Source of the DNA: Acidobacteriota bacterium | GTDB lineage: Bacteria > Acidobacteriota > Blastocatellia > UBA7656 | Reading direction: 5' to 3' | Assembly (NCBI GenBank): GCA_040754075.1 | Contig: JBFMDH010000001.1 | Location: forward strand, 166,262-230,261 | Length of the DNA stretch: 64,000 nucleotides | Part shown: in pieces, positions 1 to 64,000 of the stretch | How positions within the stretch are numbered: position 1 is the stretch's first letter | Layout: each line of letters starts with the position of its first letter | The notes under the pieces: model-generated | What the model saw: only the letters and a program-made list of their open reading frames with translations | Databases searched by the model: none | Told to the model about the DNA's origin: nothing | Program-made: the position numbers and the translations under genes

Positions 1-251
1 CGCGCATCGCCGGTTGTCGGGCGTGTAACGGGTGGAGGAGTTGGGGGGGGCAGAGGTTTCTCGGTATTCACAGGCGGTTCAGGGTCGCGTGAACGATTGG
101 GAGCAATGCGGGTTCGCGAATTGTTACGACCCGATTGCGCCAAAACCAACCCGCAAAACAGCGCGAGTGATAAAACAACACCTGTATAAGATTTTAATAG
201 CTTCTTCATTTTTACCTGCTCATTTGAGATTCAAGTTTTACAGCAATGGAA

Positions 252-1652
252 CTAGGATTCAAAAACTGTTGTGTCGAGTTCACTGAAAAAAACCTCGTGC
301 AATTTAGAAATGACCATTTCGACATCGCTTGCAGCCATCACGATGTTCATCATAATCGGCGATGAACCGTGCAATATCGCATTGACTGTGACGGCTTCCA
401 ATGCTTTAAAGACGCGACCGGCAAGCGTTGCATCTTCGTTAAGCTCGGTGCCAACCAGAGAAATAATCGCTTTGTCATGTTCAATGGTCGCGTTGGTGAA
501 TTTAGAAATTTCCGCGAGCAAGTCACGTTCGGTCGTTTCATCCATCGCCACGCTATCGACCGCAAAAGCCATATTCAATCCCGACACCGCTGTGATGAGC
601 GGCGCGACGCGGTGTTTAATCATTTCGTTGATGATGGTTTTTAGTGAATCTTCCGGCAAAAAGCTTTGTTCCTCTTCGCCGATGGTTTCAATGGTCGCGT
701 TAATCACCGTAATCGGGCGTTTATAGGCGATTGATTTAATCGCATTGGCGCAGCGTTGAACGCGCTCGGTGATTGCGGTGCCCGTCGCTTCAGGCGCTTT
801 GGAATTGTAAATATGCACCGGAATATTTTTTCGCGCCGCCGGGTGAATGGCTTTCGGATGCAAGACCTTGGCGCCGAAATAGGTGAGCGCCGCGGCTTCG
901 GTAAACGAACAGGTCTTGACGGTTTTTGCGCCTTTATAAATGCGCGGGTCGCAAGTCATCAGCCCCGAAACATCTTTCCAGATTTGAATATCATCGGCAT
1001 TCATTGCCGCGCCGATGATCGCTGCGGTGTAATCCGAGCCTTCAAATCCGAGGGTTGTGGTCGCGCCCTCGCGGGTTGAGCCGATGAAACCTTGGATCAC
1101 GGCTACCGTGTTGTCTTCCGCGAGCGGCACAATCACTTGCTGCAAATTGGCGTTAGTGATTTCAAAAATCGGTGATGCGCCGCCAAATCGTTCATCGGTT
1201 TTGATGAGTTCGCGGGCATCGAGAAGTCTGGTCTTTAACCCGCGTTCGGCAAAGGCATCGGCGACGATTGCCGACGACAGCAATTCACCATAGGCGAGAA
1301 TTTTATCCAGACCGCGCGGCGGCACTTCGCCTAAAATCGCTAACCCTTCAAGCAGTTTTTTCAACTCGGCGAAATATTTTTCGATTAAATCAAACGCGCT
1401 CCATTGAGTTTTAATCAACTGGCGCGCTTCGCTGGCGTGTCGCGCTTTCAAATCGGCAACGATGGCGAGAGTGGTTTTGGCATCACCCGCCGCCGAGGCT
1501 TTTGCCGCTTGCAGAAGTTTGCGCGTCGTCTTGCCCATTGCCGAAACCACGACCGTCGGGCGAAGCGCCACCCGCGCTTTAACAATCTCTGCGACTCGTT
1601 CGATGCAGGCGGCATCTTCCACAGAAGTGCCGCCAAATTTCATTACTATCAT
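252..1652 (-). CDS. lysC: aspartate kinase
   Basis: 466 aa ORF. N-terminus MIVMKFGGTSVEDAACIERV is the classic aspartokinase KFGGTS motif. C-terminal ACT-like region. Adjacent to asd. Confidence 0.93.
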   Translation of the reverse strand: MIVMKFGGTSVEDAACIERVAEIVKARVALRPTVVVSAMGKTTRKLLQAAKASAAGDAKTTLAIVADLKARHASEARQLIKTQWSAFDLIEKYFAELKKLLEGLAILGEVPPRGLDKILAYGELLSSAIVADAFAERGLKTRLLDARELIKTDERFGGASPIFEITNANLQQVIVPLAEDNTVAVIQGFIGSTREGATTTLGFEGSDYTAAIIGAAMNADDIQIWKDVSGLMTCDPRIYKGAKTVKTCSFTEAAALTYFGAKVLHPKAIHPAARKNIPVHIYNSKAPEATGTAITERVQRCANAIKSIAYKRPITVINATIETIGEEEQSFLPEDSLKTIINEMIKHRVAPLITAVSGLNMAFAVDSVAMDETTERDLLAEISKFTNATIEHDKAIISLVGTELNEDATLAGRVFKALEAVTVNAILHGSSPIMMNIVMAASDVEMVISKLHEVFFSELDTTVFES

Positions 1653-1657
1653 AGATT

Positions 1658-1691
1658 CAGTAGGCAGCCGGCAGTAGGCAGCAGGCAGTAG
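1658..1691. repeat. heptamer tandem array (AGTAGGC-type), left arm of the inverted pair flanking the four-helix-bundle gene
   Basis: cagtaggcagccggcagtaggcagcaggcagtag. Reverse complement of 2123-2152 matches about 26 of 30 positions by eye. Confidence 0.8.
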
Positions 1692-1728
1692 ACAATTTCA
1701 TTTTTGAGTTTATTGTTTCTTACCATTT

Positions 1729-2088
1729 CTACCTTTGAAGAGAATTAGAAAGCCCGTTAATTGAACGACCAATTTCTGATGTAAGCACGATTATGTTTTG
1801 TGAAGCCTGTGGCGGCAAATAACCGAGCCTTTCAGCTATCAGTATTTGCGTTTCGACTTCGCGCAGAGAACCATAAGCGATGGAGAGAAAGTGTGCAAAC
1901 TCTCCAGCAGACTTGCGTCCTTGCCCCTCCGCAATATTAGACGGAATAGATATGGCTGCTCTGCGAAGTTGGCTAGTTAATCCATAAATCTCTTCTTTGG
2001 GAAAATTCTTCGTCTCAGAATAAACTGCTTCAACTAAATCCATAGCTTTTTGCCAGACTATTAAATCTCTGTAATTCTGACTTGCCAT
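1729..2088 (-). CDS. four-helix-bundle protein (23S rRNA intervening-sequence protein family, TIGR02436-like)
   Basis: 119 aa. YRDLIVWQKAMDLVEAVY...LTSQLRRAAISIPSNIAEGQGR is the characteristic family signature. Confidence 0.85.
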   Translation of the reverse strand: MASQNYRDLIVWQKAMDLVEAVYSETKNFPKEEIYGLTSQLRRAAISIPSNIAEGQGRKSAGEFAHFLSIAYGSLREVETQILIAERLGYLPPQASQNIIVLTSEIGRSINGLSNSLQR

Positions 2089-2122
2089 ATTGATTGAAAG
2101 TTTTAATAAACCAAAAATAAAA

Positions 2123-2152
2123 CTGCCTACTGCTTACTGCCTACTGCCTACT
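2123..2152. repeat. heptamer tandem array (CTGCCTA-type), right arm; overlaps the asd stop codon
   Basis: ctgcctactgcttactgcctactgcctact. 7 nt period. Inverted relative to 1658-1691. Confidence 0.8.
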
Positions 2153-3203
2153 AATCCAGCATTCCCTGAGCTTTCATAATTTCCGCATTGAGGATTGCCG
2201 CGCCGGCCGCGCCGCGAACCGTATTATGCGACAAAACGACGAAACGAATATCGAACACCGGGCAAGTGCGAATGCGTCCGACAACGGCGCTCATGCCGTT
2301 GCCTGCGTCGCGGTCAAAGCGTGGTTGCGGGCGGTCGCGCTCGCTGGTGACGATAACCGGTTGGGCGGGCGCAAACGGCAATTTCAACTCCTGTGGCAAC
2401 GAACGGAAATTGGCAAGAACCTCTGCGACCTCGTCGGGGGTGGCTTTCTTTTCGAGTTCAACGGAAACGCATTCCATATGCCCGTCTTCAACGAAGACGC
2501 GATTGGTATGGGCGCTGATTTTGCAATCGGCAAAACGAATTTTATCGCCATCAAACGTGCCCATGATTTTCAACGGTTCGGTTTCGACTTTGTCTTCTTC
2601 GCCGCCGATAAACGGAATCACATTGCCGAGCATATCGATTGCCGAAAGTCCCGGATAGCCCGCGCCCGAAACCGCCTGCATCGTCGAAACGATCAAGCGG
2701 TTGACGCCGAACGCCTGATGTAGCGGCGCAATCGCCATCACCAAGCCGATGGTCGAGCAGTTCGGATTGGTGACGATTGCGCCGTTCCAGCCGCGCCGTT
2801 CTCGTTGGGTTTTAATTAAGCTGAGATGTTGGTGATTGACTTCGGGTACAAGCAAAGGCACGTCTTCATCCATGCGATGATTTTTTGAATTGCTCAAGAC
2901 GATGTAACCGGCGCGCGCGAACGCCTCTTCGACTTCGCCTGCAACCGAAGCGTCGAGTCCCGAAAAGACGACTTTGCAATTGAGGTTGGGTTCACAAGAT
3001 TTTACTTCTTTGTCTTTCAGCGCATCGGGGATGGGCGAATATTGTCGCCACAGGGTCGCGTCTTTGTAAGCTTTGCCCGCCGAACGGTCAGAGGCGGCGA
3101 GTTCCGCAGTTTCAAACCACGGATGATTTTCCAGTAATTTGACGAATTTCTGTCCGACCGCTCCGGTCGCGCCCAATATGCCTACAGGAATTTTGTTACT
3201 CAT
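2151..3203 (-). CDS. asd: aspartate-semialdehyde dehydrogenase
   Basis: 350 aa. N-terminal GILGATGAVGQ Rossmann motif, internal NPNCSTIGL active-site Cys region, SGAGYPG. Confidence 0.93.
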   Translation of the reverse strand: MSNKIPVGILGATGAVGQKFVKLLENHPWFETAELAASDRSAGKAYKDATLWRQYSPIPDALKDKEVKSCEPNLNCKVVFSGLDASVAGEVEEAFARAGYIVLSNSKNHRMDEDVPLLVPEVNHQHLSLIKTQRERRGWNGAIVTNPNCSTIGLVMAIAPLHQAFGVNRLIVSTMQAVSGAGYPGLSAIDMLGNVIPFIGGEEDKVETEPLKIMGTFDGDKIRFADCKISAHTNRVFVEDGHMECVSVELEKKATPDEVAEVLANFRSLPQELKLPFAPAQPVIVTSERDRPQPRFDRDAGNGMSAVVGRIRTCPVFDIRFVVLSHNTVRGAAGAAILNAEIMKAQGMLD

Positions 3204-3565
3204 AGATTCTCTCTTTATAAAGTGGTTGATGATTAAAGCTGCATTTAGATGCCGCCATCGAACCGGATGAAATGAAAATTAAGTGAATAAGCTTAGCGGT
3301 GATGTGTTGGCTCTGACAACTGACAATAGCGGTCAGAGCTATCGTTTGCAGGTTTTGGAAAAGCGTTTGGCAGACAGCGAGGAGGTTTTTGCTGTTTGAC
3401 TGAAATTTAATTTTCTTAATTCACCAGTTAAATTCATAACCTTTCCAAAACGCATTTCACTGAAGTCGCCGGATTATAGCCGATAATAAGCGGATTTTGA
3501 AAGCAAACTTCTGAATTTTTGCTTGTCACGCAATAAAAAATCGCAGCAGGTTTAATCGCCCGGCG

Positions 3566-4447
3566 TTATTGTTTGCGAATTTTGGCAAGGTGTTTCAAAA
3601 ACGTTTCAGCGTCTTTGGCTTTAAGCGCCAGCGCAAAAAGTTTTTCGAGCAAGGCGGCATCGTTGATAGTTGCGATTTTTGTTTCGATGTCGAGACCGGG
3701 AAATTTCTGCTCTACGAGCATCAGTAACGCTTTGGCAATGCCTTCGCGCTCGCCGATTTGTTCGCCTTCTTCAAGCACCATCTGATAGAAACTCGATTCT
3801 TTTAATTCTTGTAAGGGAATCATACCTTTCTCCAAAATCATTTCCAGCAAGCGGACTCGATTATAACGCAACCCGCCCGGCATAAGAAAGTGTACGCCTA
3901 AATCGCGTTGCTTCTGTTTGTCTTTCACAGCGCGGAGGAGTTTAGCGCCGACTCTTAAATCCTCCGCGTCGCCTTTCATCAGCGGAATGAACGGCAAAAT
4001 CCCTTCACGTTTGAGCGCCAGGAAATCTCTCGCTGAACACTCCCAGATTTTAGTCAGGCGAAATGATGATTCGATTTTAAGCGAACCGGCGCGAATAATG
4101 CCTGAATGTGGAACCGTTTTTGGTAAACCGCGTTTCGTTGGTAACAGAATATTGCTGTAAACCGGTAAGCGATATTTCATCCATAAACGCGCGTCATAAT
4201 CTGGCATTCGCTCAAGCAACTCGGCTTTCCATTCAATCTAGGCTTCAGGGTGTACAATGATCTCTTTACCTCCGCGTCGCACCAAATAAACCTGATCAGT
4301 GAGTAAAGTCGAAACACTCAATTCAAGCGGCAACGGTTCAATCTCTGCCCGTTCACCGGGTTTCAAGTAACCAAGAAGAATTAAAAGCGATTCGGCATCC
4401 TGTTCAGCAAAATATTTGAATGCCTGATCATAAGGTTTCGTGCTCAA
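3566..4447 (-). pseudogene. Rpn-family PD-(D/E)XK nuclease / putative transposase with DUF4351-like C-terminus, copy 1 (in-frame TAG, TTG start)
   Basis: ORFs 4238-4447 and 3566-4219 are in the same frame, separated by one TAG at 4238-4240 (...VHPEA*IEWKAELLERMPDYDARLW). The intact-looking paralogue at 13718-14302 reads VHPEAQTQWNDDVLTRMPEYDARLW at the same place. Confidence 0.7.
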
Positions 4448-5448
4448 GAGGATGCCAGCACAGTTTTTAATTTTTTGACCATCTCAACATAAATATCAAC
4501 CGCCTCAATCACATCTTTTTTGGCAATCTTTTCGCCTGCGGTGTGAGCATCGAGAATCGAACCGGGTCCATATAACAATGGCTTGCCCCAGTTGGTCAGC
4601 GCCGGAATGTCTGTGGTAAATGACACGACGGTTGTGTCATAGCCTTCGAGTTTTTCCATAAACACCGGCTCACATTGAAAACCGTATTCAATGGTGGCGC
4701 GGTGGTCGTTGATTCGTTCAATCAGTTTTCTCAATTCGCCGGTTTCCGTAACCACGCGAAACATGAGTTCAGCTTGCGCCGTTGGCGGAATCACGTTTGC
4801 CGCCACCCCGCCCGACATTAGTCCGATGTTCATGGTGGTTTCTCCGAGCGTTTCATTTTTCGGAAGTTCGGCACGGCGAAAATCGTTGAGAATATCCAAT
4901 AATTTTTCAATCGCCGATTCGCCCAGGTGCGGATAAGCCGAATGCGCCGCGCGACCCGAAGCCTTCAAAATGGCTCTCAGCGCCCCTTTCGAGCCGAGCG
5001 CCAGTTTCGATTCCGTCGGTTCGCCGTTAATCAGATAGTGGCAATGGTTCGGCAAATGGTTTGCCACTTTTGCGCCGATGCTGCCGTTTTCTTCGCCAAC
5101 CAGTAACAACATACCGAAATCGCTGACGCCTTCTGCAATCAGGCGCTCGCTGGCTTTAATCATCGAAGTCATCAAGCCTTTGGTATCGCAAGCGCCGCGC
5201 CCGTAAATGAACCGGTCATCTTCGCTGAGTTCAACATAAGGCGGCACGGTATCCGTGTGTGTCGAAAGCACCACGTCCGGTTCGCCGCGTTTGGCGTAAA
5301 GGTTCGGGCGATTGGTTTCGGCTTCCTGTAATTCGATGGAAAAGCCTATGCCTTCGAGATAGTTTGCCAGAAAATCAACCAACGTTTTTTCATTGCCGCT
5401 GATGGATTCGATGTTAATAAGTTGTCGGGTTAAATCGAGTGTGTCCAT
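4444..5448 (-). CDS. M20 family metallohydrolase (ArgE/DapE-like deacylase)
   Basis: Motifs HTDTVP, GRGACDTKG, VGEENGS. The likely true start is the internal ATG at 5448 (MDTLDLTRQLINIESISGNE). The longer track ORF adds 54 unconvincing residues. Confidence 0.8.
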   Translation of the reverse strand: MDTLDLTRQLINIESISGNEKTLVDFLANYLEGIGFSIELQEAETNRPNLYAKRGEPDVVLSTHTDTVPPYVELSEDDRFIYGRGACDTKGLMTSMIKASERLIAEGVSDFGMLLLVGEENGSIGAKVANHLPNHCHYLINGEPTESKLALGSKGALRAILKASGRAAHSAYPHLGESAIEKLLDILNDFRRAELPKNETLGETTMNIGLMSGGVAANVIPPTAQAELMFRVVTETGELRKLIERINDHRATIEYGFQCEPVFMEKLEGYDTTVVSFTTDIPALTNWGKPLLYGPGSILDAHTAGEKIAKKDVIEAVDIYVEMVKKLKTVLASS

Positions 5449-5678
5449 AAGTGAGGTTGTATGATTGCCTGCCCGGTGAACCGTGGTCAAGGATAAGCGC
5501 GATGATTTTCTGACAGCAGGTTTTGATTTAGAGAAGTGGATGAAATGGGCTAATGGAAAACGATTGGTATAGATTTCAATGTGGGCTTCCGCTGGGAAAT
5601 CAACCTTCACGATCAGCCCGGTCTTTTTCCATCAAACCGATTGATAATCAAACCGATTGTAAAGATTTTGCCGATAAA

Positions 5679-7232
5679 TCATTTTTCGTCACTTTGATTT
5701 TGTTCTTCTTCGGCTGAAATCAAACGTAGAACCGTCGTTTTATCGTCTTTATAAACCACTTTAAAAATCCGGCTGCGTTCGGTGATGTCGAGAAACTCTC
5801 GATGTTGATTATCGGTGAACACATATTCGGCTCCGAACCGTTCGCGAATCAAAATCGCCGCGTCGCTTCGACGACCAAGCGTGATGTCGGCGTAAAGATG
5901 CCATAACTCGCGGTCTTGGTCATAAAGATAAGTCGGGTCGAGTCCGGCAGTGTAGGCGTTATTCGGGCTGAAGTAAAAGAGCATCGGGAAATCATCCCAA
6001 TCAGTGTTAAAGACCAGCGTTCCGGGGGACGTGTTTTCCGCGAGCCATTTGCCTGCGCCTTCGTAAGCAAACGGGTCGGCTTCGCTGCTCACATCTTTGC
6101 AGGCTTGTGCGACGTTGATCATCATCGTCGCAAGCAAGGCAATAGCGAGAATGATTGAAACACTGATGGCGATAATCGAATCGCGGGTTCGCGTAAGCCA
6201 TGGGTGATTCAATTGCGGTTTGATGGTGAATGCGCCGAAGAGAATTGCAAACGGCGGAAAGTATTCGATGAACCGCCGCGATTTGAAAACCATGAGCATC
6301 AGCACAATGGCGATGAATAAAAAAAACAGCGGTTTCATATCTTCTGCGCGTTTGCGAAAGTCGAAGGCAATGAGCGCAGCGATGAAAATGATAAACGCGA
6401 GCGCGCTGCTGCCAATGAGCACCCACGAATCATAGGGATACCATTCGACGCCGACGTCGACCGTGTAATTTGCGGTCACTTTCATCAACAGGTGTTCGTA
6501 AAACAGTTTGAGATTGGTGGGGAAATAAGGGTTGATGATTAACCCGGCGATGATGCCGACGGTTGATGCCAGCACCGGACGAAAATCGAATTCACGCCTT
6601 GTTAAGTAAACGCAGGTTGAATAGCCAAGCGCCATCACCAGGGTGAGCGGGAATAGACTGTAAGCCCACACGAAAATGAAGGCGAGACACGCAAGCCACA
6701 AATTCTTGCGTTCCAAAATCAAGTGCGCGCCGATGCCCATCAAAATAATCGAGAGCGCGGGGGCGCGCGTCATGCTCAGGCGATAGAGAAAGGGTTCGGA
6801 ACTGGCGATGAGCGGCAACAGCCAGAGCCAGCGATAGGGGATGCGATACGCGACCAGCAAACCAAAAAGTGAAGTGAGCGCCAGGCTGGAAAAGGCTACA
6901 GCAGCCAGTTTCGCGCCAACGCGCAAATCTCCTAAGGTGAATGGCGAAAGCAACAGGTGATAAAGATAGTGATGGTCAACGTACTCATTTTCGTTGAGCG
7001 TCGTAAGCGGCAAGGCTTTGAATGATGGAAGGGCAGGGAAGGACTCTCTGAGCATCCGGCTCCAGCGAATGTGATAATAGCCGTCGTTATCGAGAATGGC
7101 TTTGCCGGAAAATTGAATCAACGCCATCACCGCCGAAATGACCAGAAAAGCGATGGCAATTTCTAACGCTGCAATTTTTCGCGAAGGCGCGAGCGTCTGA
7201 ACGGAAAGATTTTCTGTGAGCAATTCTTCCAA
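5679..7232 (-). CDS. polytopic membrane protein, possible GT-C-type (ArnT/PMT-like) glycosyltransferase
   Basis: 517 aa with many hydrophobic segments. First loop LDNDGYYHIRWSRML resembles the acidic-aromatic first-loop motif of GT-C enzymes. Assignment is tentative. Confidence 0.4.
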   Translation of the reverse strand: MEELLTENLSVQTLAPSRKIAALEIAIAFLVISAVMALIQFSGKAILDNDGYYHIRWSRMLRESFPALPSFKALPLTTLNENEYVDHHYLYHLLLSPFTLGDLRVGAKLAAVAFSSLALTSLFGLLVAYRIPYRWLWLLPLIASSEPFLYRLSMTRAPALSIILMGIGAHLILERKNLWLACLAFIFVWAYSLFPLTLVMALGYSTCVYLTRREFDFRPVLASTVGIIAGLIINPYFPTNLKLFYEHLLMKVTANYTVDVGVEWYPYDSWVLIGSSALAFIIFIAALIAFDFRKRAEDMKPLFFLFIAIVLMLMVFKSRRFIEYFPPFAILFGAFTIKPQLNHPWLTRTRDSIIAISVSIILAIALLATMMINVAQACKDVSSEADPFAYEGAGKWLAENTSPGTLVFNTDWDDFPMLFYFSPNNAYTAGLDPTYLYDQDRELWHLYADITLGRRSDAAILIRERFGAEYVFTDNQHREFLDITERSRIFKVVYKDDKTTVLRLISAEEEQNQSDEK

Positions 7233-7250
7233 AGCATTTTATTTGAACAA

Positions 7251-9587
7251 CTACTTCGCTTTTGCGACGGCTTGGGCGAGATGGGCTTTGACGGTTTCAA
7301 GTTGCGCAATGAATTGATTCGCCTGTTCGGTGCCGACGTCGCGGAGTTCTTTTTCAATGGCGTTGATGCGGTCGGTTAAAGTTTTGGCTTCGCGGGCGAC
7401 GGCGTTTTTGGAAAGGGATTTGTAAAATCCATCTTCGATACGACCGGCAAAAGTATCGACTTCGGCTCTGAGGTCGGCAACCAACGCGGCAAAAGTTGCG
7501 CGTTGCAAACGCATCAAGCGCTCTTCGCGTTCCTGCAAGGCTGCGGTTCGTTCGCCGAGTTCTTCGGTGCGGGCTTCGACCTGACGGGCGCGACGGTCTA
7601 ACTCTTTTTCCAAAGCTTCGGTGCGGGTCTCTGAACGCGATGCCTGTTCGGAGGCTTGCCCGGCTTGCTCTGCCGCGCGCGCCGCGCGGGTTTCCACATC
7701 GCCGAGTTTTGCGCCCAATTGTTTTTGCAATTCATCGGCTTTTTGATTGGTCGCTTCGACTGCGCCGAGTGCCTGACCTGCGCGAGCATCGGCAGATGAC
7801 GCGCGACCCTCAGCGGCAGCGGCGCGTGAATCCACCTGTGCGACTTGATTGGGCAACTGTGTCGTCGTCTGTTCGAGTTGCGACGACAGCCCCTTGAGCG
7901 CAGTGATTTCGCGGTTTTGCGTCATCAGGGTTTGATAGTGCTCTTTGAATCGTTTGTTGGTGGTGTATTCGTTTTCATCGAAGGCTTCATCAAGTTCGGC
8001 GATTTCATTAATGGCAGATGCTTCACTTTGCGGCAGGCGATTAACGGTTACGGCAGCGGTGCGACGATCAATAGTGGCTGCATTCTGAGGCGCGTCCGGA
8101 CGATTATCTGCCGAGCCGTTAAACAACAAATGGCTGCGCATCAAAGCCACCTGCGAAGGGGCGTTGAGTTTTCCGTTATGCCAAGCCAGCGCATAAACCA
8201 GCGCCCAGAATACGAAGACCACAATACCGGTTAGAATCACCAGCGCCATAAATGAGCGATGGGCTTTTTCCATCAAGGTGAACGGCTCATCGAAATAAGG
8301 CGTCGAGACAATTTCGCGGCGTTCGGGAAAATCGAAATAGCGTTCTTTCAATTTTTCAAAAACGCTTTTGTCCGGCGGTGCGGGCGTATACACCGGCTGC
8401 CCGTACTCTTGATTGGGATATTCCGAAGAAAATTCCGCAGGCGGAATGATTTCAACTTCCTGAACCGGTTTAGCGCGACGTGTGCGCCCGGTGGCGCTTT
8501 CAAAAACCGACAGCACGGGACCAATCAGGTAGTAGATTAAAAACAGCAGGGCATAAATTCCCAAATTGACCAATCCCCATTTGCGCATCGACCGATTCAC
8601 ATCGCCCAGGTAAGCGCGATAAATGTGTTCATCACGTTCACGCAAGAAAGGTTCGACTTGCCAGATGCCAAGCTCCGGTGTGGGCGTAGCAATAACGCGG
8701 GCTTCCTGTTCAATGCGGTCTTCGGAATAGATGCGATTGCGGTCAAGGTAATAAGTCAGCCAGTCGCGAAAGCCATCAGGGTCTTGCCCGCCGTTGACAT
8801 ATTCATCAACGACCTGCAAGCCGTTGCGCCAGGCGGCGTCGCTCGCGCTCAGTTTGGAAGTAATCCAGCGACCGGGACCGTTGCGCAGATAGGTTTCATA
8901 ATCGCCTTGAAATTTGGCATCGGAAAACAGCCAGTTGTTTTTGACAGCTTCACGATAAGCTTGCTCGGTTGTCCCTTGATTTTTAGCAAACAGGAAAAGC
9001 GATGATTTAACGGATACGGGATTTTTTTCTTTAACGTCGTATTTGAAAATAAAGATTGTCCAGCCAATTGAAAGCGCAAGAATGAAAATCGAGATCGGCA
9101 CGGTTTTGCGCCACGACCGAAAAAAACGACCGCTGAAAATGGCAGCAATGCTGAGCATCGGGGCGGCAAAGAAAAATAGAAAAACGAAAAGGTATAGAGA
9201 GACCGGCTCTTCGTGCGGCAAGGTTTTCGGCCACCAGCCGGGCGTTGGCGCGTACCTGGCAAAAAGCCAGGTTGCCAGCAAACAGATCAACAGAATGAGT
9301 TGTTGAAAGCCAACCAGCATCAAAAAGAGCGCCAGGCGTGCCCCCCACTTTGACGATGCCATGCGCCGCCAGAAGGTGCGCGTCAAGCGTTCATCAATTT
9401 CCTGTTTCAGTGCGGTGAGGTCTTCATCGGTGGCTTCGAGTTTGGTGTCGCCAAGTTCTTCTCTGAGGCGTGTCAGTTTATTGAGCGCCGCAAATTTTGC
9501 AAATGGTGAAAGGCTGCGCTCTTTATTGTCGAGCGCGACTAAATATTCGCGAATAATATCCGTATCCCTTGTGATAATGGTTTCCAT
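7251..9587 (-). CDS. large membrane protein with long C-terminal coiled-coil, function unknown
   Basis: 778 aa. Several TM segments in the first ~470 aa. The C-terminal ~250 aa is A/E/R/Q-rich with heptad-like repeats (ETRAARAAEQAGQASEQASRSETRTEALEKELDRRARQVEARTEELGERTAALQEREERL). Confidence 0.55.
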   Translation of the reverse strand: METIITRDTDIIREYLVALDNKERSLSPFAKFAALNKLTRLREELGDTKLEATDEDLTALKQEIDERLTRTFWRRMASSKWGARLALFLMLVGFQQLILLICLLATWLFARYAPTPGWWPKTLPHEEPVSLYLFVFLFFFAAPMLSIAAIFSGRFFRSWRKTVPISIFILALSIGWTIFIFKYDVKEKNPVSVKSSLFLFAKNQGTTEQAYREAVKNNWLFSDAKFQGDYETYLRNGPGRWITSKLSASDAAWRNGLQVVDEYVNGGQDPDGFRDWLTYYLDRNRIYSEDRIEQEARVIATPTPELGIWQVEPFLRERDEHIYRAYLGDVNRSMRKWGLVNLGIYALLFLIYYLIGPVLSVFESATGRTRRAKPVQEVEIIPPAEFSSEYPNQEYGQPVYTPAPPDKSVFEKLKERYFDFPERREIVSTPYFDEPFTLMEKAHRSFMALVILTGIVVFVFWALVYALAWHNGKLNAPSQVALMRSHLLFNGSADNRPDAPQNAATIDRRTAAVTVNRLPQSEASAINEIAELDEAFDENEYTTNKRFKEHYQTLMTQNREITALKGLSSQLEQTTTQLPNQVAQVDSRAAAAEGRASSADARAGQALGAVEATNQKADELQKQLGAKLGDVETRAARAAEQAGQASEQASRSETRTEALEKELDRRARQVEARTEELGERTAALQEREERLMRLQRATFAALVADLRAEVDTFAGRIEDGFYKSLSKNAVAREAKTLTDRINAIEKELRDVGTEQANQFIAQLETVKAHLAQAVAKAK

Positions 9588-9613
9588 ATGGTGATTAATA
9601 GTTCTTAGTTTAT

Positions 9614-9670
9614 AGCCCGTAGTCCGTAAGATGAAAAACGCTACGGGCTACGAACTACTGACTATGGACG
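9614..9670. repeat. short-period repeat hairpin directly downstream of the stop of the 9672-10478 gene
   Basis: agcccgtagtccgtaag ... gctacgggctacgaactactgactatggacg. agcccgtag pairs with ctacgggct. The right arm shows 7 nt periodicity (ctacggg ctacgaa ctactga ctatgga). The 15-mer agcccgtagtccgta recurs at 39651. Confidence 0.7.
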
Positions 9671-9671
9671 T

Positions 9672-10478
9672 TTAGTTCTTTAAATTTTGCTCCGCTTTCA
9701 ATTCTGCGCCATCAATTGCATCCAGATAGACCGTCCAGGATGGCGCATCGCCCAAAAGGATTTCCCAGGCGAGATGAATTTCCAGAGAATCCTTTTTAGC
9801 AACCGGCAATATAACCAATCCTTTGACGTGAACGTCTTTTAGATCATTAATGCGAAGTTGCTGGTCGTTGCCTGCCGCGTCCTTGTATGTGAACGTGCGA
9901 TTGACCAGTCGTTGTGCGGCTTCCTGGCGGTTAATCGTCGGGCTAAAGGGCAATTCGACAACCGGAATGAAACGGTCATCAAGTTGCAGCAAACGTCCGT
10001 CGTTATTGATAACCAGAGTGATTTCTCCGTATCCACCGGCGACCGGAAACGGAAAATCCGCCTGCTTGTAAGTCAAGCGATGGATGCCACCGGTATTATC
10101 GTTTTTGGTCAATGAGACCGTACCAGGTTGTGCACTTAACAACTCGCGCCATCGGTCAATAAAGCGCTTTGCCGCTTCACGAACCGGAACCGTTGTATCG
10201 CCCGTAAGCGGCGCATCGATGATTTTGATACCGCTTTCGATACCCGCAAGCGAGCGCGGCGTGTGGGTGATGGCATAAAATTGCGCCTCAGTCTCTTTCA
10301 AGTTGTACAATTCCAGCAACCGCCGCCACTCGCGTTCGGCTTGGACGAGACGTTGCGGAGAATCTTTAACGATTGCCGGATAATTTTTGGGCTTCGCACT
10401 CTTTGTTGTTTGAGCTGAAATGCTGCACCCTAACGCGCAAACAATTAAAATGGCGAGCAACGAACGAGATAAAATCAT
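9672..10478 (-). CDS. hypothetical lipoprotein / secreted protein
   Basis: Start chosen at the internal ATG giving MILSRSLLAILIVCALGCSISAQ (signal peptide with lipobox-like ALGC). No recognisable catalytic motif. Confidence 0.5.
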   Translation of the reverse strand: MILSRSLLAILIVCALGCSISAQTTKSAKPKNYPAIVKDSPQRLVQAEREWRRLLELYNLKETEAQFYAITHTPRSLAGIESGIKIIDAPLTGDTTVPVREAAKRFIDRWRELLSAQPGTVSLTKNDNTGGIHRLTYKQADFPFPVAGGYGEITLVINNDGRLLQLDDRFIPVVELPFSPTINRQEAAQRLVNRTFTYKDAAGNDQQLRINDLKDVHVKGLVILPVAKKDSLEIHLAWEILLGDAPSWTVYLDAIDGAELKAEQNLKN

Positions 10479-10884
10479 AATGAAATTACGCCCACACCGG
10501 GTGGGGATGTATAGCCGGGTGTACAACAGAAAAATCAAAAAAACAATTATTCATAATCATGGTGGGAAGTGGCAAGTGATGAAGCTAAATGTTGGTGAGC
10601 AAAATGCGCTGAAACGATTTATTTCAACGGGCGCTGAACCGGTTATTGGTAAAAAGCCGTTCTAATTCTCAATTCGGACAGCATCCCTTGAACTTTCGGG
10701 TGAACGCTATTTGCTCTCTCTCCGCCCAATCCGAGGATAAATTTTAACCTGTCGTTTACGGGCGCTTTAGATTTCGAGAGAAGACCAGAGGCTTTAAGCA
10801 GAGCGCAAGTTCTGCGTTGACCTGAGCGAATGGCAAAGCAACTTCTCAGTAACGGTTTGCGATTTGACATCGTTTCTTTTCAGT

Positions 10885-10913
10885 TTGACAATAAATTATG
10901 CGCAAAATAATAT
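10885..10913 (+). promoter_or_regulatory. sigma70-like promoter upstream of nuoA
   Basis: TTGACA (10885-10890), 17 nt spacer, TAATAT (10908-10913), about 48 nt upstream of the nuoA ATG. Confidence 0.5.
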
Positions 10914-10960
10914 GAGTGCGCTTTTAGTCACAATTCCAAATCAAAATTAAGGTTGAGCAA

Positions 10961-11377
10961 ATGACAAACGTAATCGGTTTATTGCTCCAGACACAAACAC
11001 CAACCTCTTCAACCAAAGCGCCGATTTATGGCTATATTCCCATTATTATCTTTTTCCTGATTGCCGCCTTGTTGCCGGTGGTGTTGCTTTTCGTCTCCAG
11101 ACTTCTGCATCGACGGGTCTTCGAGCGCCAGAAACTGATGCCCTATGAATGCGGCATTGACCCGATTGGCGATGCCCGTGACCGGTTTTCAGTGCGCTTT
11201 TATATCGTCGCTATGCTGTTTCTGGTCTTCGACGTCGAAGTGGTTTTTCTGTTTCCCTGGGCGGTCATTTACGACAAGCTGGCGCTTTTCGGGTTGATTG
11301 AAATGCTCATCTTTATCGGCATTCTGGTTATCGGTTATTATTATGCCTGGCGCAAGGGCGCACTCGAATGGGCGTAA
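10961..11377 (+). CDS. nuoA: NADH-quinone oxidoreductase subunit A
   Basis: 138 aa with 3 TM segments. YECGIDPIGDARDRFSVRFYIVAMLFLVFDVEVVFLFPWAV is the NuoA/ND3 signature. Confidence 0.93.
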   Translation: MTNVIGLLLQTQTPTSSTKAPIYGYIPIIIFFLIAALLPVVLLFVSRLLHRRVFERQKLMPYECGIDPIGDARDRFSVRFYIVAMLFLVFDVEVVFLFPWAVIYDKLALFGLIEMLIFIGILVIGYYYAWRKGALEWA

Positions 11378-11380
11378 ATA

Positions 11381-11549
11381 AATTGCGGATTGCGGATTGC
11401 CTGGATTTATAACTGGTTTTCACTTTCATGCCTAGATCACGGTTGCGCAGTAATAATGAAAGCCAGGAAAAAGAAATTGATTGATCTGCACACATCAAGC
11501 AAAGCAGAGATTTGAAAAAAGACAATCCGCATTTCGCAATCCGCAATTG
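11381..11549. repeat. inverted (ATTGCGG)n arrays enclosing a ~120 bp non-coding segment in the nuoA-nuoB spacer
   Basis: Left arm aattgcggattgcggattgcc (11381-11401). Right arm caatccgcatttcgcaatccgcaattg (11523-11549). Same repeat unit as 27362-27390 and 28280-28327. Confidence 0.8.
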
Positions 11550-11559
11550 AAAGGGTTTT

Positions 11560-12102
11560 ATGGCAAAAGAAGAAATTGTTGAATCTTCGAGCGGGATTAT
11601 TACTTCAACCGTTGATGCGGTGTTTAATTGGGCGCGCGCCTCGGCGCTCTGGCCGATGACCTTTGGGCTTGCCTGTTGCGCCATTGAGATGATGGCGACC
11701 GGCGCTTCACGTTTCGATTTAGACCGATTCGGAGCAGGGGTATTTCGTCCGAGTCCGCGTCAATCCGATTTGATGATTGTCGCAGGAACGCCGACACTCA
11801 AAATGGCACCGGTCATCAAGCGCGTCTGGGATCAGATGCCGGAACCGAAATGGTGCATTGCGATGGGCGCTTGTGCATCGACGGGCGGGCCGTTTCCGAC
11901 CTATTCGACCTTGCAAGGCGTTGACCGCATCGTTCCCGTCGATGTCTACATTCCGGGTTGTCCGCCGCGCCCCGAAGCTTTGATTTACGGCTTGATGCGT
12001 TTGCAGGACAAAATCATGCAGGAGCATCCGACGCGTTACGTTTTCTTTCAGGGCGATGTCAGCGAGGAAGAGGTCGAGGGCGCGGAAGCGGTGACCGCTT
12101 AA
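11560..12102 (+). CDS. nuoB: NADH-quinone oxidoreductase subunit B
   Basis: 180 aa. [26 protein letters not shown] and IPGCPPRPE are the N2 Fe-S cluster cysteine motifs. Confidence 0.95.
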
Positions 12103-12124
12103 CCAATTCGCAAATGAAAAGCTG

Positions 12125-12154
12125 GCGCAGGGGCTTGGTTCTCTGCGCTTTTTT
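12125..12154 (+). terminator. rho-independent terminator-like hairpin after nuoB
   Basis: gcgcagggg-cttggt-tctctgcgc stem (about 8-9 bp including G-U pairs) followed by tttttt. Lies 13 nt before the next start codon. Confidence 0.55.
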
Positions 12155-12166
12155 ATTGGGTAGAAG

Positions 12167-13306
12167 ATGAGCGACACAACCGCACTCGAAAAAAAAATAA
12201 TCGAACGCATCAACCGCGACGGCGCAATGAGCTTTCGCGATTTTATGCAACTGGCGCTTTATGATGCGGAACTTGGCTATTACAACACCGAGCGGTTGAA
12301 GATTGGCGCAACCGGTGATTATTACACCTCAAGCAATGTCCACCCGGCATTCGGCGCAATCCTCGCGCAAGTCTTCGTTCGGTTGTGGAAAGACCTCAGT
12401 AGTGACAACCCTGAAAATGCGAACAGCGAATATCTTGAGAGCGATACTGCCTCACCCTTGAACCTCGTTGAAATGGGCGCGGGAACCGGGCAACTGGCAT
12501 TCGATGTTTTAAGCGCCTTGCGTGATGAACACGCCGAAGGGTTTGCGCGCGCGAATTACACGATTATTGAACAAAGTCCGGTGATGCGCGCCAGACAACA
12601 GGAAAAGTTGAATGATTTCAGCGAGCGGGTTTGCTGGCAAACCTTTGCCGCGTTAAAGCCGACCGCCGGAATTTTCTTTTCCAATGAACTGGTTGATGCG
12701 ATGCCTGTGCATCGCTTGCGCTTTACCGGCGAAACCGTCGAAGAACTTTATGTAATCGTAGTTGACGAATCGCATCACCAACGTCTCGCCGTTGTCTGGG
12801 GCGCGCTTTCAAAACCGCAACTGGTTGAATATCTCAAACGTTCGCAGGCGAAATTTTTTCAAGGGCAAATGATCGAAGTCAATCTCGATGCCATTCACTG
12901 GTTGTGGGAAGTTTCCCGCGTGATGGAAAAAGGTTTTTTAGTGACCCTTGATTACGGCGACCTCGCGCCGCATCTCTATTCGGTTGAACGCCTGGAAGGC
13001 ACGCTCAGATGTTTTTACCGGCACACCTTGCGCGATAATCCGCTGGAACGTATTGGTGAACAAGACCTCACTGCCAGCGTCAATTTTTCGGCGCTGATTG
13101 ATTACGGGAAAGATTTCGGATTTGAACAGGTGAGTTACGAACGACAGACCAATTTTCTCTTTCGCAATGGGTTGATTGAACGCATCGCGGCAATGGAAAC
13201 GGGCGACACGATTGATGATTTACAGAAACGCCTGGCGATAAAAAATCTCTTTGTGCCCGGCGGCGTGAGCGATAATTTCCGCGTACTGGTTCAACGGAAA
13301 CCTTAG
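12167..13306 (+). CDS. SAM-dependent methyltransferase, MidA/NDUFAF7 (DUF185) family
   Basis: 379 aa. MSFRDFMQLALYDAELGYYN N-terminal family motif. VEMGAGTGQLAFDVL SAM-binding motif I. ELVDAMPVH. Confidence 0.8.
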   Translation: MSDTTALEKKIIERINRDGAMSFRDFMQLALYDAELGYYNTERLKIGATGDYYTSSNVHPAFGAILAQVFVRLWKDLSSDNPENANSEYLESDTASPLNLVEMGAGTGQLAFDVLSALRDEHAEGFARANYTIIEQSPVMRARQQEKLNDFSERVCWQTFAALKPTAGIFFSNELVDAMPVHRLRFTGETVEELYVIVVDESHHQRLAVVWGALSKPQLVEYLKRSQAKFFQGQMIEVNLDAIHWLWEVSRVMEKGFLVTLDYGDLAPHLYSVERLEGTLRCFYRHTLRDNPLERIGEQDLTASVNFSALIDYGKDFGFEQVSYERQTNFLFRNGLIERIAAMETGDTIDDLQKRLAIKNLFVPGGVSDNFRVLVQRKP

Positions 13307-13336
13307 GCGCTGGCAATTTGCCAGTTGCTGAAGGGT

Positions 13337-14302
13337 TTATTGACTTCGGGTTTTCTTTTTTCGTTCGGCAGCCGACGTTCGTTTATTTTTGCTGAGAATT
13401 TCAGAAAGTCGCTTTTTCAGCACGTCGGCGCTTGGCATATCCAGTAACTCTACGCACAGTTGTTGAAGCAGGGCGGCATTTTGAATGCGTTTGATTTCGG
13501 CTGAAACATTGAGATTGGGAAAACGTTTGGCGACCATCATCGTGAGCGATTCAGCCGCACCTTTAATTTCGCCTCGTCGTTCGCCTTTCTTTTCACCTCG
13601 TTTTTCGCCTTTCCTTTCACCTTCCTGCAACACCAGTTGATAGAAACTCGATTCTTTTAATTGTTCAATGGGAATCATACCTTTCTCCACAATCAACGCT
13701 AACAGGTCTTCACGATTCTAGCGCAACCCGCCAAGCATCAAAAAGTGTACGCCTAAATCACCTTTTAGCCGTTCATCTTTCACGCCGCGCAAAGCTTTTG
13801 CAGCAGCCTGTAATTCTTTCTCTCCGCCTTTCATTAGAGGAATAAAGGGCAATAAATTTTGGCGTGGCATTGCCAGTACGCGATGCGCAGGAATTTCCCA
13901 CAATTTCACCAATTTGAAGGCAGATTTGATTTCCAACACACCTGCCTGAATCCTTCCTGAGTCGGGCAAATAACCGGGCAGACCTTTTGGCGTCAGCATT
14001 AACACATAACTGAAAATTGGCAGACGATATTTCATCCACAATCGCGCATCATATTCGGGCATTCGCGTCAATACATCATCATTCCATTGCGTCTGGGCTT
14101 CCGGGTGAACAATAAATTTGCCTTTCGCATTCGTCACGCGATAGGTCTGGTCGGTTAAAATCGTTGAAGCGCTTAACTCCAGCGGCAATTTTTCAATCAC
14201 CGCCCTTTCATTTGCCTTGAGATGTCCGAGCAAAATTAACAGCGATTTTGCATCTTGTTCCGCCAAATATTTAAATGCCTGGTCGTAAGGTTTGCTGCTC
14301 AT
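13337..14302 (-). pseudogene. Rpn-family PD-(D/E)XK nuclease / putative transposase with DUF4351-like C-terminus, copy 2 (in-frame TAG)
   Basis: ORFs 13718-14302 and 13337-13696 share a frame and are separated by a single TAG at 13718-13720 (GVHFLMLGGLR*NREDLLALIVEKGMIP). Copy 1 has Tyr at that position (GGLRYNRVRLLEMILEKGMIP). Confidence 0.7.
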
Positions 14303-14311
14303 CGAAATCCT

Positions 14312-15838
14312 TTATGCGCGGTTGCGAACATATAACTCCGTCAAATGGTTTAACCGGTTGCTCAAGTGTTCATTCAAGGCATTGGCTTTATAACGCCATT
14401 GCCAGTTGCCCTGCTGACTGGCGGGCAGATTCATTCGCGCTTCGGAACCCAGTCCCAGAATATCCTGCATCGGAATAATTGCCGTATCGGCAACCGACGC
14501 AAGTACGGCGCGAATGAAATCCCAGTGAATCGCTTTGCCGCGAGTGTTCAAATAATCCATACAGAATCGCTTTTCGGCGGCGATCTGTTCGGCGCTGCGG
14601 GTTGAACCTTCACCCGCCTTGCTGTTAAACCAACCGACCGCCGTGTCATTGTCATGGGTTCCCGTATAAGCGACCGAATGCGGAATATAATTGTGCGGCA
14701 AATCGATGTTGGCGCGGTCGCGAAAGGCGAATTGAAAAATCCGCATACCAGGAAAACCGAAACCGTCGCGCAAGGCTTCAACATCGGGCGTTATCACGCC
14801 TAAATCTTCGGCGATGATCGGGAGTTCACCCAGCATTTCATTTAATCTCGTGAACAACGCTTTGCCGGGAACTTCGACCCAGCGCCCGTTCTTGGCGGTC
14901 TTATCGCGCGCCGGAACTTCCCAGGTCGCGCAGAAGCCGCGAAAATGGTCTATGCGAACGATGTCAACCGTGTTGAATGTCGCCTGCAATCGCTCAATCC
15001 ACCACTGGAATTTTGTCGCCTGCATCTTCTCCCAGTTGTAAATCGGATTGCCCCAGAGTTGCCCGGTCTTGCTGAAATAATCGGGCGGCACGCCGGCGAC
15101 CACCAAAGGTCTGCCCTTGGCGTCGAGTTTGAACAACTCAGGATTAGTCCACACATCTGCGGAATCATAAGCGATAAAAATCGGCACATCGCCGATGATT
15201 TTGATGCCTTTGTCATGACAATAATTTTTGAGCGCCCGCCACTCCTTGAAAAACAGAAATTGAAAAAAGCGATGGGCTTCGATTTTATCGTGTAATTTCT
15301 CGCGCGCCTCATTGATGGCTTTGGCGTCGCGCAAAGCGTATTGCGGTTTCCACTTATTCCAGGCGACGCCTTTATGCTGGTCTTTCAGGGCGCGAAACAA
15401 TGCATAATCATCAAGCCAGGGGGCGGCTTCCTGTCTGAACGCCAGAAAGGCTGCGCGCAGGTCGGTGTCGGTTGATTTTTTGAAATTGCTGTAGGCTCGC
15501 TCAAGTAATCCCATTTTGTAAGGAATCACCCAGCCGAAATCGATTTTTTCAACGGGGAATTTCGGCACGCCGCGCAAATCCTGCTTATCGAGCAAGCCTT
15601 CGGCGACGAGTTGTTCAGGGCTAACCAGCAAGGGATTTCCGGCAAAAGCGGAAAAACATTGATAAGGCGAGTCGCCATAACCTGTGGGTCCCAGCGGTAA
15701 AACTTGCCAGAGGCTTTGTTCGCTTGCCGCAAGAAAATCGATAAAACGATAGGCTTCGTCGCCTAAATCGCCAATGCCGAAACGGTTCGGTAAAGATGTC
15801 GGATGAAGTAAAATGCCACTGAGTCTAGGAAAACGCAT
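14312..15838 (-). CDS. malQ: 4-alpha-glucanotransferase (GH77 amylomaltase)
   Basis: 508 aa. GILLHPTSLPNRFGIGDLG...WQVLPLGPTGYGDSPYQCFSAFAGNPLL and the RIDHFRGF catalytic region. Confidence 0.93.
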   Translation of the reverse strand: MRFPRLSGILLHPTSLPNRFGIGDLGDEAYRFIDFLAASEQSLWQVLPLGPTGYGDSPYQCFSAFAGNPLLVSPEQLVAEGLLDKQDLRGVPKFPVEKIDFGWVIPYKMGLLERAYSNFKKSTDTDLRAAFLAFRQEAAPWLDDYALFRALKDQHKGVAWNKWKPQYALRDAKAINEAREKLHDKIEAHRFFQFLFFKEWRALKNYCHDKGIKIIGDVPIFIAYDSADVWTNPELFKLDAKGRPLVVAGVPPDYFSKTGQLWGNPIYNWEKMQATKFQWWIERLQATFNTVDIVRIDHFRGFCATWEVPARDKTAKNGRWVEVPGKALFTRLNEMLGELPIIAEDLGVITPDVEALRDGFGFPGMRIFQFAFRDRANIDLPHNYIPHSVAYTGTHDNDTAVGWFNSKAGEGSTRSAEQIAAEKRFCMDYLNTRGKAIHWDFIRAVLASVADTAIIPMQDILGLGSEARMNLPASQQGNWQWRYKANALNEHLSNRLNHLTELYVRNRA

Positions 15839-16081
15839 GAGTCCCTCTTATTGAATGAATTTGAAATGCGGCGCGATTATACAATCGGCAAATTTGGTTT
15901 GACAAAAGCGCCGTTGGGAAAGATGAAAATAAAAAGTTGGGAAGCAATTTTGCGCGCGATTAAACCGATAAATGCCAGGTGAACATTACCTTCGCGTCAG
16001 CAGGTGGATTCGCTTATCGTCAACGCGGCGCAAATATGATAAGTTGAGGCTGTTTGATGGCTTTCGTTTTTGAGAATTGAA

Positions 16082-16939
16082 ATGATAAATCCGGTAATCA
16101 AAAAAGCGCTGTTGTTATTTGCCCTGGTTCTGTCGGTTGCCGCTGCGAATTTCGCGCAAATCTCGAAGTTGCAATTTCCCCAGTCGAGTGGATATGTCAA
16201 TGATTTTGCCAATAAACTCAATCCGCAAACCCGGCAATCGCTTGAAAACCTGCTCACCAATTTTCGCAATCGAGCAAATATCGAAATCACTGTAGTGACC
16301 ATTCCCTTCGAGCAGATGAACGATTATCCGATTGAAGATTACACGCTCGAACTCGGCAGACGTTGGGGCGTCGGCAAGGCGTCCAACGAACCGGCGGCAG
16401 TGTTGTTGGTTGCCATCAAAGAAAAAGGCAGCGATGGCATGTATCATGGCGGCACGCGGCTTGAAATCAGCCGCCATCTTGAAGGCGATGTGCCCGACGG
16501 GCTTGCCGGTGAATTGATTCGGCGAATGCGTGTCGATTTTCAAAAAGGCAATTTTGACGGCGCATTAAATACCGGCGTGCAAACCATCCTTGCAACCATT
16601 GCCGAAAAACGCGGCATTTCGATGGAAGGCATCGACACCAACGCGGTCTATCGCCCACGAACGCGGCGACCATCAACCGGCATTTCACCCTCGACCATCA
16701 TCTTTATGATAATCGTCTTTTTTGTGGTGATGGCGATTTTGAGCCGCTTCGGGCGCGGGGGTGGCGGCGGTGGCGGTTACCGGCGTCGCGGTTCGGATTG
16801 GTGGGTCGGTCCGGTCATCTGGAGCGGCGGCGGGTCAGGCTGGGGTGGTTCCGGCAGTTCCAGCGATTCAGGCGGCGGTTGGGGCGGATTTGGCGGCGGC
16901 GGCGATTTCGGCGGCGGCGGCGCAAGCGATAGTTGGTAA
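16082..16939 (+). CDS. TPM-domain protein (YgcG-like) with TM segment and Gly-rich tail
   Basis: Signal peptide MINPVIKKALLLFALVLSVAAANFAQ. YVNDFANKLNPQTRQSLENLL is a typical TPM start. C-terminal TM segment, then GGGGGGGYRRRGSDWW...GGGWGGFGGGGDFGGGGASDSW. Confidence 0.8.
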   Translation: MINPVIKKALLLFALVLSVAAANFAQISKLQFPQSSGYVNDFANKLNPQTRQSLENLLTNFRNRANIEITVVTIPFEQMNDYPIEDYTLELGRRWGVGKASNEPAAVLLVAIKEKGSDGMYHGGTRLEISRHLEGDVPDGLAGELIRRMRVDFQKGNFDGALNTGVQTILATIAEKRGISMEGIDTNAVYRPRTRRPSTGISPSTIIFMIIVFFVVMAILSRFGRGGGGGGGYRRRGSDWWVGPVIWSGGGSGWGGSGSSSDSGGGWGGFGGGGDFGGGGASDSW

Positions 16940-17027
16940 ATGATGAAGGTTGCATGGGAAAGGGCGCGCAGCAATTGTCATTTTGAAAATAAATCGTATT
17001 GAATGATTTGAGAGGAGGGCATAAACC

Positions 17028-17738
17028 TTGGCTGATGAACTTTCGGAATTTGTCGATAAATTGGTAACCGCTCACGGCGGCAATTTGAAATCCATTGTGC
17101 TTTACGGCAAAGCCGTCGAGGGCGGGCAATTGGATGACGACGAGCGTAAAAAAGTTTTAGTCGTGCTTGAGGAAATTACTACTGAAGAGTTGAAAGCCGC
17201 GCACGAGGTTGCCGAATGGTGGCGCGAAGTCGGCAACCCTTTGCCCATCTATTTCACCGGGCAGGAAATTCGCGAATCATCCGATGTTTTTCCGATTGAA
17301 TTCATCGGGATGAGCCGCGTGCGCCACGTCGTATACGGGCAAGACCCGTTTGATGATTTGCAGATTCACACACACAATTTGCGTCATCAACTCGAATATG
17401 AATTGCGCGGTAAATTGATTCGCCTGCGTTCGCTCTATTTTCCCGCATCAAAAAATCCCAATCGCCTGACGGCGTTGATGGTCGATTCTCTGGAAAGCTT
17501 TGTCGAGCTATTCAAACACGTTTTGGAGATTTGCGGAATAGATGCGCCTATAGAGAAAAACGAAGTCTTACTAAAAATTGCCGATGCCTTGCATCTCGAT
17601 AAGCGCATCTTTGCGCGCATTGCCCAGTATAAAAAAGATGATGAGGTGTGGTTGGAATCGGAAACCAACGAAACCTTTTCGGCTTACCTGCGACTCATCG
17701 AACAGGTGATTCACGCCGTAGATAAACAGGCAAAATAG
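17028..17738 (+). CDS. hypothetical protein, possibly a nucleotidyltransferase-fold protein
   Basis: 236 aa. TTG start 8 nt after agaggaggg (Shine-Dalgarno). N-terminal LKSIVLYGKAVEG resembles a degenerate minimal-NTase G(S/K)x motif. Weak assignment. Confidence 0.3.
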   Translation: MADELSEFVDKLVTAHGGNLKSIVLYGKAVEGGQLDDDERKKVLVVLEEITTEELKAAHEVAEWWREVGNPLPIYFTGQEIRESSDVFPIEFIGMSRVRHVVYGQDPFDDLQIHTHNLRHQLEYELRGKLIRLRSLYFPASKNPNRLTALMVDSLESFVELFKHVLEICGIDAPIEKNEVLLKIADALHLDKRIFARIAQYKKDDEVWLESETNETFSAYLRLIEQVIHAVDKQAK

Positions 17739-17779
17739 AACGGCAAGGCAATGAATTTGTCTGTGATTGACCGGAGGCT

Positions 17780-18631
17780 TTAAGTCAATTTCACTTCTTC
17801 GAGTCCTTTGTCCGAGAGATAAAGTTTTTCGAGTTTTCCGGTCACGTATTCAAAGGCTTCATCAACCGAATCGGTTTTGAAGAAAATGTCGAGGTCTTGC
17901 GGGCTGACGACCCCCCATTTCACCAGCGCGTCAAAATTAATCACTTCATCCCAGAAGGTTTTGCCGAATAATAACACCGGCATGGTTTTGCCGGGCTTTT
18001 TGGTTTGTATCAAGGTGAGCACTTCAAAGAGTTCATCCATCGTGCCGAAACCGCCAGGAAAGGCAATCAAGGCTTTCGCCGGGTAAACGAACCAGAATTT
18101 GCGCATGAAAAAATAGTGAAAGTTGAAAACCAACTCACGCGAAACGTATTTATTCACATCCTGTTCGTGCGGCAATTCGATATTCAAGCCGATGGTTTTG
18201 CCGCGCGCCAGTGAAGCGCCGCGATTGGCGGCTTCCATCATGCCGCCCGACCCACCCGAACAGATAATGAAGTGATGTTGTCCGGTTAAACTTTTAGACC
18301 ATTCGGTGATGCGTCGCGCCAGGTCAACCGCATCCTGATAGTAACGCGACAGGTGAACGAGTTGCTCGGCTTTGGCAATCCGGTCTTGATATTCAGGCGA
18401 ATCGTCGTTTTGTTTTTGCAGTTCTGCAAGACGCGCCTCGGCGATGTCAGGCGCGACCGAACGCGCTGAGCCGAAAAAGACGATGGTGTCGCGCAGGTTG
18501 AAGCGGCGCAAACGGGCGCGCGGTTCCAGATACTCCGAAAGAATTCGCAAGGCTCGGGCTTCCGAGCTTTTCAAAAAATCGTCATTCAAATATGCCAGCG
18601 GCGGCATTTTGTCATTCAGCAAATCCGTCAT
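17780..18631 (-). CDS. LOG family protein (TIGR00730 Rossmann-fold nucleotide-binding; nucleoside 5'-monophosphate phosphoribohydrolase-like)
   Basis: 283 aa. PGGFGTMDELFE and SGGSGGMMEAANRGA are the LOG family signatures. Confidence 0.85.
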   Translation of the reverse strand: MTDLLNDKMPPLAYLNDDFLKSSEARALRILSEYLEPRARLRRFNLRDTIVFFGSARSVAPDIAEARLAELQKQNDDSPEYQDRIAKAEQLVHLSRYYQDAVDLARRITEWSKSLTGQHHFIICSGGSGGMMEAANRGASLARGKTIGLNIELPHEQDVNKYVSRELVFNFHYFFMRKFWFVYPAKALIAFPGGFGTMDELFEVLTLIQTKKPGKTMPVLLFGKTFWDEVINFDALVKWGVVSPQDLDIFFKTDSVDEAFEYVTGKLEKLYLSDKGLEEVKLT

Positions 18632-18647
18632 AGCCTACCTTTATTGG

Positions 18648-19370
18648 TTAAGATGAAAGCGTAAAAATTTCGTGCAGTAAATTCCAGGCTAAATATAAAC
18701 CGAAACCGATGCTAAAGAGTCCCGCCACGATGCGAATCGCGCGATTAAACGACGCGAATTTTTCTGCGGTGGCAACAAACGGCAAACCAATCATGGCGCT
18801 CATCAGCAGCATGCCGCCAACCGAACCGATGCCAAATATCGCGATGTAAGCCAAACCGAGCGCCACAGTTGGGACTGTGGTCAAGGCAATCAACATTAAC
18901 GCCGCGCTGCCTGCAAAACCGTGAACCATCCCGACCAGAAAGGGTTTGCGACCGATGCGTATGAGATGATGCTGATGATTGTGCTGGTTCTGCAAATGGA
19001 TGTGAACGTGTGAATGTTCGCCTTCGCTGTTGTGCTCGTGGATGTGGGAGTGAATGCTCACTGCCTGATTGCGAAAAGCCTGCCAGACGGCAAGCCCGCC
19101 AAGCGCAATTAACATCAACGCCACGGGCATTTCCATCCACGGTTCGATATGTTTCGGAATCGAAATTTTCAGCAACAAAACCACGATGCCAACGCCAAGC
19201 AGAGATGCCGTGTGACCAAGCCCCCAGAAGGTGCCAATCAGCGACGAGCGCCAGAGGCTTTTATGTTCGCTGACGATGGTTGAAACGGCGACCAGATGGT
19301 CTGCATCCAGGGCGTGCCGCAGCCCGTAAATAAATCCCAGGGATAATATGGCAATAACACTTTCATTCAT
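18648..19370 (-). CDS. NiCoT-like nickel/cobalt transporter family membrane protein with His-rich loop
   Basis: 240 aa. GLRHALDADHLVAV matches the NiCoT RHA(x)DADHI signature. Central loop HSHIHEHNSEGEHSHVHIHLQNQHNHQHH. Confidence 0.6.
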   Translation of the reverse strand: MNESVIAILSLGFIYGLRHALDADHLVAVSTIVSEHKSLWRSSLIGTFWGLGHTASLLGVGIVVLLLKISIPKHIEPWMEMPVALMLIALGGLAVWQAFRNQAVSIHSHIHEHNSEGEHSHVHIHLQNQHNHQHHLIRIGRKPFLVGMVHGFAGSAALMLIALTTVPTVALGLAYIAIFGIGSVGGMLLMSAMIGLPFVATAEKFASFNRAIRIVAGLFSIGFGLYLAWNLLHEIFTLSS

Positions 19371-19565
19371 TGATTCTGCTCCAGACAGAGAGTGTAACAG
19401 GATGAAGTTTTTTGTAAATCTCTTCTACGGTAAATCGCTCAGGAAAGATTTGTGAATAAAGGAATGGCTGAATTTTAAAGCAACTTTTTTAGCGCCAGAT
19501 GTCGTTGGATGAGCGGCGTGCCATATCAAAATGTCGCTCACCCAACGGAGATTGATTCACCGGAT

Positions 19566-20582
19566 TTAAGTGAAAGTGATGGGGAAAGGCATAAAGCACA
19601 GGAAAAAAACGATCAAAGCGATTGCCGCTAATATCTTTCTGCCTCTTCCCAACGGCTCTTCAACGGCAAGCGGCGGATGCCCGACTTTTAACAGGAACAG
19701 TAATACGAACGTCCACAAAAACCAGATGGGCGATTGATAGAGCGCATACGAAAGCACGGCGAGTGTCGCTACCGCCAGGACTACGCCTGTCGAGACCCAT
19801 TTGTGAATGCGCCGACCGAATACCGCGTACAAGACATGCCCGCCATCAAGTTGACCGACCGGGAAGAGATTTAATGCCGTAACCAGCAACGCGCCCCAGG
19901 TTGCCCAGTAGACAGGGTTCCAGTGAATCCATTCCGGGAGTCCGAAAATTTTATTGATCAGGATAAACAATACCGGGTCGTGAAATTGCATTCCGCCTGA
20001 GCCGATGGGGGTTGCCGCCTTTGCAAAAAACAATCCGATAAACGATGCCGGTAAAGCGAAAGCAAATCCGGCGAGCGGTCCGGCGATGCCAATATCAAAA
20101 AGCGCGCGGCGTGTGCGAATCGGTTCTTTGATTTTAATCACTGCGCCGAAGGTGCCAAACAGCGTAATCACCGGTGGCGCGGGAAGAAAAAACGGCAAAG
20201 TGGCGCGAATGCCATAATAACGACAGGCGAAATAGTGCCCGAGTTCGTGCGCCCCTAAAATCGTCAGCAAGGTGAAGGTGAAAACCAATCCGCTGATTAA
20301 GGGTTCGTAATTTCCGGCTTGGGTTGCGTGAATGACGGCAGTGACGGGCGCAAACAAAGCTCTGATGATGGAATCAGTTTGCTCGTCGATGCTGACCACC
20401 ATCGCCGCGCCGGTAATCATCGTCGTAATGATCGTGAAGAAGAGTAAAACGATATGAAGGAAAATGCGGCTTGGCGCTAGTTCTTCGGAGCGCTCCAGCG
20501 CGTAACGTTCATCACGTTGGGCGCGTTCAAGCTCAGGAAACAGATAAGGCTGATTGGTGCTTTCCACAAAAACAGGATACAA
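19566..20582 (-). CDS. site-2 protease family (M50) membrane metalloprotease
   Basis: 338 aa, polytopic. HELGHYFACRYYG (HExxH) and downstream LFPVGQLDGGH (NxxPxxxLDG-like) motifs. Confidence 0.85.
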   Translation of the reverse strand: MYPVFVESTNQPYLFPELERAQRDERYALERSEELAPSRIFLHIVLLFFTIITTMITGAAMVVSIDEQTDSIIRALFAPVTAVIHATQAGNYEPLISGLVFTFTLLTILGAHELGHYFACRYYGIRATLPFFLPAPPVITLFGTFGAVIKIKEPIRTRRALFDIGIAGPLAGFAFALPASFIGLFFAKAATPIGSGGMQFHDPVLFILINKIFGLPEWIHWNPVYWATWGALLVTALNLFPVGQLDGGHVLYAVFGRRIHKWVSTGVVLAVATLAVLSYALYQSPIWFLWTFVLLFLLKVGHPPLAVEEPLGRGRKILAAIALIVFFLCFMPFPITFT

Positions 20583-20614
20583 CTTTGGGATAGTTTGCTG
20601 TCAACAGCAGCGAG

Positions 20615-20649
20615 AAGGATGTTAGATGGTTGCATCACCTAACATCCTT
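20615..20649. other. 11 bp perfect hairpin between the HU/IHF gene and the M50 protease gene
   Basis: aaggatgttag (20615-20625) pairs with ctaacatcctt (20639-20649), 13 nt loop. No clear U-tract, so its role as a terminator is uncertain. Confidence 0.4.
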
Positions 20650-20657
20650 TAGGAAAT

Positions 20658-20921
20658 TCAGGATTGAAGTTCTTTGCCCGGTTTAAAGCGAATGGTTTTT
20701 CCCGGCGGAATATCTGTAACTTCGCCGGTGCGAGGATTACGACCGACGCCGCGTTTGCGTGGTTTGACAACGAACACCCCGAACCCGCGCAGTTCAATTC
20801 GCTCCCCTCTTTGCAAAGCATTTTTCATCGCTTCAAAAAGCGCTTCGACGGCAACTTCAGCTTTAATTTTTGGAACTCCGGTTTTGTCAGAAACTTCATT
20901 TACGATATCGAGCTTAATCAC
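20658..20921 (-). CDS. HU/IHF family DNA-binding protein
   Basis: 87 aa. RGFGVFVVKPRKRGVGRNPRTGEVTDIPPGKTIRFKPGKEL is the beta-arm signature (RNPxTGE). Confidence 0.9.
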   Translation of the reverse strand: MIKLDIVNEVSDKTGVPKIKAEVAVEALFEAMKNALQRGERIELRGFGVFVVKPRKRGVGRNPRTGEVTDIPPGKTIRFKPGKELQS

Positions 20922-20983
20922 GGTTAGCCTCCGTTTGACTTCGATTTAATAATTACTGAAAGCCATGATTGATGAAGGCTTGC

Positions 20984-21013
20984 ATTATAGGAACCGCTTT
21001 TAACGACTGTCAA
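20984..21013 (-). promoter_or_regulatory. sigma70-like promoter for the HU/IHF gene
   Basis: On the minus strand: TTGACA (complement of 21008-21013), 18 nt spacer, TATAAT (complement of 20984-20989), about 60 nt upstream of the start at 20921. Confidence 0.5.
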
Positions 21014-21266
21014 GAAAGTAAAAAAAAACTGCTGCAATCAGATTTGTTGAATCTGTAAGATGACTTTTTCGCTGAGTGAAAGCCGGATTCCTGAATGACA
21101 AATAAGCCTTTTCAGATGAGGCAAACTGGACGGAGCGGGTTTCGCAAATTTATCCGTCTTATCTGTTCCACCCGCTCAATCAATAAGTTTTACCTCTCGG
21201 TATTGAGTGATTGAATTTTTTGGTAGTGATTAATGGTAAACCTGCGCTCGACTGTAGAGAGAATTT

Positions 21267-21707
21267 TTAAACATCGGGGTCGGCGTTGCTCGCCTGTGCG
21301 CCGCCTTTATCTGCCCCGTGAATTTGCCGCGATTCATCGACATAGAATGAACGCTTGCCGGTCACGCCGTAACGTTCGGGAATCGCTGTCGCTTCAAAAC
21401 CGCCCGGACGCACGCGCACTTCAAAGCGATACCCGGTGAGTTTGCCGCGCGCGGGGTCGCTCATTGCCCCGCTTGCAATCAAGGTTTCAAGCGTCGCAAA
21501 CTGTCCGTCACCATTCAGCGCATAAGCCATTTCAGCCGTGACAATCGAACGCAAACGGGCAAGGGCAGCCGTTTCGTTAGCCGCAATCACCTGCGGCACT
21601 TGTTCGGGTCGATTGGTGTTTTTTGCATCGCTGCCAAAATTTTTTATCAGGCTGTCACATCCGGTTAAACTTAAAGCGAGCATCGCTATCAACAAGAATT
21701 TTTTCAT
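21267..21707 (-). CDS. hypothetical lipoprotein
   Basis: Start chosen at the internal ATG giving MKKFLLIAMLALSLTGCDS (lipobox LTGC). The central segment AALARLRSIVTAEMAYA resembles pilin-like acidobacterial proteins, but function is unknown. Confidence 0.5.
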   Translation of the reverse strand: MKKFLLIAMLALSLTGCDSLIKNFGSDAKNTNRPEQVPQVIAANETAALARLRSIVTAEMAYALNGDGQFATLETLIASGAMSDPARGKLTGYRFEVRVRPGGFEATAIPERYGVTGKRSFYVDESRQIHGADKGGAQASNADPDV

Positions 21708-21938
21708 CGGGGAGTCCTCAATCAGTTCGGATTTAAAACCGCAGGGGCAGCCGTCAATTTGCCAACATACTATTTTGAAAACCGGAATGCCGCAATACTT
21801 ATTCAATGGCATCCCTGACCGGATAAGCTAAATTTTTCTGTCAATCGCTTGACTAAAGCTGTAGACATAATTAGACCTGAATCTTGAATTGTCCCGGAAT
21901 GAAATCGCAAAACCGCCACGCGACAAAGGAGACTACGG

Positions 21939-22847
21939 ATGAAAGTTTTGATGACCGGGGTGACCGGGCTAATCGGCAAAGCGTTATGCGAGCGGCTCAA
22001 AAGTGAAGGGCATATCATCGTTGGACTTTCGCGTTCGCCGCAAAAGGTCAAAGGTTTAGCGGTTGATGAAATGCACGCCTGGGACACGCTTTCCTGCCCG
22101 CCGCCTGATGCTGCACTCGATGGCATTGATGCCGTGATTCACCTCGCGGGTGAACCGATTGCCGAAGGACGATGGACGGATGCAAAGAAAAAACGCATAC
22201 GCGATTCGCGTCTGGTCAGCACCAGAAATTTAGTTGAAGGGATGCGCGCGGCGTCCTCAAAACCGAGCGTTTTTTTGTGCAGTTCAGCAGTCGGCATTTA
22301 CGGTGACCGGGGCGATGAAGAGCTTGACGAACGCGCCCAAGCCGGTTCGGGATTTCTCGAAGACCTTTGCAAAGCCTGGGAAGCCGAAGCCGGACGCGCC
22401 AGAGAACTCGGCATTCGCGTCGTTGAAGTTCGCACGGGCGTGGTCTTAGCGACCGAAAGCGGCGCGCTTGCCAAGATGCTTCCGGCATTCAAGATGGGAG
22501 TTGCCGGCAGGCTCGGCAACGGGCGTCAATGGTTCCCGTGGATTCATCTTGATGACATCGTCGGATTGTATATTTTTGCGCTCAATACGCCGACGCTCAA
22601 TGAACCGATAAACGGCGTCGCGCCCGAATCAGTGACTAACGCGGAATTTACCAAACAACTTGGCAAAGCTTTACATCGTCCCGCCTTCATCCCGGTTCCG
22701 GCATTGGGGTTGAAGTTACTGTTTGGCGAAATGGCAGCCGTGTTAGTCGCCAGTCAACGGGCGATTCCGAAAACCGCGCTTGCCGCAGGCTACAAATTCA
22801 AATACGCCAGCCTTGCGCCTGCGCTTCAAAATTTAGTCGGGAAATGA
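21939..22847 (+). CDS. TIGR01777 (YfcH-like) NAD-dependent epimerase/dehydratase family protein
   Basis: 302 aa. MKVLMTGVTGLIGKAL Rossmann motif. C-terminal DUF1731-like GYKFKY. Confidence 0.8.
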   Translation: MKVLMTGVTGLIGKALCERLKSEGHIIVGLSRSPQKVKGLAVDEMHAWDTLSCPPPDAALDGIDAVIHLAGEPIAEGRWTDAKKKRIRDSRLVSTRNLVEGMRAASSKPSVFLCSSAVGIYGDRGDEELDERAQAGSGFLEDLCKAWEAEAGRARELGIRVVEVRTGVVLATESGALAKMLPAFKMGVAGRLGNGRQWFPWIHLDDIVGLYIFALNTPTLNEPINGVAPESVTNAEFTKQLGKALHRPAFIPVPALGLKLLFGEMAAVLVASQRAIPKTALAAGYKFKYASLAPALQNLVGK

Positions 22848-22942
22848 GACCGAAGGTTTATTGAATCTGTATTCGTTGTGTATGGATTTTGCCGCCATTT
22901 GGAATTTCCCCGCCTGGCGGCTCAATGGTTGACGGTGGAATG

Positions 22943-24232
22943 TCAAGGCGTACCCGAAGGCTTGTCGAATTTACTTTTCATCAATTCCCCTGCGCGGTCA
23001 TTGGAAATCGTAATGTTGGCTTCGACACGATTGCCGCTGCTTGAAGCTTTCAATTTTCCTAAAACCTCTTTGATGTCAGGGCTGACGTTTTTCCCGAAAT
23101 TGCGAATGCCCCAGACCAGTGTGTTTAATAATGCAACCTGATTTTTCGCTTCATCAGCAGACGGCGCGAAGGCAAAGATGGAAAGTTTGGCAATCTCTTT
23201 GGTCAAGGTGAGTTCAATCGAACAGGACGAAAGAATATGCAGCGGCCCAAGCGCGTGGGATTCGCCCAGTAAAAACAGCACTTTTTTTGCCTGCACATCG
23301 ACGTAATTATTGCCCGACGATTTGCTGACCGCGATGTTTGAAATGGAACCGTCTTTTTCAATCTTGAAGGTTAGCCGCAAATATAAATTGGTCGAATCCA
23401 CGTTGATGAACCCGACTTTATTCATTGCATAGATTTGCCCCAAGACCTCTTTGATTGGCGCTTCGTTGATTTCGCCGAATTTGGGCTTTTCATCGGTTTT
23501 CTGGTCATCAGTTTTAGCCTGTTCACCTGCTGCGGCTTTGTCTTTGGCTTCCTGTTCGGCTTTGGCAAGCTCAGCCTGCTTTTCTTCTTGGGCTTTCTTG
23601 CGCGCCTCTTCACGACGCCGGCGCTCTTCTTCCTCGCGACGACGGCGTTCTTCCTCTTCACGACGCTTGCGGTCACGCTCGCGTATTTCATCAAGCGACA
23701 TGGTGTTTTCAAGCGATTGTCTGGGAAGTTTCAACCGCGGCGGCAGCACCGCGACCAGTTTTTCATCATACTGGCGATAGGCTTTGTTTACCACGCGCAT
23801 ATTTTTGTACGGCGCAATAATCGACATCACTAGAACGTAGCCGAGATAAATGATGGCTACGGAATGCACGACGGTTGAAAGCACCAGCAGTTTTTTCAAC
23901 GGGCGACGTTTGACGGGTTTATCTATGAGCGCCACATCTGTAGTAAATGCTGCGACTTTATCTGCGGGTTTATAAATGTAGCCGAGATTGATGACATCCA
24001 AACTGAAGGCGCTTTTGAGGAATTGAATCGGGTGTTTGAAAACGTCGAGAACACGTTGAACGAAACTGCGCGGCAACCAGAGTTCAGGTCTATCCGGGAG
24101 AAAAACCGCTTTCAAATAAGCCGGGAGATTTTGCGCCTCTTTGGACAGGTTGCCAAATTCACGCGCCAGTCGCTTGAGGAGCATTTCGCGTTCAAGCATT
24201 GAAAAGATTTTTTCTTCTTGAATATGTTGCAT
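22943..24232 (-). CDS. membrane protein with TonB C-terminal-like domain and highly charged ER-repeat linker
   Basis: 429 aa, one TM segment. RKRREEEERRRREEEERRRREEARKKAQEEKQ linker. LTFKIEKDGSISNIAVSKSSGNNYVDVQAKKVL resembles a TonB_C domain, followed by an extra ~100 aa. Confidence 0.45.
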   Translation of the reverse strand: MQHIQEEKIFSMLEREMLLKRLAREFGNLSKEAQNLPAYLKAVFLPDRPELWLPRSFVQRVLDVFKHPIQFLKSAFSLDVINLGYIYKPADKVAAFTTDVALIDKPVKRRPLKKLLVLSTVVHSVAIIYLGYVLVMSIIAPYKNMRVVNKAYRQYDEKLVAVLPPRLKLPRQSLENTMSLDEIRERDRKRREEEERRRREEEERRRREEARKKAQEEKQAELAKAEQEAKDKAAAGEQAKTDDQKTDEKPKFGEINEAPIKEVLGQIYAMNKVGFINVDSTNLYLRLTFKIEKDGSISNIAVSKSSGNNYVDVQAKKVLFLLGESHALGPLHILSSCSIELTLTKEIAKLSIFAFAPSADEAKNQVALLNTLVWGIRNFGKNVSPDIKEVLGKLKASSSGNRVEANITISNDRAGELMKSKFDKPSGTP

Positions 24233-24429
24233 ATACTGCCCGCTCGCTTTCGACCAGCAGTTTCTAATTTAGAAGTCTAACAACTGTGGCCGGTTTTTGT
24301 CACTCTCCACCTGTTACTCCGCTTATTGAACGCCTTCCAGGTAACAACAGTTCATCTTTAGTTGCTCAGCGCAAGAGACGCAAACGGGCTGTCAGTTTAT
24401 CTCTAATGGGTTGGTGCAGTTTAGCGCAT

Positions 24430-25305
24430 TTAAACGGCGAGAGCCATACCTAATGAATCGGTTATTTCCCAGGCGGAATCATCATGCAGGACGCGCGAGA
24501 CGAGCGCCGTGTGGACGCCATGCCCGGTGCGTTCGGCTTCAACGTGTCCGAGCACAGGCATACCGAATAGAGCGAGGTCGCCCATGATGTCTAAAATTTT
24601 ATGACGCACAAATTCGTCGGCAAAGCGCAAACCTTCCGAATTCATCACGCCGCCTTCGGGTGTGAGCACTACGGCGTTTTCCAATCCGCCGCCGCGAATC
24701 AACCCGGCATCGCGCAGGGCTTCGACTTCGGCGAGAAATCCGAAAGTGCGGGCGGCGGCAATCTCTCTGGCGAAATGACCGTTGACCACTTCCAGAGTGC
24801 GGCGTTGGGTGCCGACCATCGCATGGGGGAATTCAATTAGACAGGAGATGGAAAATTGATTGGCAGGGCTGATGCTCATGCAACGATTGGCGTCGTGAAC
24901 TTCGACGCGCTTGAGGATACGAAGAAACTGGCGCGGCGCTTCAAGTGTCGCCGTGCCTGCCTGTTCAATCAGTTCAATGAACGGTTCGGCGCTGCCATCA
25001 AGAATCGGCACTTCCAGGGAATCGAGTTCAATAATGCAGTTATCGATATGCGAACCGGAAAGCGCCGACAGCAGATGTTCGACAGTGGCAATCATGACGC
25101 CCTGTTTCATTAAGGTCGTGGCATAACTCACACGCGCCACATATTGCGGCGCGGCTTGAATTTCAAAGTTGTTCAAATCGGTGCGGCGAAAAACAAAACC
25201 CGTGTAGGCGGGAGCGGGTTTTAATGTGAGATTAACTTTTTCACCGGTGTGCAATCCGTGTCCGCTAATTGAAACTGCACTCGCAAGCGTCGTTTGATGA
25301 ATCAA
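24430..25305 (-). CDS. lpxC: UDP-3-O-acyl-N-acetylglucosamine deacetylase
   Basis: IHQTTLASAVSISGHGLHTGEKVNLTLKPA, ATVEHLLSAL, HKILDIMGDLAL. Start set to the TTG at 25305 preceded by agagg. The longer track ORF adds a non-homologous N-terminus. Confidence 0.88.
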   Translation of the reverse strand: MIHQTTLASAVSISGHGLHTGEKVNLTLKPAPAYTGFVFRRTDLNNFEIQAAPQYVARVSYATTLMKQGVMIATVEHLLSALSGSHIDNCIIELDSLEVPILDGSAEPFIELIEQAGTATLEAPRQFLRILKRVEVHDANRCMSISPANQFSISCLIEFPHAMVGTQRRTLEVVNGHFAREIAAARTFGFLAEVEALRDAGLIRGGGLENAVVLTPEGGVMNSEGLRFADEFVRHKILDIMGDLALFGMPVLGHVEAERTGHGVHTALVSRVLHDDSAWEITDSLGMALAV

Positions 25306-25488
25306 ATCAGTGCCTCTTGAAATTAAATTTACCTGCAAATATAGAGCAACGATAAGGCAACCATTGTACCAGTTAAAAAAGCAGTGATGCCTGCGGAAAA
25401 ATAAGGACTTAATCACAGATGAGAGAGTTCGACTGTTGCAATAAAGCAACAACCGTGTGGTGAGCAGACACAAAAGGATTCGGAGGTA

Positions 25489-25537
25489 TTTTAACTTTTA
25501 ACTTTTGTCTTTTTAATTTTGCCTTTTAACTTTTCAT
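25489..25537. repeat. (TTTTAAC)-type heptamer array abutting the stop codon of the M20 peptidase gene
   Basis: ttttaac ttttaac ttttgtc tttttaa ttttgcc ttttaac ttttcat. Strict 7 nt phasing. A shorter related run lies at 49055-49091. Confidence 0.75.
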
Positions 25538-26950
25538 TCATTTCGCGCCTGCGACATCAACGACTGCGCGCCAGATAAATTCGACGAATTTGCCTAAGCC
25601 GTCGATAGATAAACGTTCATCGTTGCCATGAACATTTGTCGGGAAGCGGTCATTAACGACGCTGCCGAGTCCGTAAGCCTGCACCCCTTTGGCGCGCAGT
25701 TGCGCCGAATCGGTCGCGCCTGTAAGCATACTCGGAAGCGTCACTGCGGTTGGAAACATTTTCTGTTGTGCGCGTTCGAGGGCTTGAAACATTTCTGTCG
25801 TAACCCCTGATGGCGCGGGCGCGGGTCTTCCGCGTCCTGACGGCGCAACCACTTCAACTGTCGAGTCGTCAATCAGCTTTTTCAAACTTTCCACCAGTGC
25901 GGGAATGTTTTCGTCGGGAACCGCGCGCACATCGAGGGTCGCTTCGGCATCGCCCGGTATCACGTTTGAACGAAAGCCGCCTTTAATAATCGTCGGCACA
26001 ATCGAGGTGCGAATCATCGAATAATATTGCGGATATTTAGCCCAGAGCTTTTCCTGTACTTTCGGGTCTTCAAGGTGCGTAAACAGATAAGCATCTTCGG
26101 GCGAACTGATTTTTGCGAGACGTTTAAAAAATTCGCGAGTGGTTTCATTGAGTCGCATAGGCACGAGCCAGTTGCCGACTTTAGCGACTGCCGCCGCGAG
26201 ATGGGTAATCGCATTATCCATTCGCGGCACCGACCCATGTCCGCTCGTTCCTCGCCCAATGAGCCGCATCCCACGCGGGACTTTTTCAGTGGTTGCAACA
26301 TTGACGCTGATGACTTTGTCACCGACCTCACGAATGCCGCCGCCTTCGTTCAAGGCAAACTCGCATTCGATTTTGTCCCAATGTTCATTAACCATATAAT
26401 CAATGCCGACGCGGGTCGTGCCTTCTTCACCGGCTTCAGCAAGAAAAATCACATCGCGGTCAAGCGGCATCTTCATTCGATGAAGCATCAGAAAAACTTC
26501 AAGACAAGCGATGGTCATGCCTTTGTCGTCGGATGCGCCGCGCCCGTAAATAAAACCGTCTTTGATAACCCCGCCAAACGGATCAACCGTCCATTTATCG
26601 CGTTCAACGCCGACCACATCAATATGCCCCATCAATAGAAGCGGGCGCTTTTTGCCGTTGCCTTTGAGTCGCGCCACAATATTGCCGCGCCCTTTTTCAA
26701 GTTCAAAAATTTCCGAAGCGATGCCTTCACGGTCGAATATGGCTTTCAGGTACTCAGCGCCTTTGGTTTCATTGCCCGGCGGATTGCTGGTATCAACTTT
26801 GACGAAACCCGCGAGCATCTGCACCGCTTCATCCCGCGCCTTGTTGAAGTCGGGCGCGGTGGTTTTTTGCAATGCAGAGGCGAGTGCGGATGAAGCGATG
26901 AGCAGAAAAACGGTTGCCGTGGCAACGACCAACTGAAAGCGTGAACGCAT
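25538..26950 (-). CDS. secreted M20/M25/M40 family peptidase
   Basis: 470 aa with a signal peptide. MGHIDVV, GRGASDDKG, AEAGEEG metal-ligand motifs. Confidence 0.85.
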   Translation of the reverse strand: MRSRFQLVVATATVFLLIASSALASALQKTTAPDFNKARDEAVQMLAGFVKVDTSNPPGNETKGAEYLKAIFDREGIASEIFELEKGRGNIVARLKGNGKKRPLLLMGHIDVVGVERDKWTVDPFGGVIKDGFIYGRGASDDKGMTIACLEVFLMLHRMKMPLDRDVIFLAEAGEEGTTRVGIDYMVNEHWDKIECEFALNEGGGIREVGDKVISVNVATTEKVPRGMRLIGRGTSGHGSVPRMDNAITHLAAAVAKVGNWLVPMRLNETTREFFKRLAKISSPEDAYLFTHLEDPKVQEKLWAKYPQYYSMIRTSIVPTIIKGGFRSNVIPGDAEATLDVRAVPDENIPALVESLKKLIDDSTVEVVAPSGRGRPAPAPSGVTTEMFQALERAQQKMFPTAVTLPSMLTGATDSAQLRAKGVQAYGLGSVVNDRFPTNVHGNDERLSIDGLGKFVEFIWRAVVDVAGAK

Positions 26951-27361
26951 AATTTCTCCTTAAATAAATGGGATGAACACAAGCCAATTCCGAATCGGTC
27001 AAAAGAAGATAATTCGCCGATACAAAAAGGTCAAAGTGATGTGAGGTTTTCGCGGCATAAAATAAAAATGATTTAAAATGCCTGTAATAATTGAGGTTTT
27101 GCTGCCGAGTAAAAATGGCACACTCGTTGCTCTGGTTGAGTACGGAAGCTTGAGGCACTTGTTAAGGTGCTTTCTTACGGAGCCATCATGCGGAACCGGT
27201 GTTTGCACGAATGATTCGCACATTGCTCATCGCAATCGCGGCAGGAACCTCACCTCTTTGCGCGGATGAACAATAGTGCAACGTCTGTTGCAAAACCTAA
27301 CGAAGAAGAACCCTCTCTACTCTTTTAAGTTCCGGTACGACGCATGATGGCGCCGCTTTCT

Positions 27362-27390
27362 CAATTGCGGATTGCGGATTGCGGATTGCC
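27362..27390. repeat. (ATTGCGG)4 heptamer array, left arm flanking the GIY-YIG cassette
   Basis: caattgcggattgcggattgcggattgcc. Near-perfect inverted match to 28280-28313. Confidence 0.85.
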
Positions 27391-27492
27391 GCTGCCAACT
27401 CATTCACCTTCACTTAAATATTTAACCCCGACAACCAAACATAGACTTGCCATCGCTAACGCTAAATTTAGTGACTAAAGGTGCAAGATATT

Positions 27493-28116
27493 CTACGCTT
27501 CAAAAAGTTCAGGTAACCCATATAAAAGAACTGTAGAGGTACTATTAACTAAAAACGGTTTCTCTTCGATCCAACGAGGAGCAAGAGCCATACCTTTATC
27601 TGGAATGGTACTAATAGGTTCTTCTGCTGAATAAAGTAAATTCATAATGGCTGCTTCTATTCTTGCAAGACTTCTACGTTCAGTGTTCAAAGGAGCAAGA
27701 AATATCCGAAAAGCAGAAAGCAAAGATTCTATTGGAAGTTCCAGTTCTTGATAACGAGAGTGAAACAATTGCTTCATTTCAGGAGTATTCGTAGACTTGC
27801 CCATCCACATACCATGCCAAAGTTCAACCCTCTTACCATTTTGCAAACTCTCAGGATCAAAAATTGTATAGGTTCCTTTTCTATAAGTGGCTATGTGTTC
27901 TTTAAGTCGCTTTTTAAAGGGTCTTGTAGTCCAGCCAGCCATATAGATTAAATACCCATTATTGTGTTCAACAGTAAAAAGATAAATTCCTGATTGCTCA
28001 ACTACTGGAGATTTTAAAAACAACTCTCCTTCACAACCTTGTAAAACTAGCGGACCTTTCCATGAAAGTAAGTAACTATCATGATCAGTATCATTGAGCA
28101 TAATTTTATTTGCCAC
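27493..28116 (-). CDS. GIY-YIG nuclease-domain protein, otherwise uncharacterised
   Basis: 207 aa. SGIYLFTVEHNNGYLIYMAGWTTRPFKKRLKEH fits GIY-(x9-11)-YxG-x-T-x(5-6)-R-x3-H, as in I-TevI and UvrC N-domains. The gene is visibly AT-richer than its flanks (by eye). Confidence 0.55.
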   Translation of the reverse strand: MANKIMLNDTDHDSYLLSWKGPLVLQGCEGELFLKSPVVEQSGIYLFTVEHNNGYLIYMAGWTTRPFKKRLKEHIATYRKGTYTIFDPESLQNGKRVELWHGMWMGKSTNTPEMKQLFHSRYQELELPIESLLSAFRIFLAPLNTERRSLARIEAAIMNLLYSAEEPISTIPDKGMALAPRWIEEKPFLVNSTSTVLLYGLPELFEA

Positions 28117-28175
28117 CTATCGACACAAAGCCGCCGAACTTCTATTTGAGAGCGGCTTACAAAATAATTCGCTGA

Positions 28176-28239
28176 GGTTGAGCAAGCGGTCTTTGACTAC
28201 GTCGTTATGACTTACTTGGTTGAGCAATCGGTCTTTGAC
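28176..28239. repeat. two direct copies of a 22-mer (ggttgagcaaNcggtctttgac), 42 bp apart
   Basis: 28176-28197 ggttgagcaagcggtctttgac and 28218-28239 ggttgagcaatcggtctttgac. The reverse complement recurs twice at 61083-61129. Confidence 0.75.
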
Positions 28240-28279
28240 CGCGTAAGGAATCGCAATCAAAGACCACTTGTGCGGCGCT

Positions 28280-28327
28280 CAATCCGCAATCCGCATTTCG
28301 CAATCCGCAATTGGAAAATCCGCAATT
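28280..28327. repeat. (CCGCAAT)n heptamer array, right arm; overlaps the serS stop codon
   Basis: caatccgcaatccgcatttcgcaatccgcaattggaaaatccgcaatt. Confidence 0.85.
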
Positions 28328-29609
28328 ATTTGATGATTTCCAATCCATCCAGATAAGGGCGCAGGGCTTCGGGTACAGCAACAGAGCCATCCGCCTGTTG
28401 ATAGTTTTCTAAAATTGCTAACCACGTTCGACCGATTGCCAAGCCCGAACCGTTCAAGGTATGCGCGAATTCCGGTTTGGCATTCGGTTCACGACGAAAG
28501 CGAATCTGCGCGCGGCGGGCTTGAAAGGCTTCGCAATTCGAGCACGAAGAGATTTCGCGGAAGGTTCCCTGACTCGGCAACCAGACTTCGATGTCATAAG
28601 TTTTTGCTGCCGAAAATCCCATATCGCCGGTCGATAGCACAATCGTGCGATATGGCAAACCTAATGCTTCAAGAATCGCTTCGGCGTTGCGCGTCAACTG
28701 TTCGAGTTCTTCGTAAGACTCTTCGGGTTTGGTGATTTTGACGAGTTCGACTTTATCGAATTGGTGCTGGCGAATTAAGCCTTTGGTGTCTTTGCCGTAG
28801 CTTCCGGCTTCCGAACGAAAGCATGGCGTATAGGCGGTCATTTTAATTGGCAAATTCGCGCCGTCCAAAATTTCATCGGCATAAATATTGGTCACCGGGA
28901 CTTCGGCAGTGGGAATCAAATAAAAATTCCGGTCGTCGGTGAGTTTGAATAAATCGCCTTCAAATTTGGGTAATTGCCCGGTGCCAAACAAGCTGTTGGC
29001 ATTGACAATGAACGGTGGCAAGACTTCCGTGTAGCCATGTTTTTTAGTGTGAAAATCCAGGCAGAAATTAATCAAGGCGCGTTCGAGTCGCGCGCCAAGT
29101 CCGGTGAGGATGGCAAAACGCGCGCCGGTGATTTTCGCGGCGCGTTCAAAATCGACGATACCAAGCCGCACGCCAAGGTCTGCGTGATCTAATGGTGTGA
29201 AGCCGAATTGGCGCGGTTCGCCCCAACGTTTGATTTCTTGATTTGCCGATTCATCTACGCCTACCGGAACGCTGTCGTGCGGCAGGTTGGGCACGTTGAC
29301 CAGTAAAGTTCTTAGCCCTTCTTCAACGTGTGTGACTTCGCTTTCGGTTGCGGTGATCTGTTCGACCAGTTCGCGAACCGCAGCGCGACGGGCTTCGGCT
29401 TCTTCCTTTTGCCCGGCTTTCATCATCTTGCCGATTTCCTGGCTTTCGCGATTGCGCGTCGCGTTTAAATCATCGCGTTTAGTAACTAACTGGCGGCGAC
29501 GCAAGTCGAGTTCATTAAATTCACTCAGCGCATCAAGCGGAAAATTGCGCGCTTCGAGTTTCTGTTTGACCAGTTCAAAATTATTGCGAACGTAAATGAC
29601 ATCAAGCAT
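28326..29609 (-). CDS. serS: serine--tRNA ligase
   Basis: 427 aa. N-terminal coiled-coil [23 protein letters not shown]. Class II motifs [25 protein letters not shown]. Confidence 0.95.
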
Positions 29610-29738
29610 CAGTAGCCTCTTTCAGGGAAAAGATAAAACGATAAAGTAAGACAGGGCGTAAAGGGGTGTCAAATTGCGGTACGTCACAATTGCTTATGAT
29701 GTTGCGCGAGTTTGCCGCCAGTCGTTAGGATAGTCGGG

Positions 29739-30626
29739 ATGATTGAACAGGCACAACTGTCGAACGAAGAAAGTTTTTCTCTTTCAAACGAAGAAGCATT
29801 TTCGCTGCGTCAACGCGACATCGAAACAGCGGATGGCATCGCGCGCATTGCCTATATCGTTTGTGAACCAATGGAAGAAGCCGGTTTTTTGAACGCTTTC
29901 AGCACCCGGCTTGGCGGCGTGAGTTCGCTTCCTGCAAATGCCCTCAACCTGACGAACTTTAAAGGCGACACGCCGGAAAACGTCAAAGAGAATCGCCATC
30001 GATTTCTTGAAGCCATCGGCGCAGAGGGGATGCCCGTCATCACCATGCGACAGACCCACTCGACTGAAAGAGGCTTCATTGATTCGGCAGATGAAGCCTT
30101 AAAAGAGCCGCCGGGTTGTGATGCGCTGGTGTCGAAACTGAAAAACGTTTTGCTTGCCGTGCAAACCGCCGACTGTGCGCCGGTGTTGATTGCCGATACG
30201 AAATCGAAGGCGATGGCGGCGATTCACGCCGGTTGGCGTGGCACCGCGGGGCGCATCGTCGAACGCGCGGTTGCCGATTTGATGCGCCTCGGCGTAAACC
30301 CGCGTGATTGCATCGCGGCGATTGGTCCGTGCGCCTCGGCAGAGTTTTATGAAGTCGGCGCAGAGGTCATCGACCGTTATAAAAAAGAGTTCGGCTACTG
30401 GAAAGAATTGCTGGTGAATTTCAAAGCGGATGGCAAATGCCATTTGGATGTTCGCGCCGCCAATGTTCAACAATTGAAATTCTGCGGCTTTGATGAAGAA
30501 CAAATTTTCGTTGCCCCCTTTTGCACGATGGCGAGAAACGACCTGTTCTTCTCTTATCGTTTGGAAGCGGGTGGTGAACCGATGAAGGTCGGCAGATTAC
30601 TTTCGGTGATTGGCAGAGCGAAATAA
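29739..30626 (+). CDS. pgeF: peptidoglycan editing factor PgeF / YfiH (DUF152 laccase-domain protein)
   Basis: QTHSTE, TADCAPVL, HAGWRG motifs. Start chosen at the first ATG (29739). Also contains a small internal duplication SNEESFSLSNEEAFSL. Confidence 0.85.
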   Translation: MIEQAQLSNEESFSLSNEEAFSLRQRDIETADGIARIAYIVCEPMEEAGFLNAFSTRLGGVSSLPANALNLTNFKGDTPENVKENRHRFLEAIGAEGMPVITMRQTHSTERGFIDSADEALKEPPGCDALVSKLKNVLLAVQTADCAPVLIADTKSKAMAAIHAGWRGTAGRIVERAVADLMRLGVNPRDCIAAIGPCASAEFYEVGAEVIDRYKKEFGYWKELLVNFKADGKCHLDVRAANVQQLKFCGFDEEQIFVAPFCTMARNDLFFSYRLEAGGEPMKVGRLLSVIGRAK

Positions 30627-30730
30627 AAGCAAATTATTCGTCATCGGTATTAAATTCTTGCGGCGGATGTAGATTTGCTGCAATCAGCAACCTGCGTAGA
30701 TTTATTACTTCTTCTCGATTCAACCGCAAT

Positions 30731-31077
30731 TCATTTATTGTTGCTCTTCCCGTAGCCGTCAATCCGATAAGTAATGTCGAATCCATTCCATGCAAAATGT
30801 TTCTTCCATTTTTGTTTTCTGGGATTATATAGTGGCACTACTTTCCCTGTTTGGAAGTCATAGCCGCCAATTTTGGCATGTTTATAGCCGTTACATCCTT
30901 GGCAAGCAAAGGCAAGATTAGCCAAAACGGTTTTGCCGCCCTGTTGTCGAGGTTTGATATGCTCAACGGCAAAAGAAGATAGTGAGTAATTGGCAGGGCT
31001 GTAACAATACTCACAATACTTTTTGCTCGTTTTTCTACGAACCGTTTTTGCTGAACTGTGACGCGCTTTTCAGACAT
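30731..31077 (-). pseudogene. HNH endonuclease, frameshifted
   Basis: Frame a: MSEKRVTVQQKRFVEKRAK. After the A-run near 31020-31024 the homologous reading continues in another frame: YCEYCYSPANYSLSSFAVEHIKPRQQGGKTVLANLAFACQGCNGYKH (HNH CxxC...H...N...CxxCN). The track shows it as two overlapping ORFs. Confidence 0.7.
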
Positions 31078-31471
31078 AAGCCGGAGGTCTAATGCCCAGA
31101 CTATCCATCAACTCATCCACTGAAACCTGACGAATTTGAGCAAGTTTTATTAAGGCTTCGAGACGGCGCACGTTTAATTGCTCTTGCTCTTTAACTAATG
31201 GTAACAACTCCTGATACTCTTTTTCAGTGATGGTCTCTTCTTGTAGTTTACTGTACAGTTTGTTGTACCGCCGCTGTTTATCTTTTGGGAATGCCTCTTT
31301 TATTTTGAGCAATAGTGCAGATTCGCGTTTTGACGGGCGCGGAGCTTTGCGGCGTGCCTGAACTTTCAAAACCTCTCCGGCAAATTTATCCAACTCTTGA
31401 GTGCTCAATTGCTCCACGGCTTGCAAAAGCTCGTCTGCGGAAAGTTTCGCTTGCACTTGAATGACTGGCAT
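31070..31471 (-). CDS. hypothetical protein, partner of the HNH gene
   Basis: Start chosen at the ATG at 31471 (MPVIQVQAKLSADELLQAVEQLS) preceded by ggagaacc. Overlaps the HNH start by 8 nt. Helical, charged, no recognised domain. Confidence 0.45.
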   Translation of the reverse strand: MPVIQVQAKLSADELLQAVEQLSTQELDKFAGEVLKVQARRKAPRPSKRESALLLKIKEAFPKDKQRRYNKLYSKLQEETITEKEYQELLPLVKEQEQLNVRRLEALIKLAQIRQVSVDELMDSLGIRPPAYV

Positions 31472-31484
31472 TGGTTCTCCTAAG

Positions 31485-32543
31485 CTAAGCGCCTTCTTTT
31501 TTGGCAAAGTAACCGCGACGATGACGCACGGTTAAATCTTTGCGATTTTTGACGCGCACAACAATCGTGCGAAATGACCCGTCCTGGGCTTCGTTCGATG
31601 ATTGATAGGTCAGGATATTATGCGAACGCAGGTCTTCATCAATCTGTGCGTAGGCTTCATCCAAATCCTTTTCACTGCGCGGCACGAATGAACGCCCGCC
31701 GGTCTCGCTGGCAATCTTCTTCAAATCACCCGAAGCAATGCCCGTCGAGCCGCTGATGCCGATGGTGTAGATGATCACTTCATGTCGCCAGGCTTTTTCG
31801 ATGGCTTCGCGCATTTTGATGTGGCTGTCGGTATCCTGCCCGTCGGTGAGCAAAATAATTACGCGGCGTCCGGCTTCACCGCTGAGCAATTCGCCTGAGG
31901 TTGAATAAATCGCATCGTACATCGCCGTCGCGCCGATGTGTGAACCGCCGTTGATCGGTGGCGTGCCTCTGCCGCTTGGGATTGCCGATGGCGCAACCGG
32001 TATGCGAACGTCATCAAGCGCGCGTTCCAGTTTCTGCATATTTGAAGTCAGGTCTTGCACCAGTTCGGATTCATGTTGAAAAGTCACCACGGCGGCTAAA
32101 TCTTTTTTCGGGCGCAAAATTCTCTCAAAGAATTTTTTCCCCGCAGAAATTTGAATCGGCAAAGTAAATTCCTGGCTGCCTGAAATATCAATCAACATGG
32201 CGATGGTGAGCGCTGCATCGGTTTGCCGGTCAAACGATTCAACCTGTTGCGGCTTGCCGTCTTCGAGGATTTCGAGGTCTTCTTTTTTCAAATCGTTGAC
32301 ATAGCGATTCGATTTTTCCGTAACCGTAAACGGCACGGTAACCAGTTGGGTGCCGAGTTTGATTATCTGACCGTCGTCCTCATCATCCGATTTTTTATTT
32401 TTATCGTCAGCTTTTTGGTTTTTATTTTCCTGATTTTTTTTCTCGGATTGTGGATTGAAATTGGCGCTGGTAATGGACAGCGATGAAAACAGCACTGCCA
32501 CAAATAACACTCCTGCAATGACTAAAAACTTCTGATACTTCAT
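31485..32543 (-). CDS. secreted VWA-domain protein (acidobacterial VWFA-related family, TIGR03436-like), paralogue 1
   Basis: 352 aa with signal peptide. IAMLIDISGSQ (MIDAS DxSxS). ILLTDGQDTDS. C-terminal HRRGYFA. Confidence 0.85.
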   Translation of the reverse strand: MKYQKFLVIAGVLFVAVLFSSLSITSANFNPQSEKKNQENKNQKADDKNKKSDDEDDGQIIKLGTQLVTVPFTVTEKSNRYVNDLKKEDLEILEDGKPQQVESFDRQTDAALTIAMLIDISGSQEFTLPIQISAGKKFFERILRPKKDLAAVVTFQHESELVQDLTSNMQKLERALDDVRIPVAPSAIPSGRGTPPINGGSHIGATAMYDAIYSTSGELLSGEAGRRVIILLTDGQDTDSHIKMREAIEKAWRHEVIIYTIGISGSTGIASGDLKKIASETGGRSFVPRSEKDLDEAYAQIDEDLRSHNILTYQSSNEAQDGSFRTIVVRVKNRKDLTVRHRRGYFAKKEGA

Positions 32544-33619
32544 TTCTTTTCATCTCTCGGCGCGTAATAGCCGCGACGATGCACCAAACGAACATCGTCA
32601 CGATTATTCACACGAACTTCTATGCGACGAAAACTGCCGTCGCGGTTGGGGTTGGATGGCGTGTAAGCCACCAGGTATTGGCTGCGCATTTCGTTTTCGA
32701 TTTGCCGAAAATCTTCCATTAAATCATCCGCGCCCTGCGGAAAATAGGCGCGTCCGCCAGTCTCTTCCGATAACCGTTTCAAGACATCTTCGCGCACCCC
32801 TTCAAAGCGGAAACGGTCGCCGATGCCGATGGAATAGATCACCACCCCGGCTTTCCAGGCGCGGTCAATGGCATCGTCGAGTTTGCGATTGCTGGCATTA
32901 TCAACGCCGTCTGTAAGCAAGATAATCGCGCGGCGCACGATGGAATCATCTGTGGTGCGCGCGCGATATTCATCACGCGCCAGAATTTCATCGGCGGTCA
33001 CATAAATCGCATCATAGAGCGCAGTCGCCTGTCTGCGAGTTGAGGCATTATTGAACCGGCGCGAGTATTGAATTTCATCCAAAGCGCGTTGCAAAGATTC
33101 CACACGCGAAGAAAGCCCCTGCACCAGATCGACGTCATCCTGAAAGGTGAGAATCGCCGCAGAGTCTTTGCCCTGGCGAATAATCGAGCGCAAAAACTCG
33201 CTCGCCGCCGTCTTTTCTTTCGGGAAAGTGTATTCCTGACTGCCCGACAAATCCATCAGGATGGCGATGTTGATTGGCAGCGTCGATTCGCGTTTGAATG
33301 CGAAAAGGGTTTGCGGTTTGCCGTCTTCAAAAATCGTGACCTCTTCTTGTTTAAGGTCGCTCACGATGCGATTGTTTTTATCGACGGCGCTGAAAAAAAG
33401 ATTGACCAGGTCGGCTCCGAGTTTCACCACTTCATCACTCGTAGGGATTTCTTCGGGCTTCGCGTCGGTTTTTTGCGGCGGTTGAGTGGCAGGTTTATTT
33501 TTCTGCGCATCCGCCGCAGAAGATTTCGGCGCAGGCTTGGTTGGTGATTTTTGCCCCTGAGCCAATAAAGCAGGTGCGATGACGGCAACTAATACGATGA
33601 CAGCGATTGATTTTTTCAT
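32540..33619 (-). CDS. secreted VWA-domain protein (TIGR03436-like), paralogue 2
   Basis: 359 aa with signal peptide. IAILMDLSGSQ. ILLTDGVDNAS. C-terminal HRRGYYA. 4 nt overlap with paralogue 1. Confidence 0.85.
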   Translation of the reverse strand: MKKSIAVIVLVAVIAPALLAQGQKSPTKPAPKSSAADAQKNKPATQPPQKTDAKPEEIPTSDEVVKLGADLVNLFFSAVDKNNRIVSDLKQEEVTIFEDGKPQTLFAFKRESTLPINIAILMDLSGSQEYTFPKEKTAASEFLRSIIRQGKDSAAILTFQDDVDLVQGLSSRVESLQRALDEIQYSRRFNNASTRRQATALYDAIYVTADEILARDEYRARTTDDSIVRRAIILLTDGVDNASNRKLDDAIDRAWKAGVVIYSIGIGDRFRFEGVREDVLKRLSEETGGRAYFPQGADDLMEDFRQIENEMRSQYLVAYTPSNPNRDGSFRRIEVRVNNRDDVRLVHRRGYYAPRDEKK

Positions 33620-33641
33620 CCTTTAAAAACCTCAACTCCGG

Positions 33642-33719
33642 TTATTGGTCACTGGTCATTGGTCATTTGTAGAAGGCTTGACAAATCACTAATGACAAAG
33701 GACAACTGACGAATGACTA
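33642..33719. repeat. inverted (TTGGTCA)-type heptamer arrays; overlaps the stop codon of VWA paralogue 3
   Basis: ttattggtcactggtcattggtcatttg ... caaatcactaatgacaaaggacaactgacgaatgacta. Confidence 0.75.
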
Positions 33720-34661
33720 ATAAACATACCCCTGCTTGTGATAAAGGTCGCCCTCAGCATTGAGGAGCTTGACTTTGATTTTGCGTTCTTTGCCGGTTTT
33801 ATCCTGATTGCTCGGCGTGTAATAGACCACATATTCGCGGCGCAAATCTTCTGCGACTTCGGTAAACGAACGGAATAATTCAGCCTTTTGCGAGGGCAGG
33901 AAGACCTGTCCGCCGGTGGCTTCGCAAAGCATTTCCAATTCTTTATCGGGGTCTGCTGCCACTGTGCCCGCGCCGGTGCCGGTGAAATTTTTGGTGCTGA
34001 TTCCGAAAATCGTCACATCAAAACGTTGAGCGATTTCAATGGCATCTTTCAAGCTTTTATCGCTTGCGGTATCTTCGCCATCCGAAAGAATCACCAGAAT
34101 TCGCCGCGCTTCGCTATCGGGAACCGTCGCCATTTTCTCTTCAATGACCCGATAGACGCCGTCAAACAGTTTAGTGTAGCCGCTGGCTTTCAACTGTTTA
34201 ATGGCTTTGGAAATCTGCTCCAGCGAAGCCGTGAAATCCTGATGCAATTCGACATCGGAATCGAAACTGGCGACCAGAACTCTATCCTTTCGACGATAAG
34301 AAGTAACCGTAGCTGCGAAATCATCGGCGGCTTCTTTTTCAACCGGCAGTTTGAGTTTTACGCTGTTGCTGGTGTCGATCAAAATTCCGACATTGAGCGG
34401 CAATTCGCTGGGCGATACGAATTTGTTAATCGCCTGCTTTTTACCATCTTCGTAAATTTCAAAATTCGATTGCGCCAATCCGCCCAGGAATTTGGCTTTG
34501 CGTTTTACAGTAATCGGCAGACGCACTTCGGTAATGCCGATACCGATTTGTTTGTCATCATTTTTCTTGTCCTGGGTTGGTGGCTTTTGTGAAAAAGCCA
34601 AAGCATTGGTTAAAGCAACGAAAAAGGTGACGAGAAGTGAGATTACAATGGCGCGTTTCAT
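33717..34661 (-). CDS. secreted VWA-domain protein (TIGR03436-like), paralogue 3
   Basis: Start at the internal ATG (MKRAIVISLLVTFFVALTNALAFSQ). VGILIDTSNS. VILSDGEDTAS. C-terminal HKQGYVY. Confidence 0.8.
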   Translation of the reverse strand: MKRAIVISLLVTFFVALTNALAFSQKPPTQDKKNDDKQIGIGITEVRLPITVKRKAKFLGGLAQSNFEIYEDGKKQAINKFVSPSELPLNVGILIDTSNSVKLKLPVEKEAADDFAATVTSYRRKDRVLVASFDSDVELHQDFTASLEQISKAIKQLKASGYTKLFDGVYRVIEEKMATVPDSEARRILVILSDGEDTASDKSLKDAIEIAQRFDVTIFGISTKNFTGTGAGTVAADPDKELEMLCEATGGQVFLPSQKAELFRSFTEVAEDLRREYVVYYTPSNQDKTGKERKIKVKLLNAEGDLYHKQGYVY

Positions 34662-34850
34662 AAGTTTTTGGTTTAAGAGAAGCCTCCGGGTTACTCGTAT
34701 CTGATGCACGGAAATTTAATGCAAGATGCTCAAGTAAGAAAAAATTATAGTTTGCCGGTTTGGAAAGTGACAAGCGGGAGAATCGTTCAGCAGATTTGGG
34801 GTATATCAGTCATCGACGAAAAATCAATGTGCTTCTTATTAATGGACATT

Positions 34851-34974
34851 CCCAGCGGATGCGGCGGATTGCGCGGATGAAGACGGATTTTTAAAGCGGA
34901 TGATGATTATCGGTCAAATTTCAGTGATTCAAGCAATCTGCGCCTAGCCGCCGCATCCGCTCAATCCGCTGGGG
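34851..34974. repeat. ~125 bp element bounded by 17 nt terminal inverted repeats (CCCAGCGGATGCGGCGG / CCGCCGCATCCGCT..GGG), MITE/REP-like
   Basis: 34851-34867 cccagcggatgcggcgg. 34948-34974 ccgccgcatccgct[caatccgct]gggg. The same 17-mer occurs at 48927-48943. Confidence 0.65.
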
Positions 34975-35147
34975 AATTCAAATTGAAATAAGAAATCTCA
35001 AGGGCTTCCAGCAGAAAACTTCAAACCCAGCTATTGGATCTTCGCATACACCTTTAACCTTACAATTTTCTTGCGGCGGTTGTGGGTTCGGACAGTTGTT
35101 TGCGTGTGACGAAAAGCGTGTGCTAGCATCCACGTCTTAGGAGTTAT

Positions 35148-36422
35148 ATGACAGTACAATCCAGTCCTATTGAAAAGACCAATCTTGCAAACGGTCTTAC
35201 CATCATCACCGAAAAAATGGCTCACGTTCGTTCCGCTTCCGTAGGCATATGGGTGCGCTCAGGGTCGCGCCACGAACAAGCGGAACTCAATGGCATTTCA
35301 CATTTCATCGAACATGCCTTATTTAAAGGCACCCAGAAAAGAAATTCGCGGCAGATTGCCGTTGAAGGCGATGCCATCGGCGGCAATGTCGATGCCTTCA
35401 CCAGCCGCGAAGTCGCCTGTTATCACTTTCGCGCTTTGGACGCGCATGTTCCGCGCGCCTTCGATTTGCTCGCCGATTTAGTGACCGCGCCGTTATTTGC
35501 AAATGAAGAACTCGACCGCGAACGCAAAGTCGTGCTCGAAGAAATCAACATGGTCGAAGACACGCCCGATGACCTGGTGCACGAAGTCTTCAATGCCAAC
35601 TTCTGGCCTAACCATCCGTTGGGTCGCTCTATCTTAGGAACCTCGGATACGCTGGCGACCTTTGATCACACTCGCGTGATGGAACATTTCAAACGCGTCT
35701 ACATCCCGCGCAATCTGGTTGTCGCGGGCGCAGGCAATATCGAACATCAAGAGTTTGTCGAAATGGTTGCCGGTTATTTCAACGATTTGCCGGATACGAC
35801 GGTTGAATTGAATAAAACCTCGCCAACCGTTGCCTGGCCGCGCATCACCATTAATAAAGAGCTGGAACAAGCGCATCTCGTGCTAGGCACCAGTTGCCCG
35901 TCGCTACTTCACCAAGACCGTTATGGCGTCAACATCCTTGCAGTGATTTTGGGCGGCGGCATGAGTTCGCGGCTTTTTCAAAGTATTCGCGAAGAGCATG
36001 GGCTTGCCTATTCGGTTTTCGCGGGTGTCAGTTCTTACACGGATGCCGGTTGCCTGTCGATGTACGCGGCGACTTCGCCTGAGCGGATGAGTAAAGCGAT
36101 TCGTTTGAGTATCGAAGAGTTCAGAAAATGCAAAGTCGAAGCGGTTTCCGAAGATGAGTTGCAACGCGCCAAAGACCAGTTGAAAGTTTCCATTATGCTC
36201 AGCCTGGAATCCTGTTCGGCGCGCATGAGCAACCTGGCGCGACAGGAGATTTTTTACGGCAAACAATTTTCGCTTGATGAAATTTTGCAACGCATTGAAA
36301 AAGTTACTGCCGATGATGTGCAACGCATCGCCAATCAGGTTTTCAACGGAAATGGTCTGGCGATGACCGCCATCGGGCAACTCGAAGATTTTGAAATCGC
36401 AGAAGACATGCTTACGGTTTAG
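35148..36422 (+). CDS. M16 family (pitrilysin/insulinase-like) zinc peptidase
   Basis: 424 aa. GISHFIEHALFKGT (inverted zincin HxxEH). Confidence 0.88.
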   Translation: MTVQSSPIEKTNLANGLTIITEKMAHVRSASVGIWVRSGSRHEQAELNGISHFIEHALFKGTQKRNSRQIAVEGDAIGGNVDAFTSREVACYHFRALDAHVPRAFDLLADLVTAPLFANEELDRERKVVLEEINMVEDTPDDLVHEVFNANFWPNHPLGRSILGTSDTLATFDHTRVMEHFKRVYIPRNLVVAGAGNIEHQEFVEMVAGYFNDLPDTTVELNKTSPTVAWPRITINKELEQAHLVLGTSCPSLLHQDRYGVNILAVILGGGMSSRLFQSIREEHGLAYSVFAGVSSYTDAGCLSMYAATSPERMSKAIRLSIEEFRKCKVEAVSEDELQRAKDQLKVSIMLSLESCSARMSNLARQEIFYGKQFSLDEILQRIEKVTADDVQRIANQVFNGNGLAMTAIGQLEDFEIAEDMLTV

Positions 36423-36429
36423 TTCTCAG

Positions 36430-36501
36430 GTAATGAGTGATGAGTGATGAGTGATGAGTTTAATACTCCCCGCTCATTACTCATTACTCATTACTCATCA
36501 C
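36430..36501 (+). repeat. inverted heptamer arrays forming a long hairpin favoured on the plus-strand RNA
   Basis: gtaatgagtgatgagtgatgagtgatgag (36430-36458), 14 nt loop, ctcattactcattactcattactcatcac (36473-36501). About 25 of 29 Watson-Crick pairs plus three G-U pairs that would be C-A mismatches on the opposite strand. Confidence 0.75.
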
Positions 36502-36509
36502 CTTAAAAG

Positions 36510-37304
36510 ATGAGAGTCATCATTCTTGGCAGCGGCAGTTCCGGTAACGCGCTTTACATTGAAGCGGGCGAAACCCGCGCGCTCGTTGACGTCGGACTCT
36601 CTGCCAAGGAGACGGCGCGACGCCTCACCGAAACGGGCATTGACCCGACACGCATCAACGCCATCGTCGTTACCCACGAACACGCCGACCACATCAAAGG
36701 CGTGCGGGTGTTTTCCAAAACCGCCAGCGCGCCGGTCTTCATTTCCGAAGAGACGCGAATGATGAGCAATTTTGGTGGCAAATCCGAAGATATACGTTGG
36801 GGACAGGTCATTACTTCAAGCGAGCCTTTTCAAATCGGTAGCCTCGATTTTCACCCGTTCACGATTCCCCACGACGGCATTGATACCTTTGCTTACACGG
36901 TTGAATCGGCGGGCGTGAAAATTGGCATCGTCACAGACCTTGGGTATATCACGCAACTGGTAGCGCAAAAACTGCTCGGTTGCAAAATGATTGTCATTGA
37001 ATCCAATCACGACCGCGATATGCTGAAAGTCGGTCCTTACCCCTGGCATTTGAAACAACGCATAGCCAGTAAAACCGGGCACCTGTCGAACGATGAAACC
37101 TCAAGATGGTTGAAAGAAGATTTCGACGGCGAGGCGGAATATATTGTGCTTGCACATCTATCGAAGCAGTGCAATCACCCGGAGCTTGCGAGACTAGCGG
37201 CATTGCAATCGCTTGGCGAACGCGGCTCACTATTTTTTCAAGACGCCGAACGCCGCGTCAAAGTCGCTGCCCAAGACCACGCGAGCGAGTGGTTTGAATT
37301 TTGA
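36510..37304 (+). CDS. MBL-fold metallo-hydrolase
   Basis: 264 aa. VVTHEHADH (HxHxDH). Confidence 0.85.
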   Translation: MRVIILGSGSSGNALYIEAGETRALVDVGLSAKETARRLTETGIDPTRINAIVVTHEHADHIKGVRVFSKTASAPVFISEETRMMSNFGGKSEDIRWGQVITSSEPFQIGSLDFHPFTIPHDGIDTFAYTVESAGVKIGIVTDLGYITQLVAQKLLGCKMIVIESNHDRDMLKVGPYPWHLKQRIASKTGHLSNDETSRWLKEDFDGEAEYIVLAHLSKQCNHPELARLAALQSLGERGSLFFQDAERRVKVAAQDHASEWFEF

Positions 37305-37528
37305 AATTACTTCGGCACATTTCTGCGGTTGTGATATGCGCGCTGATTGCAGCAGGATTTGTGGTTATTGGTGATTGGCTATACCCCGTTCAAACACTGG
37401 CGCAGCAATTGATTTCCGAAAGTTTTGAAACCGTAGGTGTTCTGGAACGATTTCGATATTTGTGGGGCGCAGTCTTCGCGGCTCTTTGCTTTATTTATTT
37501 TTTCTGGAATCAAAGGTGTAATGTTTGA
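37301..37528 (+). CDS. small hypothetical membrane protein
   Basis: 75 aa with two hydrophobic segments. TTG start overlapping the upstream stop. No homology recognised. Confidence 0.3.
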   Translation: MKLLRHISAVVICALIAAGFVVIGDWLYPVQTLAQQLISESFETVGVLERFRYLWGAVFAALCFIYFFWNQRCNV

Positions 37529-37584
37529 ATAGAAAAACGATTTAAAACTGGCACATGCAAAGAAGAAATTGGGAGAGCGGTTTT

Positions 37585-37941
37585 ATGGAGTATTCGGTCA
37601 TCGTTGAAAATCATAATGGCGTTTGGCGGGCGGTGATTCCGGCGCTTTCTGACCTCTCGGCAGAAGGCGCGTCGGAAGCAGAAGCGGTTGACCGAGCCAA
37701 ACAAGCGGCAGAGAAGTTTCTCGCCTCAGTGAAGATCAAAACGATTGCAGTTAATGTATCCAAGGACGCAGAACCAAGACCGGATAGCCCCCAAGCGTGG
37801 CTACGGGATGCCGGAGCATTTGTTGGCGATGAAGCAGCCATGCTGCAACACATAGAAGAAATTTACGCGGAAAGACAAAGACAGCAAAAAGAGGCGGAGT
37901 TAGAAGAGACACTAACGGGAACGGATAAACCGGCAGCATGA
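37585..37941 (+). CDS. HicB-like (UPF0150) antitoxin-type protein
   Basis: MEYSVIVENHNGVWRAVIPALSDLSAEGASEAEAVDRAKQAAEKFL is a typical HicB N-domain pattern. ATG at 37585 preceded by gggagag. 4 nt ATGA overlap with the PIN gene. Confidence 0.65.
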   Translation: MEYSVIVENHNGVWRAVIPALSDLSAEGASEAEAVDRAKQAAEKFLASVKIKTIAVNVSKDAEPRPDSPQAWLRDAGAFVGDEAAMLQHIEEIYAERQRQQKEAELEETLTGTDKPAA

Positions 37942-38360
37942 AAATCTATGTTTTAGACACAGATATTTGCGGTTTTGTGCAAAGTTCTCACTCGAATACG
38001 CTTCAACAACTGATGTCACTTCCCGCAGAGGCTGTAGTGGTTACCACAATTATTACTTTCGGAGAAGACTTGAGCGGTTGGCTTCCCGCTTGTCGCCATG
38101 CCAAAGATGGCATAACCCGCAGCAAAGCTTTTGCGCGATTACAGAACGGTTTGAAATTTTACTTGAAGCGTCGCTGCTTACCTTTCGATGATGCGGCGGT
38201 GGTTATTTTTGACAAACTGAAATCGCTTAAACTACATATTGGAAATAATGATTTGAGCATTGCAGCCATTACCCTGGCGGTCGGTGGCATTCTCGTAACT
38301 CGCAATGCCAAAGATTTCCAACGCATCCCTGATTTACCATTGGAAGATTGGACAGTATGA
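37938..38360 (+). CDS. vapC: PIN-domain toxin (VapC family)
   Basis: 140 aa. MKIYVLDTDI (first acidic residue), internal GNNDLSIAA and VTRNAKDF are typical VapC motifs. Confidence 0.8.
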   Translation: MKIYVLDTDICGFVQSSHSNTLQQLMSLPAEAVVVTTIITFGEDLSGWLPACRHAKDGITRSKAFARLQNGLKFYLKRRCLPFDDAAVVIFDKLKSLKLHIGNNDLSIAAITLAVGGILVTRNAKDFQRIPDLPLEDWTV

Positions 38361-39652
38361 TTTCACGATATACACGCCCGCAAATGGGCGCGATTTGGAC
38401 AGAACAGAATCGCTTTCAAAAATGGCTCGATGTGGAAATCGCCGTCTGCGAAGTTCACGCAGAGATGGGCACGATTCCCGAAGCTGCCGTCGCCGAAATC
38501 AAACAGAAAGCGGCTTTTTCGGTTGAGCGTATCAAGGAAATTGAAACCCTCACACGCCACGATGTCATCGCGTTTACCACTGCGCTTGCTGAAAACATCG
38601 GCGAAACTTCACGCTTTGTGCATTACGGACTCACTTCATCGGATGTTGTGGATACGGCAAATGCGCTGCTGCTGCGTGATGCCGCAAAACTCATCCTTGA
38701 TGATTTAGCTCAACTCGGTGAAGCGTTGCGCCGTCGCGCCTTTGAACACAAAGACACCGTGATGATTGGTCGCACGCATGGCATGCACGCGGAACCGACG
38801 ACGTTTGGTTTAGTGCTGGCGCTCTACTTTGCCGACAATCAACGCAACCTCGAACGCCTGCGGCGGGCATTGGAAACCATCAGCTACGGGAAAATATCGG
38901 GCGCGGTCGGCACCTTCGCCAATCTCGACCCCGAAGTTGAAGAGCGCGTCTGCCAGAAACTCGGACTAAATTTCGCGCCGATTTCCACGCAGGTGATTCA
39001 ACGCGACCGCTACGCCGAATTTCTTTCAACGCTTGCCATCATTGCCGCATCAATCGAAAAAATCGCACTGGAAATCCGCCACCTGCAACGCACCGAAGTT
39101 CGCGAAGCGCAGGAGCCATTTTCAAAAGGGCAAAAAGGTTCATCGGCAATGCCGCATAAACGCAACCCGGTGACCTGCGAACAACTCTGCGGCTTATCAA
39201 GAGTGGTTCGCGCCAATGCCGGTGCGGGATTCGAGAATGTCGCGCTGTGGCACGAACGCGATATTTCGCATTCATCGGTCGAGCGCGTGATTCTCGCCGA
39301 TTCATCCATTCTGGTCGATTATATGCTCGCGAAAGCTCATTGGTTGATTGATGGGCTGGTGGTTTTCGATAAGCGTATGCGTTATAACTTTGAATCGCTC
39401 GGCGGCGTGACTGCAAGCGGGCAAATTTTATTGGAACTCACCCGCAAAGGCGTTTCGCGCGAAGATGCTTATGCGATTGTGCAACCGCTGGCGATGCGCG
39501 TCTGGGATGAAGGCGCGAAATTCAATGAACTGGTTTTACAAGATGAGCGTGTGACCGCGAAACTCACACGCGAAGAAATCGAAGCCGTTTTTGATGTCCA
39601 ACATCAATTGCGGAATGTGGAAAAAATTTTTACAAGAGTTTTTTGTCAGTAG
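38357..39652 (+). CDS. purB: adenylosuccinate lyase
   Basis: MISRYTRPQMGAIWTEQNRFQKWLDVE. SSAMPHKRNP signature loop. Start ATG at 38357 overlaps the vapC stop (ATGA). Confidence 0.95.
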   Translation: MISRYTRPQMGAIWTEQNRFQKWLDVEIAVCEVHAEMGTIPEAAVAEIKQKAAFSVERIKEIETLTRHDVIAFTTALAENIGETSRFVHYGLTSSDVVDTANALLLRDAAKLILDDLAQLGEALRRRAFEHKDTVMIGRTHGMHAEPTTFGLVLALYFADNQRNLERLRRALETISYGKISGAVGTFANLDPEVEERVCQKLGLNFAPISTQVIQRDRYAEFLSTLAIIAASIEKIALEIRHLQRTEVREAQEPFSKGQKGSSAMPHKRNPVTCEQLCGLSRVVRANAGAGFENVALWHERDISHSSVERVILADSSILVDYMLAKAHWLIDGLVVFDKRMRYNFESLGGVTASGQILLELTRKGVSREDAYAIVQPLAMRVWDEGAKFNELVLQDERVTAKLTREEIEAVFDVQHQLRNVEKIFTRVFCQ

Positions 39653-39657
39653 CCCGT

Positions 39658-39685
39658 AGTCCGTAGTTGTTTTCAACTAAGGACT
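39658..39685 (+). terminator. 12 bp stem / tttt-loop hairpin right after the purB stop
   Basis: agtccgtagttg-tttt-caactaaggact (11 of 12 pairs). No downstream U-tract, so it may act in processing or stability rather than termination. Confidence 0.4.
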
Positions 39686-39713
39686 CCAGACTCCAGACTC
39701 CAGACTCCAGACT
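39682..39713. repeat. (GACTCCA)4 heptamer array between purB and purS
   Basis: gactccagactccagactccagactccagac. Confidence 0.8.
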
Positions 39714-39722
39714 TCTTGAGAT

Positions 39723-39968
39723 ATGAAAGCAAAAATCTACGTCACCTTGAAACCATCCGTGCTTGACCCGCAGGGCAAAGCGATTCATCACGCCGTTGAA
39801 ACCATCGGCTATTCGGGTATTGCCGATGTTCGACAGGGCAAATATTTTGAAATCACGCTCGATGGCGGGTTGTCTTCCGACGAAGCGCGCGCCCAGATTG
39901 AGCGGATAGCGAAAGATGTGTTGTCGAATCCGGTTATCGAAGATTATCGAGTTGAGTTGGAAACTTAA
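39723..39968 (+). CDS. purS: phosphoribosylformylglycinamidine synthase subunit PurS
   Basis: 81 aa. MKAKIYVTLKPSVLDPQGKAIHHA... is a typical PurS sequence. Confidence 0.92.
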   Translation: MKAKIYVTLKPSVLDPQGKAIHHAVETIGYSGIADVRQGKYFEITLDGGLSSDEARAQIERIAKDVLSNPVIEDYRVELET

Positions 39969-40119
39969 ACATAAGTTTGAGACAATAGCCCTTACCGAAT
40001 CTCGTAAACCGAACGGTAAATCTGAACCGTTTAGAATTTGAGGTCTGAAAGACCTTTAGCCTTCGCGGTCAACCATACTGCGTCTAAACGAATAAAATTT
40101 TTCGGAAGAGGAAGAACGA

Positions 40120-40827
40120 ATGAAATTCGGCGTTGTCGTGTTTCCGGGTTCCAATTGCGACCACGATACCTACCACGTAATCAGCAAAGTCATCGGTCAA
40201 CCGGTCAATTTCATCTGGCATAAAGAAAATTCCATCGGCGAATATGATGCGATCATTCTGCCCGGCGGATTTTCCTATGGCGATTATTTGCGCACCGGCG
40301 CGATTGCCCGTTTCAGTCCGGTGATGGGCGCGGTGAAAGCGTTCGCTGCACAGGGCGGCATCGTGATGGGCATTTGCAATGGCTTTCAGATTCTCTGCGA
40401 AGCCGGGTTACTCCCCGGCGCGTTGATGCGCAATGCCAATCTGAAATTTATTTGCGAACACATCAATATGCGGGTTGAAACGACTGATACACCGTACACG
40501 GCGCTTTGTCAGAAAGGGCAGGTGCTGTCGGTTCCCATCGCGCACGGCGACGGCAATTATTTTTGCGACGCGGCGACTTTGGAAGAACTGAGGCGCGAAA
40601 ACCGCATCATCTTTCGTTATTCGGACGCTAACGGCAATCTCACCGCCGAATCAAATGTGAACGGCTCGCTTGAAAGCATCGCCGGCATCTGCAACCGCGA
40701 ACGTAACGTGCTTGGGTTGATGCCGCACCCCGAACGCGCCAGCGAAGAGATATTAGGCAGCAACGACGGTCGCATCATTTTCCGTTCGCTGGCATACACG
40801 CTTGCCGAACTGGCGAAAGCATCGTAA
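40120..40827 (+). CDS. purQ: phosphoribosylformylglycinamidine synthase subunit PurQ (glutaminase)
   Basis: 235 aa. [25 protein letters not shown] (nucleophile Cys), MPHPER. Confidence 0.95.
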
Positions 40828-40840
40828 AAATAAAGCGATT

Positions 40841-41125
40841 ATGGCAAAAGTTACAGTTAAGGTTAAAAAAGGGAGTGGAACGCAGCCAAGAAAAAAGATA
40901 AGGGAACTTGGCGAACAATTGGATTTGAATGAGAGCCTTAATTCATTGGTTGCTGCCATGCACGACTTTGAAGCCAAATACGGTATGAGTACCCTTGAAT
41001 TTTATGTCCGTTTTGTCGCTGGTAAAATGGGTGACAGCCGTGATTTCATCAAATGGGCAGGTAGTTTTGACCTTTACCAAAATTTATTAAACACACATTT
41101 TCATCAAAATAGTAAAGCAGTTTAA
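40841..41125 (+). CDS. hypothetical small protein, putative antitoxin-like partner of the DUF6516-like gene
   Basis: 94 aa from the ATG at 40841 (MAKVTVKVKKGSG...YGMSTLEFYVRFVAGKMGDSRDFIKWAGSFDLY). Inserted between purQ and purL. Confidence 0.4.
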   Translation: MAKVTVKVKKGSGTQPRKKIRELGEQLDLNESLNSLVAAMHDFEAKYGMSTLEFYVRFVAGKMGDSRDFIKWAGSFDLYQNLLNTHFHQNSKAV

Positions 41126-41209
41126 CCAGATAAAACTCGTTGCTGATGCTTCTCTTGACACTGACCATACACTACTTGCGCAACACACTTGATTAGGAAG
41201 TGAAGAGAG

Positions 41210-41632
41210 ATGAGAAGCATTCTCCAATATTTTGACCGCATTTCAGACATCATAGAATACAGCGAAGCAGAACTTGCTGAAATTGAATTTGAGCAAATCG
41301 ACTCAATTAGCGGAATGATCGATGGGGTCTTGTACTTTCACGACCATTCCCGGTTGGAGTTTACAGAAATCGTTACCATCCAAAAATCGTATGCACATAA
41401 CCGGTTATATCGCTATCAATACATTCAAGCCGAAGAAGCGATTTTTCGATACGACAATGCGCCACATCATCCGGATTTAGTAAACTTTCCGCATCATAAG
41501 CATATAGGTCGAAAAAAGGTTTCATCAACTGAGCCAACTTTGGCGCAAGTTTTAGATGAAATTTCCAAATGGATTAAAGATTCAGCCTTCCCTTTAAAGA
41601 AAGCACGCAAACAGCCACGAACTGGAAAATAA
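41210..41632 (+). CDS. DUF6516-like protein (TumE-type toxin family, tentative)
   Basis: 140 aa. FRYDNAPHHPDLVNFPHHKH motif as I recall it for DUF6516/TumE. Assignment is from memory, not a search. Confidence 0.45.
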   Translation: MRSILQYFDRISDIIEYSEAELAEIEFEQIDSISGMIDGVLYFHDHSRLEFTEIVTIQKSYAHNRLYRYQYIQAEEAIFRYDNAPHHPDLVNFPHHKHIGRKKVSSTEPTLAQVLDEISKWIKDSAFPLKKARKQPRTGK

Positions 41633-41740
41633 ATGAGACTACGAGCGCCTCTAATCCCTCTCGCCTTGATAAAGCCGCGCCTCGTCGGGTAGCATAACGC
41701 TTACCAATTCCACCCTGGAAAGATTTTACGACACACCATT

Positions 41741-44029
41741 ATGAACGAACCGAATATAACCCCTGAACTTATTCATTCCCACGGTATCACTGACGAAGAA
41801 TACGAGCGCATCAAAACGCTTTTGGGGCGCGAACCGAATTTTACCGAACTCGGCATCTTCTCGGTGATGTGGTCGGAACATTGTTCTTATAAATCTTCGC
41901 GGGTTCATCTGAAACGTCTGCCCACCGAAGGCGAATGCGTATTACAAGGACCGGGCGAAAATGCCGGTATCGTTGACATCGGCGGCAATCTGGCTGCCGC
42001 CTTCAAAATCGAATCGCACAACCATCCGTCATTCATTGAACCCTATCAAGGCGCAGCCACAGGCGTCGGCGGCATTCTGCGCGATGTCTTCACGATGGGC
42101 GCGCGACCCGTCGCCGCAATGAACTCTCTGCATTTCGGGCAACTCAACGCTACAGCAGGGGCAAGCGAAGAAGAGCGAAAAACCATTGCGCGCAATCGTT
42201 CGATTCTTTCAGGCGTGGTCAAAGGCATAGGCGATTACGGCAACGCCTTCGGAGTGCCGACCATCGGCGGCGAAGTGCGCTTTGCCGATTGTTATTCGCG
42301 AAATCCGCTTGTCAATGCCTTCACGCTCGGCATCGTCGCGCACGATAAAATTTTTTACGGCACCGCCTCAGGCGTCGGCAATCCCGTCATCTATGTTGGC
42401 GCAAAGACCGGACGCGACGGCATACACGGCGCGACCATGGCTTCGGAAGAATTCGATGAAGCATCGGAAGCCAAACGCCCGACCGTGCAGGTCGGCGACC
42501 CCTTCTTAGAAAAACTGCTGCTGGAAGCCTGCCTTGAAGCCATGCGCGCAGGCGCTATCGTCGGCATACAGGATATGGGCGCGGCGGGACTCACGAGTTC
42601 ATCCTGCGAAATGGGCGCGCGTTCGGGAACCGGCGTCGAAATCGATGTTGACCTGGTGCCGCAACGCGAAACCGGAATGACGGCTTACGAGATGATGCTT
42701 TCGGAATCGCAGGAACGCATGCTGATTGTCGCTAAGTCAGGTCACGAACGCGCCGTCATCGAAATTTTCAAGAAGTGGGAACTCGATGCGGTGGTCATCG
42801 GTCGCGTCACCGACGATCAGATGCTCAGGGTCAAACAGGGCGGCAAAGTGGTTGCCGAAATTCCCAACACCGCGCTCACGGACGAAGCGCCGAAATATAA
42901 CCGACCGATTAAAAAGCCCGATTTTACAGGCGAAATCCCTAGTGTCGAACAAGTCGAAAAGACAGCGGCGGAACTCGATGCCACATTTATGAAAATCATC
43001 GCCTCGCCAAACATCGCTTCAAAAGAGTGGGTCTATCATCAGTACGACCACATGGTTCGCACCAACACTGTGGTGATGCCGGGTTCGGATGCGGCGGTCA
43101 TTCGCGTGAAAGAAAAACGCTGCGGTCTGGCGATGACGTTGGATTCCAATGCGCGTTATTGCGAAGCCGACCCGCGCGAAGGCGCAAAACTCGTGATTGC
43201 CGAAGCCTGTCGCAATCTGGTGGCAAGCGGCGCAAGACCTCTGGCGCTGACCAATTGTTTGAACTTCGCGTCGCCTGAACGCCCGGAAGTGATGTGGCAA
43301 TTTTCCGAAACCATAGACGGAATGCGCGAAGCCTGCGAAGCATTCAATACACCTGTGACCGGCGGCAATGTCAGTTTTTATAATGAAACCGAAGGGCGCG
43401 GCATACATCCAACGCCGGTTATCGGCATGGTTGGCAAAGTTTATGATTTGAAGCAGGTCACGCAGCAATGGTTCAAAGCCGAAGACCGCGCGATTATTCT
43501 ATTTGGCAAAACCGAAAACGATTTGGGCGTCAGTGAATATGCGCTTGCTACACGCGGCAAAGCCGATGGCGCGGTGCCAAAAATCGATTTGCAGTTGGAA
43601 AAACGTTTGCAGGATGCCTGTTTTAAAGCCATCACCGAAGGTTTGGTCGAATCGGCGCATGACCCTTCGGATGGCGGACTTGCGGTGGCGCTTGCCGAGA
43701 GTTGTTTTTCAAGTTACCGGCGCGATGCTATTGGGTGCGAAGTCAACCTTGAAGGCGAACTCTCGCAGGCGGCGTTATTATTTGCCGAAACGCCGTCGCG
43801 CATGGTGCTGGCTGTTGCCGCCGAAAATGTCGAGAAAGTATTGGAAATCGCCCGCGAATACGCTATCGAAGCCACGATCATCGGACGCGCCACCGGCAAA
43901 GCGTTAAAAATTTCCGTCAAGGGTGAACCCATCATCAACCGCAAAGTCTCCGAAGTTGAAGCCATCTGGCGCAATGTCTTGCCGCAAGTGTTAGAGACCG
44001 CTTCGATGATTGCCGCCGAACAACGATGA
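41741..44029 (+). CDS. purL: phosphoribosylformylglycinamidine synthase subunit PurL
   Basis: 762 aa. [37 protein letters not shown]. Confidence 0.96.
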
Positions 44030-44124
44030 TTGATATGAAGCGTAGGTAAAACCTCGACTCAAAGTAATAATTTTTCAGCAAGAGACGTTGCCTGAAAGCC
44101 TGAGCAATATGCCGGATTTTAACC

Positions 44125-45075
44125 ATGCAGAATGTTAAGCCGAAATTTTCTGTGAAGTATTGGCGATACGCAATCATCGTTTTATCGGGTTTGAGTTCGC
44201 TGGTGTATGTCTATCCGTTTCGGCAAAACGCCCAGTCAAGCATTGAATACAATCCGGCGGTTCAACTCACTACGCTGGAAAATCGAACCATCAATGAAAG
44301 CAGCGGTATTGCGGCATCACATCGCAACCCGGGAATTCTGTGGACGCATAACGATAGCGGCGATGATGCGTTCGTTTATGCCTTCGATAAAAGCGGAAAA
44401 AATCGCGGGGTTTTCAAAATCACCGATGCCAAAGCGATTGATTGGGAAGACCTCGCCAGTTGGAAAGACCCGAAATCCGGCAAGGCATACCTGTACCTTG
44501 GCGACATCGGCAATAATGCAAAAAAACGCCCGTTTTTAACCATCTATCGCGTCGAAGAACCGAAAATCAGCGAAAGGGATTCAGCTAGCAGCAGACAAAA
44601 TCCCATTCCCACAGCCAAAGCCCAAGCCATCAACCTCAAATACCCGGATGGGAATTTCGACGCCGAAACCTTGATGGTGCATCCGGCGACCGGCGATTTG
44701 TACATCATCACTAAAATAATGGGCGCAGCGGCAAAGGTCTTTAAACTTAAAGCGCCGTTTATGCAGAAAGAAGCGACCCTTGTGCAGGTCGGTGAAGTGC
44801 AGGTTCAAAATCCGATGAAAGGATTTTTTACCGGCGGCGATATTGCGCCTGATGGTCGCCGCGTCGCATTGTGCGATTATCTGAGCGGGTTTGAACTCTC
44901 TTTGCCCGATACAAAAGGCATTGAGTTTGACGAAATCTGGAAACAACCGGTGAAGCTTATTAACCTCGGCGCGCGCAAACAGGGCGAAGCGATTTGTTAT
45001 AGCGCGGATGGCAAATCACTCTTGGCAACCAGTGAAGGCGCGCCTTGCCCGTTGATTGAGATTACGCGCAAATAA
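44125..45075 (+). CDS. hypothetical secreted protein (possible beta-propeller)
   Basis: 316 aa. N-terminal hydrophobic segment YAIIVLSGLSSLVYVY. NESSGIAASHRNPGILWTHNDSGD. No confident family call. Confidence 0.4.
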   Translation: MQNVKPKFSVKYWRYAIIVLSGLSSLVYVYPFRQNAQSSIEYNPAVQLTTLENRTINESSGIAASHRNPGILWTHNDSGDDAFVYAFDKSGKNRGVFKITDAKAIDWEDLASWKDPKSGKAYLYLGDIGNNAKKRPFLTIYRVEEPKISERDSASSRQNPIPTAKAQAINLKYPDGNFDAETLMVHPATGDLYIITKIMGAAAKVFKLKAPFMQKEATLVQVGEVQVQNPMKGFFTGGDIAPDGRRVALCDYLSGFELSLPDTKGIEFDEIWKQPVKLINLGARKQGEAICYSADGKSLLATSEGAPCPLIEITRK

Positions 45076-45103
45076 TTATCAAGATATTAAACCATTCATT
45101 TTT

Positions 45104-45610
45104 ATGACCCTCATACGCAAAGAGCAACCCCAAGACCTTGCCGCTATTTATCAAGTCGTCGAACAGGCGTTCGGGCAAGCCGATGAAGCGAAACTGGTTG
45201 ACCGCTTGCGCGCAAACGGCAAAGCGGTGGTTTCATTGGTTGCCATCAAAGACCGGCGCGTCGTCGGGCATATTCTGTTTAGCGAGGTGACATTCGCTTC
45301 GGCTCTGTGTGATGTGAAAGCCATCGGGCTTGCGCCAATGGCGGTGTTGCCTCAGTTGCAGAATCAAGGCATTGGCTCGCAGTTGGTTAAAGCCGGACTT
45401 GATGAATGCCGCGAGCTTGGTTACGAAGTCGTAGTGGTGCTCGGTCATGCGAAATACTATCCGCGATTCGGGTTTGTGCCTTCGGTGCAATACCACATCA
45501 AAAGCCAATACGCCGTGCCGGATGACCATTTTCTGGTGATGGAACTTCGCCAAGGCGCGCTCAACAAGTGTTCGGGCATTGTGGGCTATCAGCCGGAATT
45601 TAATGAGTGA
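45104..45610 (+). CDS. GNAT family N-acetyltransferase
   Basis: Start at the ATG at 45104. VLPQLQNQGIGSQLVKAGL (acetyl-CoA Q/RxxGxG/A motif) and YYPRFGF tail, typical of YhbS-like GNATs. Confidence 0.8.
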   Translation: MTLIRKEQPQDLAAIYQVVEQAFGQADEAKLVDRLRANGKAVVSLVAIKDRRVVGHILFSEVTFASALCDVKAIGLAPMAVLPQLQNQGIGSQLVKAGLDECRELGYEVVVVLGHAKYYPRFGFVPSVQYHIKSQYAVPDDHFLVMELRQGALNKCSGIVGYQPEFNE

Positions 45611-45806
45611 TAGGGAAGCCCATCGCTAATAATTTCCGTTCAAGCAAAACTCCTATTGCGGCAGCAAACCGGTTGATTTCGTTTGACTAACCTCGACCTT
45701 TGTATGTTCGCCTTTTTCGTTGGTAATGACGCGGCAAAACGATTGCGCGTTGAAATCGGATGAAGCAGAATGGTTGTGTCATCTCTTGAGCAATAGAAGG
45801 AAAACC

Positions 45807-46064
45807 ATGACGCACAAAGTTTCTATAGAGCTACCGGATTCGGCGTTCGCGGCGTTGCGGAAATCGCCCGATGAATTTGTCCGTGAAATGCGACTTGCGG
45901 CAGTCGTCAAATGGTATGAACTCGGCGAACTATCGCAAAGCAAAGCCGCCGAAATTGTCGGGTTGAGTCGCGCCGAATTTATCAATGTGTTGTCACGTTT
46001 TCGCGTCTCGCCGTTGCAATACACAGCGGAAGAATTACAAGAGGAATTAGCCGGTGAAGATTGA
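45807..46064 (+). CDS. UPF0175 family antitoxin-like protein
   Basis: 85 aa. LRLAAVVKWYELGELSQSKAAEIVGLSRAEFINVLSRFRVSP is typical of UPF0175. Overlaps the downstream gene by 11 nt. Confidence 0.7.
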   Translation: MTHKVSIELPDSAFAALRKSPDEFVREMRLAAVVKWYELGELSQSKAAEIVGLSRAEFINVLSRFRVSPLQYTAEELQEELAGED

Positions 46065-46542
46065 GAGCGTCGTCATAAATGCCTCGCTCTTGATCGTGCT
46101 GTTCAAAAGCGGAATGGGAGATTTGCTGCCGCAACTTTTCAGGGAAATTTATATTCCCGAAGCCGTATGGCAGGAAATCATCGCAGGCGGCGCACAGGAT
46201 ACTGCCGCGCAAAATTTATCTTCCGCGACCTGGGCGCAGCGCGTTACGGTTTCCGTGACCAACCCAATTATCACAGCTTGGAATTTAGGAGCAGGCGAAT
46301 CAGAAGTCTTGAGTTATGCTCTTGAAAACCCCGGTTATCGCGCAATGGTTGATGACGCGGCAGCGCGCGCTTGCGCGAAAACTTTAAACATACCGACGCT
46401 TGGCACAGGCGGCGCAATCGTGTTGGCGAAAAACCGCAACTTGATTGATTCCGTTACTCAAGCATTAGAGGCTTTGCAAAACTCAGGATTATGGCTATCT
46501 GAAAACATTATTCGATTGCTCAAGCAACAAGCCGACGAATAA
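46054..46542 (+). CDS. DUF3368-type PIN-like nucleic-acid-binding protein
   Basis: 162 aa. Pattern VINASLLI...LGAGESEV...DDAAAR...LNIPTLGTGG. Canonical partner of UPF0175. Confidence 0.65.
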   Translation: MKIESVVINASLLIVLFKSGMGDLLPQLFREIYIPEAVWQEIIAGGAQDTAAQNLSSATWAQRVTVSVTNPIITAWNLGAGESEVLSYALENPGYRAMVDDAAARACAKTLNIPTLGTGGAIVLAKNRNLIDSVTQALEALQNSGLWLSENIIRLLKQQADE

Positions 46543-46652
46543 CACTTCTATGCTGCGAAAAAACGACAAGGGTTATTGAACAACCGAACCTTTGAAGTTG
46601 AGGCTATACAGTTGATTGCTTGCCAAACTATGTACTAAGAGGCGCAAGTTCA

Positions 46653-47528
46653 ATGAACCGGAAAAAGTTTTTCATACTGGTTGCCGTGTTTTTCACATTA
46701 GGGCTAGCGACCTTTACCGCAGCTTCCTATTTTTTCGCCATGCAGTTCATCTCTCCGGCAAATTGCGCCATCGGCGATGCGCCGCAGGAATTTGCGTTTC
46801 CGATTAAAAACGTATCCTTTACCACCGAGGACGGACTCGCGATTCGCGGCTGGTATGCGCCCGATGAAAAAACGCGCACGGCAATCATTCTGTTGCACGG
46901 GCACAGAGGCAATCGCTGGCAGATGTATGACACCGCGAAGATGCTCAGGCGCGCTGGCTACGGCGTGTTGCTCTATGATGCGCGCGCTACCGGTGAAAGC
47001 GAAGGCAAGGCGATTTCCATCGGTTACTTTGAAACCAAAGATTTAATCGCTGCGGTTCGCTTCTTGCGCGAACAGGGAGTTGAGCGCATCGCCTGTCTTG
47101 GTCAATCACAAGGCGGCGCAACCATTCTGATGGCTGCGGCAAAACTTGACGGTGTAAAATGCGTCATCGCGCAAAGCTCTTATGACACTATCTGCCGGGC
47201 GATTGACCGCCGCTATCGTGAGTATCTGCACATTCCGGGCTGGCTTGGCGGCTCACTCATGAAATTTTTTGCCGAACAAAAACTCGGTATCAGCGCCGAG
47301 CAAATCAGTCCGCTTCGCGAAATCAAGAATCTGCCTTGCCCGGTGTTGATTATCGCGGGAGAAAACGATACCAAAACCTGGGCGAAGGATACGCGGGAAC
47401 TATTCGAGGCGGCAAATGCGCCGAAAGATTTGTGGATGATGGAGGGTGCGGGGCACGAAGACCTCTATGCGTTAAGACCACAGGAATATGAAAAACGGGT
47501 TCTGGAATTTTTGAAAAAGTATTTGTAA
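46653..47528 (+). CDS. alpha/beta hydrolase
   Basis: N-terminal TM/signal segment. LLHGHRGN, nucleophile elbow LGQSQGG, C-terminal GAGHEDL. Confidence 0.8.
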   Translation: MNRKKFFILVAVFFTLGLATFTAASYFFAMQFISPANCAIGDAPQEFAFPIKNVSFTTEDGLAIRGWYAPDEKTRTAIILLHGHRGNRWQMYDTAKMLRRAGYGVLLYDARATGESEGKAISIGYFETKDLIAAVRFLREQGVERIACLGQSQGGATILMAAAKLDGVKCVIAQSSYDTICRAIDRRYREYLHIPGWLGGSLMKFFAEQKLGISAEQISPLREIKNLPCPVLIIAGENDTKTWAKDTRELFEAANAPKDLWMMEGAGHEDLYALRPQEYEKRVLEFLKKYL

Positions 47529-47615
47529 ACGCGCGGTAAATACCCGTCGCTTTCATTCAACACATTCCCTTGCCTCTGATACAATCCTTCGGACAACACC
47601 AGCAAGGAGATTCGC

Positions 47616-48728
47616 ATGAGTAGAGCAAACGGGGCGACTGCTGCGGGTACGCAAAAGTATGTCGAGCGAATGAATGGAACGGCTGCCACCAACCATTTTC
47701 GCAGGCAACAGAATTTGTGCCTGTCTTCCATAGGGCTTGGCACCTATCTCGGTCACTGGGATGACGCAACCGACAAAATGTATGTTGAATCGATCAAACG
47801 CGCCATCGAACTCGGTTGCAATGTGATTGATTCGGCAATCAACTATCGCTTTCAACGCAGCGAACGGGCGATTGGCGCGGCGCTCAAACAGTTATTCGAT
47901 GCGGGCAAAGCCTCGCGGGATGAAATCATTATTGCCACCAAAGGCGGCTATTTTCCTTTCGACGGAGAGCCGCCAACGGATGCTCGCGGCTGGATTATGG
48001 AAAACCTCATCAATACCGGGGCGGCGCAGGTTTCCGACATTGTCGCGGGCAGCCATTGTATGTCGCCAAGCTATCTGGAAAATCAACTCTCGCAGAGTTT
48101 GAAAAACCTCGGTCTTGAAACCATTGATGTTTATTACATTCATAATCCCGAAACCCAGCTTGACGGCGTAAGCCGCAATGAATTTTTAAATCGCCTTCGC
48201 GCCGCTTTTGAATTTCTCGAACAGGCTGTAAGCGATGGTCGGATTCAATTTTATGGCGTGGCGACGTGGAACGGGTTTCGCCAACCGCAACAGGCGCGCG
48301 GCTATCTTTCGCTTGCTGAACTTGTGGAAATCGCCGAAGACCTTGCCGGTGAGGCGCACCATTTTCGGGTCATTCAATTGCCGCACAACTTAGCGATGCC
48401 CGAAGCCTTGACCGCAGATAATCAACCACTTGATGGTGAAACCGTGCCCCCATTGATTGCCGCAGAAAAACTTGGACTAACGGTGATGTGCAGCGCCTCG
48501 ATGATGCAATCGCGGCTTGCGCAAGGTTTGCCGCCGTTTGTTGCCGAGGCGTTTGACAATTTACACACGGACGCGCAACGCGCCATTCAATTCGTGCGTT
48601 CGACGCCCGGGGTGACGACGGCTTTGATTGGTATGAGCCAACGGTCGCACGTTGAAGAAAATTTGATGGTAGCAAAAATGCCACCTGCGCCGATTGAAGA
48701 TTTTATGAAACTCTTTTCGGGGAATTAA
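47616..48728 (+). CDS. aldo/keto reductase
   Basis: 370 aa. GCNVIDSAINYRFQRSERAIG, IDVYYIHNP. AAGGAG Shine-Dalgarno 7 nt upstream. Confidence 0.85.
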   Translation: MSRANGATAAGTQKYVERMNGTAATNHFRRQQNLCLSSIGLGTYLGHWDDATDKMYVESIKRAIELGCNVIDSAINYRFQRSERAIGAALKQLFDAGKASRDEIIIATKGGYFPFDGEPPTDARGWIMENLINTGAAQVSDIVAGSHCMSPSYLENQLSQSLKNLGLETIDVYYIHNPETQLDGVSRNEFLNRLRAAFEFLEQAVSDGRIQFYGVATWNGFRQPQQARGYLSLAELVEIAEDLAGEAHHFRVIQLPHNLAMPEALTADNQPLDGETVPPLIAAEKLGLTVMCSASMMQSRLAQGLPPFVAEAFDNLHTDAQRAIQFVRSTPGVTTALIGMSQRSHVEENLMVAKMPPAPIEDFMKLFSGN

Positions 48729-48815
48729 TCTCCGGTTGAGTTTGATAGAACCGGCATATGCATTTTTAAAGGTCTAAGGGAACGCTATCGGGCATTGGTT
48801 TGAATGCTGATTTTT

Positions 48816-48943
48816 CAGCGGACATGGCAGATGCAGCGGATTTGCTGGATTGCCTGAATCCTTGAAATTTAAATTTGACGGATGAAAATAACCATACGCT
48901 TAAAAATCTGTCATCATCCGCAGTATCCGCCGCATCCGCTGGG
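48816..48943. repeat. second copy of the GCGGAT-rich inverted-repeat element, upstream of the AAA+ cluster
   Basis: Left arm cagcggacatggcagatgcagcggatttgctggattgcc (degenerate). Right arm ends in ccgccgcatccgctggg (48927-48943), identical to the reverse complement of 34851-34867. Confidence 0.6.
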
Positions 48944-49091
48944 AAGCTGACCTTGATAGCCGGCAGATTGATTTTTCGTATGCACATTACCGGGAAAAGA
49001 TTTTTGTAGCGAGCATTGACGATGAAATAACTTCACGAGGACTGATTAGCGCAGCACTTACTTTCTATTTTTAACTTTTAATTTTTCATTT

Positions 49092-52000
49092 ATGCCGGAA
49101 TATTCCTTTCGTCTGACAATTATTTTTCAGACTTTTGAAAATGACACTGAGCTTGCCGAAGCTCTTTTTTTTCCCGAAATCTCCCGATTTGGCGATAAAG
49201 CGAAAAAATTAGAGAACGCGGTTAAGGAAAATGTCGTGCGCCTTGTCGAAGAAGACGATGCGCTCGCGCTCTATCGTCGTCACTTTACGAGCGAGCCTGA
49301 ACTTGGTGAAGCGCGCGTCACCGTCAATCCGCCACCGAAATCCATCGCCTGGCAAAAGCCGATTGATCTTACTTTTCAAATCCTGCTCTTTACGCATGGC
49401 GAAGACCTGTACATCGCTCACCTTCCACAACTTGGTATCGAAATCATTGGCAGAAACCGGGAAGAACTTGAAGAGAAAATTCCCGCAGAAATTCACGCGC
49501 ATCTCTTACGCATCAAAAAAAATCGCTCACTTGGCGAATTGTTCTGGTTGCAACGCGCCAAAGCGATTCGCCTGGCGCGAACCACTTTTGACGCGACCAT
49601 TCGCACGCCGAAACAGATAGCCAAAAGTCAGTATGCCGCTGACGAAGAGAAAAAATCCGAGCTTGAAAAAGTGGCGACCGATTTAGTCAAAGAGCATTTA
49701 CCGGAGGCTTTTGAGATAGACGAAACCGTCACCCGCATTGCAGACGCGCTTGGCGGTCGCCATCCGCGCAGTGTTTTACTGGTCGGCAAATCGGGCGTCG
49801 GCAAAACCGCTGCGGTGTATGAACTGGTGCGCCGTCGCGCGGCGTTTCGTCTGAGTCGCACACCGTTTTACGCAACCAGCGGCTCGCGACTGGTTGCCGG
49901 CATGTCAGGTTTTGGCATGTGGCAGGAACGTTGCGGCAAAGTCTGGCGCGAGGCTGCAAAACAAAAAGCGATTCTGCATTTCGGCAATCTGCTCGAACTG
50001 ATGGAAGTTGGCAAAAGCACGGCGAACAATCAGGGTATCGCGTCATTCTTTCGCCCCTACATCAGTCGTGGCGATTTGCTCTGCATTGCCGAATGCGCGC
50101 CTGAACAATTGCCCATCATTGAACGCGAAGCGCCAAATCTGCTTGACGCTTTTTTGCAAATTAAAGTTGATGAACCGACAGTTGAACGCGGTTCGGCAAT
50201 TCTGCTGCATTATGCGATTGCGCAAAGCGGGCGCGAGTCGCCGGTTGACCTCGAAGCGATTGAAACGATTGATCGGTTGCATCGCCGCTATGCGACTTAT
50301 TCAGCCTATCCCGGTCGCCCTTTGCGGTTTTTGAAAAATTTATTGCAGGATCGCAAAGGCGGTTCCATCAATGCCGCGATGGTCACTGCGCGTTTTTCCG
50401 AAGAGACCGGTTTGCCGCTATTTTTACTGAACGATGACCTGCCGCTCGATTTAGCGGCGACGCAGAAATTTTTCAGTGAACGGGTCATCGGACAAGCGAG
50501 CGCCGTTGAGTTGGTGGTTAATTTACTGGCGACCGTCAAAGCGCGGCTCACGCGAGCCGGAAAACCGATTGCGTCGTTGATGTTCATCGGGCCCACCGGC
50601 GTTGGCAAAACCGAAATGGCAAAGGCGCTTGCCGAATTCTTATTTCAAAATCGCAATCGCCTGATTCGTTTCGATATGAGCGAATATGCCGATGTGAATT
50701 CCATCGGGCGACTGATTGGCGGCGCGTGGGGAAAAGAAGGCTTGCTTACCGCGAAGGTGCGCGAACAACCGTTTGCGGTGATTCTGCTTGATGAATTTGA
50801 GAAAGCCCATCCGTCATTTTTCGATTTGTTGTTGCAGGTTCTGGGCGAAGGTCGTTTGACCGATGCGATGGGGCGGGTTGCCGATTTTACCAACGCGGTG
50901 GTGATTATGACTTCCAATCTCGGCGCGGAAACTTATAAACGCAATGCGCTGGGGTTTCGTGACGCGACGGATGCCACTGCGCAGGCTCGCGAACATTTTA
51001 TGAAAGCGGTGCAGGCATTTGTGCGTCCCGAATTTTTCAACCGCATCGACCGTATCGTGCCGTTTACACCGCTTGATGAAGCGACCGTATTGAAAATTGC
51101 CCATCGTGAACTGCAACAGATTACGCGACGCGATGGCATTTTCTATCGCGGGGTTGAATTAAATATTACCGAGCAGGTGGCTGAGCGATTGGCGCGAATC
51201 GGCTACGATGCGCGGTATGGGGCGCGACCTCTGAAACGCGCCATCGAACGAGAATTGCTGGTGCCGATTTCCGAAGCGTTGAATTTGCAAACCCTCGATG
51301 TCGGTTTACAGGCGGAGGTGACTGTCGAAGGCGATGAATTGAGTGTAGCGGTGCGCCTTAAAACCGATGAAGCCGGGCGCGTGATTTCCAAATCGTCGAA
51401 GAGCGCGCCGTTTGCCGAACTGGTAAAACAGGCGGCGAAACTCCGCCGCGATGCGCAGAACCTGCGTGGCAGTATCTTTGTTCAGGAGATTCAAAACGAA
51501 ATATTCAACCTTGAACGACTGGCGATGCGGCTTGCGAAAAATAAAACAAAAAATAAATGGCAAGACCCGGCGCAAGCTACAAGCCTTGCGCGGTTGCCCG
51601 ATTTGAAAAATAAATTACAGGCGCTTGAGGTATTCGTCACCCAAACGGCGCAATTTGAAGACGCCGTGTTGTTCTGTTTTTACGGCAAGGAGACCGGCGA
51701 TAAAAACGGTTTGCAGGCGCAACTTGCCGGGATGCAAAAACAGTGGACGGCGCGGTTGTTGGAAATTTACGGATTGCAATTTAAAAAGCCGGATGCGGTG
51801 ACGGTGGCGCTCTATTCGGAAAATGCCAACTGGTTATTTGAACTGGCGCGTGCCTATTTTGAAATCGCGAAACAAATCATGGCGAACGTCGAGGTTGTGG
51901 AATTTGCGGTGCCGTCGCATCAGGAAAGCGAAGCGATAAAGCTTCGCGTCAAAGCCGGTGAAAAAGTTGAGGTTTTTAATTTGCTGGGGCGCGTGACCAT

Positions 52001-52394
52001 TAAACGCCAGGTGAAAAAGCCGGAGGAATTTTTATCCGCGCCGAACGCGCAAACCGTTGGTATCGTGTTGGGCATAGCGGGTGAAATGGTGTTTCCGAGA
52101 TTTGAACCCGAACATGATTTGCACGCCATGACGGTTGCCAAACAAACCCATAACTGTTTGGTACATACCAGTGAAGCGCGCCTCGAAGATTACCTGCCGG
52201 TGAAAGAATTGGATAAACGCGGCAGCATCAAGCATCAGGACGCGCGACGCCTTTATAACCGCGACGACAGCTCGGTTGAAGATTTGTCGCTTGAAGAGAA
52301 ATTTTACTTAGACCGTGATAATTTAGTTGCGGTTGTGCATCAGGCGATTGAACGCCGCTTGCTCAAAAGCGCGCAAGGATTGCTGGATGAATGA
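49092..52394 (+). CDS. atypical ClpA/ClpC-like double-AAA+ ATPase with novel N-domain and C-terminal release-factor-like module (paralogue 1)
   Basis: 1100 aa.
- NBD1: Walker A GKSGVGKT; Walker B position reads AILHFGNLLEL (no acidic pair).
- NBD2: GPTGVGKT, ILLDEFEKAH, TSNLG, GARPLKRAIEREL.
- LGF at aa 620-622, at the ClpA IGL-loop position.
- C-terminal aa ~775-1100 aligns with RF1/RF2 motifs (see findings). Confidence 0.85.
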   Translation: MPEYSFRLTIIFQTFENDTELAEALFFPEISRFGDKAKKLENAVKENVVRLVEEDDALALYRRHFTSEPELGEARVTVNPPPKSIAWQKPIDLTFQILLFTHGEDLYIAHLPQLGIEIIGRNREELEEKIPAEIHAHLLRIKKNRSLGELFWLQRAKAIRLARTTFDATIRTPKQIAKSQYAADEEKKSELEKVATDLVKEHLPEAFEIDETVTRIADALGGRHPRSVLLVGKSGVGKTAAVYELVRRRAAFRLSRTPFYATSGSRLVAGMSGFGMWQERCGKVWREAAKQKAILHFGNLLELMEVGKSTANNQGIASFFRPYISRGDLLCIAECAPEQLPIIEREAPNLLDAFLQIKVDEPTVERGSAILLHYAIAQSGRESPVDLEAIETIDRLHRRYATYSAYPGRPLRFLKNLLQDRKGGSINAAMVTARFSEETGLPLFLLNDDLPLDLAATQKFFSERVIGQASAVELVVNLLATVKARLTRAGKPIASLMFIGPTGVGKTEMAKALAEFLFQNRNRLIRFDMSEYADVNSIGRLIGGAWGKEGLLTAKVREQPFAVILLDEFEKAHPSFFDLLLQVLGEGRLTDAMGRVADFTNAVVIMTSNLGAETYKRNALGFRDATDATAQAREHFMKAVQAFVRPEFFNRIDRIVPFTPLDEATVLKIAHRELQQITRRDGIFYRGVELNITEQVAERLARIGYDARYGARPLKRAIERELLVPISEALNLQTLDVGLQAEVTVEGDELSVAVRLKTDEAGRVISKSSKSAPFAELVKQAAKLRRDAQNLRGSIFVQEIQNEIFNLERLAMRLAKNKTKNKWQDPAQATSLARLPDLKNKLQALEVFVTQTAQFEDAVLFCFYGKETGDKNGLQAQLAGMQKQWTARLLEIYGLQFKKPDAVTVALYSENANWLFELARAYFEIAKQIMANVEVVEFAVPSHQESEAIKLRVKAGEKVEVFNLLGRVTIKRQVKKPEEFLSAPNAQTVGIVLGIAGEMVFPRFEPEHDLHAMTVAKQTHNCLVHTSEARLEDYLPVKELDKRGSIKHQDARRLYNRDDSSVEDLSLEEKFYLDRDNLVAVVHQAIERRLLKSAQGLLDE

Positions 52395-52550
52395 TTGTTT
52401 GAATTAAAAAAATAAACCGCAGAGGATGCCAGGGGGTAACAGAGGAGGACAGAGAACTCGAAGTAAATTACGGTTTTTACTCTGCGTCGTTTGCGATGTC
52501 GAGAATGGGCAATTATCAATAACTCATAGTAAAAGCAATTTAAAACCGCT

Positions 52551-55500
52551 GTGAACATAACGCTTCCGATTTACATTCAAAAACCTGCGCCGCAAGACAC
52601 CTTGCCGCCGACGCATATTCTGCGCCCGCTGTTTTTCCCCTATATCGAAGTGCAGGGCGAAGACCTCAATCGCGCCGTCACCAAGCTGGCGCAAAAGATT
52701 CGCCACGAGTGTGACCGACTCGGTAAGGCGATGCGTCACGACCAACTTTCAAAATTTGGTTTCGCGCCTGACCTCGAAGACCGCTTTTTGAAACTCACGC
52801 TCGACCTCGGCAGTCGAAAAGCCGAGTGCAATTTTCTATTTGTCGTCATGCAAACGGTGGGGCGCAAAATTGCTTTTACTCCGGCGCTTGCCGATTTATG
52901 GTTTGAGATTCATCGCGGCGAAACCTTAGTCAACCGCGCCACCGAAGTTCTGTCGCATTACTTTCGCCAGAAACAGAAACGCGAAGGCAACGATGCCCTG
53001 AGACCCGAAGCCTTTTCGGTCAGCGGTAAAGCCTGGGTAACGACGCTCGACATCAGCATCAATCCACCGGCGCGCGCGCCCAAGCTTGTGCAAAATCTCT
53101 TTGCCCTGCTTGGCGAAGCGCCGCAGATGGATGGCGCGGAAGAACTCAATCGCGTCGGGCGATGCCTCGATTATCTTTACCCGGACGATTTGCAGCGGGT
53201 GATTTTTCGGGAGACGGAAACTGAAGCCTTGACCGCGATTTTGAAATCGCAGGACAAACGCCCGGTGCTGTTAATCGGCGAACGCCTGGTCGGAAAGACG
53301 GCGATCATTCACGAATATGTGCATCGCGCTGTGAGCCAACGTCACTCGAAATTCGACGCGAAAAATCAAGTGTGGTTGATTGCGCCGCAACGGTTGATTT
53401 CGGGAATGTCTTACGTCGGGCAGTGGGAAAACCGTCTGCTGGCGATTTTGAAAGTTGCGAAAAAAAAGCAACACATTCTCTACTTCGATGATTTGCTCGG
53501 ACTCTATCAAGCCGGGCAGAGCGCCAGTTCTTCTCTAAGCGTTGCCGATGTTTTAAAACCTTATGTAGAAAAACGCGAAGTGCGCATCCTTGGCGAAATC
53601 ACTCCCGAAGCCTTTCGGGTATTTCAGGAACGCGACCGCGGCTTTGCCGATTCCTTTCATCTGTTGCCGGTCAAAGAACCCGATGAAGATAAAACCTTTC
53701 GCATTCTTCTGCATTTGATGCGCGAGCTTGAGCGCAAACATCGCGCCACTTTTTCTACGGATGTTTTTCCGACAGTGATGGATGTGCAGCGACGCTACAC
53801 ACGCGATGCGGTGTTCCCCGGCAAGGCGGCGATTTTCCTGCAACAACTCGCCGTCAAATATCGCCACGAGCGCGTCACCCGCGATGAAGTATTACAGGAG
53901 TTTCACGCGAAAAGCGGTTTCAGCTTGAATTTTTTGAATGATGAAAACAAACTCACACGGCAAGAGGTAATCGAAGCGGTCGGCAATACGGTCATCGGGC
54001 AGGAGGCGGCGCTTGCTGCCTGTGCGGATGTGGTGTCGATGGCAAAGGCGCGGCTCAATGACCCAGACCGCCCGCTCGCGTCGTTTCTGTTTTTAGGACC
54101 CACAGGGGTTGGCAAAACCCAATGCGCGAAATCGCTTGCGGCATATCTGTACGGCGATGGCGATAAACTTATTCGTTTCGATATGAATGAATATTCGTCG
54201 CCCTATGCGGTGGCAAGACTGGTCGGCACATTCCATCAACCCGAAGGATTGCTCACCAGCGCCGCGCGGCGGCAACCGTTTTCGGTAGTGTTGTTTGATG
54301 AAATCGAAAAGGCGCACCCGGATGTTTTCAATCTTTTATTGCAGGTAATGGGTGACGGGCGGCTTACGGATGCGCTCGGACGAACGGTCGATTTTACCAA
54401 CGCGATGGTCATTTTAACCTCGAACCTCGGCGTCAAAGAGGCTGCGAAAAATCTGGGCTTTCATCGTGACAGAGAACGCGATGGGCAGGTTTATACGCAA
54501 GCCGCCGAGAAATTTTTCAAGCCGGAATTTTTCAATCGCCTCGACCGCATCGTGCCGTTTGCAAGGCTCGGACGCGAAGAGGTGATGCAGATTGCCGAAG
54601 GGTTGATTCAACAGGTTTTTGCGCGTGAAGGATTGGTGCGCCGCAAATGTATTTTACAGGTGGATGAACGGGCAATGGCGCGCATTGTTGAGGAAGGTTA
54701 TCACCCACAACTCGGAGCGCGCGCCCTGAAACGCCTGCTTGAACGCGAGTTGACCCAACCGGTGGCAAGACAACTTGCGACTCTTAAACCCGATGCGCCC
54801 ACGCTCATTAAAGTTTATCCGGCGGCAAGTGAGCTAAAAGTTACGGTCGATTCATTGAAAGGCGCAACGTTGAATGATGAGAGCGCAAGGTTGATTGAAG
54901 GGGTTGCGCCAAAACAGATTGTTGAGCTTGCGGAAGCCGCAGTTGACCGCATTGAATCGCAGGCGGCAAAGATGAGTCCGCAAGGGCTGATCAATCCCGA
55001 TGCCGTGGATGCTACACAACTCGCCTATTTTCAAATTCGCGAACAGGCGCGCCGGGCGCGTGAACTTTGTGAAAAGGTCGCGGCAAAAATCAAACCAACC
55101 GGAAAGCCACTGGTGTCGCGTTCACGCGGTCGCAGCATTGCGGCTTCGCAATTCACTTTGCGTCAGGTAAGCGTCGGAGATTTATGGCAACGATTGATTG
55201 AAGCGGGTGATGTGCGTCAGTTGATGCGCGAACTGCTAACCACTGCCCAACCCTATGGTGAACGCCTCGAAGATTACCTTTCAGAGTTAACGCGCGAGAC
55301 CGCCTTGCTTGAGGTGATTGCGCAAAGCAACGATGAGGTTTCAACCCATCAGGCATTGATGTTGATTCAATCGCTGGACGAAGCCTTTAAAGTCGAGCGT
55401 GAACGGCTGGCAAAAATTTATCACGAACTCTTTACCTATAAACTGGGAAGCCGCGCAGAGTTATTGACCGGCAATCAGGAGGCGGCGGCTTTGCACAGCG

Positions 55501-55877
55501 ATGCCGTGTTGATTCAAGGCGTAAATGTGTTGGCGCTGGCTAAACCCGAAACCGGCGCTCACCTGTTTTACACGGCTAAAGAACAACTCGTGCCGTTGCA
55601 AATTCACGTCTTGCCGGTAATTGACCATTCCGCAGCCGCGACGATTCGCCGGTTTGCTGAAAGTCAGAAGAGGCGATTAAGCGAGCCGGTCGATACCAAC
55701 GAAACCGATTTAAACGAGGCATCGGTTATTCGGGTTTATGAAGAGAACGGCGCGACGCTTGATTTACGCTCAGGACTGATGACGCTCAAGATGCCGACGA
55801 CGAAAGAACTGCGCGCCTTGTTACTTGCGGCTTTGCCATTGCCAATGGAGATGCAATCGGTAGTCGGTAGCCGGTAG
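52551..55877 (+). CDS. atypical ClpA/ClpC-like double-AAA+ ATPase with novel N-domain and C-terminal release-factor-like module (paralogue 2)
   Basis: 1108 aa, GTG start.
- NBD1: GERLVGKT; Walker B ILYFDDLL.
- NBD2: GPTGVGKT, VLFDEIEKAH, TSNLG, GARALKRLLEREL.
- LGF at aa 635-637.
- C-terminal aa ~785-1108 is RF-like (ETGAHLF, IRVYEENGATLDLRSG). Confidence 0.85.
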   Translation: MNITLPIYIQKPAPQDTLPPTHILRPLFFPYIEVQGEDLNRAVTKLAQKIRHECDRLGKAMRHDQLSKFGFAPDLEDRFLKLTLDLGSRKAECNFLFVVMQTVGRKIAFTPALADLWFEIHRGETLVNRATEVLSHYFRQKQKREGNDALRPEAFSVSGKAWVTTLDISINPPARAPKLVQNLFALLGEAPQMDGAEELNRVGRCLDYLYPDDLQRVIFRETETEALTAILKSQDKRPVLLIGERLVGKTAIIHEYVHRAVSQRHSKFDAKNQVWLIAPQRLISGMSYVGQWENRLLAILKVAKKKQHILYFDDLLGLYQAGQSASSSLSVADVLKPYVEKREVRILGEITPEAFRVFQERDRGFADSFHLLPVKEPDEDKTFRILLHLMRELERKHRATFSTDVFPTVMDVQRRYTRDAVFPGKAAIFLQQLAVKYRHERVTRDEVLQEFHAKSGFSLNFLNDENKLTRQEVIEAVGNTVIGQEAALAACADVVSMAKARLNDPDRPLASFLFLGPTGVGKTQCAKSLAAYLYGDGDKLIRFDMNEYSSPYAVARLVGTFHQPEGLLTSAARRQPFSVVLFDEIEKAHPDVFNLLLQVMGDGRLTDALGRTVDFTNAMVILTSNLGVKEAAKNLGFHRDRERDGQVYTQAAEKFFKPEFFNRLDRIVPFARLGREEVMQIAEGLIQQVFAREGLVRRKCILQVDERAMARIVEEGYHPQLGARALKRLLERELTQPVARQLATLKPDAPTLIKVYPAASELKVTVDSLKGATLNDESARLIEGVAPKQIVELAEAAVDRIESQAAKMSPQGLINPDAVDATQLAYFQIREQARRARELCEKVAAKIKPTGKPLVSRSRGRSIAASQFTLRQVSVGDLWQRLIEAGDVRQLMRELLTTAQPYGERLEDYLSELTRETALLEVIAQSNDEVSTHQALMLIQSLDEAFKVERERLAKIYHELFTYKLGSRAELLTGNQEAAALHSDAVLIQGVNVLALAKPETGAHLFYTAKEQLVPLQIHVLPVIDHSAAATIRRFAESQKRRLSEPVDTNETDLNEASVIRVYEENGATLDLRSGLMTLKMPTTKELRALLLAALPLPMEMQSVVGSR

Positions 55878-55885
55878 CCGGTTAT
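55858..55885. repeat. (CGGTAGC)-type heptamer array overlapping the last codons and stop of AAA+ paralogue 2
   Basis: cggtagt cggtagc cggtagc cggttat. Encodes ...SVVGSR*. Confidence 0.75.
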
Positions 55886-55941
55886 GTGTTTAGTGGTTGA
55901 ATAGAGCGAGGAAGGCTTATGATAAAAAACCGGAGGTAATT

Positions 55942-56553
55942 ATGAGGAACTTCATGTACTGCTTTTTATTTTTATCAAGCCTTTTGACCTTATTGTTGAT
56001 GGTCACGCCGACCGCGAAAGCCTGTACACGCGCCGGCCCGTTTACGTTTAATGAGTTATTCGATAATGCAGAGGTGATTGTGCGGGCTACCGCCGTTAAG
56101 TATGCAAAGGTTCCTGATAATCCGAATATGCGGACAACGGGAGAGCCGGATTCAATTATTCAATTCAAGGTTGAAGAAATACTGAGAGGCAAAAACCTCG
56201 CGAGTACCATCCTGCTCAATGGTTATTTGAGTGATAGTGATGATTACAACGAACAGCCTGTACCTTATACCTTCGTCCGTCCGAATGGTCGCGATGGAAG
56301 TTGCTTTGCGAATACCTATAAACAAGGCGGGCAATTTCTCTTGTTTTTAAAAAAAGTCGACAGTGAATATACGCCCAATATCAGCGCACTTGGCCCAACC
56401 AATGAACAATTGCGAGATGAAAACGACCCCTGGTTGAAATGGGTTAAAGAGCATTTGAAAACCGAAACGAAGCGCAAGCCGCGACTTGCGCTGAACTGGA
56501 AATCACAATTCATAATCGAACACCTCTTCGATAGGGATTGGATATTGGTTTAG
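55942..56553 (+). CDS. hypothetical secreted protein embedded in the AAA+ cluster
   Basis: ATG at 55942 preceded by ggagg. MRNFMYCFLFLSSLLTLLLMVTPTAKAC signal peptide. No recognised domain. Visibly AT-richer than the flanking AAA+ genes (by eye). Confidence 0.55.
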   Translation: MRNFMYCFLFLSSLLTLLLMVTPTAKACTRAGPFTFNELFDNAEVIVRATAVKYAKVPDNPNMRTTGEPDSIIQFKVEEILRGKNLASTILLNGYLSDSDDYNEQPVPYTFVRPNGRDGSCFANTYKQGGQFLLFLKKVDSEYTPNISALGPTNEQLRDENDPWLKWVKEHLKTETKRKPRLALNWKSQFIIEHLFDRDWILV

Positions 56554-56643
56554 CCATTCAGGGACATCAAAAAACGGGCAAGGATATTTGAGGTGTTGAG
56601 ATTGAACCTCCTTCGCCCGCTCTTATAAACGTTAAAGGAAAGA

Positions 56644-58950
56644 ATGCCGAGTTTTCGTTTTCCAATTTTAATCTGGGAAGACCACGAAGGATATTTTACC
56701 GCGTGTCCGGTCGAGGGTTTTTATAACACTTTTGCGGGAATAGGTCGCAGTGCCAGTGAAGCGGTTTTTCAATTGAAAGAATTTCTCGCTTATCACTACG
56801 AGAAAAACCCCTGGGCAGCGCCGCCCGATTTTCACGACGCCAAACTCATCGAATTTCGCGCTGATGTGCGCCCGGAATATCGCATTGAAGAAATTGTCGG
56901 CGACCGCAAACAAAAAAATATTTACCCGACCGAAGAAACCCTCGCCTTGCGTTTTGCCTGTGTACACGGCAAACAGCAAGCCGGATTGCTCATCTGTGTG
57001 CTGCCGCTTTTCGGCATACAATTTTATTACTACGATGAAAAGAAACTGAAAGAACTGGCGGTCACCTATGTGCAGGAGAGTTTCAAAGGTCTTGCCCCAC
57101 AACAACTCACAAGATTCTTACCGCCTAAAAATTATCGACTTGATGAAATCGTCATCAATGTTTCACGCAAAGAAACCAGATACGAATACCAACCCTCGCT
57201 TGACACCTTGAACGAAATTGCCGAACCCCTCGGCGACAAACGATTGCGCAGACAATTTTCCGCCGCCTGGGAGCGTGACACGGAAGTTAGAGACCTCGCC
57301 CAGCGCATCGGCAAAGAGAAAGCCAACGTCATCATCGTCGGCGACAGCGGCATCGGTAAAACCACTTTGCTGGTGAACGCGGTGCGTGAAGTTGAACAGC
57401 ATATGATTGCGGGCGATGACGAAGAAAACGCCGGGCGCAAAGCCAGACACCGATTTTATTTGACCAGCGGCGCGCGCATCATCGCAGGGATGCGCTATCT
57501 CGGTCAGTGGGAAGAGCGGGTTGAATCGCTCATTGATGAGCTTGCGGAAATCAATGGCGTGTTATGCGTCGGCAGCATTTTGGACTTAATCCTTGCAGGC
57601 GGTGAAGTGAGCGCCAGCATCGCGGCATTTTTACAGCCCTTTCTGCAACGCGGCGAATTGCAACTCGTAGGCGAAGCGACGCCCACCGAACTCGATGCCT
57701 GCCGAAGATTATTGCCGGGATTTGCCAGCCTGTTTCAAATTCTCAATCTGCAACCGTTCAATCGCGCCCAGGCGATTGCGATTTTGCAACGCGCTTCGGA
57801 AACTTATCAGCGCAATTATCGCATTGAGGCGGCAAGCATCCTGCCGGAACTCGTCTATCGTTTGTTCAATCGCTTCTCGCCTTATCAGGCATTCCCCGGA
57901 AAAGCCATTGCCTTTCTGCATTCGGCATTTGAACGCGCCGAACTTGAACATAAAACGGCAATCACCGGCGAAGACCTGATTCAAAAGTTTGTGCGGCAGA
58001 CCGGACTCCCCGAACTTTTTTTACGCGATGAATTGCCGCTCAACCAGTATGACATCGTTGAATTTTTTGAACAGCAGGTCATCGGGCAACGCGCCGCCTG
58101 TGAAGTTGCGGCAAATCTGGTGACTACATTCAAAGCCGGGTTGAACGACCCGCAACGCCCGATTGGGGTGTTGCTGTTTTGCGGGCCGACCGGGGTTGGC
58201 AAAACCCAACTCGCAAAAGCGATTTCGGAATACCTGTTCGGACAAGGCGAAGAACGCAACCGCTTAATCCGGCTCGATATGAGCGAATATGGCGATTTCG
58301 GCGCGGCAGAACGTTTGATTACCAAGCCCAATGGCGAGCCGAGCGATTTGATTCAGCGGGTACGCCAGCAACCATTCGTTGTGGTGTTGTTCGATGAAAT
58401 CGAAAAAGCCGACGTAGCGGTTTTCGATGCGTTGCTCAGTGTTTTCGATGAAGGGCGCATCACCGACCGTTACGGGCGAACCACTTCATTTCGCAGCGCC
58501 ATCATTATCGCGACGTCGAACATCGGCGCAGATAAAACCGCGAGCATCGGATTCGATGGTCACAATGTGCGCGGTTTTGCCGCGGAGGTGATGACTTTCT
58601 TTCGCCCGGAATTTTTTAATCGCCTGGATGCGGTTGTCGGTTTTCGCGCGCTCGACGAAGAAGCGATTCTCAACGTAACGCGCAAAGAATTAGCTGAGAT
58701 TGCCAAACGCGAAGGGATAAACGCCTCGAATACCAGATTAATTTGGACAGAACGATTAATTGAATATATGGCGAAAGCCGGTTATGACGCGCGATATGGC
58801 GCGCGCCCTTTGCAACGCACCATTGAACAGATGATCGTTGCGCCGCTTTCGCGATTCCTGCTTGAACACCTGATGAGCAAAGGCAAAACCATTCAAGCCG
58901 ATTTCCTCAATGGCGAAATCCGTTTTTCAACTACGGAACATACGGAATAG
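56644..58950 (+). CDS. atypical ClpA/ClpC-like double-AAA+ ATPase with novel N-domain, no C-terminal extension (paralogue 3)
   Basis: 768 aa.
- NBD1: GDSGIGKT; Walker B position reads GVLCVGSILDL.
- NBD2: GPTGVGKT, VLFDEIEKAD, TSNIG, GARPLQRTIEQ.
- IGF at aa 635-637. Confidence 0.85.
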   Translation: MPSFRFPILIWEDHEGYFTACPVEGFYNTFAGIGRSASEAVFQLKEFLAYHYEKNPWAAPPDFHDAKLIEFRADVRPEYRIEEIVGDRKQKNIYPTEETLALRFACVHGKQQAGLLICVLPLFGIQFYYYDEKKLKELAVTYVQESFKGLAPQQLTRFLPPKNYRLDEIVINVSRKETRYEYQPSLDTLNEIAEPLGDKRLRRQFSAAWERDTEVRDLAQRIGKEKANVIIVGDSGIGKTTLLVNAVREVEQHMIAGDDEENAGRKARHRFYLTSGARIIAGMRYLGQWEERVESLIDELAEINGVLCVGSILDLILAGGEVSASIAAFLQPFLQRGELQLVGEATPTELDACRRLLPGFASLFQILNLQPFNRAQAIAILQRASETYQRNYRIEAASILPELVYRLFNRFSPYQAFPGKAIAFLHSAFERAELEHKTAITGEDLIQKFVRQTGLPELFLRDELPLNQYDIVEFFEQQVIGQRAACEVAANLVTTFKAGLNDPQRPIGVLLFCGPTGVGKTQLAKAISEYLFGQGEERNRLIRLDMSEYGDFGAAERLITKPNGEPSDLIQRVRQQPFVVVLFDEIEKADVAVFDALLSVFDEGRITDRYGRTTSFRSAIIIATSNIGADKTASIGFDGHNVRGFAAEVMTFFRPEFFNRLDAVVGFRALDEEAILNVTRKELAEIAKREGINASNTRLIWTERLIEYMAKAGYDARYGARPLQRTIEQMIVAPLSRFLLEHLMSKGKTIQADFLNGEIRFSTTEHTE

Positions 58951-59094
58951 AGAGCACGGAACAACCGGAAGGATATTTATCAAATCAAGTTCCGGCACAT
59001 CTTCTTTTTAACGATTACCAGCGATGAGTAAAACAATTTCCAATCTTCATTTGATTTTTTTTCGTTTGTTCCGTTATTTCCGTTTGTTCCGTAC
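58931..59094. repeat. inverted ACGGAAC/GTTCCGT-rich short-period arrays after AAA+ paralogue 3 (overlaps its stop codon)
   Basis: ctacggaacatacggaatagagagcacggaacaaccggaagg (58931-58972) and ttcgtttgttccgttatttccgtttgttccgtac (59060-59094). The period is looser (7-10 nt). Confidence 0.65.
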
Positions 59095-59163
59095 TCCTGG
59101 TTTTAATATTTCTGTTGCAGTTTGCGTTGTGCTCATCATTGGTTTGAAGGGAAAATAGTTGCT

Positions 59164-60423
59164 ATGGATAAATTCAGAATTATCGGTGGGCGTCCGCTTG
59201 AAGGTCGCGTGGCAATCAGCGGGGCGAAAAATTCGGCGTTGCCGTGTATGGCTGCGGCTCTGCTCACGGCTGAAAATGTCACGCTTCATAATCTGCCGTA
59301 TGTGCGCGACATCATCACCATGCGGCGATTGCTCGAAGATTTAGGGTGCACGGCATTGATGCCCGAACTGCGCACCCTGAAAATCAATGCCTCAAAGGTC
59401 GAACTCTTTGAAGCGCCTTATGAACTGGTGAAAACCATGCGCGCATCGGTGCTGGCGTTGGGTCCACTGCTGGCGCGATTTGGCGAAGCGCGGGTGAGTT
59501 TGCCCGGTGGTTGCGCGATTGGACAACGCCCGATTGATTTGCATCTCGCGGGCTTTGAAAAACTCGGCGCAGTCGTATCGCTCGAAGGCGGCGACGTGGT
59601 GGCGCGCGCTGAAAGGCTTCGCGGCGCAGAAATTGATTTTGATACGGTGACCGTCACCGGCACGGAAAATTTAATGATGGCGGCGGCGCTCGCCGAAGGC
59701 GAAACCATTTTAAACAATGCAGCGCGTGAGCCTGAGATCGTTGACCTCGCGGAACTCCTGAACAAAATGGGCGCGCGTATCGAAGGCGCGGGTCGCAGTT
59801 CGATGCGCATTCAAGGCGTGAAAACTTTGGGCGGCGCGGAACACACGATTATTCCCGATAGAATCGAAGCCGGTACATTTATCGCAGCGGCGGCGATAAC
59901 CGGCGGCGAACTCGAAATCACCAACTGCAATCCGCAACACATTCACGCCGTCATCTATAAATTGCGCGATACCGGCGTCGTCATCGAAGAAACCAATGCC
60001 TTTTCGCTGAGAGTCAAAGCAGCTCAGCTTTTGCGACATTCGGATGTGACGACGCTGGCGCACCCCGGTTTTCCAACCGACATGCAGGCGCAGTACATGG
60101 CATTGATGACGCTTGCAGAAGGGACGAGTGTGATTACCGAAACCATTTTTGAAAATCGCTTTATGCATGCGTCGGAGTTACTCAGAATGGGCGCGAAGAT
60201 TAAAATCAGCGGGCGGCAGGCGATTGTCGAAGGCAACGAAAAATTGACGGGCGCGAAAATGCAGGCGTCGGATTTGCGGGCGTCGGCGTCATTGGTGATT
60301 GCCGCGCTTGCGGCAGAAGGCGAATCCATCATTGACCGCGTCTATCACATCGACCGGGGCTATGAAAAAATCGAAGAGAAATTACGCGCTGTCGGCGGAC
60401 GAATCGAACGCTTCAGGAGTTAG
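59164..60423 (+). CDS. murA: UDP-N-acetylglucosamine 1-carboxyvinyltransferase
   Basis: MDKFRIIGGRPLEGRVAISGAKNSALP. PGGCAIGQRPIDLH (active-site Cys loop). Start at the ATG at 59164. Confidence 0.95.
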   Translation: MDKFRIIGGRPLEGRVAISGAKNSALPCMAAALLTAENVTLHNLPYVRDIITMRRLLEDLGCTALMPELRTLKINASKVELFEAPYELVKTMRASVLALGPLLARFGEARVSLPGGCAIGQRPIDLHLAGFEKLGAVVSLEGGDVVARAERLRGAEIDFDTVTVTGTENLMMAAALAEGETILNNAAREPEIVDLAELLNKMGARIEGAGRSSMRIQGVKTLGGAEHTIIPDRIEAGTFIAAAAITGGELEITNCNPQHIHAVIYKLRDTGVVIEETNAFSLRVKAAQLLRHSDVTTLAHPGFPTDMQAQYMALMTLAEGTSVITETIFENRFMHASELLRMGAKIKISGRQAIVEGNEKLTGAKMQASDLRASASLVIAALAAEGESIIDRVYHIDRGYEKIEEKLRAVGGRIERFRS

Positions 60424-60429
60424 AAAAAT

Positions 60430-60545
60430 AGTCGGCAACCGGCAACAGGCGATAGGCAGTTAAAACGCCAAATAAATCCTTTTCCTTTGAAAAATCTTTA
60501 TAAACTGAATTTTTACTGTCTGCTGTCTACTGCCTACTGCCTACT
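60430..60545. repeat. inverted GGCA/CTGCCTA-type heptamer arrays after murA (same family as 1658-2152)
   Basis: agtcggcaaccggcaacaggcgataggcag (60430-60459) ... ctgtctgctgtctactgcctactgcctact (60516-60545) followed by tttgttt. ctactgcctactgcctact is identical to 2134-2152. Confidence 0.75.
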
Positions 60546-60601
60546 TTTGTTTGACTGTACAAAGGTTCGTGTTTGATAATCGTCGCGAGGGATAATTACG
60601 A

Positions 60602-60955
60602 ATGGCAGAACAAGACACTATATTTCACAAAATCATCACAGGCGATGCGCCAGCGCAAATTGTTTACGAAGACGAAGAAGTTGTCGCTTTTAAAGACGTC
60701 AATCCGCAAGCCCCCGTGCATATTATTTTGATTCCACGCAATACTGACCCGGAATCGCTCAATGATGTTTCGCGAGCTGACGAGCGAGTTTTGGGGCACT
60801 TGTTATTTGCCGCCGCCAAAGTCGCCAATAAAGAAGGTATTGCCGAAAGCGGTTATCGTGTGGTCATCAACACAGGCGCGGCTGCCGGTCAAAGCGTTGA
60901 TTATTTGCACGTTCATTTACTGGGTGGGCGCGATATGACCTGGCCTCCGGGCTAA
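60602..60955 (+). CDS. HIT family (HinT-like) nucleotide hydrolase
   Basis: 117 aa. IFHKIITGDAPAQIVYEDEEVVAFKDVNPQAPVH and the histidine triad HVHLLGG. Confidence 0.9.
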   Translation: MAEQDTIFHKIITGDAPAQIVYEDEEVVAFKDVNPQAPVHIILIPRNTDPESLNDVSRADERVLGHLLFAAAKVANKEGIAESGYRVVINTGAAAGQSVDYLHVHLLGGRDMTWPPG

Positions 60956-60979
60956 AATTTCTGCACTACAAATGCAAAT

Positions 60980-61017
60980 AAAAAAGCGGGGAATCATCAC
61001 CAGTCCCCGCTTTTTTT
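60980..61017. terminator. bidirectional rho-independent terminator between convergent HIT and M28 genes
   Basis: A-run, agcgggga (60985-60992), 11 nt loop, tccccgct (61004-61011), then ttttttt. Confidence 0.8.
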
Positions 61018-61082
61018 ATTTGTGGCGGTCGCCAAATGATTTGTTGGGTTAAACGGTCGGTTGATGCGCAACCTGTCACGCG

Positions 61083-61129
61083 GTCAAAGACCGCTTTCTC
61101 AACAATCAGTTAAAGACCGCTTTCTCAAT
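61083..61129. repeat. two direct copies of the 21-mer gt(c/t)aaagaccgctttctcaa(c/t), 26 bp apart
   Basis: 61083-61103 and 61109-61129. The reverse complement gttgagaaagcggtctttgac differs at one position from 28177-28197. Confidence 0.75.
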
Positions 61130-61148
61130 AATGAGTTTTCCGGTGGTT

Positions 61149-62840
61149 TTACAATTTGCCTGAACTACCTTTGCCGACGCGCGGCCCTTTGTTGTCACGC
61201 ATCGGAGCTTTATCGTTGTTGGCAACCATCCTGCCGATTTCATAGGCGTACTGCGCAATGTTTGCCATCTTTTCATACTCGATTTTTTCAGGCGCATCGG
61301 TATTGGCATGATAATCGGGATGCAACCCCGTAGTTAAAAAGATAATCGGCACGCCTTTTGCCGCGTAGCTGTAATGGTCGCTGCGATAATAAATCTGTTC
61401 AGGGTCAGCCGGGTCATTGAATTCATAATTCAAATTGAGCGGTTTGCTTAACGCTTTGTTGGCATCAACCGTGAGGTTGTGAAACTGCGTGCTGATGCGG
61501 TCGGAACCGACACAGTAGACCGTACTCGTTTCTTCGGATTTGTTATCGCGGTTGCGACCAATCATATCGATGTTGACCTGGGCGACGATTTTTTCAACCG
61601 GCACAGTCGGAAAATCAACATAGTAACGCGAACCCCATAAGCCTTTCTCTTCGCCACTGTGCCAAACGAAAATCACCGAGCGTTTCGGTTTCGCGGTCGT
61701 TGCAAACGCTTTGGCAACGCCGAGAATGCCGACGGTTCCCGAACCATCATCATCCGCGCCATTCCAGATGCGGTCTGCGCCAGCGCCTTCCGTAATGCGC
61801 CCCTGACCTCTGGCTAAGCGCGCGCCTTTTTCAGTCTGTTTGATTTCGGCTTCCGAATAACCGACGTGGTCATAATGCGCGCCGAAAGCCACATAGGTAT
61901 CTTTCAATTTCGCATCTGTGCCTTCGATAATGCCGACCACGTTGCGCGTGTACTGGGTGCGCACGATGCGATAATCGGCATCGAGGTTGAAGGTGAATTT
62001 GACATTTTTCAAAGTGAAACTCGGCAGCGGTTCGCCTTTTGCGGCTTTGTCTTTGAGGTCGGCATATTTCACATCTGCGGCGCTCAGTAAAAATTCATAG
62101 AACTCATCGTTTACCGAAACCGCTGGCGGGACGGGTTTATCGAGTTTTTCGGCAATCGTGAAATCCGGCGCGTCAGGATTCGCCTGGGCATTTTGCGGCG
62201 CTTGACCGCCGCCCGGAAAATTACCCTGCACGCCGATACTGGCAATCGCGCCCTGAGTGATGGCTTCGCGCGAACGCCCGAATAACACGCGCCTTGCCGA
62301 ACCGGTCATGGCTTTCGGTCCGGTTTGACTCATCCACACGGCAACTTTGCCGCGCAAATCTTTACCGGCGAAATCATTGTACGAAGTGTTCGGCGCGTTG
62401 ATGCCGTAACCGATGAATTCAATCTGGTCTGCGGTGAAGGTGCGTTTGCCACCGACATTCGCGGGAAAGTTAATGCCTTCTTTATTTTTGAAAGTGCGCG
62501 ACTCGCCGTTCACTTCAACGGTGAGGGTGGATTGGTTATCGCTTTTGACGCCGAGCACCGCGACCCGTTGATAATAAGAGCCGTTGGTGCCGCCGGGTTT
62601 GACGCCCCAGGATTTGAGTTGCCCGGCGATGTAGGCGGCAGCAATGCCGAGTCCTTCGCTGAAGGTGTTACGACCTTCGAGTTCGTCTGATGCGAGATAG
62701 CCGAGCCATTCTTTCAAATCGTCAGCTTTTACGGTGCCGCGACCATTGGCGCTATTTTTATCCGCTGCGGTTGAAAAAGCGAGCGACGAAATTAAAGCCA
62801 GTAACACGAATGTCGCCGCAAATTTATTGATGCGATTCAT
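61149..62840 (-). CDS. secreted M28 family aminopeptidase with PA domain
   Basis: 563 aa with signal peptide. GADDDGSGTVGILGVAKAF and WHSGEEKGLWGS metal-ligand motifs. Confidence 0.88.
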   Translation of the reverse strand: MNRINKFAATFVLLALISSLAFSTAADKNSANGRGTVKADDLKEWLGYLASDELEGRNTFSEGLGIAAAYIAGQLKSWGVKPGGTNGSYYQRVAVLGVKSDNQSTLTVEVNGESRTFKNKEGINFPANVGGKRTFTADQIEFIGYGINAPNTSYNDFAGKDLRGKVAVWMSQTGPKAMTGSARRVLFGRSREAITQGAIASIGVQGNFPGGGQAPQNAQANPDAPDFTIAEKLDKPVPPAVSVNDEFYEFLLSAADVKYADLKDKAAKGEPLPSFTLKNVKFTFNLDADYRIVRTQYTRNVVGIIEGTDAKLKDTYVAFGAHYDHVGYSEAEIKQTEKGARLARGQGRITEGAGADRIWNGADDDGSGTVGILGVAKAFATTAKPKRSVIFVWHSGEEKGLWGSRYYVDFPTVPVEKIVAQVNIDMIGRNRDNKSEETSTVYCVGSDRISTQFHNLTVDANKALSKPLNLNYEFNDPADPEQIYYRSDHYSYAAKGVPIIFLTTGLHPDYHANTDAPEKIEYEKMANIAQYAYEIGRMVANNDKAPMRDNKGPRVGKGSSGKL

Positions 62841-63089
62841 AGATTCTCCTTAGCAAAAAGATGCGCGATGCCAGATGATTGTCTTAGAAGATGCAAATCA
62901 GAAGACTTCAAATGATTGCCGTTACCTTCCTGATTCCTGACATCTATGCGATTACAGCCAGCTTTTAATGATTGCAGTAAACAGCTTGTACGCTGACAGA
63001 AGGCATAAGGATACAAAAAATCTTGAATGCGGCACAATCATTCGCTCGTTGAATAAACCCTGCAAGTTGGTTATGCTGCACGCCACCAA

Positions 63090-64000
63090 ATGGCACAGCA
63101 CGACGAGGAAAAATTATCCGCTGAGTTTCGCAACGCCGAAGAGCGCATCGCAGCCCGCAGCGATGTCTTCAAAAAAGAGCTTGGGCTATGGGATTTGGTG
63201 TTAACTCAGATTCTTTTCATTGTCGGACTCGGTTGGGTTGGCGCGGCGGCAAAACTCGGTCACGCCCATGTGCTGTTGTGGCTCACCGCCATTGCCCTTT
63301 TTTATATTCCTTCGGCAATCGTGGTGATTCATCTCAATAAACTGATGCCGCTGGAAGGCGGTTTATATCAGTGGGCGAAATTCGGCTTCAATGAATTCGT
63401 CGGCTTTCTGGTCGCCTGGAATCTCTGGCTCTATGTGATTTTATTGACTTCGGAAATCGGTCTGCAATTTGCCACCAATCTCTCATATGCAACCGGCGCG
63501 AAATGGATGGCGGGCAGCAAATGGTTTATTACCGCTGCCAGTATTTTCGTCATTGCGACGCTGACTTTGGTTTCAATCCTCGGACTTGGCGTCGGTAAAT
63601 GGGTGCATAATGCGGGCGGTGTGATGATGATTATTATATTTGCGGCGCTCATCGCTTTGCCGTTTTTGAATGTCGCGAAAGGGACGATTCCTGCTTATAA
63701 CCCGCTGGAAATCAGCATCCCGGCAGTGACGCTACTCAATTTAAATATTTTGGGCAAGATGGGATTTGGCGCGCTCGGCGGCTTCGAGTATATGGCGACC
63801 TTTGCGGGCGAATGTCGCGACCCGGTGCGCAGCATCAATCGTTCGGTCATCATTGCTGCGCCGATCATCGCCGTGATGTTTATTCTGGGAACGAGTTCGA
63901 TGTTGGCTTTGATTCCGATTGATGAGATTGATTTGATTGGTCCGATTCCGCAGGCATTAAGCATCGGTTTTCAACCCTTCGGCATTGCAGTGCGTGTAGT
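63090..64000 (+). CDS. APC superfamily amino acid permease (5' partial; runs off the window)
   Basis: This reading frame is not in the supplied track. It is open from the ATG at 63090 (stop at 63054 upstream) to the window end. It reads MAQHDEEKLSAEFRNAEERIAARSDVFKKELGLWDLVLTQILFIVGLGWVG...MPLEGGLYQWAKFGFNEFVGFLVAWNLW, a typical APC pattern with many TM segments. Confidence 0.75.
   Translation, partial: MAQHDEEKLSAEFRNAEERIAARSDVFKKELGLWDLVLTQILFIVGLGWVGAAAKLGHAHVLLWLTAIALFYIPSAIVVIHLNKLMPLEGGLYQWAKFGFNEFVGFLVAWNLWLYVILLTSEIGLQFATNLSYATGAKWMAGSKWFITAASIFVIATLTLVSILGLGVGKWVHNAGGVMMIIIFAALIALPFLNVAKGTIPAYNPLEISIPAVTLLNLNILGKMGFGALGGFEYMATFAGECRDPVRSINRSVIIAAPIIAVMFILGTSSMLALIPIDEIDLIGPIPQALSIGFQPFGIAVRV

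Follow-up and report, generated by a model that had tools for sequence, protein, structure and literature searches.

In bacterial class-I release factors (RFs), domain 1 is the helical domain that interacts with the L11 stalk and RF3, and domain 3, of about 100 amino acids, is the peptidyl-hydrolase domain with the GGQ motif. To our knowledge, couplings between ribosomes and AAA+ proteins have so far been mainly eukaryotic (Vms1-Cdc48, Drg1, Rea1). RF2 has been described to contact the ribosome at the L11 stalk with domain 1 and at the 30S A site with domain 2, without use of the SPF loop when ArfA is present (PMC5378476). In the truncated RF paralogues PrfH (RF-H), which keeps domain 2/4, and ArfB/ICT1, RF domains have been kept or dropped in a modular fashion. 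The catalogued bacterial RF-fold variants, be they active (RF1, RF2, PrfH, ArfB/ICT1) or inactive (MRPS35), all retain the hydrolase domain (PMC6514570). Dom34 and Balon are catalytically dead RF-superfamily proteins in the A site (PMC6514570, PMC10901736), and Vms1 is an RF-like protein that is paired with the AAA+ protein Cdc48 (PMC6514570).

The opposite case was found in the window, i.e. the whole analyzed stretch of 64,000 nt from an Acidobacteriota bacterium. In the P1/P2 tail family, the hydrolase domain has been discarded, and the ribosome-docking parts of an RF have been kept and fused to a Clp-type motor of three co-inherited paralogues. The three genes, and all features given below, lie on the forward (+) strand. 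P2 (52551..55877, 1108 aa) is identical to NCBI MEW6125590.1, an 'AAA family ATPase' of an Acidobacteriota MAG, and consists of a HicB-like N-domain, ClpA-like D1 and D2 AAA+ modules, a coiled coil, a basic linker, and a GGQ-less RF-like module. P1 (49092..52394, 1100 aa) carries a second, more diverged GGQ-less RF-like tail (51327-52391), with PEHDLH at 52107-52124 and RRLYNRDDSSVED at 52245-52283. P3 (56644..58950, 768 aa) shares the N-domain and the AAA+ core with P1 and P2, stops after the D2-small domain, and has no RF-like tail. The public records that were consulted name the family only 'AAA family ATPase' or 'Clp protease ATP-binding subunit'. No earlier description of the tail family or of the three-gene ATPase operon was found in the literature, and the operon of ClpA-like ATPases is apparently undescribed so far.

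The N-terminal domain of P2 (aa 1-215; 52551..53195) has a tandem HicB-antitoxin-like fold that is common to P1, P2, and P3. Its structure model matches the N-terminal fold of HicB, and the Pfam search of this region gave no match to Clp_N. The resemblance to the HicB antitoxin is limited to this fold: AAA+ modules follow in P1-P3 in place of the HicB C-terminal DNA-binding domain, and no hicA was noticed in a general look over the called neighbour genes.

The double AAA+ core (53277..54800) comprises D1, D2, and the D2-small domain. Pfam detects AAA_2 at aa 507-666 (E = 6e-47) and ClpB_D2-small at aa 673-743 (E = 5e-13), and the ClpA model TIGR02639 aligns over aa 199-741. The scores of P2 stay far below the NCBIfam cut-offs for ClpB (378 bits versus 1232), ClpA (373 versus 993), and ClpV (276 versus 885). 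D1 has a Walker A motif (GERLVGKT, 53277-53300), and its Walker B motif YFDD (53475-53498) is devoid of the catalytic Glu. The corresponding motifs are HxGN in P1 and CxxS in P3, and the catalytic Glu is absent in all three paralogues (21 sequences from 8 loci); judged by these motifs, D1 is hydrolysis-dead. D2 has Walker A (54096-54119) and Walker B DE (54288-54317) motifs, and is intact apart from its pore loop (GTFHQPEG, 54225-54248), in which an 8-residue deletion has removed GYVG, again in the 21 sequences from 8 loci.

At 54450-54464, P2 encodes NLGFH, which aligns, like ALGFR of P1 and SIGFD of P3, with KSIGLI of the ClpA IGL loop. The tripeptide [LIV]GF of P1-P3 thus corresponds in position to IGL of ClpA and LGF of ClpC1 (PMC4416901). 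Among the 21 locus sequences the Gly is invariant and the next residue is Phe in 20 and Tyr in one; in locus L007, the tripeptide starts with Ala or Pro. Of 39 full-length P2-type proteins, 30 matched a regular expression for [LIV]-G-F. The position of the tripeptide in the last AAA+ module, after sensor 1 and before the Arg finger, suggests a ClpP-docking-like element.

The D2-small domain and the RF-like module of P2 are connected by a long hairpin of helices and a flexible, basic linker of 25 residues. According to the AF2 secondary structure, aa 751-847 (54801..55091) form a beta-hairpin followed by an antiparallel, coiled-coil-like pair of long helices (E2-7, E12-17, H37-58, and H71-97 in tail numbering). 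This element is family-specific and lies outside the significant RF alignment and the RF-homologous region. The disordered, strongly basic linker (KPTGKPLVSRSRGRSIAASQFTLRQ; aa 848-872; 55092..55166) has a pLDDT of 58-62; in 95 orthologues its median pI is 11.8 and its median net charge +6, while the sequence itself is variable. It is followed by helices (aa 873-930; 55167..55340; H128-134, H138-148, and H156-174 in the AF2 model, tail numbering) that, according to the profile alignment and the model, probably match the C-terminal portion of RF domain 1. RF domain 2, a beta-sheet with a helix, comprises aa 931-1023 (55341..55619) and includes the near-invariant motif E1000-x-G1002-x-H1004-L (55548-55562). 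RF domain 4 (VIRVYEENGATLDLRSGLMT, then a helix) comprises, together with the C-terminus, aa 1059-1108 (55725..55874). No other part of the tail is as well conserved; its identity across phyla is 41-47%, and it aligns to RF2. It is followed by the C-terminal LPLPxE motif (55833-55850), which is family-specific and absent from RFs. R1061, Y1063, D1071, R1073, and G1075 of domain 4 are kept in 83-99% of the orthologues, and E1000, G1002, H1004, R1061, and D1071 are 94-100% conserved.

The likeness to RF2 had been proposed in an earlier note from the single sequence. The quoted segments are all in place (HQALMLIQSLDEAF, aa 933-946; ETGAH, 1000-1004; PLQIHVLPV, 1015-1023; IRVYEENGATLDLRSG, 1060-1075), and the RF2 strings are true E. 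coli RF2 sequence. However, a Pfam search of the single P2 tail yielded nothing even at E <= 10 (neither PCRF nor RF-1), and BLASTP against E. coli RF2 gave a non-significant match (E = 0.094) in a different register; therefore, the resemblance of the one sequence, taken alone, is not above chance. At the family level the result was clear. A tail profile of 38 sequences, searched against 177,635 PDB sequences, retrieved RF2 with E = 6.5e-9 and RF1 with E = 7.9e-6, and RF1/RF2 made up 26 of the 28 matches listed. Comparison of the same profile with E. coli RF2 by hhalign gave E = 7.3e-5. Both alignments recovered the register that had been proposed for domains 2 and 4. The tail-profile alignment spans residues 22-187 of T. 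thermophilus RF2; for domain 1 (RF2 22-105) there is the HMM alignment together with the three model helices, and part of this stretch corresponds to the disordered basic linker. Pfam searches with the 38 family members matched PCRF (PF03462) in one (E = 0.0094) and RF-1 (PF00472) in none. ExGxH(R), RxY, and DxR, all present in the P2 tail, are collinear with the beta-superdomain of RF domains 2/4, and sequence profiles and predicted structure both support the RF order: probably part of domain 1, then domain 2, then domain 4. The tail finds its best matches, in sequence as well as in structure, in RF2 and RF1, RF2 being slightly ahead for both the P1 and P2 tail types. Taken together, the last ~240 residues of P2 (~873-1108) are a true, highly diverged homologue of bacterial class-I RFs, and the tail is almost certainly an RF-derived module without GGQ.

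A single helix and a low-confidence loop (aa 1024-1058; 55620..55724) stand in place of RF domain 3. The segment has 35 residues, close to the figure of about 36 given before, and is modelled as H278-294 followed by a loop with a pLDDT of 67-72 (tail numbering). With 6-26% identity, it is the least conserved segment of the tail. The ExGxH His and the RxY Arg lie 57 residues apart in P2, compared with 125-126 in RF2/RF1. As noted earlier for P2, there is no GGQ tripeptide, and the same is true for P1 and P3; among 95 orthologous tails GGQ occurs in 6, only at scattered, non-homologous positions.

The decoding-loop positions, for which conservation among orthologues had been considered, turned out to vary, both in the columns at RF2 GSGGTE and in those at the SPF loop. 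After ExGxH, the loop is ~4 residues shorter than in RFs (counted by eye) and of variable sequence, and the switch-loop W319 of RF2 is replaced by Leu in the family consensus and by Glu in P2. At the sequence level, the tail is thus devoid of GGQ, a conserved SPF/PxT loop, a conserved GGxE tip, conserved U1-reading positions, and the switch-loop Trp. Because GGQ and the decoding elements are lost, peptidyl-tRNA hydrolysis and stop-codon reading in the manner of RF1/RF2 should be impossible. The suggested selection on the RF-like module is supported, as the module is kept in 383 clusters at 50% identity with near-invariant ExGxH, RxY, and DLRxG. The positions that read stop codons are not conserved among orthologues; therefore, what the sequences indicate as selected is the fold core and not decoding.

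The tail family, with its 383 clusters, occurs in Acidobacteriota, Planctomycetota, and metagenomes, and both phyla are among the hosts of the analyzed loci. The order P1-P2-P3 was found at five distant loci. In L002, L006, L007, and L008 the stop and start codons often overlap, and P3 orthologues have 757-784 aa; L005 and L009 contain P1-P2. The neighbouring genes differ at every locus, and none is related to ribosomes or translation. The module is present in P1 and P2 and not in P3, as had been proposed: P3 is present at 5 of the loci and has no tail at any of them, and the P1 and P2 tail profiles are homologous (hhalign probability 89.7%, E = 1.8e-6). The P1-tail profile on its own retrieved RF2 from the PDB sequences with E = 3.6e-4.

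The P2 module had also been called an independent copy. This applies to its diverged sequence, but not to a separate acquisition, because the two tails are homologous and share the deletion of domain 3. Two separate fusion events are unlikely. They would fit the failure of BLASTP and of a shallow profile to match the P1 and P2 tails with each other, and the different inserts, P1-type tails carrying an insertion in domain 2. However, it is the deeper profiles that reveal the homology, both tails are attached at the same point behind the D2-small domain, and the ExGxH-RxY spacing is similarly reduced (~42-61 residues versus 125 in RFs). Moreover, E. coli ClpA and ClpB fall outside a single clade made up of the P1, P2, and P3 cores. 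In the rooted tree of the AAA+ cores, P1 and P3 are sisters (195 of 200 bootstraps). As the tails are homologous and the P1 and P3 cores are sisters, the economical history suggested by these results is one ancestral fusion, followed by duplication and loss of the tail in P3.

We hypothesize that the tails are catalytically dead RF mimics that tether a heteromeric ClpA-like motor to ribosomes, and assign this reading a probability of about 0.5. That P1, P2, and P3 form a heteromeric machine is probable; docking to ribosomes is a plausible, still tentative function of the tail. The three proteins would assemble into one heteromeric ring, in which D1 would bind ATP without hydrolysis while the motor function would fall to D2. 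The tails of P1 and P2 could dock where RF domains 1 and 2/4 sit, i.e. at the L11 stalk and the 30S A site, and the basic linker may assist this docking. The ATPase would thereby be tethered to ribosomes with an empty A site, be they stalled, hibernating, or damaged, and might either remodel such ribosomes or pull out a bound protein or the nascent chain. The product could be passed on to ClpP, which is conceivable because all three subunits keep [LIV]-G-F at the position of the ClpP-docking loop. However, ClpP would dock on the D2 side, and it is on this side that the tail emerges from the ring, so that a geometry combining ribosome tethering with delivery to ClpP is hard to picture. Classical threading is also questionable, because D2 lacks the GYVG pore-loop tyrosine.

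It is also possible, if somewhat less so, that the RF fold was exapted as a mere scaffold and that the machine acts on non-ribosomal clients. The tail could then be a receptor for substrates or adaptors, with beta-strand addition to the domain-2 sheet as for ArfA, which extends this sheet of RF2 by binding residues 213-217 (PMC5378476), or a module for autoregulation or oligomerization of the ring. The gene neighbourhoods without translation genes and the restriction of conservation to ExGxH, RxY, and DxR, which may be merely the core of the 2/4 fold, favour such a use and weigh against docking. The same holds for the lost or variable SPF loop, GGxE tip, and Trp319, i.e. the contacts to the codon and decoding centre. 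The conserved LPLPxE of P2-type tails, missing in RFs, resembles a docking peptide. Without its linker the module is acidic, with a median pI of 5.3 for domains 2-4. This also seems unfavourable for ribosome docking, but is not decisive, because E. coli RF1 and RF2 show the same acidity. Conversely, we know of no partners of RF domains 1 and 2/4 beyond the ribosome, RF3, ArfA/BrfA, and PrmC, which speaks against a non-ribosomal client. The domain-1-like helices and domain 2/4 occur in RF order across a large and old family, for which retained ribosome geometry is the simplest explanation, and the basic flexible linker beside the module suits contact with nucleic acids.

A tail decaying without present function is very unlikely. 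It would agree with the loss of the catalytic domain and with an evolution faster than that of the core (23-27% identity across phyla for domain 2 versus 64-68% for D2). However, the full-length tail is present in 40 of the 40 full-length (at least 1000 aa) proteins among the family matches listed. Two lineages of paralogues keep it across phyla, its motifs are near-invariant, its fold is predicted confidently, and it was cleanly removed where it is not needed (P3). A spurious resemblance, caused by helical or low-complexity likeness or by a fold imposed by AlphaFold, was also considered. The insignificant BLASTP match in the wrong register, the missing Pfam match, and the low global TM-scores (0.3-0.4) would fit it, but it is effectively refuted, as the family-level profiles and the predicted structure support a consistent RF domain order instead.

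If the tails bind ribosomes, the operon encodes a new kind of bacterial ribosome-directed AAA+ machine. A more far-reaching version, which we regard as doubtful, is a self-contained bacterial machine for ribosome quality control or remodelling that has dead release factors as arms and senses an empty or aberrant A site. ATP hydrolysis by D2 would extract the nascent chain or a factor, possibly into ClpP, or dismantle stalled or hibernating ribosomes, making it a counterpart of Vms1-Cdc48 or Pelota-ABCE1. In an evolutionary variant of this version, which is less likely still, the tail would preserve the state of the codon-recognition domain prior to the insertion of the peptidyl-hydrolase domain. 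Even without ribosome binding, this is a large family, and its dead D1, its D2 without pore-loop tyrosine, and its HicB-like N-domains bear on how Hsp100 rings work.

With the Clp/Hsp100 proteins of the ClpA/ClpC type, P2 shares the ClpA-like spacing of two AAA+ modules, the absence of an M-domain, and AAA_2 plus ClpB_D2-small. In contrast, P1-P3 have a HicB-like N-domain instead of Clp_N, a dead D1 Walker B, and a deleted D2 GYVG loop, and are encoded by three paralogous genes that are obligatorily linked, not by a single one. The Pex1/Pex6-type hetero-hexamers with inactive D1 follow a logic similar to that of the three-paralogue set. With RF1/RF2 (PCRF plus RF-1), the tail shares the 2/4 superdomain in the same order, ExGxH, RxY, and DxR, and probably part of the helical domain 1; it lacks domain 3 with GGQ, the SPF/PxT loop, the GGxE tip, and the switch-loop Trp. 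RF1 and RF2 are free factors, whereas the tail is a C-terminal appendage of a ~750-aa AAA+ ATPase with additional coiled coil, basic linker, and LPLPxE. The hallmarks of PrfH, i.e. domain 2/4 with an active GGQ domain, no domain 1, and an rtcB neighbour, are not those of the P2 tail. Dom34/Pelota (with ABCE1 or Hbs1) and Balon, which are RF-shaped, have no catalytic Gln, occupy the A site in ribosomes that are stalled or not translating, and work with an NTPase partner, offer by analogy the logic proposed here (PMC6514570, PMC10901736). However, they have the unrelated archaeo-eukaryotic aeRF1 fold, whereas P2 has the bacterial RF fold, lacks the whole catalytic domain, and contains the NTPase in the same chain. 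In eukaryotic ribosome quality control, Vms1/ANKZF1-Cdc48 likewise couples an RF-like module to a double-ring AAA+ unfoldase (PMC6514570); Vms1 is a separate, active aeRF1-type protein that is recruited to Cdc48 via its VIM, whereas P2 is a covalent fusion with an inactive module of the bacterial RF fold.

The window carries, on one and the same strand, the genes of three paralogous ClpA-like double-AAA+ proteins, namely P1 (49092-52394, 1100 aa, MEW6125589), P2 (52551-55877, 1108 aa, MEW6125590), and P3 (56644-58950, 768 aa, MEW6125592). They share 29-35% identity in pairwise comparisons, and in the NCBI annotation of this Acidobacteriota MAG they are solely named "AAA family ATPase". With Pfam, AAA_2 and ClpB_D2-small domains were recognized in all three proteins, ending near residues 735-751, and the NCBIfam models of ClpA and ClpB aligned to all three, albeit far under their equivalog cut-offs. 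In P1 and P2, about 355 further residues follow, and P3 terminates after the small domain of the second AAA+ module (D2). An earlier note had proposed that the P2 tail, i.e., the region following this small domain, contains a release factor (RF)-like module without the GGQ peptidyl-hydrolase domain.

The four P2 segments on which this proposal was based were all found in place, and the RF2 strings aligned with them are genuine E. coli RF2 sequence. The database scans of the P1 and P2 tails did not reveal any Pfam match even at E ≤ 10, including PCRF and RF-1, and the NCBIfam scan was likewise empty. Comparison of the P2 tail with E. coli RF2 by BLASTP gave an E value of 0.094 in a different register, which is not significant. 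The similarity of the P2 tail to RF2 is statistically undetectable from the single sequence, and therefore, a family alignment was built. No more than 3 relatives of the P2 tail emerged from a word-indexed homologue search. When 1.84 billion representatives were searched exhaustively by HMMER with a small P2-tail profile, 383 clusters were retrieved at E ≤ 1e-3; among the 150 listed, full-length proteins numbered 40, and these are about 1100 aa long, their tails beginning near residue 750. In the public records consulted, the proteins bear generic names. Short family matches beginning with a methionine do not speak for stand-alone tail proteins, as their starts are scattered within the AAA+ region or the tail, and they are fragments from short contigs.

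The depth of the profile proved to be decisive. A profile of 4 tail sequences had no match among the PDB sequences, and a deeper one was required. With A2, an alignment of 38 P2-type tails, the search against all PDB chain sequences retrieved RF2 (E = 6.5e-9) and RF1 (E = 7.9e-6), and 26 of the 28 matches listed were RF1 or RF2. The main aligned stretch covers residues 22-187 of T. thermophilus RF2, comprising domain 1 and the part of domain 2 that ends with EAGVHRLV, and a second, collinear stretch places the family motif VvRiYd..DLRsG opposite IRSYV..DHRTG of RF2. A comparison of A2 with E. coli RF2 alone by hhalign gave E = 7.3e-5 over domain 2, and a local profile of 95 sequences reproduced exactly the RF2 register of the earlier note. 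The AlphaFold2 model calculated with A2 was confident (pLDDT 89.3, pTM 0.88). When it was compared with the full PDB using Foldseek, all 46 matches at E ≤ 1e-3 were class-I release factors, with a best E value of 1.5e-8. The global TM-scores against release factors were low (0.3-0.4), which is expected because the query is a multidomain structure that is devoid of one RF domain and contains extra helices. Both the profile alignments and the predicted structure support a consistent RF domain order, and the likeness is not limited to helical or low-complexity segments. Taken together, the P2 module derives from a release factor.

The tail of P2 begins with a family-specific β-hairpin followed by two long antiparallel helices (aa 751-847). 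The coiled coil is connected to the RF-like module by a disordered linker (aa 848-872; 55092-55166). Among 95 orthologues, 98% have a strongly basic linker (median net charge +6, median pI 11.8), without conservation of its sequence; the remaining tail is acidic. Residues 873-930 form helices that match the end of RF domain 1, the extent of which is approximate. They are followed by RF domain 2 (aa 931-1023), in which E1000-x-G1002-x-H1004 is kept in 94-100% of the orthologues, by one helix and a loop modeled with low confidence (aa 1024-1058), and by RF domain 4 with a family-specific end (aa 1059-1108). R1061, Y1063, D1071, R1073, and G1075 of domain 4 are conserved in 83-99% of the orthologues. 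The P2-type tails end in an LPLPxE motif (55833-55850), with L1095, P1096, P1098, and E1100 conserved in 76-94%. Neither release factors nor P1-type tails have an equivalent of this motif, which might serve as a docking peptide.

The GGQ tripeptide is missing from P1, P2, and P3, as had been claimed for the P2 module. It occurs in 6 of 95 orthologous tails, scattered at non-homologous positions. The distance from the ExGxH histidine to the RxY arginine is 57 residues in P2 and has a family median of 61, compared to 125-126 in RF2 and RF1 of E. coli, a difference that corresponds to the loss of domain 3, the hydrolase domain. The retained helix at aa 1024-1058 shows a weak alignment to the switch loop and the C-terminal end of RF helix α7. 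This makes a secondary loss of the hydrolase domain more likely than a primordial state in which it had never been inserted. The elements for stop codon decoding are not retained either. In RF2, GSGGTE reads U1 of the stop codon; the tail columns opposite to it are variable, and the loop corresponding to the SPF-bearing loop of RF2 is shorter and variable. Trp319 of the RF2 switch loop stacks on A1492 in termination complexes (PMC5378476), and its position is occupied by Leu in the family and by Glu in P2. The idea that decoding-loop positions might be conserved among orthologues was, therefore, not borne out; instead, it is the motifs of the fold core that are conserved. Across phyla, the best-conserved region of the tail is domain 4 (41-47% identity), and the least conserved is the replacement of domain 3 (6-20%). 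Within this large family, purifying selection acts on a module that has lost its catalytic and decoding elements.

For the P1 tail, BLASTP did not detect a significant similarity to the P2 tail, and a word-indexed search found only 1 relative, even with a P1 profile as the query. P1-type tails were therefore collected from the genes adjoining P2 orthologues in eight loci, resulting in a 9-sequence profile. In this alignment, E..H, RxY, and D are invariant. P1 itself contains PEHDLH (52107-52124), with an Asp replacing the Gly of ExGxH, which is kept in all 8 other P1-type tails. Using hhalign, the P1-tail profile matched the P2-tail profile in register on ExGxH (probability 89.7%, E = 1.8e-6), and a search against the PDB sequences retrieved RF2 (E = 3.6e-4), with weaker RF1 matches over domain 4. 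Based on these profile matches and the short motif spacing of about 42-46 residues, P1 bears a homologous, likewise GGQ-less module. This agrees with the proposed presence of the module in two diverged paralogues and its absence from the third.

The P1-P2-P3 arrangement is also present at several distant sites, where stop and start codons often overlap. It was found in a Blastocatellia MAG (L002), a TARA ocean scaffold (L006), a Planctomycetota MAG (L007), and a groundwater contig (L008), and P1-P2 pairs were found in two further loci (L005, L009). In the loci L003 (10001-22414) and L004, from ENA ERZ27296148 / ERZ27296167, the P2-type and P1-type genes are split by two unannotated genes of 178 and 533 aa, followed by a TerD/vWA-TerF-like gene, and a P3 gene was not seen within the 23 kb of the locus. 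The P3 orthologues are always tail-less proteins of 757-784 aa. In a neighbor-joining tree of 726 core columns rooted with E. coli ClpA and ClpB, the P1, P2, and P3 groups were each monophyletic (200/200 bootstraps), and P1 and P3 were sisters (195/200). Together with the homologous tails of P1 and P2, this grouping makes a single ancestral fusion that already lacked domain 3, followed by two duplications and loss of the P3 tail, the simplest history; confidence in it is moderate, because the tree method is simple and only two outgroup sequences were used.

In the window, the trio is flanked by housekeeping genes (purL-like, aldo/keto reductase, aroA, HinT-like). The aldo/keto reductase gene upstream of P1 (47616-48728) is syntenic with and 82% identical to L002 2965-4077, and thus, the genome is probably a relative within Blastocatellia. 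Apart from this gene, the window has no neighbor in common with the more distant loci. Between P2 and P3, an ORF of 218 aa (55897-56553, plus strand) has a signal-peptide-like start (MRNFMYCFLFLSSLLTLLLMVTPTAKAC) and no match in Pfam, NCBIfam, or PADLOC. The closely related L002, with 140 bp between P2 and P3, does not have it, nor does any other locus, and it resembles an insertion into the operon that is specific to this lineage. No fourth operon gene is conserved, the small ORFs beside the operon being unrelated between loci. Promoter and terminator scans remained at chance level, Rfam gave no matches, tblastn found no copy of the family in plasmid and phage collections, and the PADLOC defence library yielded only generic AAA-domain matches, to DolB and PDC-M37B.

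The AAA+ core has its own peculiarities. In the first module (D1), Walker A is intact, but none of the proteins in the three paralogue families has the Walker B glutamate (P2 53475-53498, YFDD; P1 49971-49994, HxGN; P3 57559-57582, CxxS), so D1 is probably a nucleotide-binding, non-hydrolysing site. In D2, Walker A, Walker B, the arginine finger, and sensor 2 are all intact. Owing to a conserved deletion of 8 residues in the D2 pore loop (P2 54225-54248; P1 50718-50741; P3 58321-58344), the tyrosine that ClpA and ClpB have in GYVG is absent, an unusual state for an Hsp100 motor that works by threading. An aromatic residue is left at this place in P2 alone (GTF). In the D1 pore loop, Tyr or Phe is retained. 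The spacing between the Walker A motifs is ClpA-like, and therefore, an M-domain is not present. The ClpP-docking tripeptide is IGL in ClpA and LGF in ClpC1 and ClpX (PMC4416901), and an [LIV]-G-F motif sits exactly at the ClpA IGL alignment position (P2 NLGFH, 54450-54464; P1 ALGFR, 50946-50960; P3 SIGFD, 58543-58557). Its Gly is invariant; in the 21 locus sequences, the residue after it is Phe 20 times and Tyr once. The Planctomycetota locus L007 has Ala or Pro at the first position. The motif suggests that the ring may dock on ClpP.

The module is borne by two of three co-inherited ClpA-like subunits. We hypothesize that P1, P2, and P3 form one heteromeric, D2-driven ring, and that the tails act as flexible dead release-factor mimics, which would dock at the sites taken by RF domains 1 and 2/4, namely the L11 stalk and the 30S A site, and would thereby recruit the motor to ribosomes with a free A site. 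Ribosome docking by the tails has an estimated probability of about 0.45. ArfA-assisted RF2 can occupy the A site without the use of SPF (PMC5378476), but the known elements contacting rRNA and codon are lost from the tails, the gene neighborhoods contain no link to translation, and the tail exits the ring on the D2 side, which is the ClpP-docking side. An exaptation of the RF-derived tail for a non-ribosomal function is somewhat less probable, but a possibility to be taken seriously. Docking at the ribosome is a tentative preference.

A search of a limited collection of the literature did not turn up any report of a Clp or AAA+ protein with an RF-like domain fused to it. RF architectures are surveyed most completely in PMC6514570, which covers RF1/RF2, PrfH, ArfB/ICT1/C12orf65, and MRPS35, all with the hydrolase domain, and lists neither a hydrolase-less version nor an RF-Clp/AAA+ fusion. 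The design of P2 and P1 is a new architecture built from known domain families. For the hypothesized mechanism there are precedents: catalytically dead RF-like proteins that bind to the A site are represented by Dom34 and Balon, which belong to the other RF superfamily (PMC6514570, PMC10901736), and the Vms1-Cdc48 system likewise pairs an RF-like protein with an AAA+ motor (PMC6514570).

Follow-up and report, generated by a model that had tools for sequence, protein, structure and literature searches.

A probable tandem HicB-fold domain in place of Clp_N in three neighbouring Clp/Hsp100-type ATPases of an Acidobacteriota bacterium

Introduction

The target specificity of Hsp100/Clp ATPases is set by the N-domain, and several members, such as ClpE (zinc finger), ClpV/TssH and ClpG/ClpK (N1), carry non-Clp_N or extra N-domains. 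In HicB antitoxins, a small N-terminal fold binds the toxin HicA with its helix alpha1 and its sheet, and a pair of these domains can form a dimer. The topology of this HicB N-domain, also called the 'partial RNase H fold', is b-b-b-a-b(-a) (PMC10865869). A HicB-type fold at the place of Clp_N would join recognition modules of toxin-antitoxin systems with AAA+ unfoldases. A literature search over 8 million full texts for fusions of HicB with Clp, AAA+ or Hsp100 proteins returned unrelated papers only, and Clp or AAA+ fusions are unmentioned in a survey of HicA/HicB architectures. Exchange of the N-domain is a known theme among Hsp100 proteins, and the HicB-fold variant proposed here appears to be undescribed in the searched literature.

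Here, we describe three neighbouring Clp/Hsp100-type ATPases encoded in a 64,000-nucleotide stretch of contig JBFMDH010000001.1 from an Acidobacteriota bacterium; this whole stretch is referred to as the window, and coordinates are window positions on the + strand unless stated otherwise. We consider it likely that each protein carries a tandem HicB-fold recognition domain in place of Clp_N, a joint reading of fold, duplication and position together with a presumed function in recognition.

Gene order and relatives of the three ATPases

The locus (49092-58950) comprises three large ORFs in the same orientation, each encoding a Clp/Hsp100-like double AAA+ protein: paralogue 1 (49092..52394, 1100 aa), paralogue 2 (52551..55877, 1108 aa) and paralogue 3 (56644..58950, 768 aa). 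AAA_2 (E about 1e-37 to 1e-47) and ClpB_D2-small were found by Pfam in each of them, with E-values of 6e-37 and 2e-16, respectively, in paralogue 3. The best PDB matches of the trio are ClpC/ClpB (E 1e-79 to 1e-73), with S. aureus ClpC (6em8, E 7e-79) standing closest to paralogue 3. Against the NCBIfam equivalogs ClpA, ClpB, ClpK/G and TssH, the trio scores only 286-378 bits, roughly one quarter to one third of what the curated cut-offs (885-1900 bits) require. Paralogues 1 and 2 continue after D2-small into C-terminal extensions of ~340 aa (51372-52391) and ~350 aa (54831-55874), which paralogue 3 does not have. These extensions have no Pfam match, are barely alike (E 0.018) and are 30-33% conserved in the orthologues of locus L002.

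The order of paralogues 1, 2 and 3 is kept in one MAG of Blastocatellia (L001), in two of Pyrinomonadaceae (L002 and L003) and on a metagenome contig (L005), and the genes flanking the trio vary between loci. An upstream aldo/keto reductase gene and a downstream murA are found in the window and in L001. In L002 (2-4817, - strand) and L003 (1-6085, - strand), the trio is preceded by divergent genes for a protein of the clostripain family (Peptidase_C11) and for a large TPR protein, a neighbourhood missing from the window and L001. The TPR protein of L002 has a CHAT domain, that of L003 is truncated where its contig ends, and a Peptidase_S41 protein is also present in the L003 neighbourhood. Intergenic gaps at the trio are 157-364 nt, leaving aside a 218-aa ORF (55897-56553) between paralogues 2 and 3. 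This ORF has a hydrophobic N-terminal segment and no match in Pfam or PADLOC. At the corresponding place, L001, L002 and L005 lack it: the neighbouring ORFs there either overlap or stand ~50-140 nt apart.

Among the ORFs of the window locus and of the related loci, Pfam revealed no clpP, clpS or hicA-like gene adjoining the trio. The small upstream ORFs and the 218-aa ORF have no Pfam match, and no small HicA-like ORF was found beside the trio. Further, no small partner ORF is conserved across L001-L005, and promoter and terminator scans at the locus gave chance-level results.

An N-terminal domain in the place of Clp_N

When the N-regions were scanned alone, the first ~170-210 residues of the three paralogues matched no Pfam or NCBIfam family, Clp_N included, even at E<=10. 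Homology to D1 of ClpB/ClpC starts near residue 160-205. A family profile of paralogue 3 aligned with ClpB/ClpC only from position ~160, which corresponds to ClpB residue 138 (ClpB residues 138-221 align with profile positions 160-240), and a domain of ~170 residues therefore lies in the usual place of Clp_N. Clp_N is thus replaced in all three ATPases, as the earlier note on this DNA had proposed. The N-domain covers aa 1-172 in paralogue 1 (49092..49607) and aa 1-182 in paralogue 2 (52551..53096).

An AF2 model of paralogue 3 (residues 1-220, from a 12-sequence alignment) is confident over residues 1-172, with pLDDT mostly 83-92 and down to 74 over residues 21-30. It shows the topology beta-beta-beta-alpha-beta twice, with a hairpin between the copies. 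Module 1 (aa 3-75; 56650..56868; pLDDT ~74-92) consists of DSSP strands 3-12, 18-22 and 32-34, helix 37-54 and strand 64-75. The two strands of the beta-hairpin connector (aa 78-95; 56875..56928; pLDDT ~83-88) span residues 78-85 and 88-95, and the family alignment places a lineage-specific insertion here. Module 2 (aa 100-172; 56941..57159) has the order beta-beta-beta-alpha-(alpha)-beta, with strands 100-110, 116-120 and 125-129, helices 132-146 and 152-158 and strand 163-172. A low-confidence linker (aa 173-205; 57160..57258; pLDDT 50-66) leads into D1 and corresponds to the linker region between the N-domain and D1 of ClpB. For paralogue 2 the prediction was poor and largely disordered; only the module 2 region (aa ~74-155) was modelled with any confidence, and it shows b-b-b-a.

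HicB likeness of the fold

The topology of the HicB/UPF0150 N-domain is present twice in the paralogue 3 model, so that the structure comparison suggested in the earlier note came out in favour of its HicB assignment. In a PDB-wide search by 3D superposition, solved HicB N-domains ranked first, and this ranking was exclusive in two independent models; the structural signal of paralogue 2 to HicB lands on module 2. A deep N-domain profile, built from 58 paralogue-3-type sequences with identities down to 20%, gave six matches at E<=10 against PDB sequences, three of them to HicB/UPF0150 proteins: TTHA1756 (2yzt, E 0.27), HicB (6u0i, E 0.47) and an antitoxin of the HicB family (9svk, E 0.61). These three are in register with module 1 (profile positions 3-55), each E-value being insignificant alone. 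The enrichment of one small family among these profile matches agrees with the fold search.

Curated HicB/UPF0150 HMMs of Pfam and NCBIfam gave no match at E<=10 to the three N-regions, to 12 and 58 family members or to six consensus sequences, and a profile of module 2 only retrieved no HicB chain from the PDB sequences. The relation between the N-domain and HicB therefore lies at the level of fold, with faint sequence support. As judged from sequence, the N-domain does not qualify as a member of a curated HicB family. The C-terminal RHH/HTH domain and the small stand-alone size of classical HicB are also absent, and the D1 and D2 AAA+ modules come after the N-domain instead.

The failed HMM searches leave room for convergence: the N-domain would then be a small alpha+beta sandwich of a generic kind, similar to HicB in shape and without evolutionary kinship to HicB/UPF0150; dsRBDs, type III secretion chaperones and profilin belong to the same broad shape class. 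We regard this as unlikely, given that the ranking was exclusively HicB in two independent models and that the profile matches are in register, and it is the strongest of the rivals considered.

The comparator used in the earlier note, a supposed bona fide HicB at 37585, lies outside the AAA+ locus in an ORF of 128 aa (37555..37941). Its resemblance to module 1 is real, as the module 1 profile of paralogue 3 aligned with it in the expected register over 39-54 columns (hhalign, P 1e-4). Its identity as HicB is not established: Pfam, NCBIfam and PDB sequences gave no HicB-type match, and NCBIfam gave chance-level matches only, for example to Alba. The ORF carries a HicB-like b-b-b-a sequence pattern and overlaps by 4 bases with a downstream ORF of 140 aa (37938-38360), whose match to PIN stays under the threshold (E 0.0017; 19.4 bits vs a cut-off of 23.6). 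The two ORFs (37555-38360) form a putative toxin-antitoxin pair.

Tandem duplication and relations among the three N-domains

The earlier note had also read the shared N-region as two tandem HicB-like modules, quoting two peptides from each paralogue. The peptides were all located, at residues 4-51 and 100-147 of paralogue 3, 6-48 and 90-137 of paralogue 1 and within 3-50 and 93-138 of paralogue 2, and the reading is supported by the AF2 topology, the alignment of module 1 with module 2 and the PDB fold ranking. The repeat pattern is beyond chance and is visible only to deep profiles or structure. Pairwise BLASTP between the N-regions of the paralogues gave no significant match, and shallow profile-profile comparisons were uninformative before the paralogue 3 family was deepened. 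With the deep paralogue 3 profile, hhalign found homology to the paralogue 1 family over both modules (probability 92%, E 5.5e-7, 136 co-linear columns), and module 2 of paralogue 3 matched module 2 of paralogue 1 with a probability of 95% (E 4e-8). The paralogue 2 N-domain has no link by sequence to the profiles of the other paralogues; scans of genomes and of metagenomes for deepening its profile gave three loci each.

Four observations argue for tandem duplication. The same order of elements is repeated in the confident paralogue 3 model. Module 1 aligned with module 2 over 67 co-linear columns covering strands 1-4 when profiles were merged over the three families (P 5.1e-5, probability 67%). 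The HicB signals are split, the sequence signal falling on module 1 and the structural signal of paralogue 2 on module 2. Finally, none of the three families varies at the proline (P121, P112 and P111) of the hydrophobic-Pro motif in module 2 ('LP.LG'), P121 of paralogue 3 being invariant in 58 family members. If only one half were HicB-like and the other an unrelated extension, no duplication would have occurred; the repeated topology and the module-to-module alignment contradict this, and we hold it to be quite improbable. It is hardly credible that the fold assignment is an AlphaFold artefact of shallow alignments, even with prediction alignments of 12 and 6 sequences only and a largely disordered paralogue 2 model, as all five models of paralogue 3 concur (mean pLDDT 77-80, mostly 83-92 over the domain) and the sequence-only evidence agrees independently.

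ATPase body

For the comparison of motifs, 45 full-length family members were aligned with the trio and its orthologues, and the result was set against a ClpC alignment. D1 of paralogue 3 (57259..57963 in this alignment) has an intact Walker A (GDSGIGKTT), the pore loop AGMRYLGQWE and a Walker B (VLCVGSILDL) with 'VGS' for 'DE'. In the family, D1 retains Walker A and the aromatic residue of the pore loop (AGM[KR]YLGQW). The catalytic glutamate of Walker B is missing from all three paralogues, which have FGN (paralogue 1), FDD (paralogue 2) and VGS (paralogue 3, 57559-57588); the family consensus is a single acidic residue followed by N/S/G/K.

D2 with D2-small (58051..58947 in paralogue 3) has canonical Walker A (GPTGVGKT) and Walker B (DE[IF]EKA) motifs, arginine finger and sensor 2 throughout the family. 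The 'GYVG' of its pore loop is deleted: a 5-residue gap lies opposite ClpC 'YVGHD' (58312-58356 in paralogue 3 and equivalent sites in paralogues 1 and 2), so that D2 is left without the conserved aromatic, and none was found in the D2 pore loop among 60 aligned sequences. At the position of ClpC AGF, most family members have an [ILV]GF tripeptide (SIGF in paralogue 3; also ALGF and NLGF). In ClpC (VGF/AGF) and ClpA (IGL), this position is the ClpP-docking loop. In addition, ~50 ClpC residues at the M-domain site, between two aligned blocks, have no counterpart.

From these motif states, we infer that D1 would form a ring that binds nucleotide and does not hydrolyse it, and that D2 would be the motor. 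Docking of the paralogues to ClpP is possible, to judge from the tripeptide. A D1 without the catalytic Glu, a D2 without GYVG and a retained ClpP-type tripeptide are an odd mix for a Clp unfoldase. An Hsp100 lineage with a putatively hydrolysis-dead D1 and no pore-loop tyrosine in D2 raises the question of how substrates are engaged, and these unusual motif states, together with the conserved trio, make the locus worth experiment.

Assignment to a known defence system was also considered and was rejected because the PADLOC matches (DolB, PDC-M37B) are confined to the generic ClpB-like D2 core and the plasmid search yielded no homologue.

Family distribution and divergence

A first word-indexed search returned 11 relatives only. 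With an exhaustive HMMER search, the number of cluster representatives came to 478 (E<=1e-3) or, at the stricter E<=1e-30, to 155; many were full-length proteins (730-860 aa). The paralogue-3-type family, with at least 155 clusters, is by far the most widespread of the three types. Its members are labelled 'ClpC' or 'AAA family ATPase' in databases, and cluster look-ups yielded hardly any taxonomy apart from Pyrinomonadaceae; tblastn found no homologue on plasmids. An unannotated domain is hereby defined for at least 155 protein clusters that had only these generic labels. Of the three types, that of paralogue 3 is probably ancestral and able to work alone.

Between paralogues, identity is undetectable in the N-domain, 27-30% in D1 and 41-47% in D2; between the window and L002 orthologues it is 35-47%, 49-57% and 53-63%, respectively. 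Within each lineage the N-domain is constrained, and no other part has diverged as far from one paralogue to the next, which would fit a specificity domain. N-domains that have diverged past BLAST recognition on ATPase bodies 27-47% identical suggest that each paralogue may have its own partner, or that the paralogues may contact each other. The conserved three-paralogue operon lends itself well to the question whether divergence of the N-domains leads to distinct clients or to a hetero-oligomer.

A decayed variant of the locus (L007, 368-6245) was seen on six contigs. Its paralogue-1-type gene is interrupted by an in-frame stop codon behind residue 158, so that the N-domain is left as an ORF of its own, and a deletion has fused this gene to the distal D2 portion of a paralogue-2-type gene. 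A PIN_10/DUF433 pair has been inserted as well, and the gene of the paralogue 3 type has stayed intact. Another sequence of the family alignment, P0012, seems to combine the N-terminus of a paralogue 1 with a paralogue-2-like D2, the junction lying at Walker A.

Possible function

Under the favoured reading, in which the N-domain is a tandem HicB-fold module for recognition, the initial ~172-182 residues of each ATPase would form one compact domain of two beta-beta-beta-alpha-beta copies joined by the beta-hairpin. Located, as Clp_N is in ClpA/B/C, at the entry face of the D1 ring, it may serve as a platform for recognition of partners or substrates. As the HicB fold binds HicA and can dimerise, the tandem modules probably mimic a dimer of HicB N-domains inside one chain. 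The N-domains of S. pneumoniae HicB homodimerise via beta1, alpha1 and beta4 (PMC6159526), and an intramolecular pseudo-dimer may reasonably be inferred from this.

A far more speculative proposal, to which we give little credence, is that the three paralogues form one specialised, possibly hetero-oligomeric Hsp100 machine. Its HicB-fold domains would capture candidate ligands such as HicA-like/dsRBD-fold proteins or RNA-protein complexes, which would be remodelled or passed to ClpP by a non-canonical mechanism with a non-hydrolysing D1 and a D2 without pore-loop tyrosines. If true, this would be an antitoxin receptor fused to its own unfoldase.

Comparison with known systems

The paralogues resemble ClpC and ClpA in having two AAA+ modules, AAA_2 and ClpB_D2-small, canonical D2 motifs and [ILV]GF at the position of the ClpP-docking loop. 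They differ in lacking Clp_N, a counterpart of the M-domain, the Walker B Glu of D1 and the 'GYVG' of D2, and they score far under the NCBIfam cut-offs for ClpA/B/C; paralogues 1 and 2 also add C-terminal extensions of ~340 aa. ClpE, ClpV/TssH and ClpG/ClpK follow the same principle, in that the N-domain is exchanged or supplemented and target specificity changes, but no HicB or partial RNase H fold is described for them in the searched literature.

With the N-domains of HicB antitoxins (B. pseudomallei 6g1c/6g1n, S. pneumoniae 5yrz, Y. pestis HicB3 4p78 and E. coli 6u0i), the paralogues share the partial RNase H fold. In the paralogues, however, this fold occurs in tandem within one chain and is followed by a two-ring AAA+ ATPase, whereas in HicB it is followed by an RHH/HTH DNA-binding domain, and the paralogues have neither an adjoining hicA gene nor a match to curated HicB HMMs. 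UPF0150-type proteins, such as TTHA1756 (2yzt), TTHA0281 (2dsy) and TTHA1013 (1wv8) of T. thermophilus and 3kwr of L. plantarum, are single-module proteins of ~70-80 aa, whereas the fold in the paralogues is the fused, duplicated N-domain of an ATPase of 768-1108 aa.
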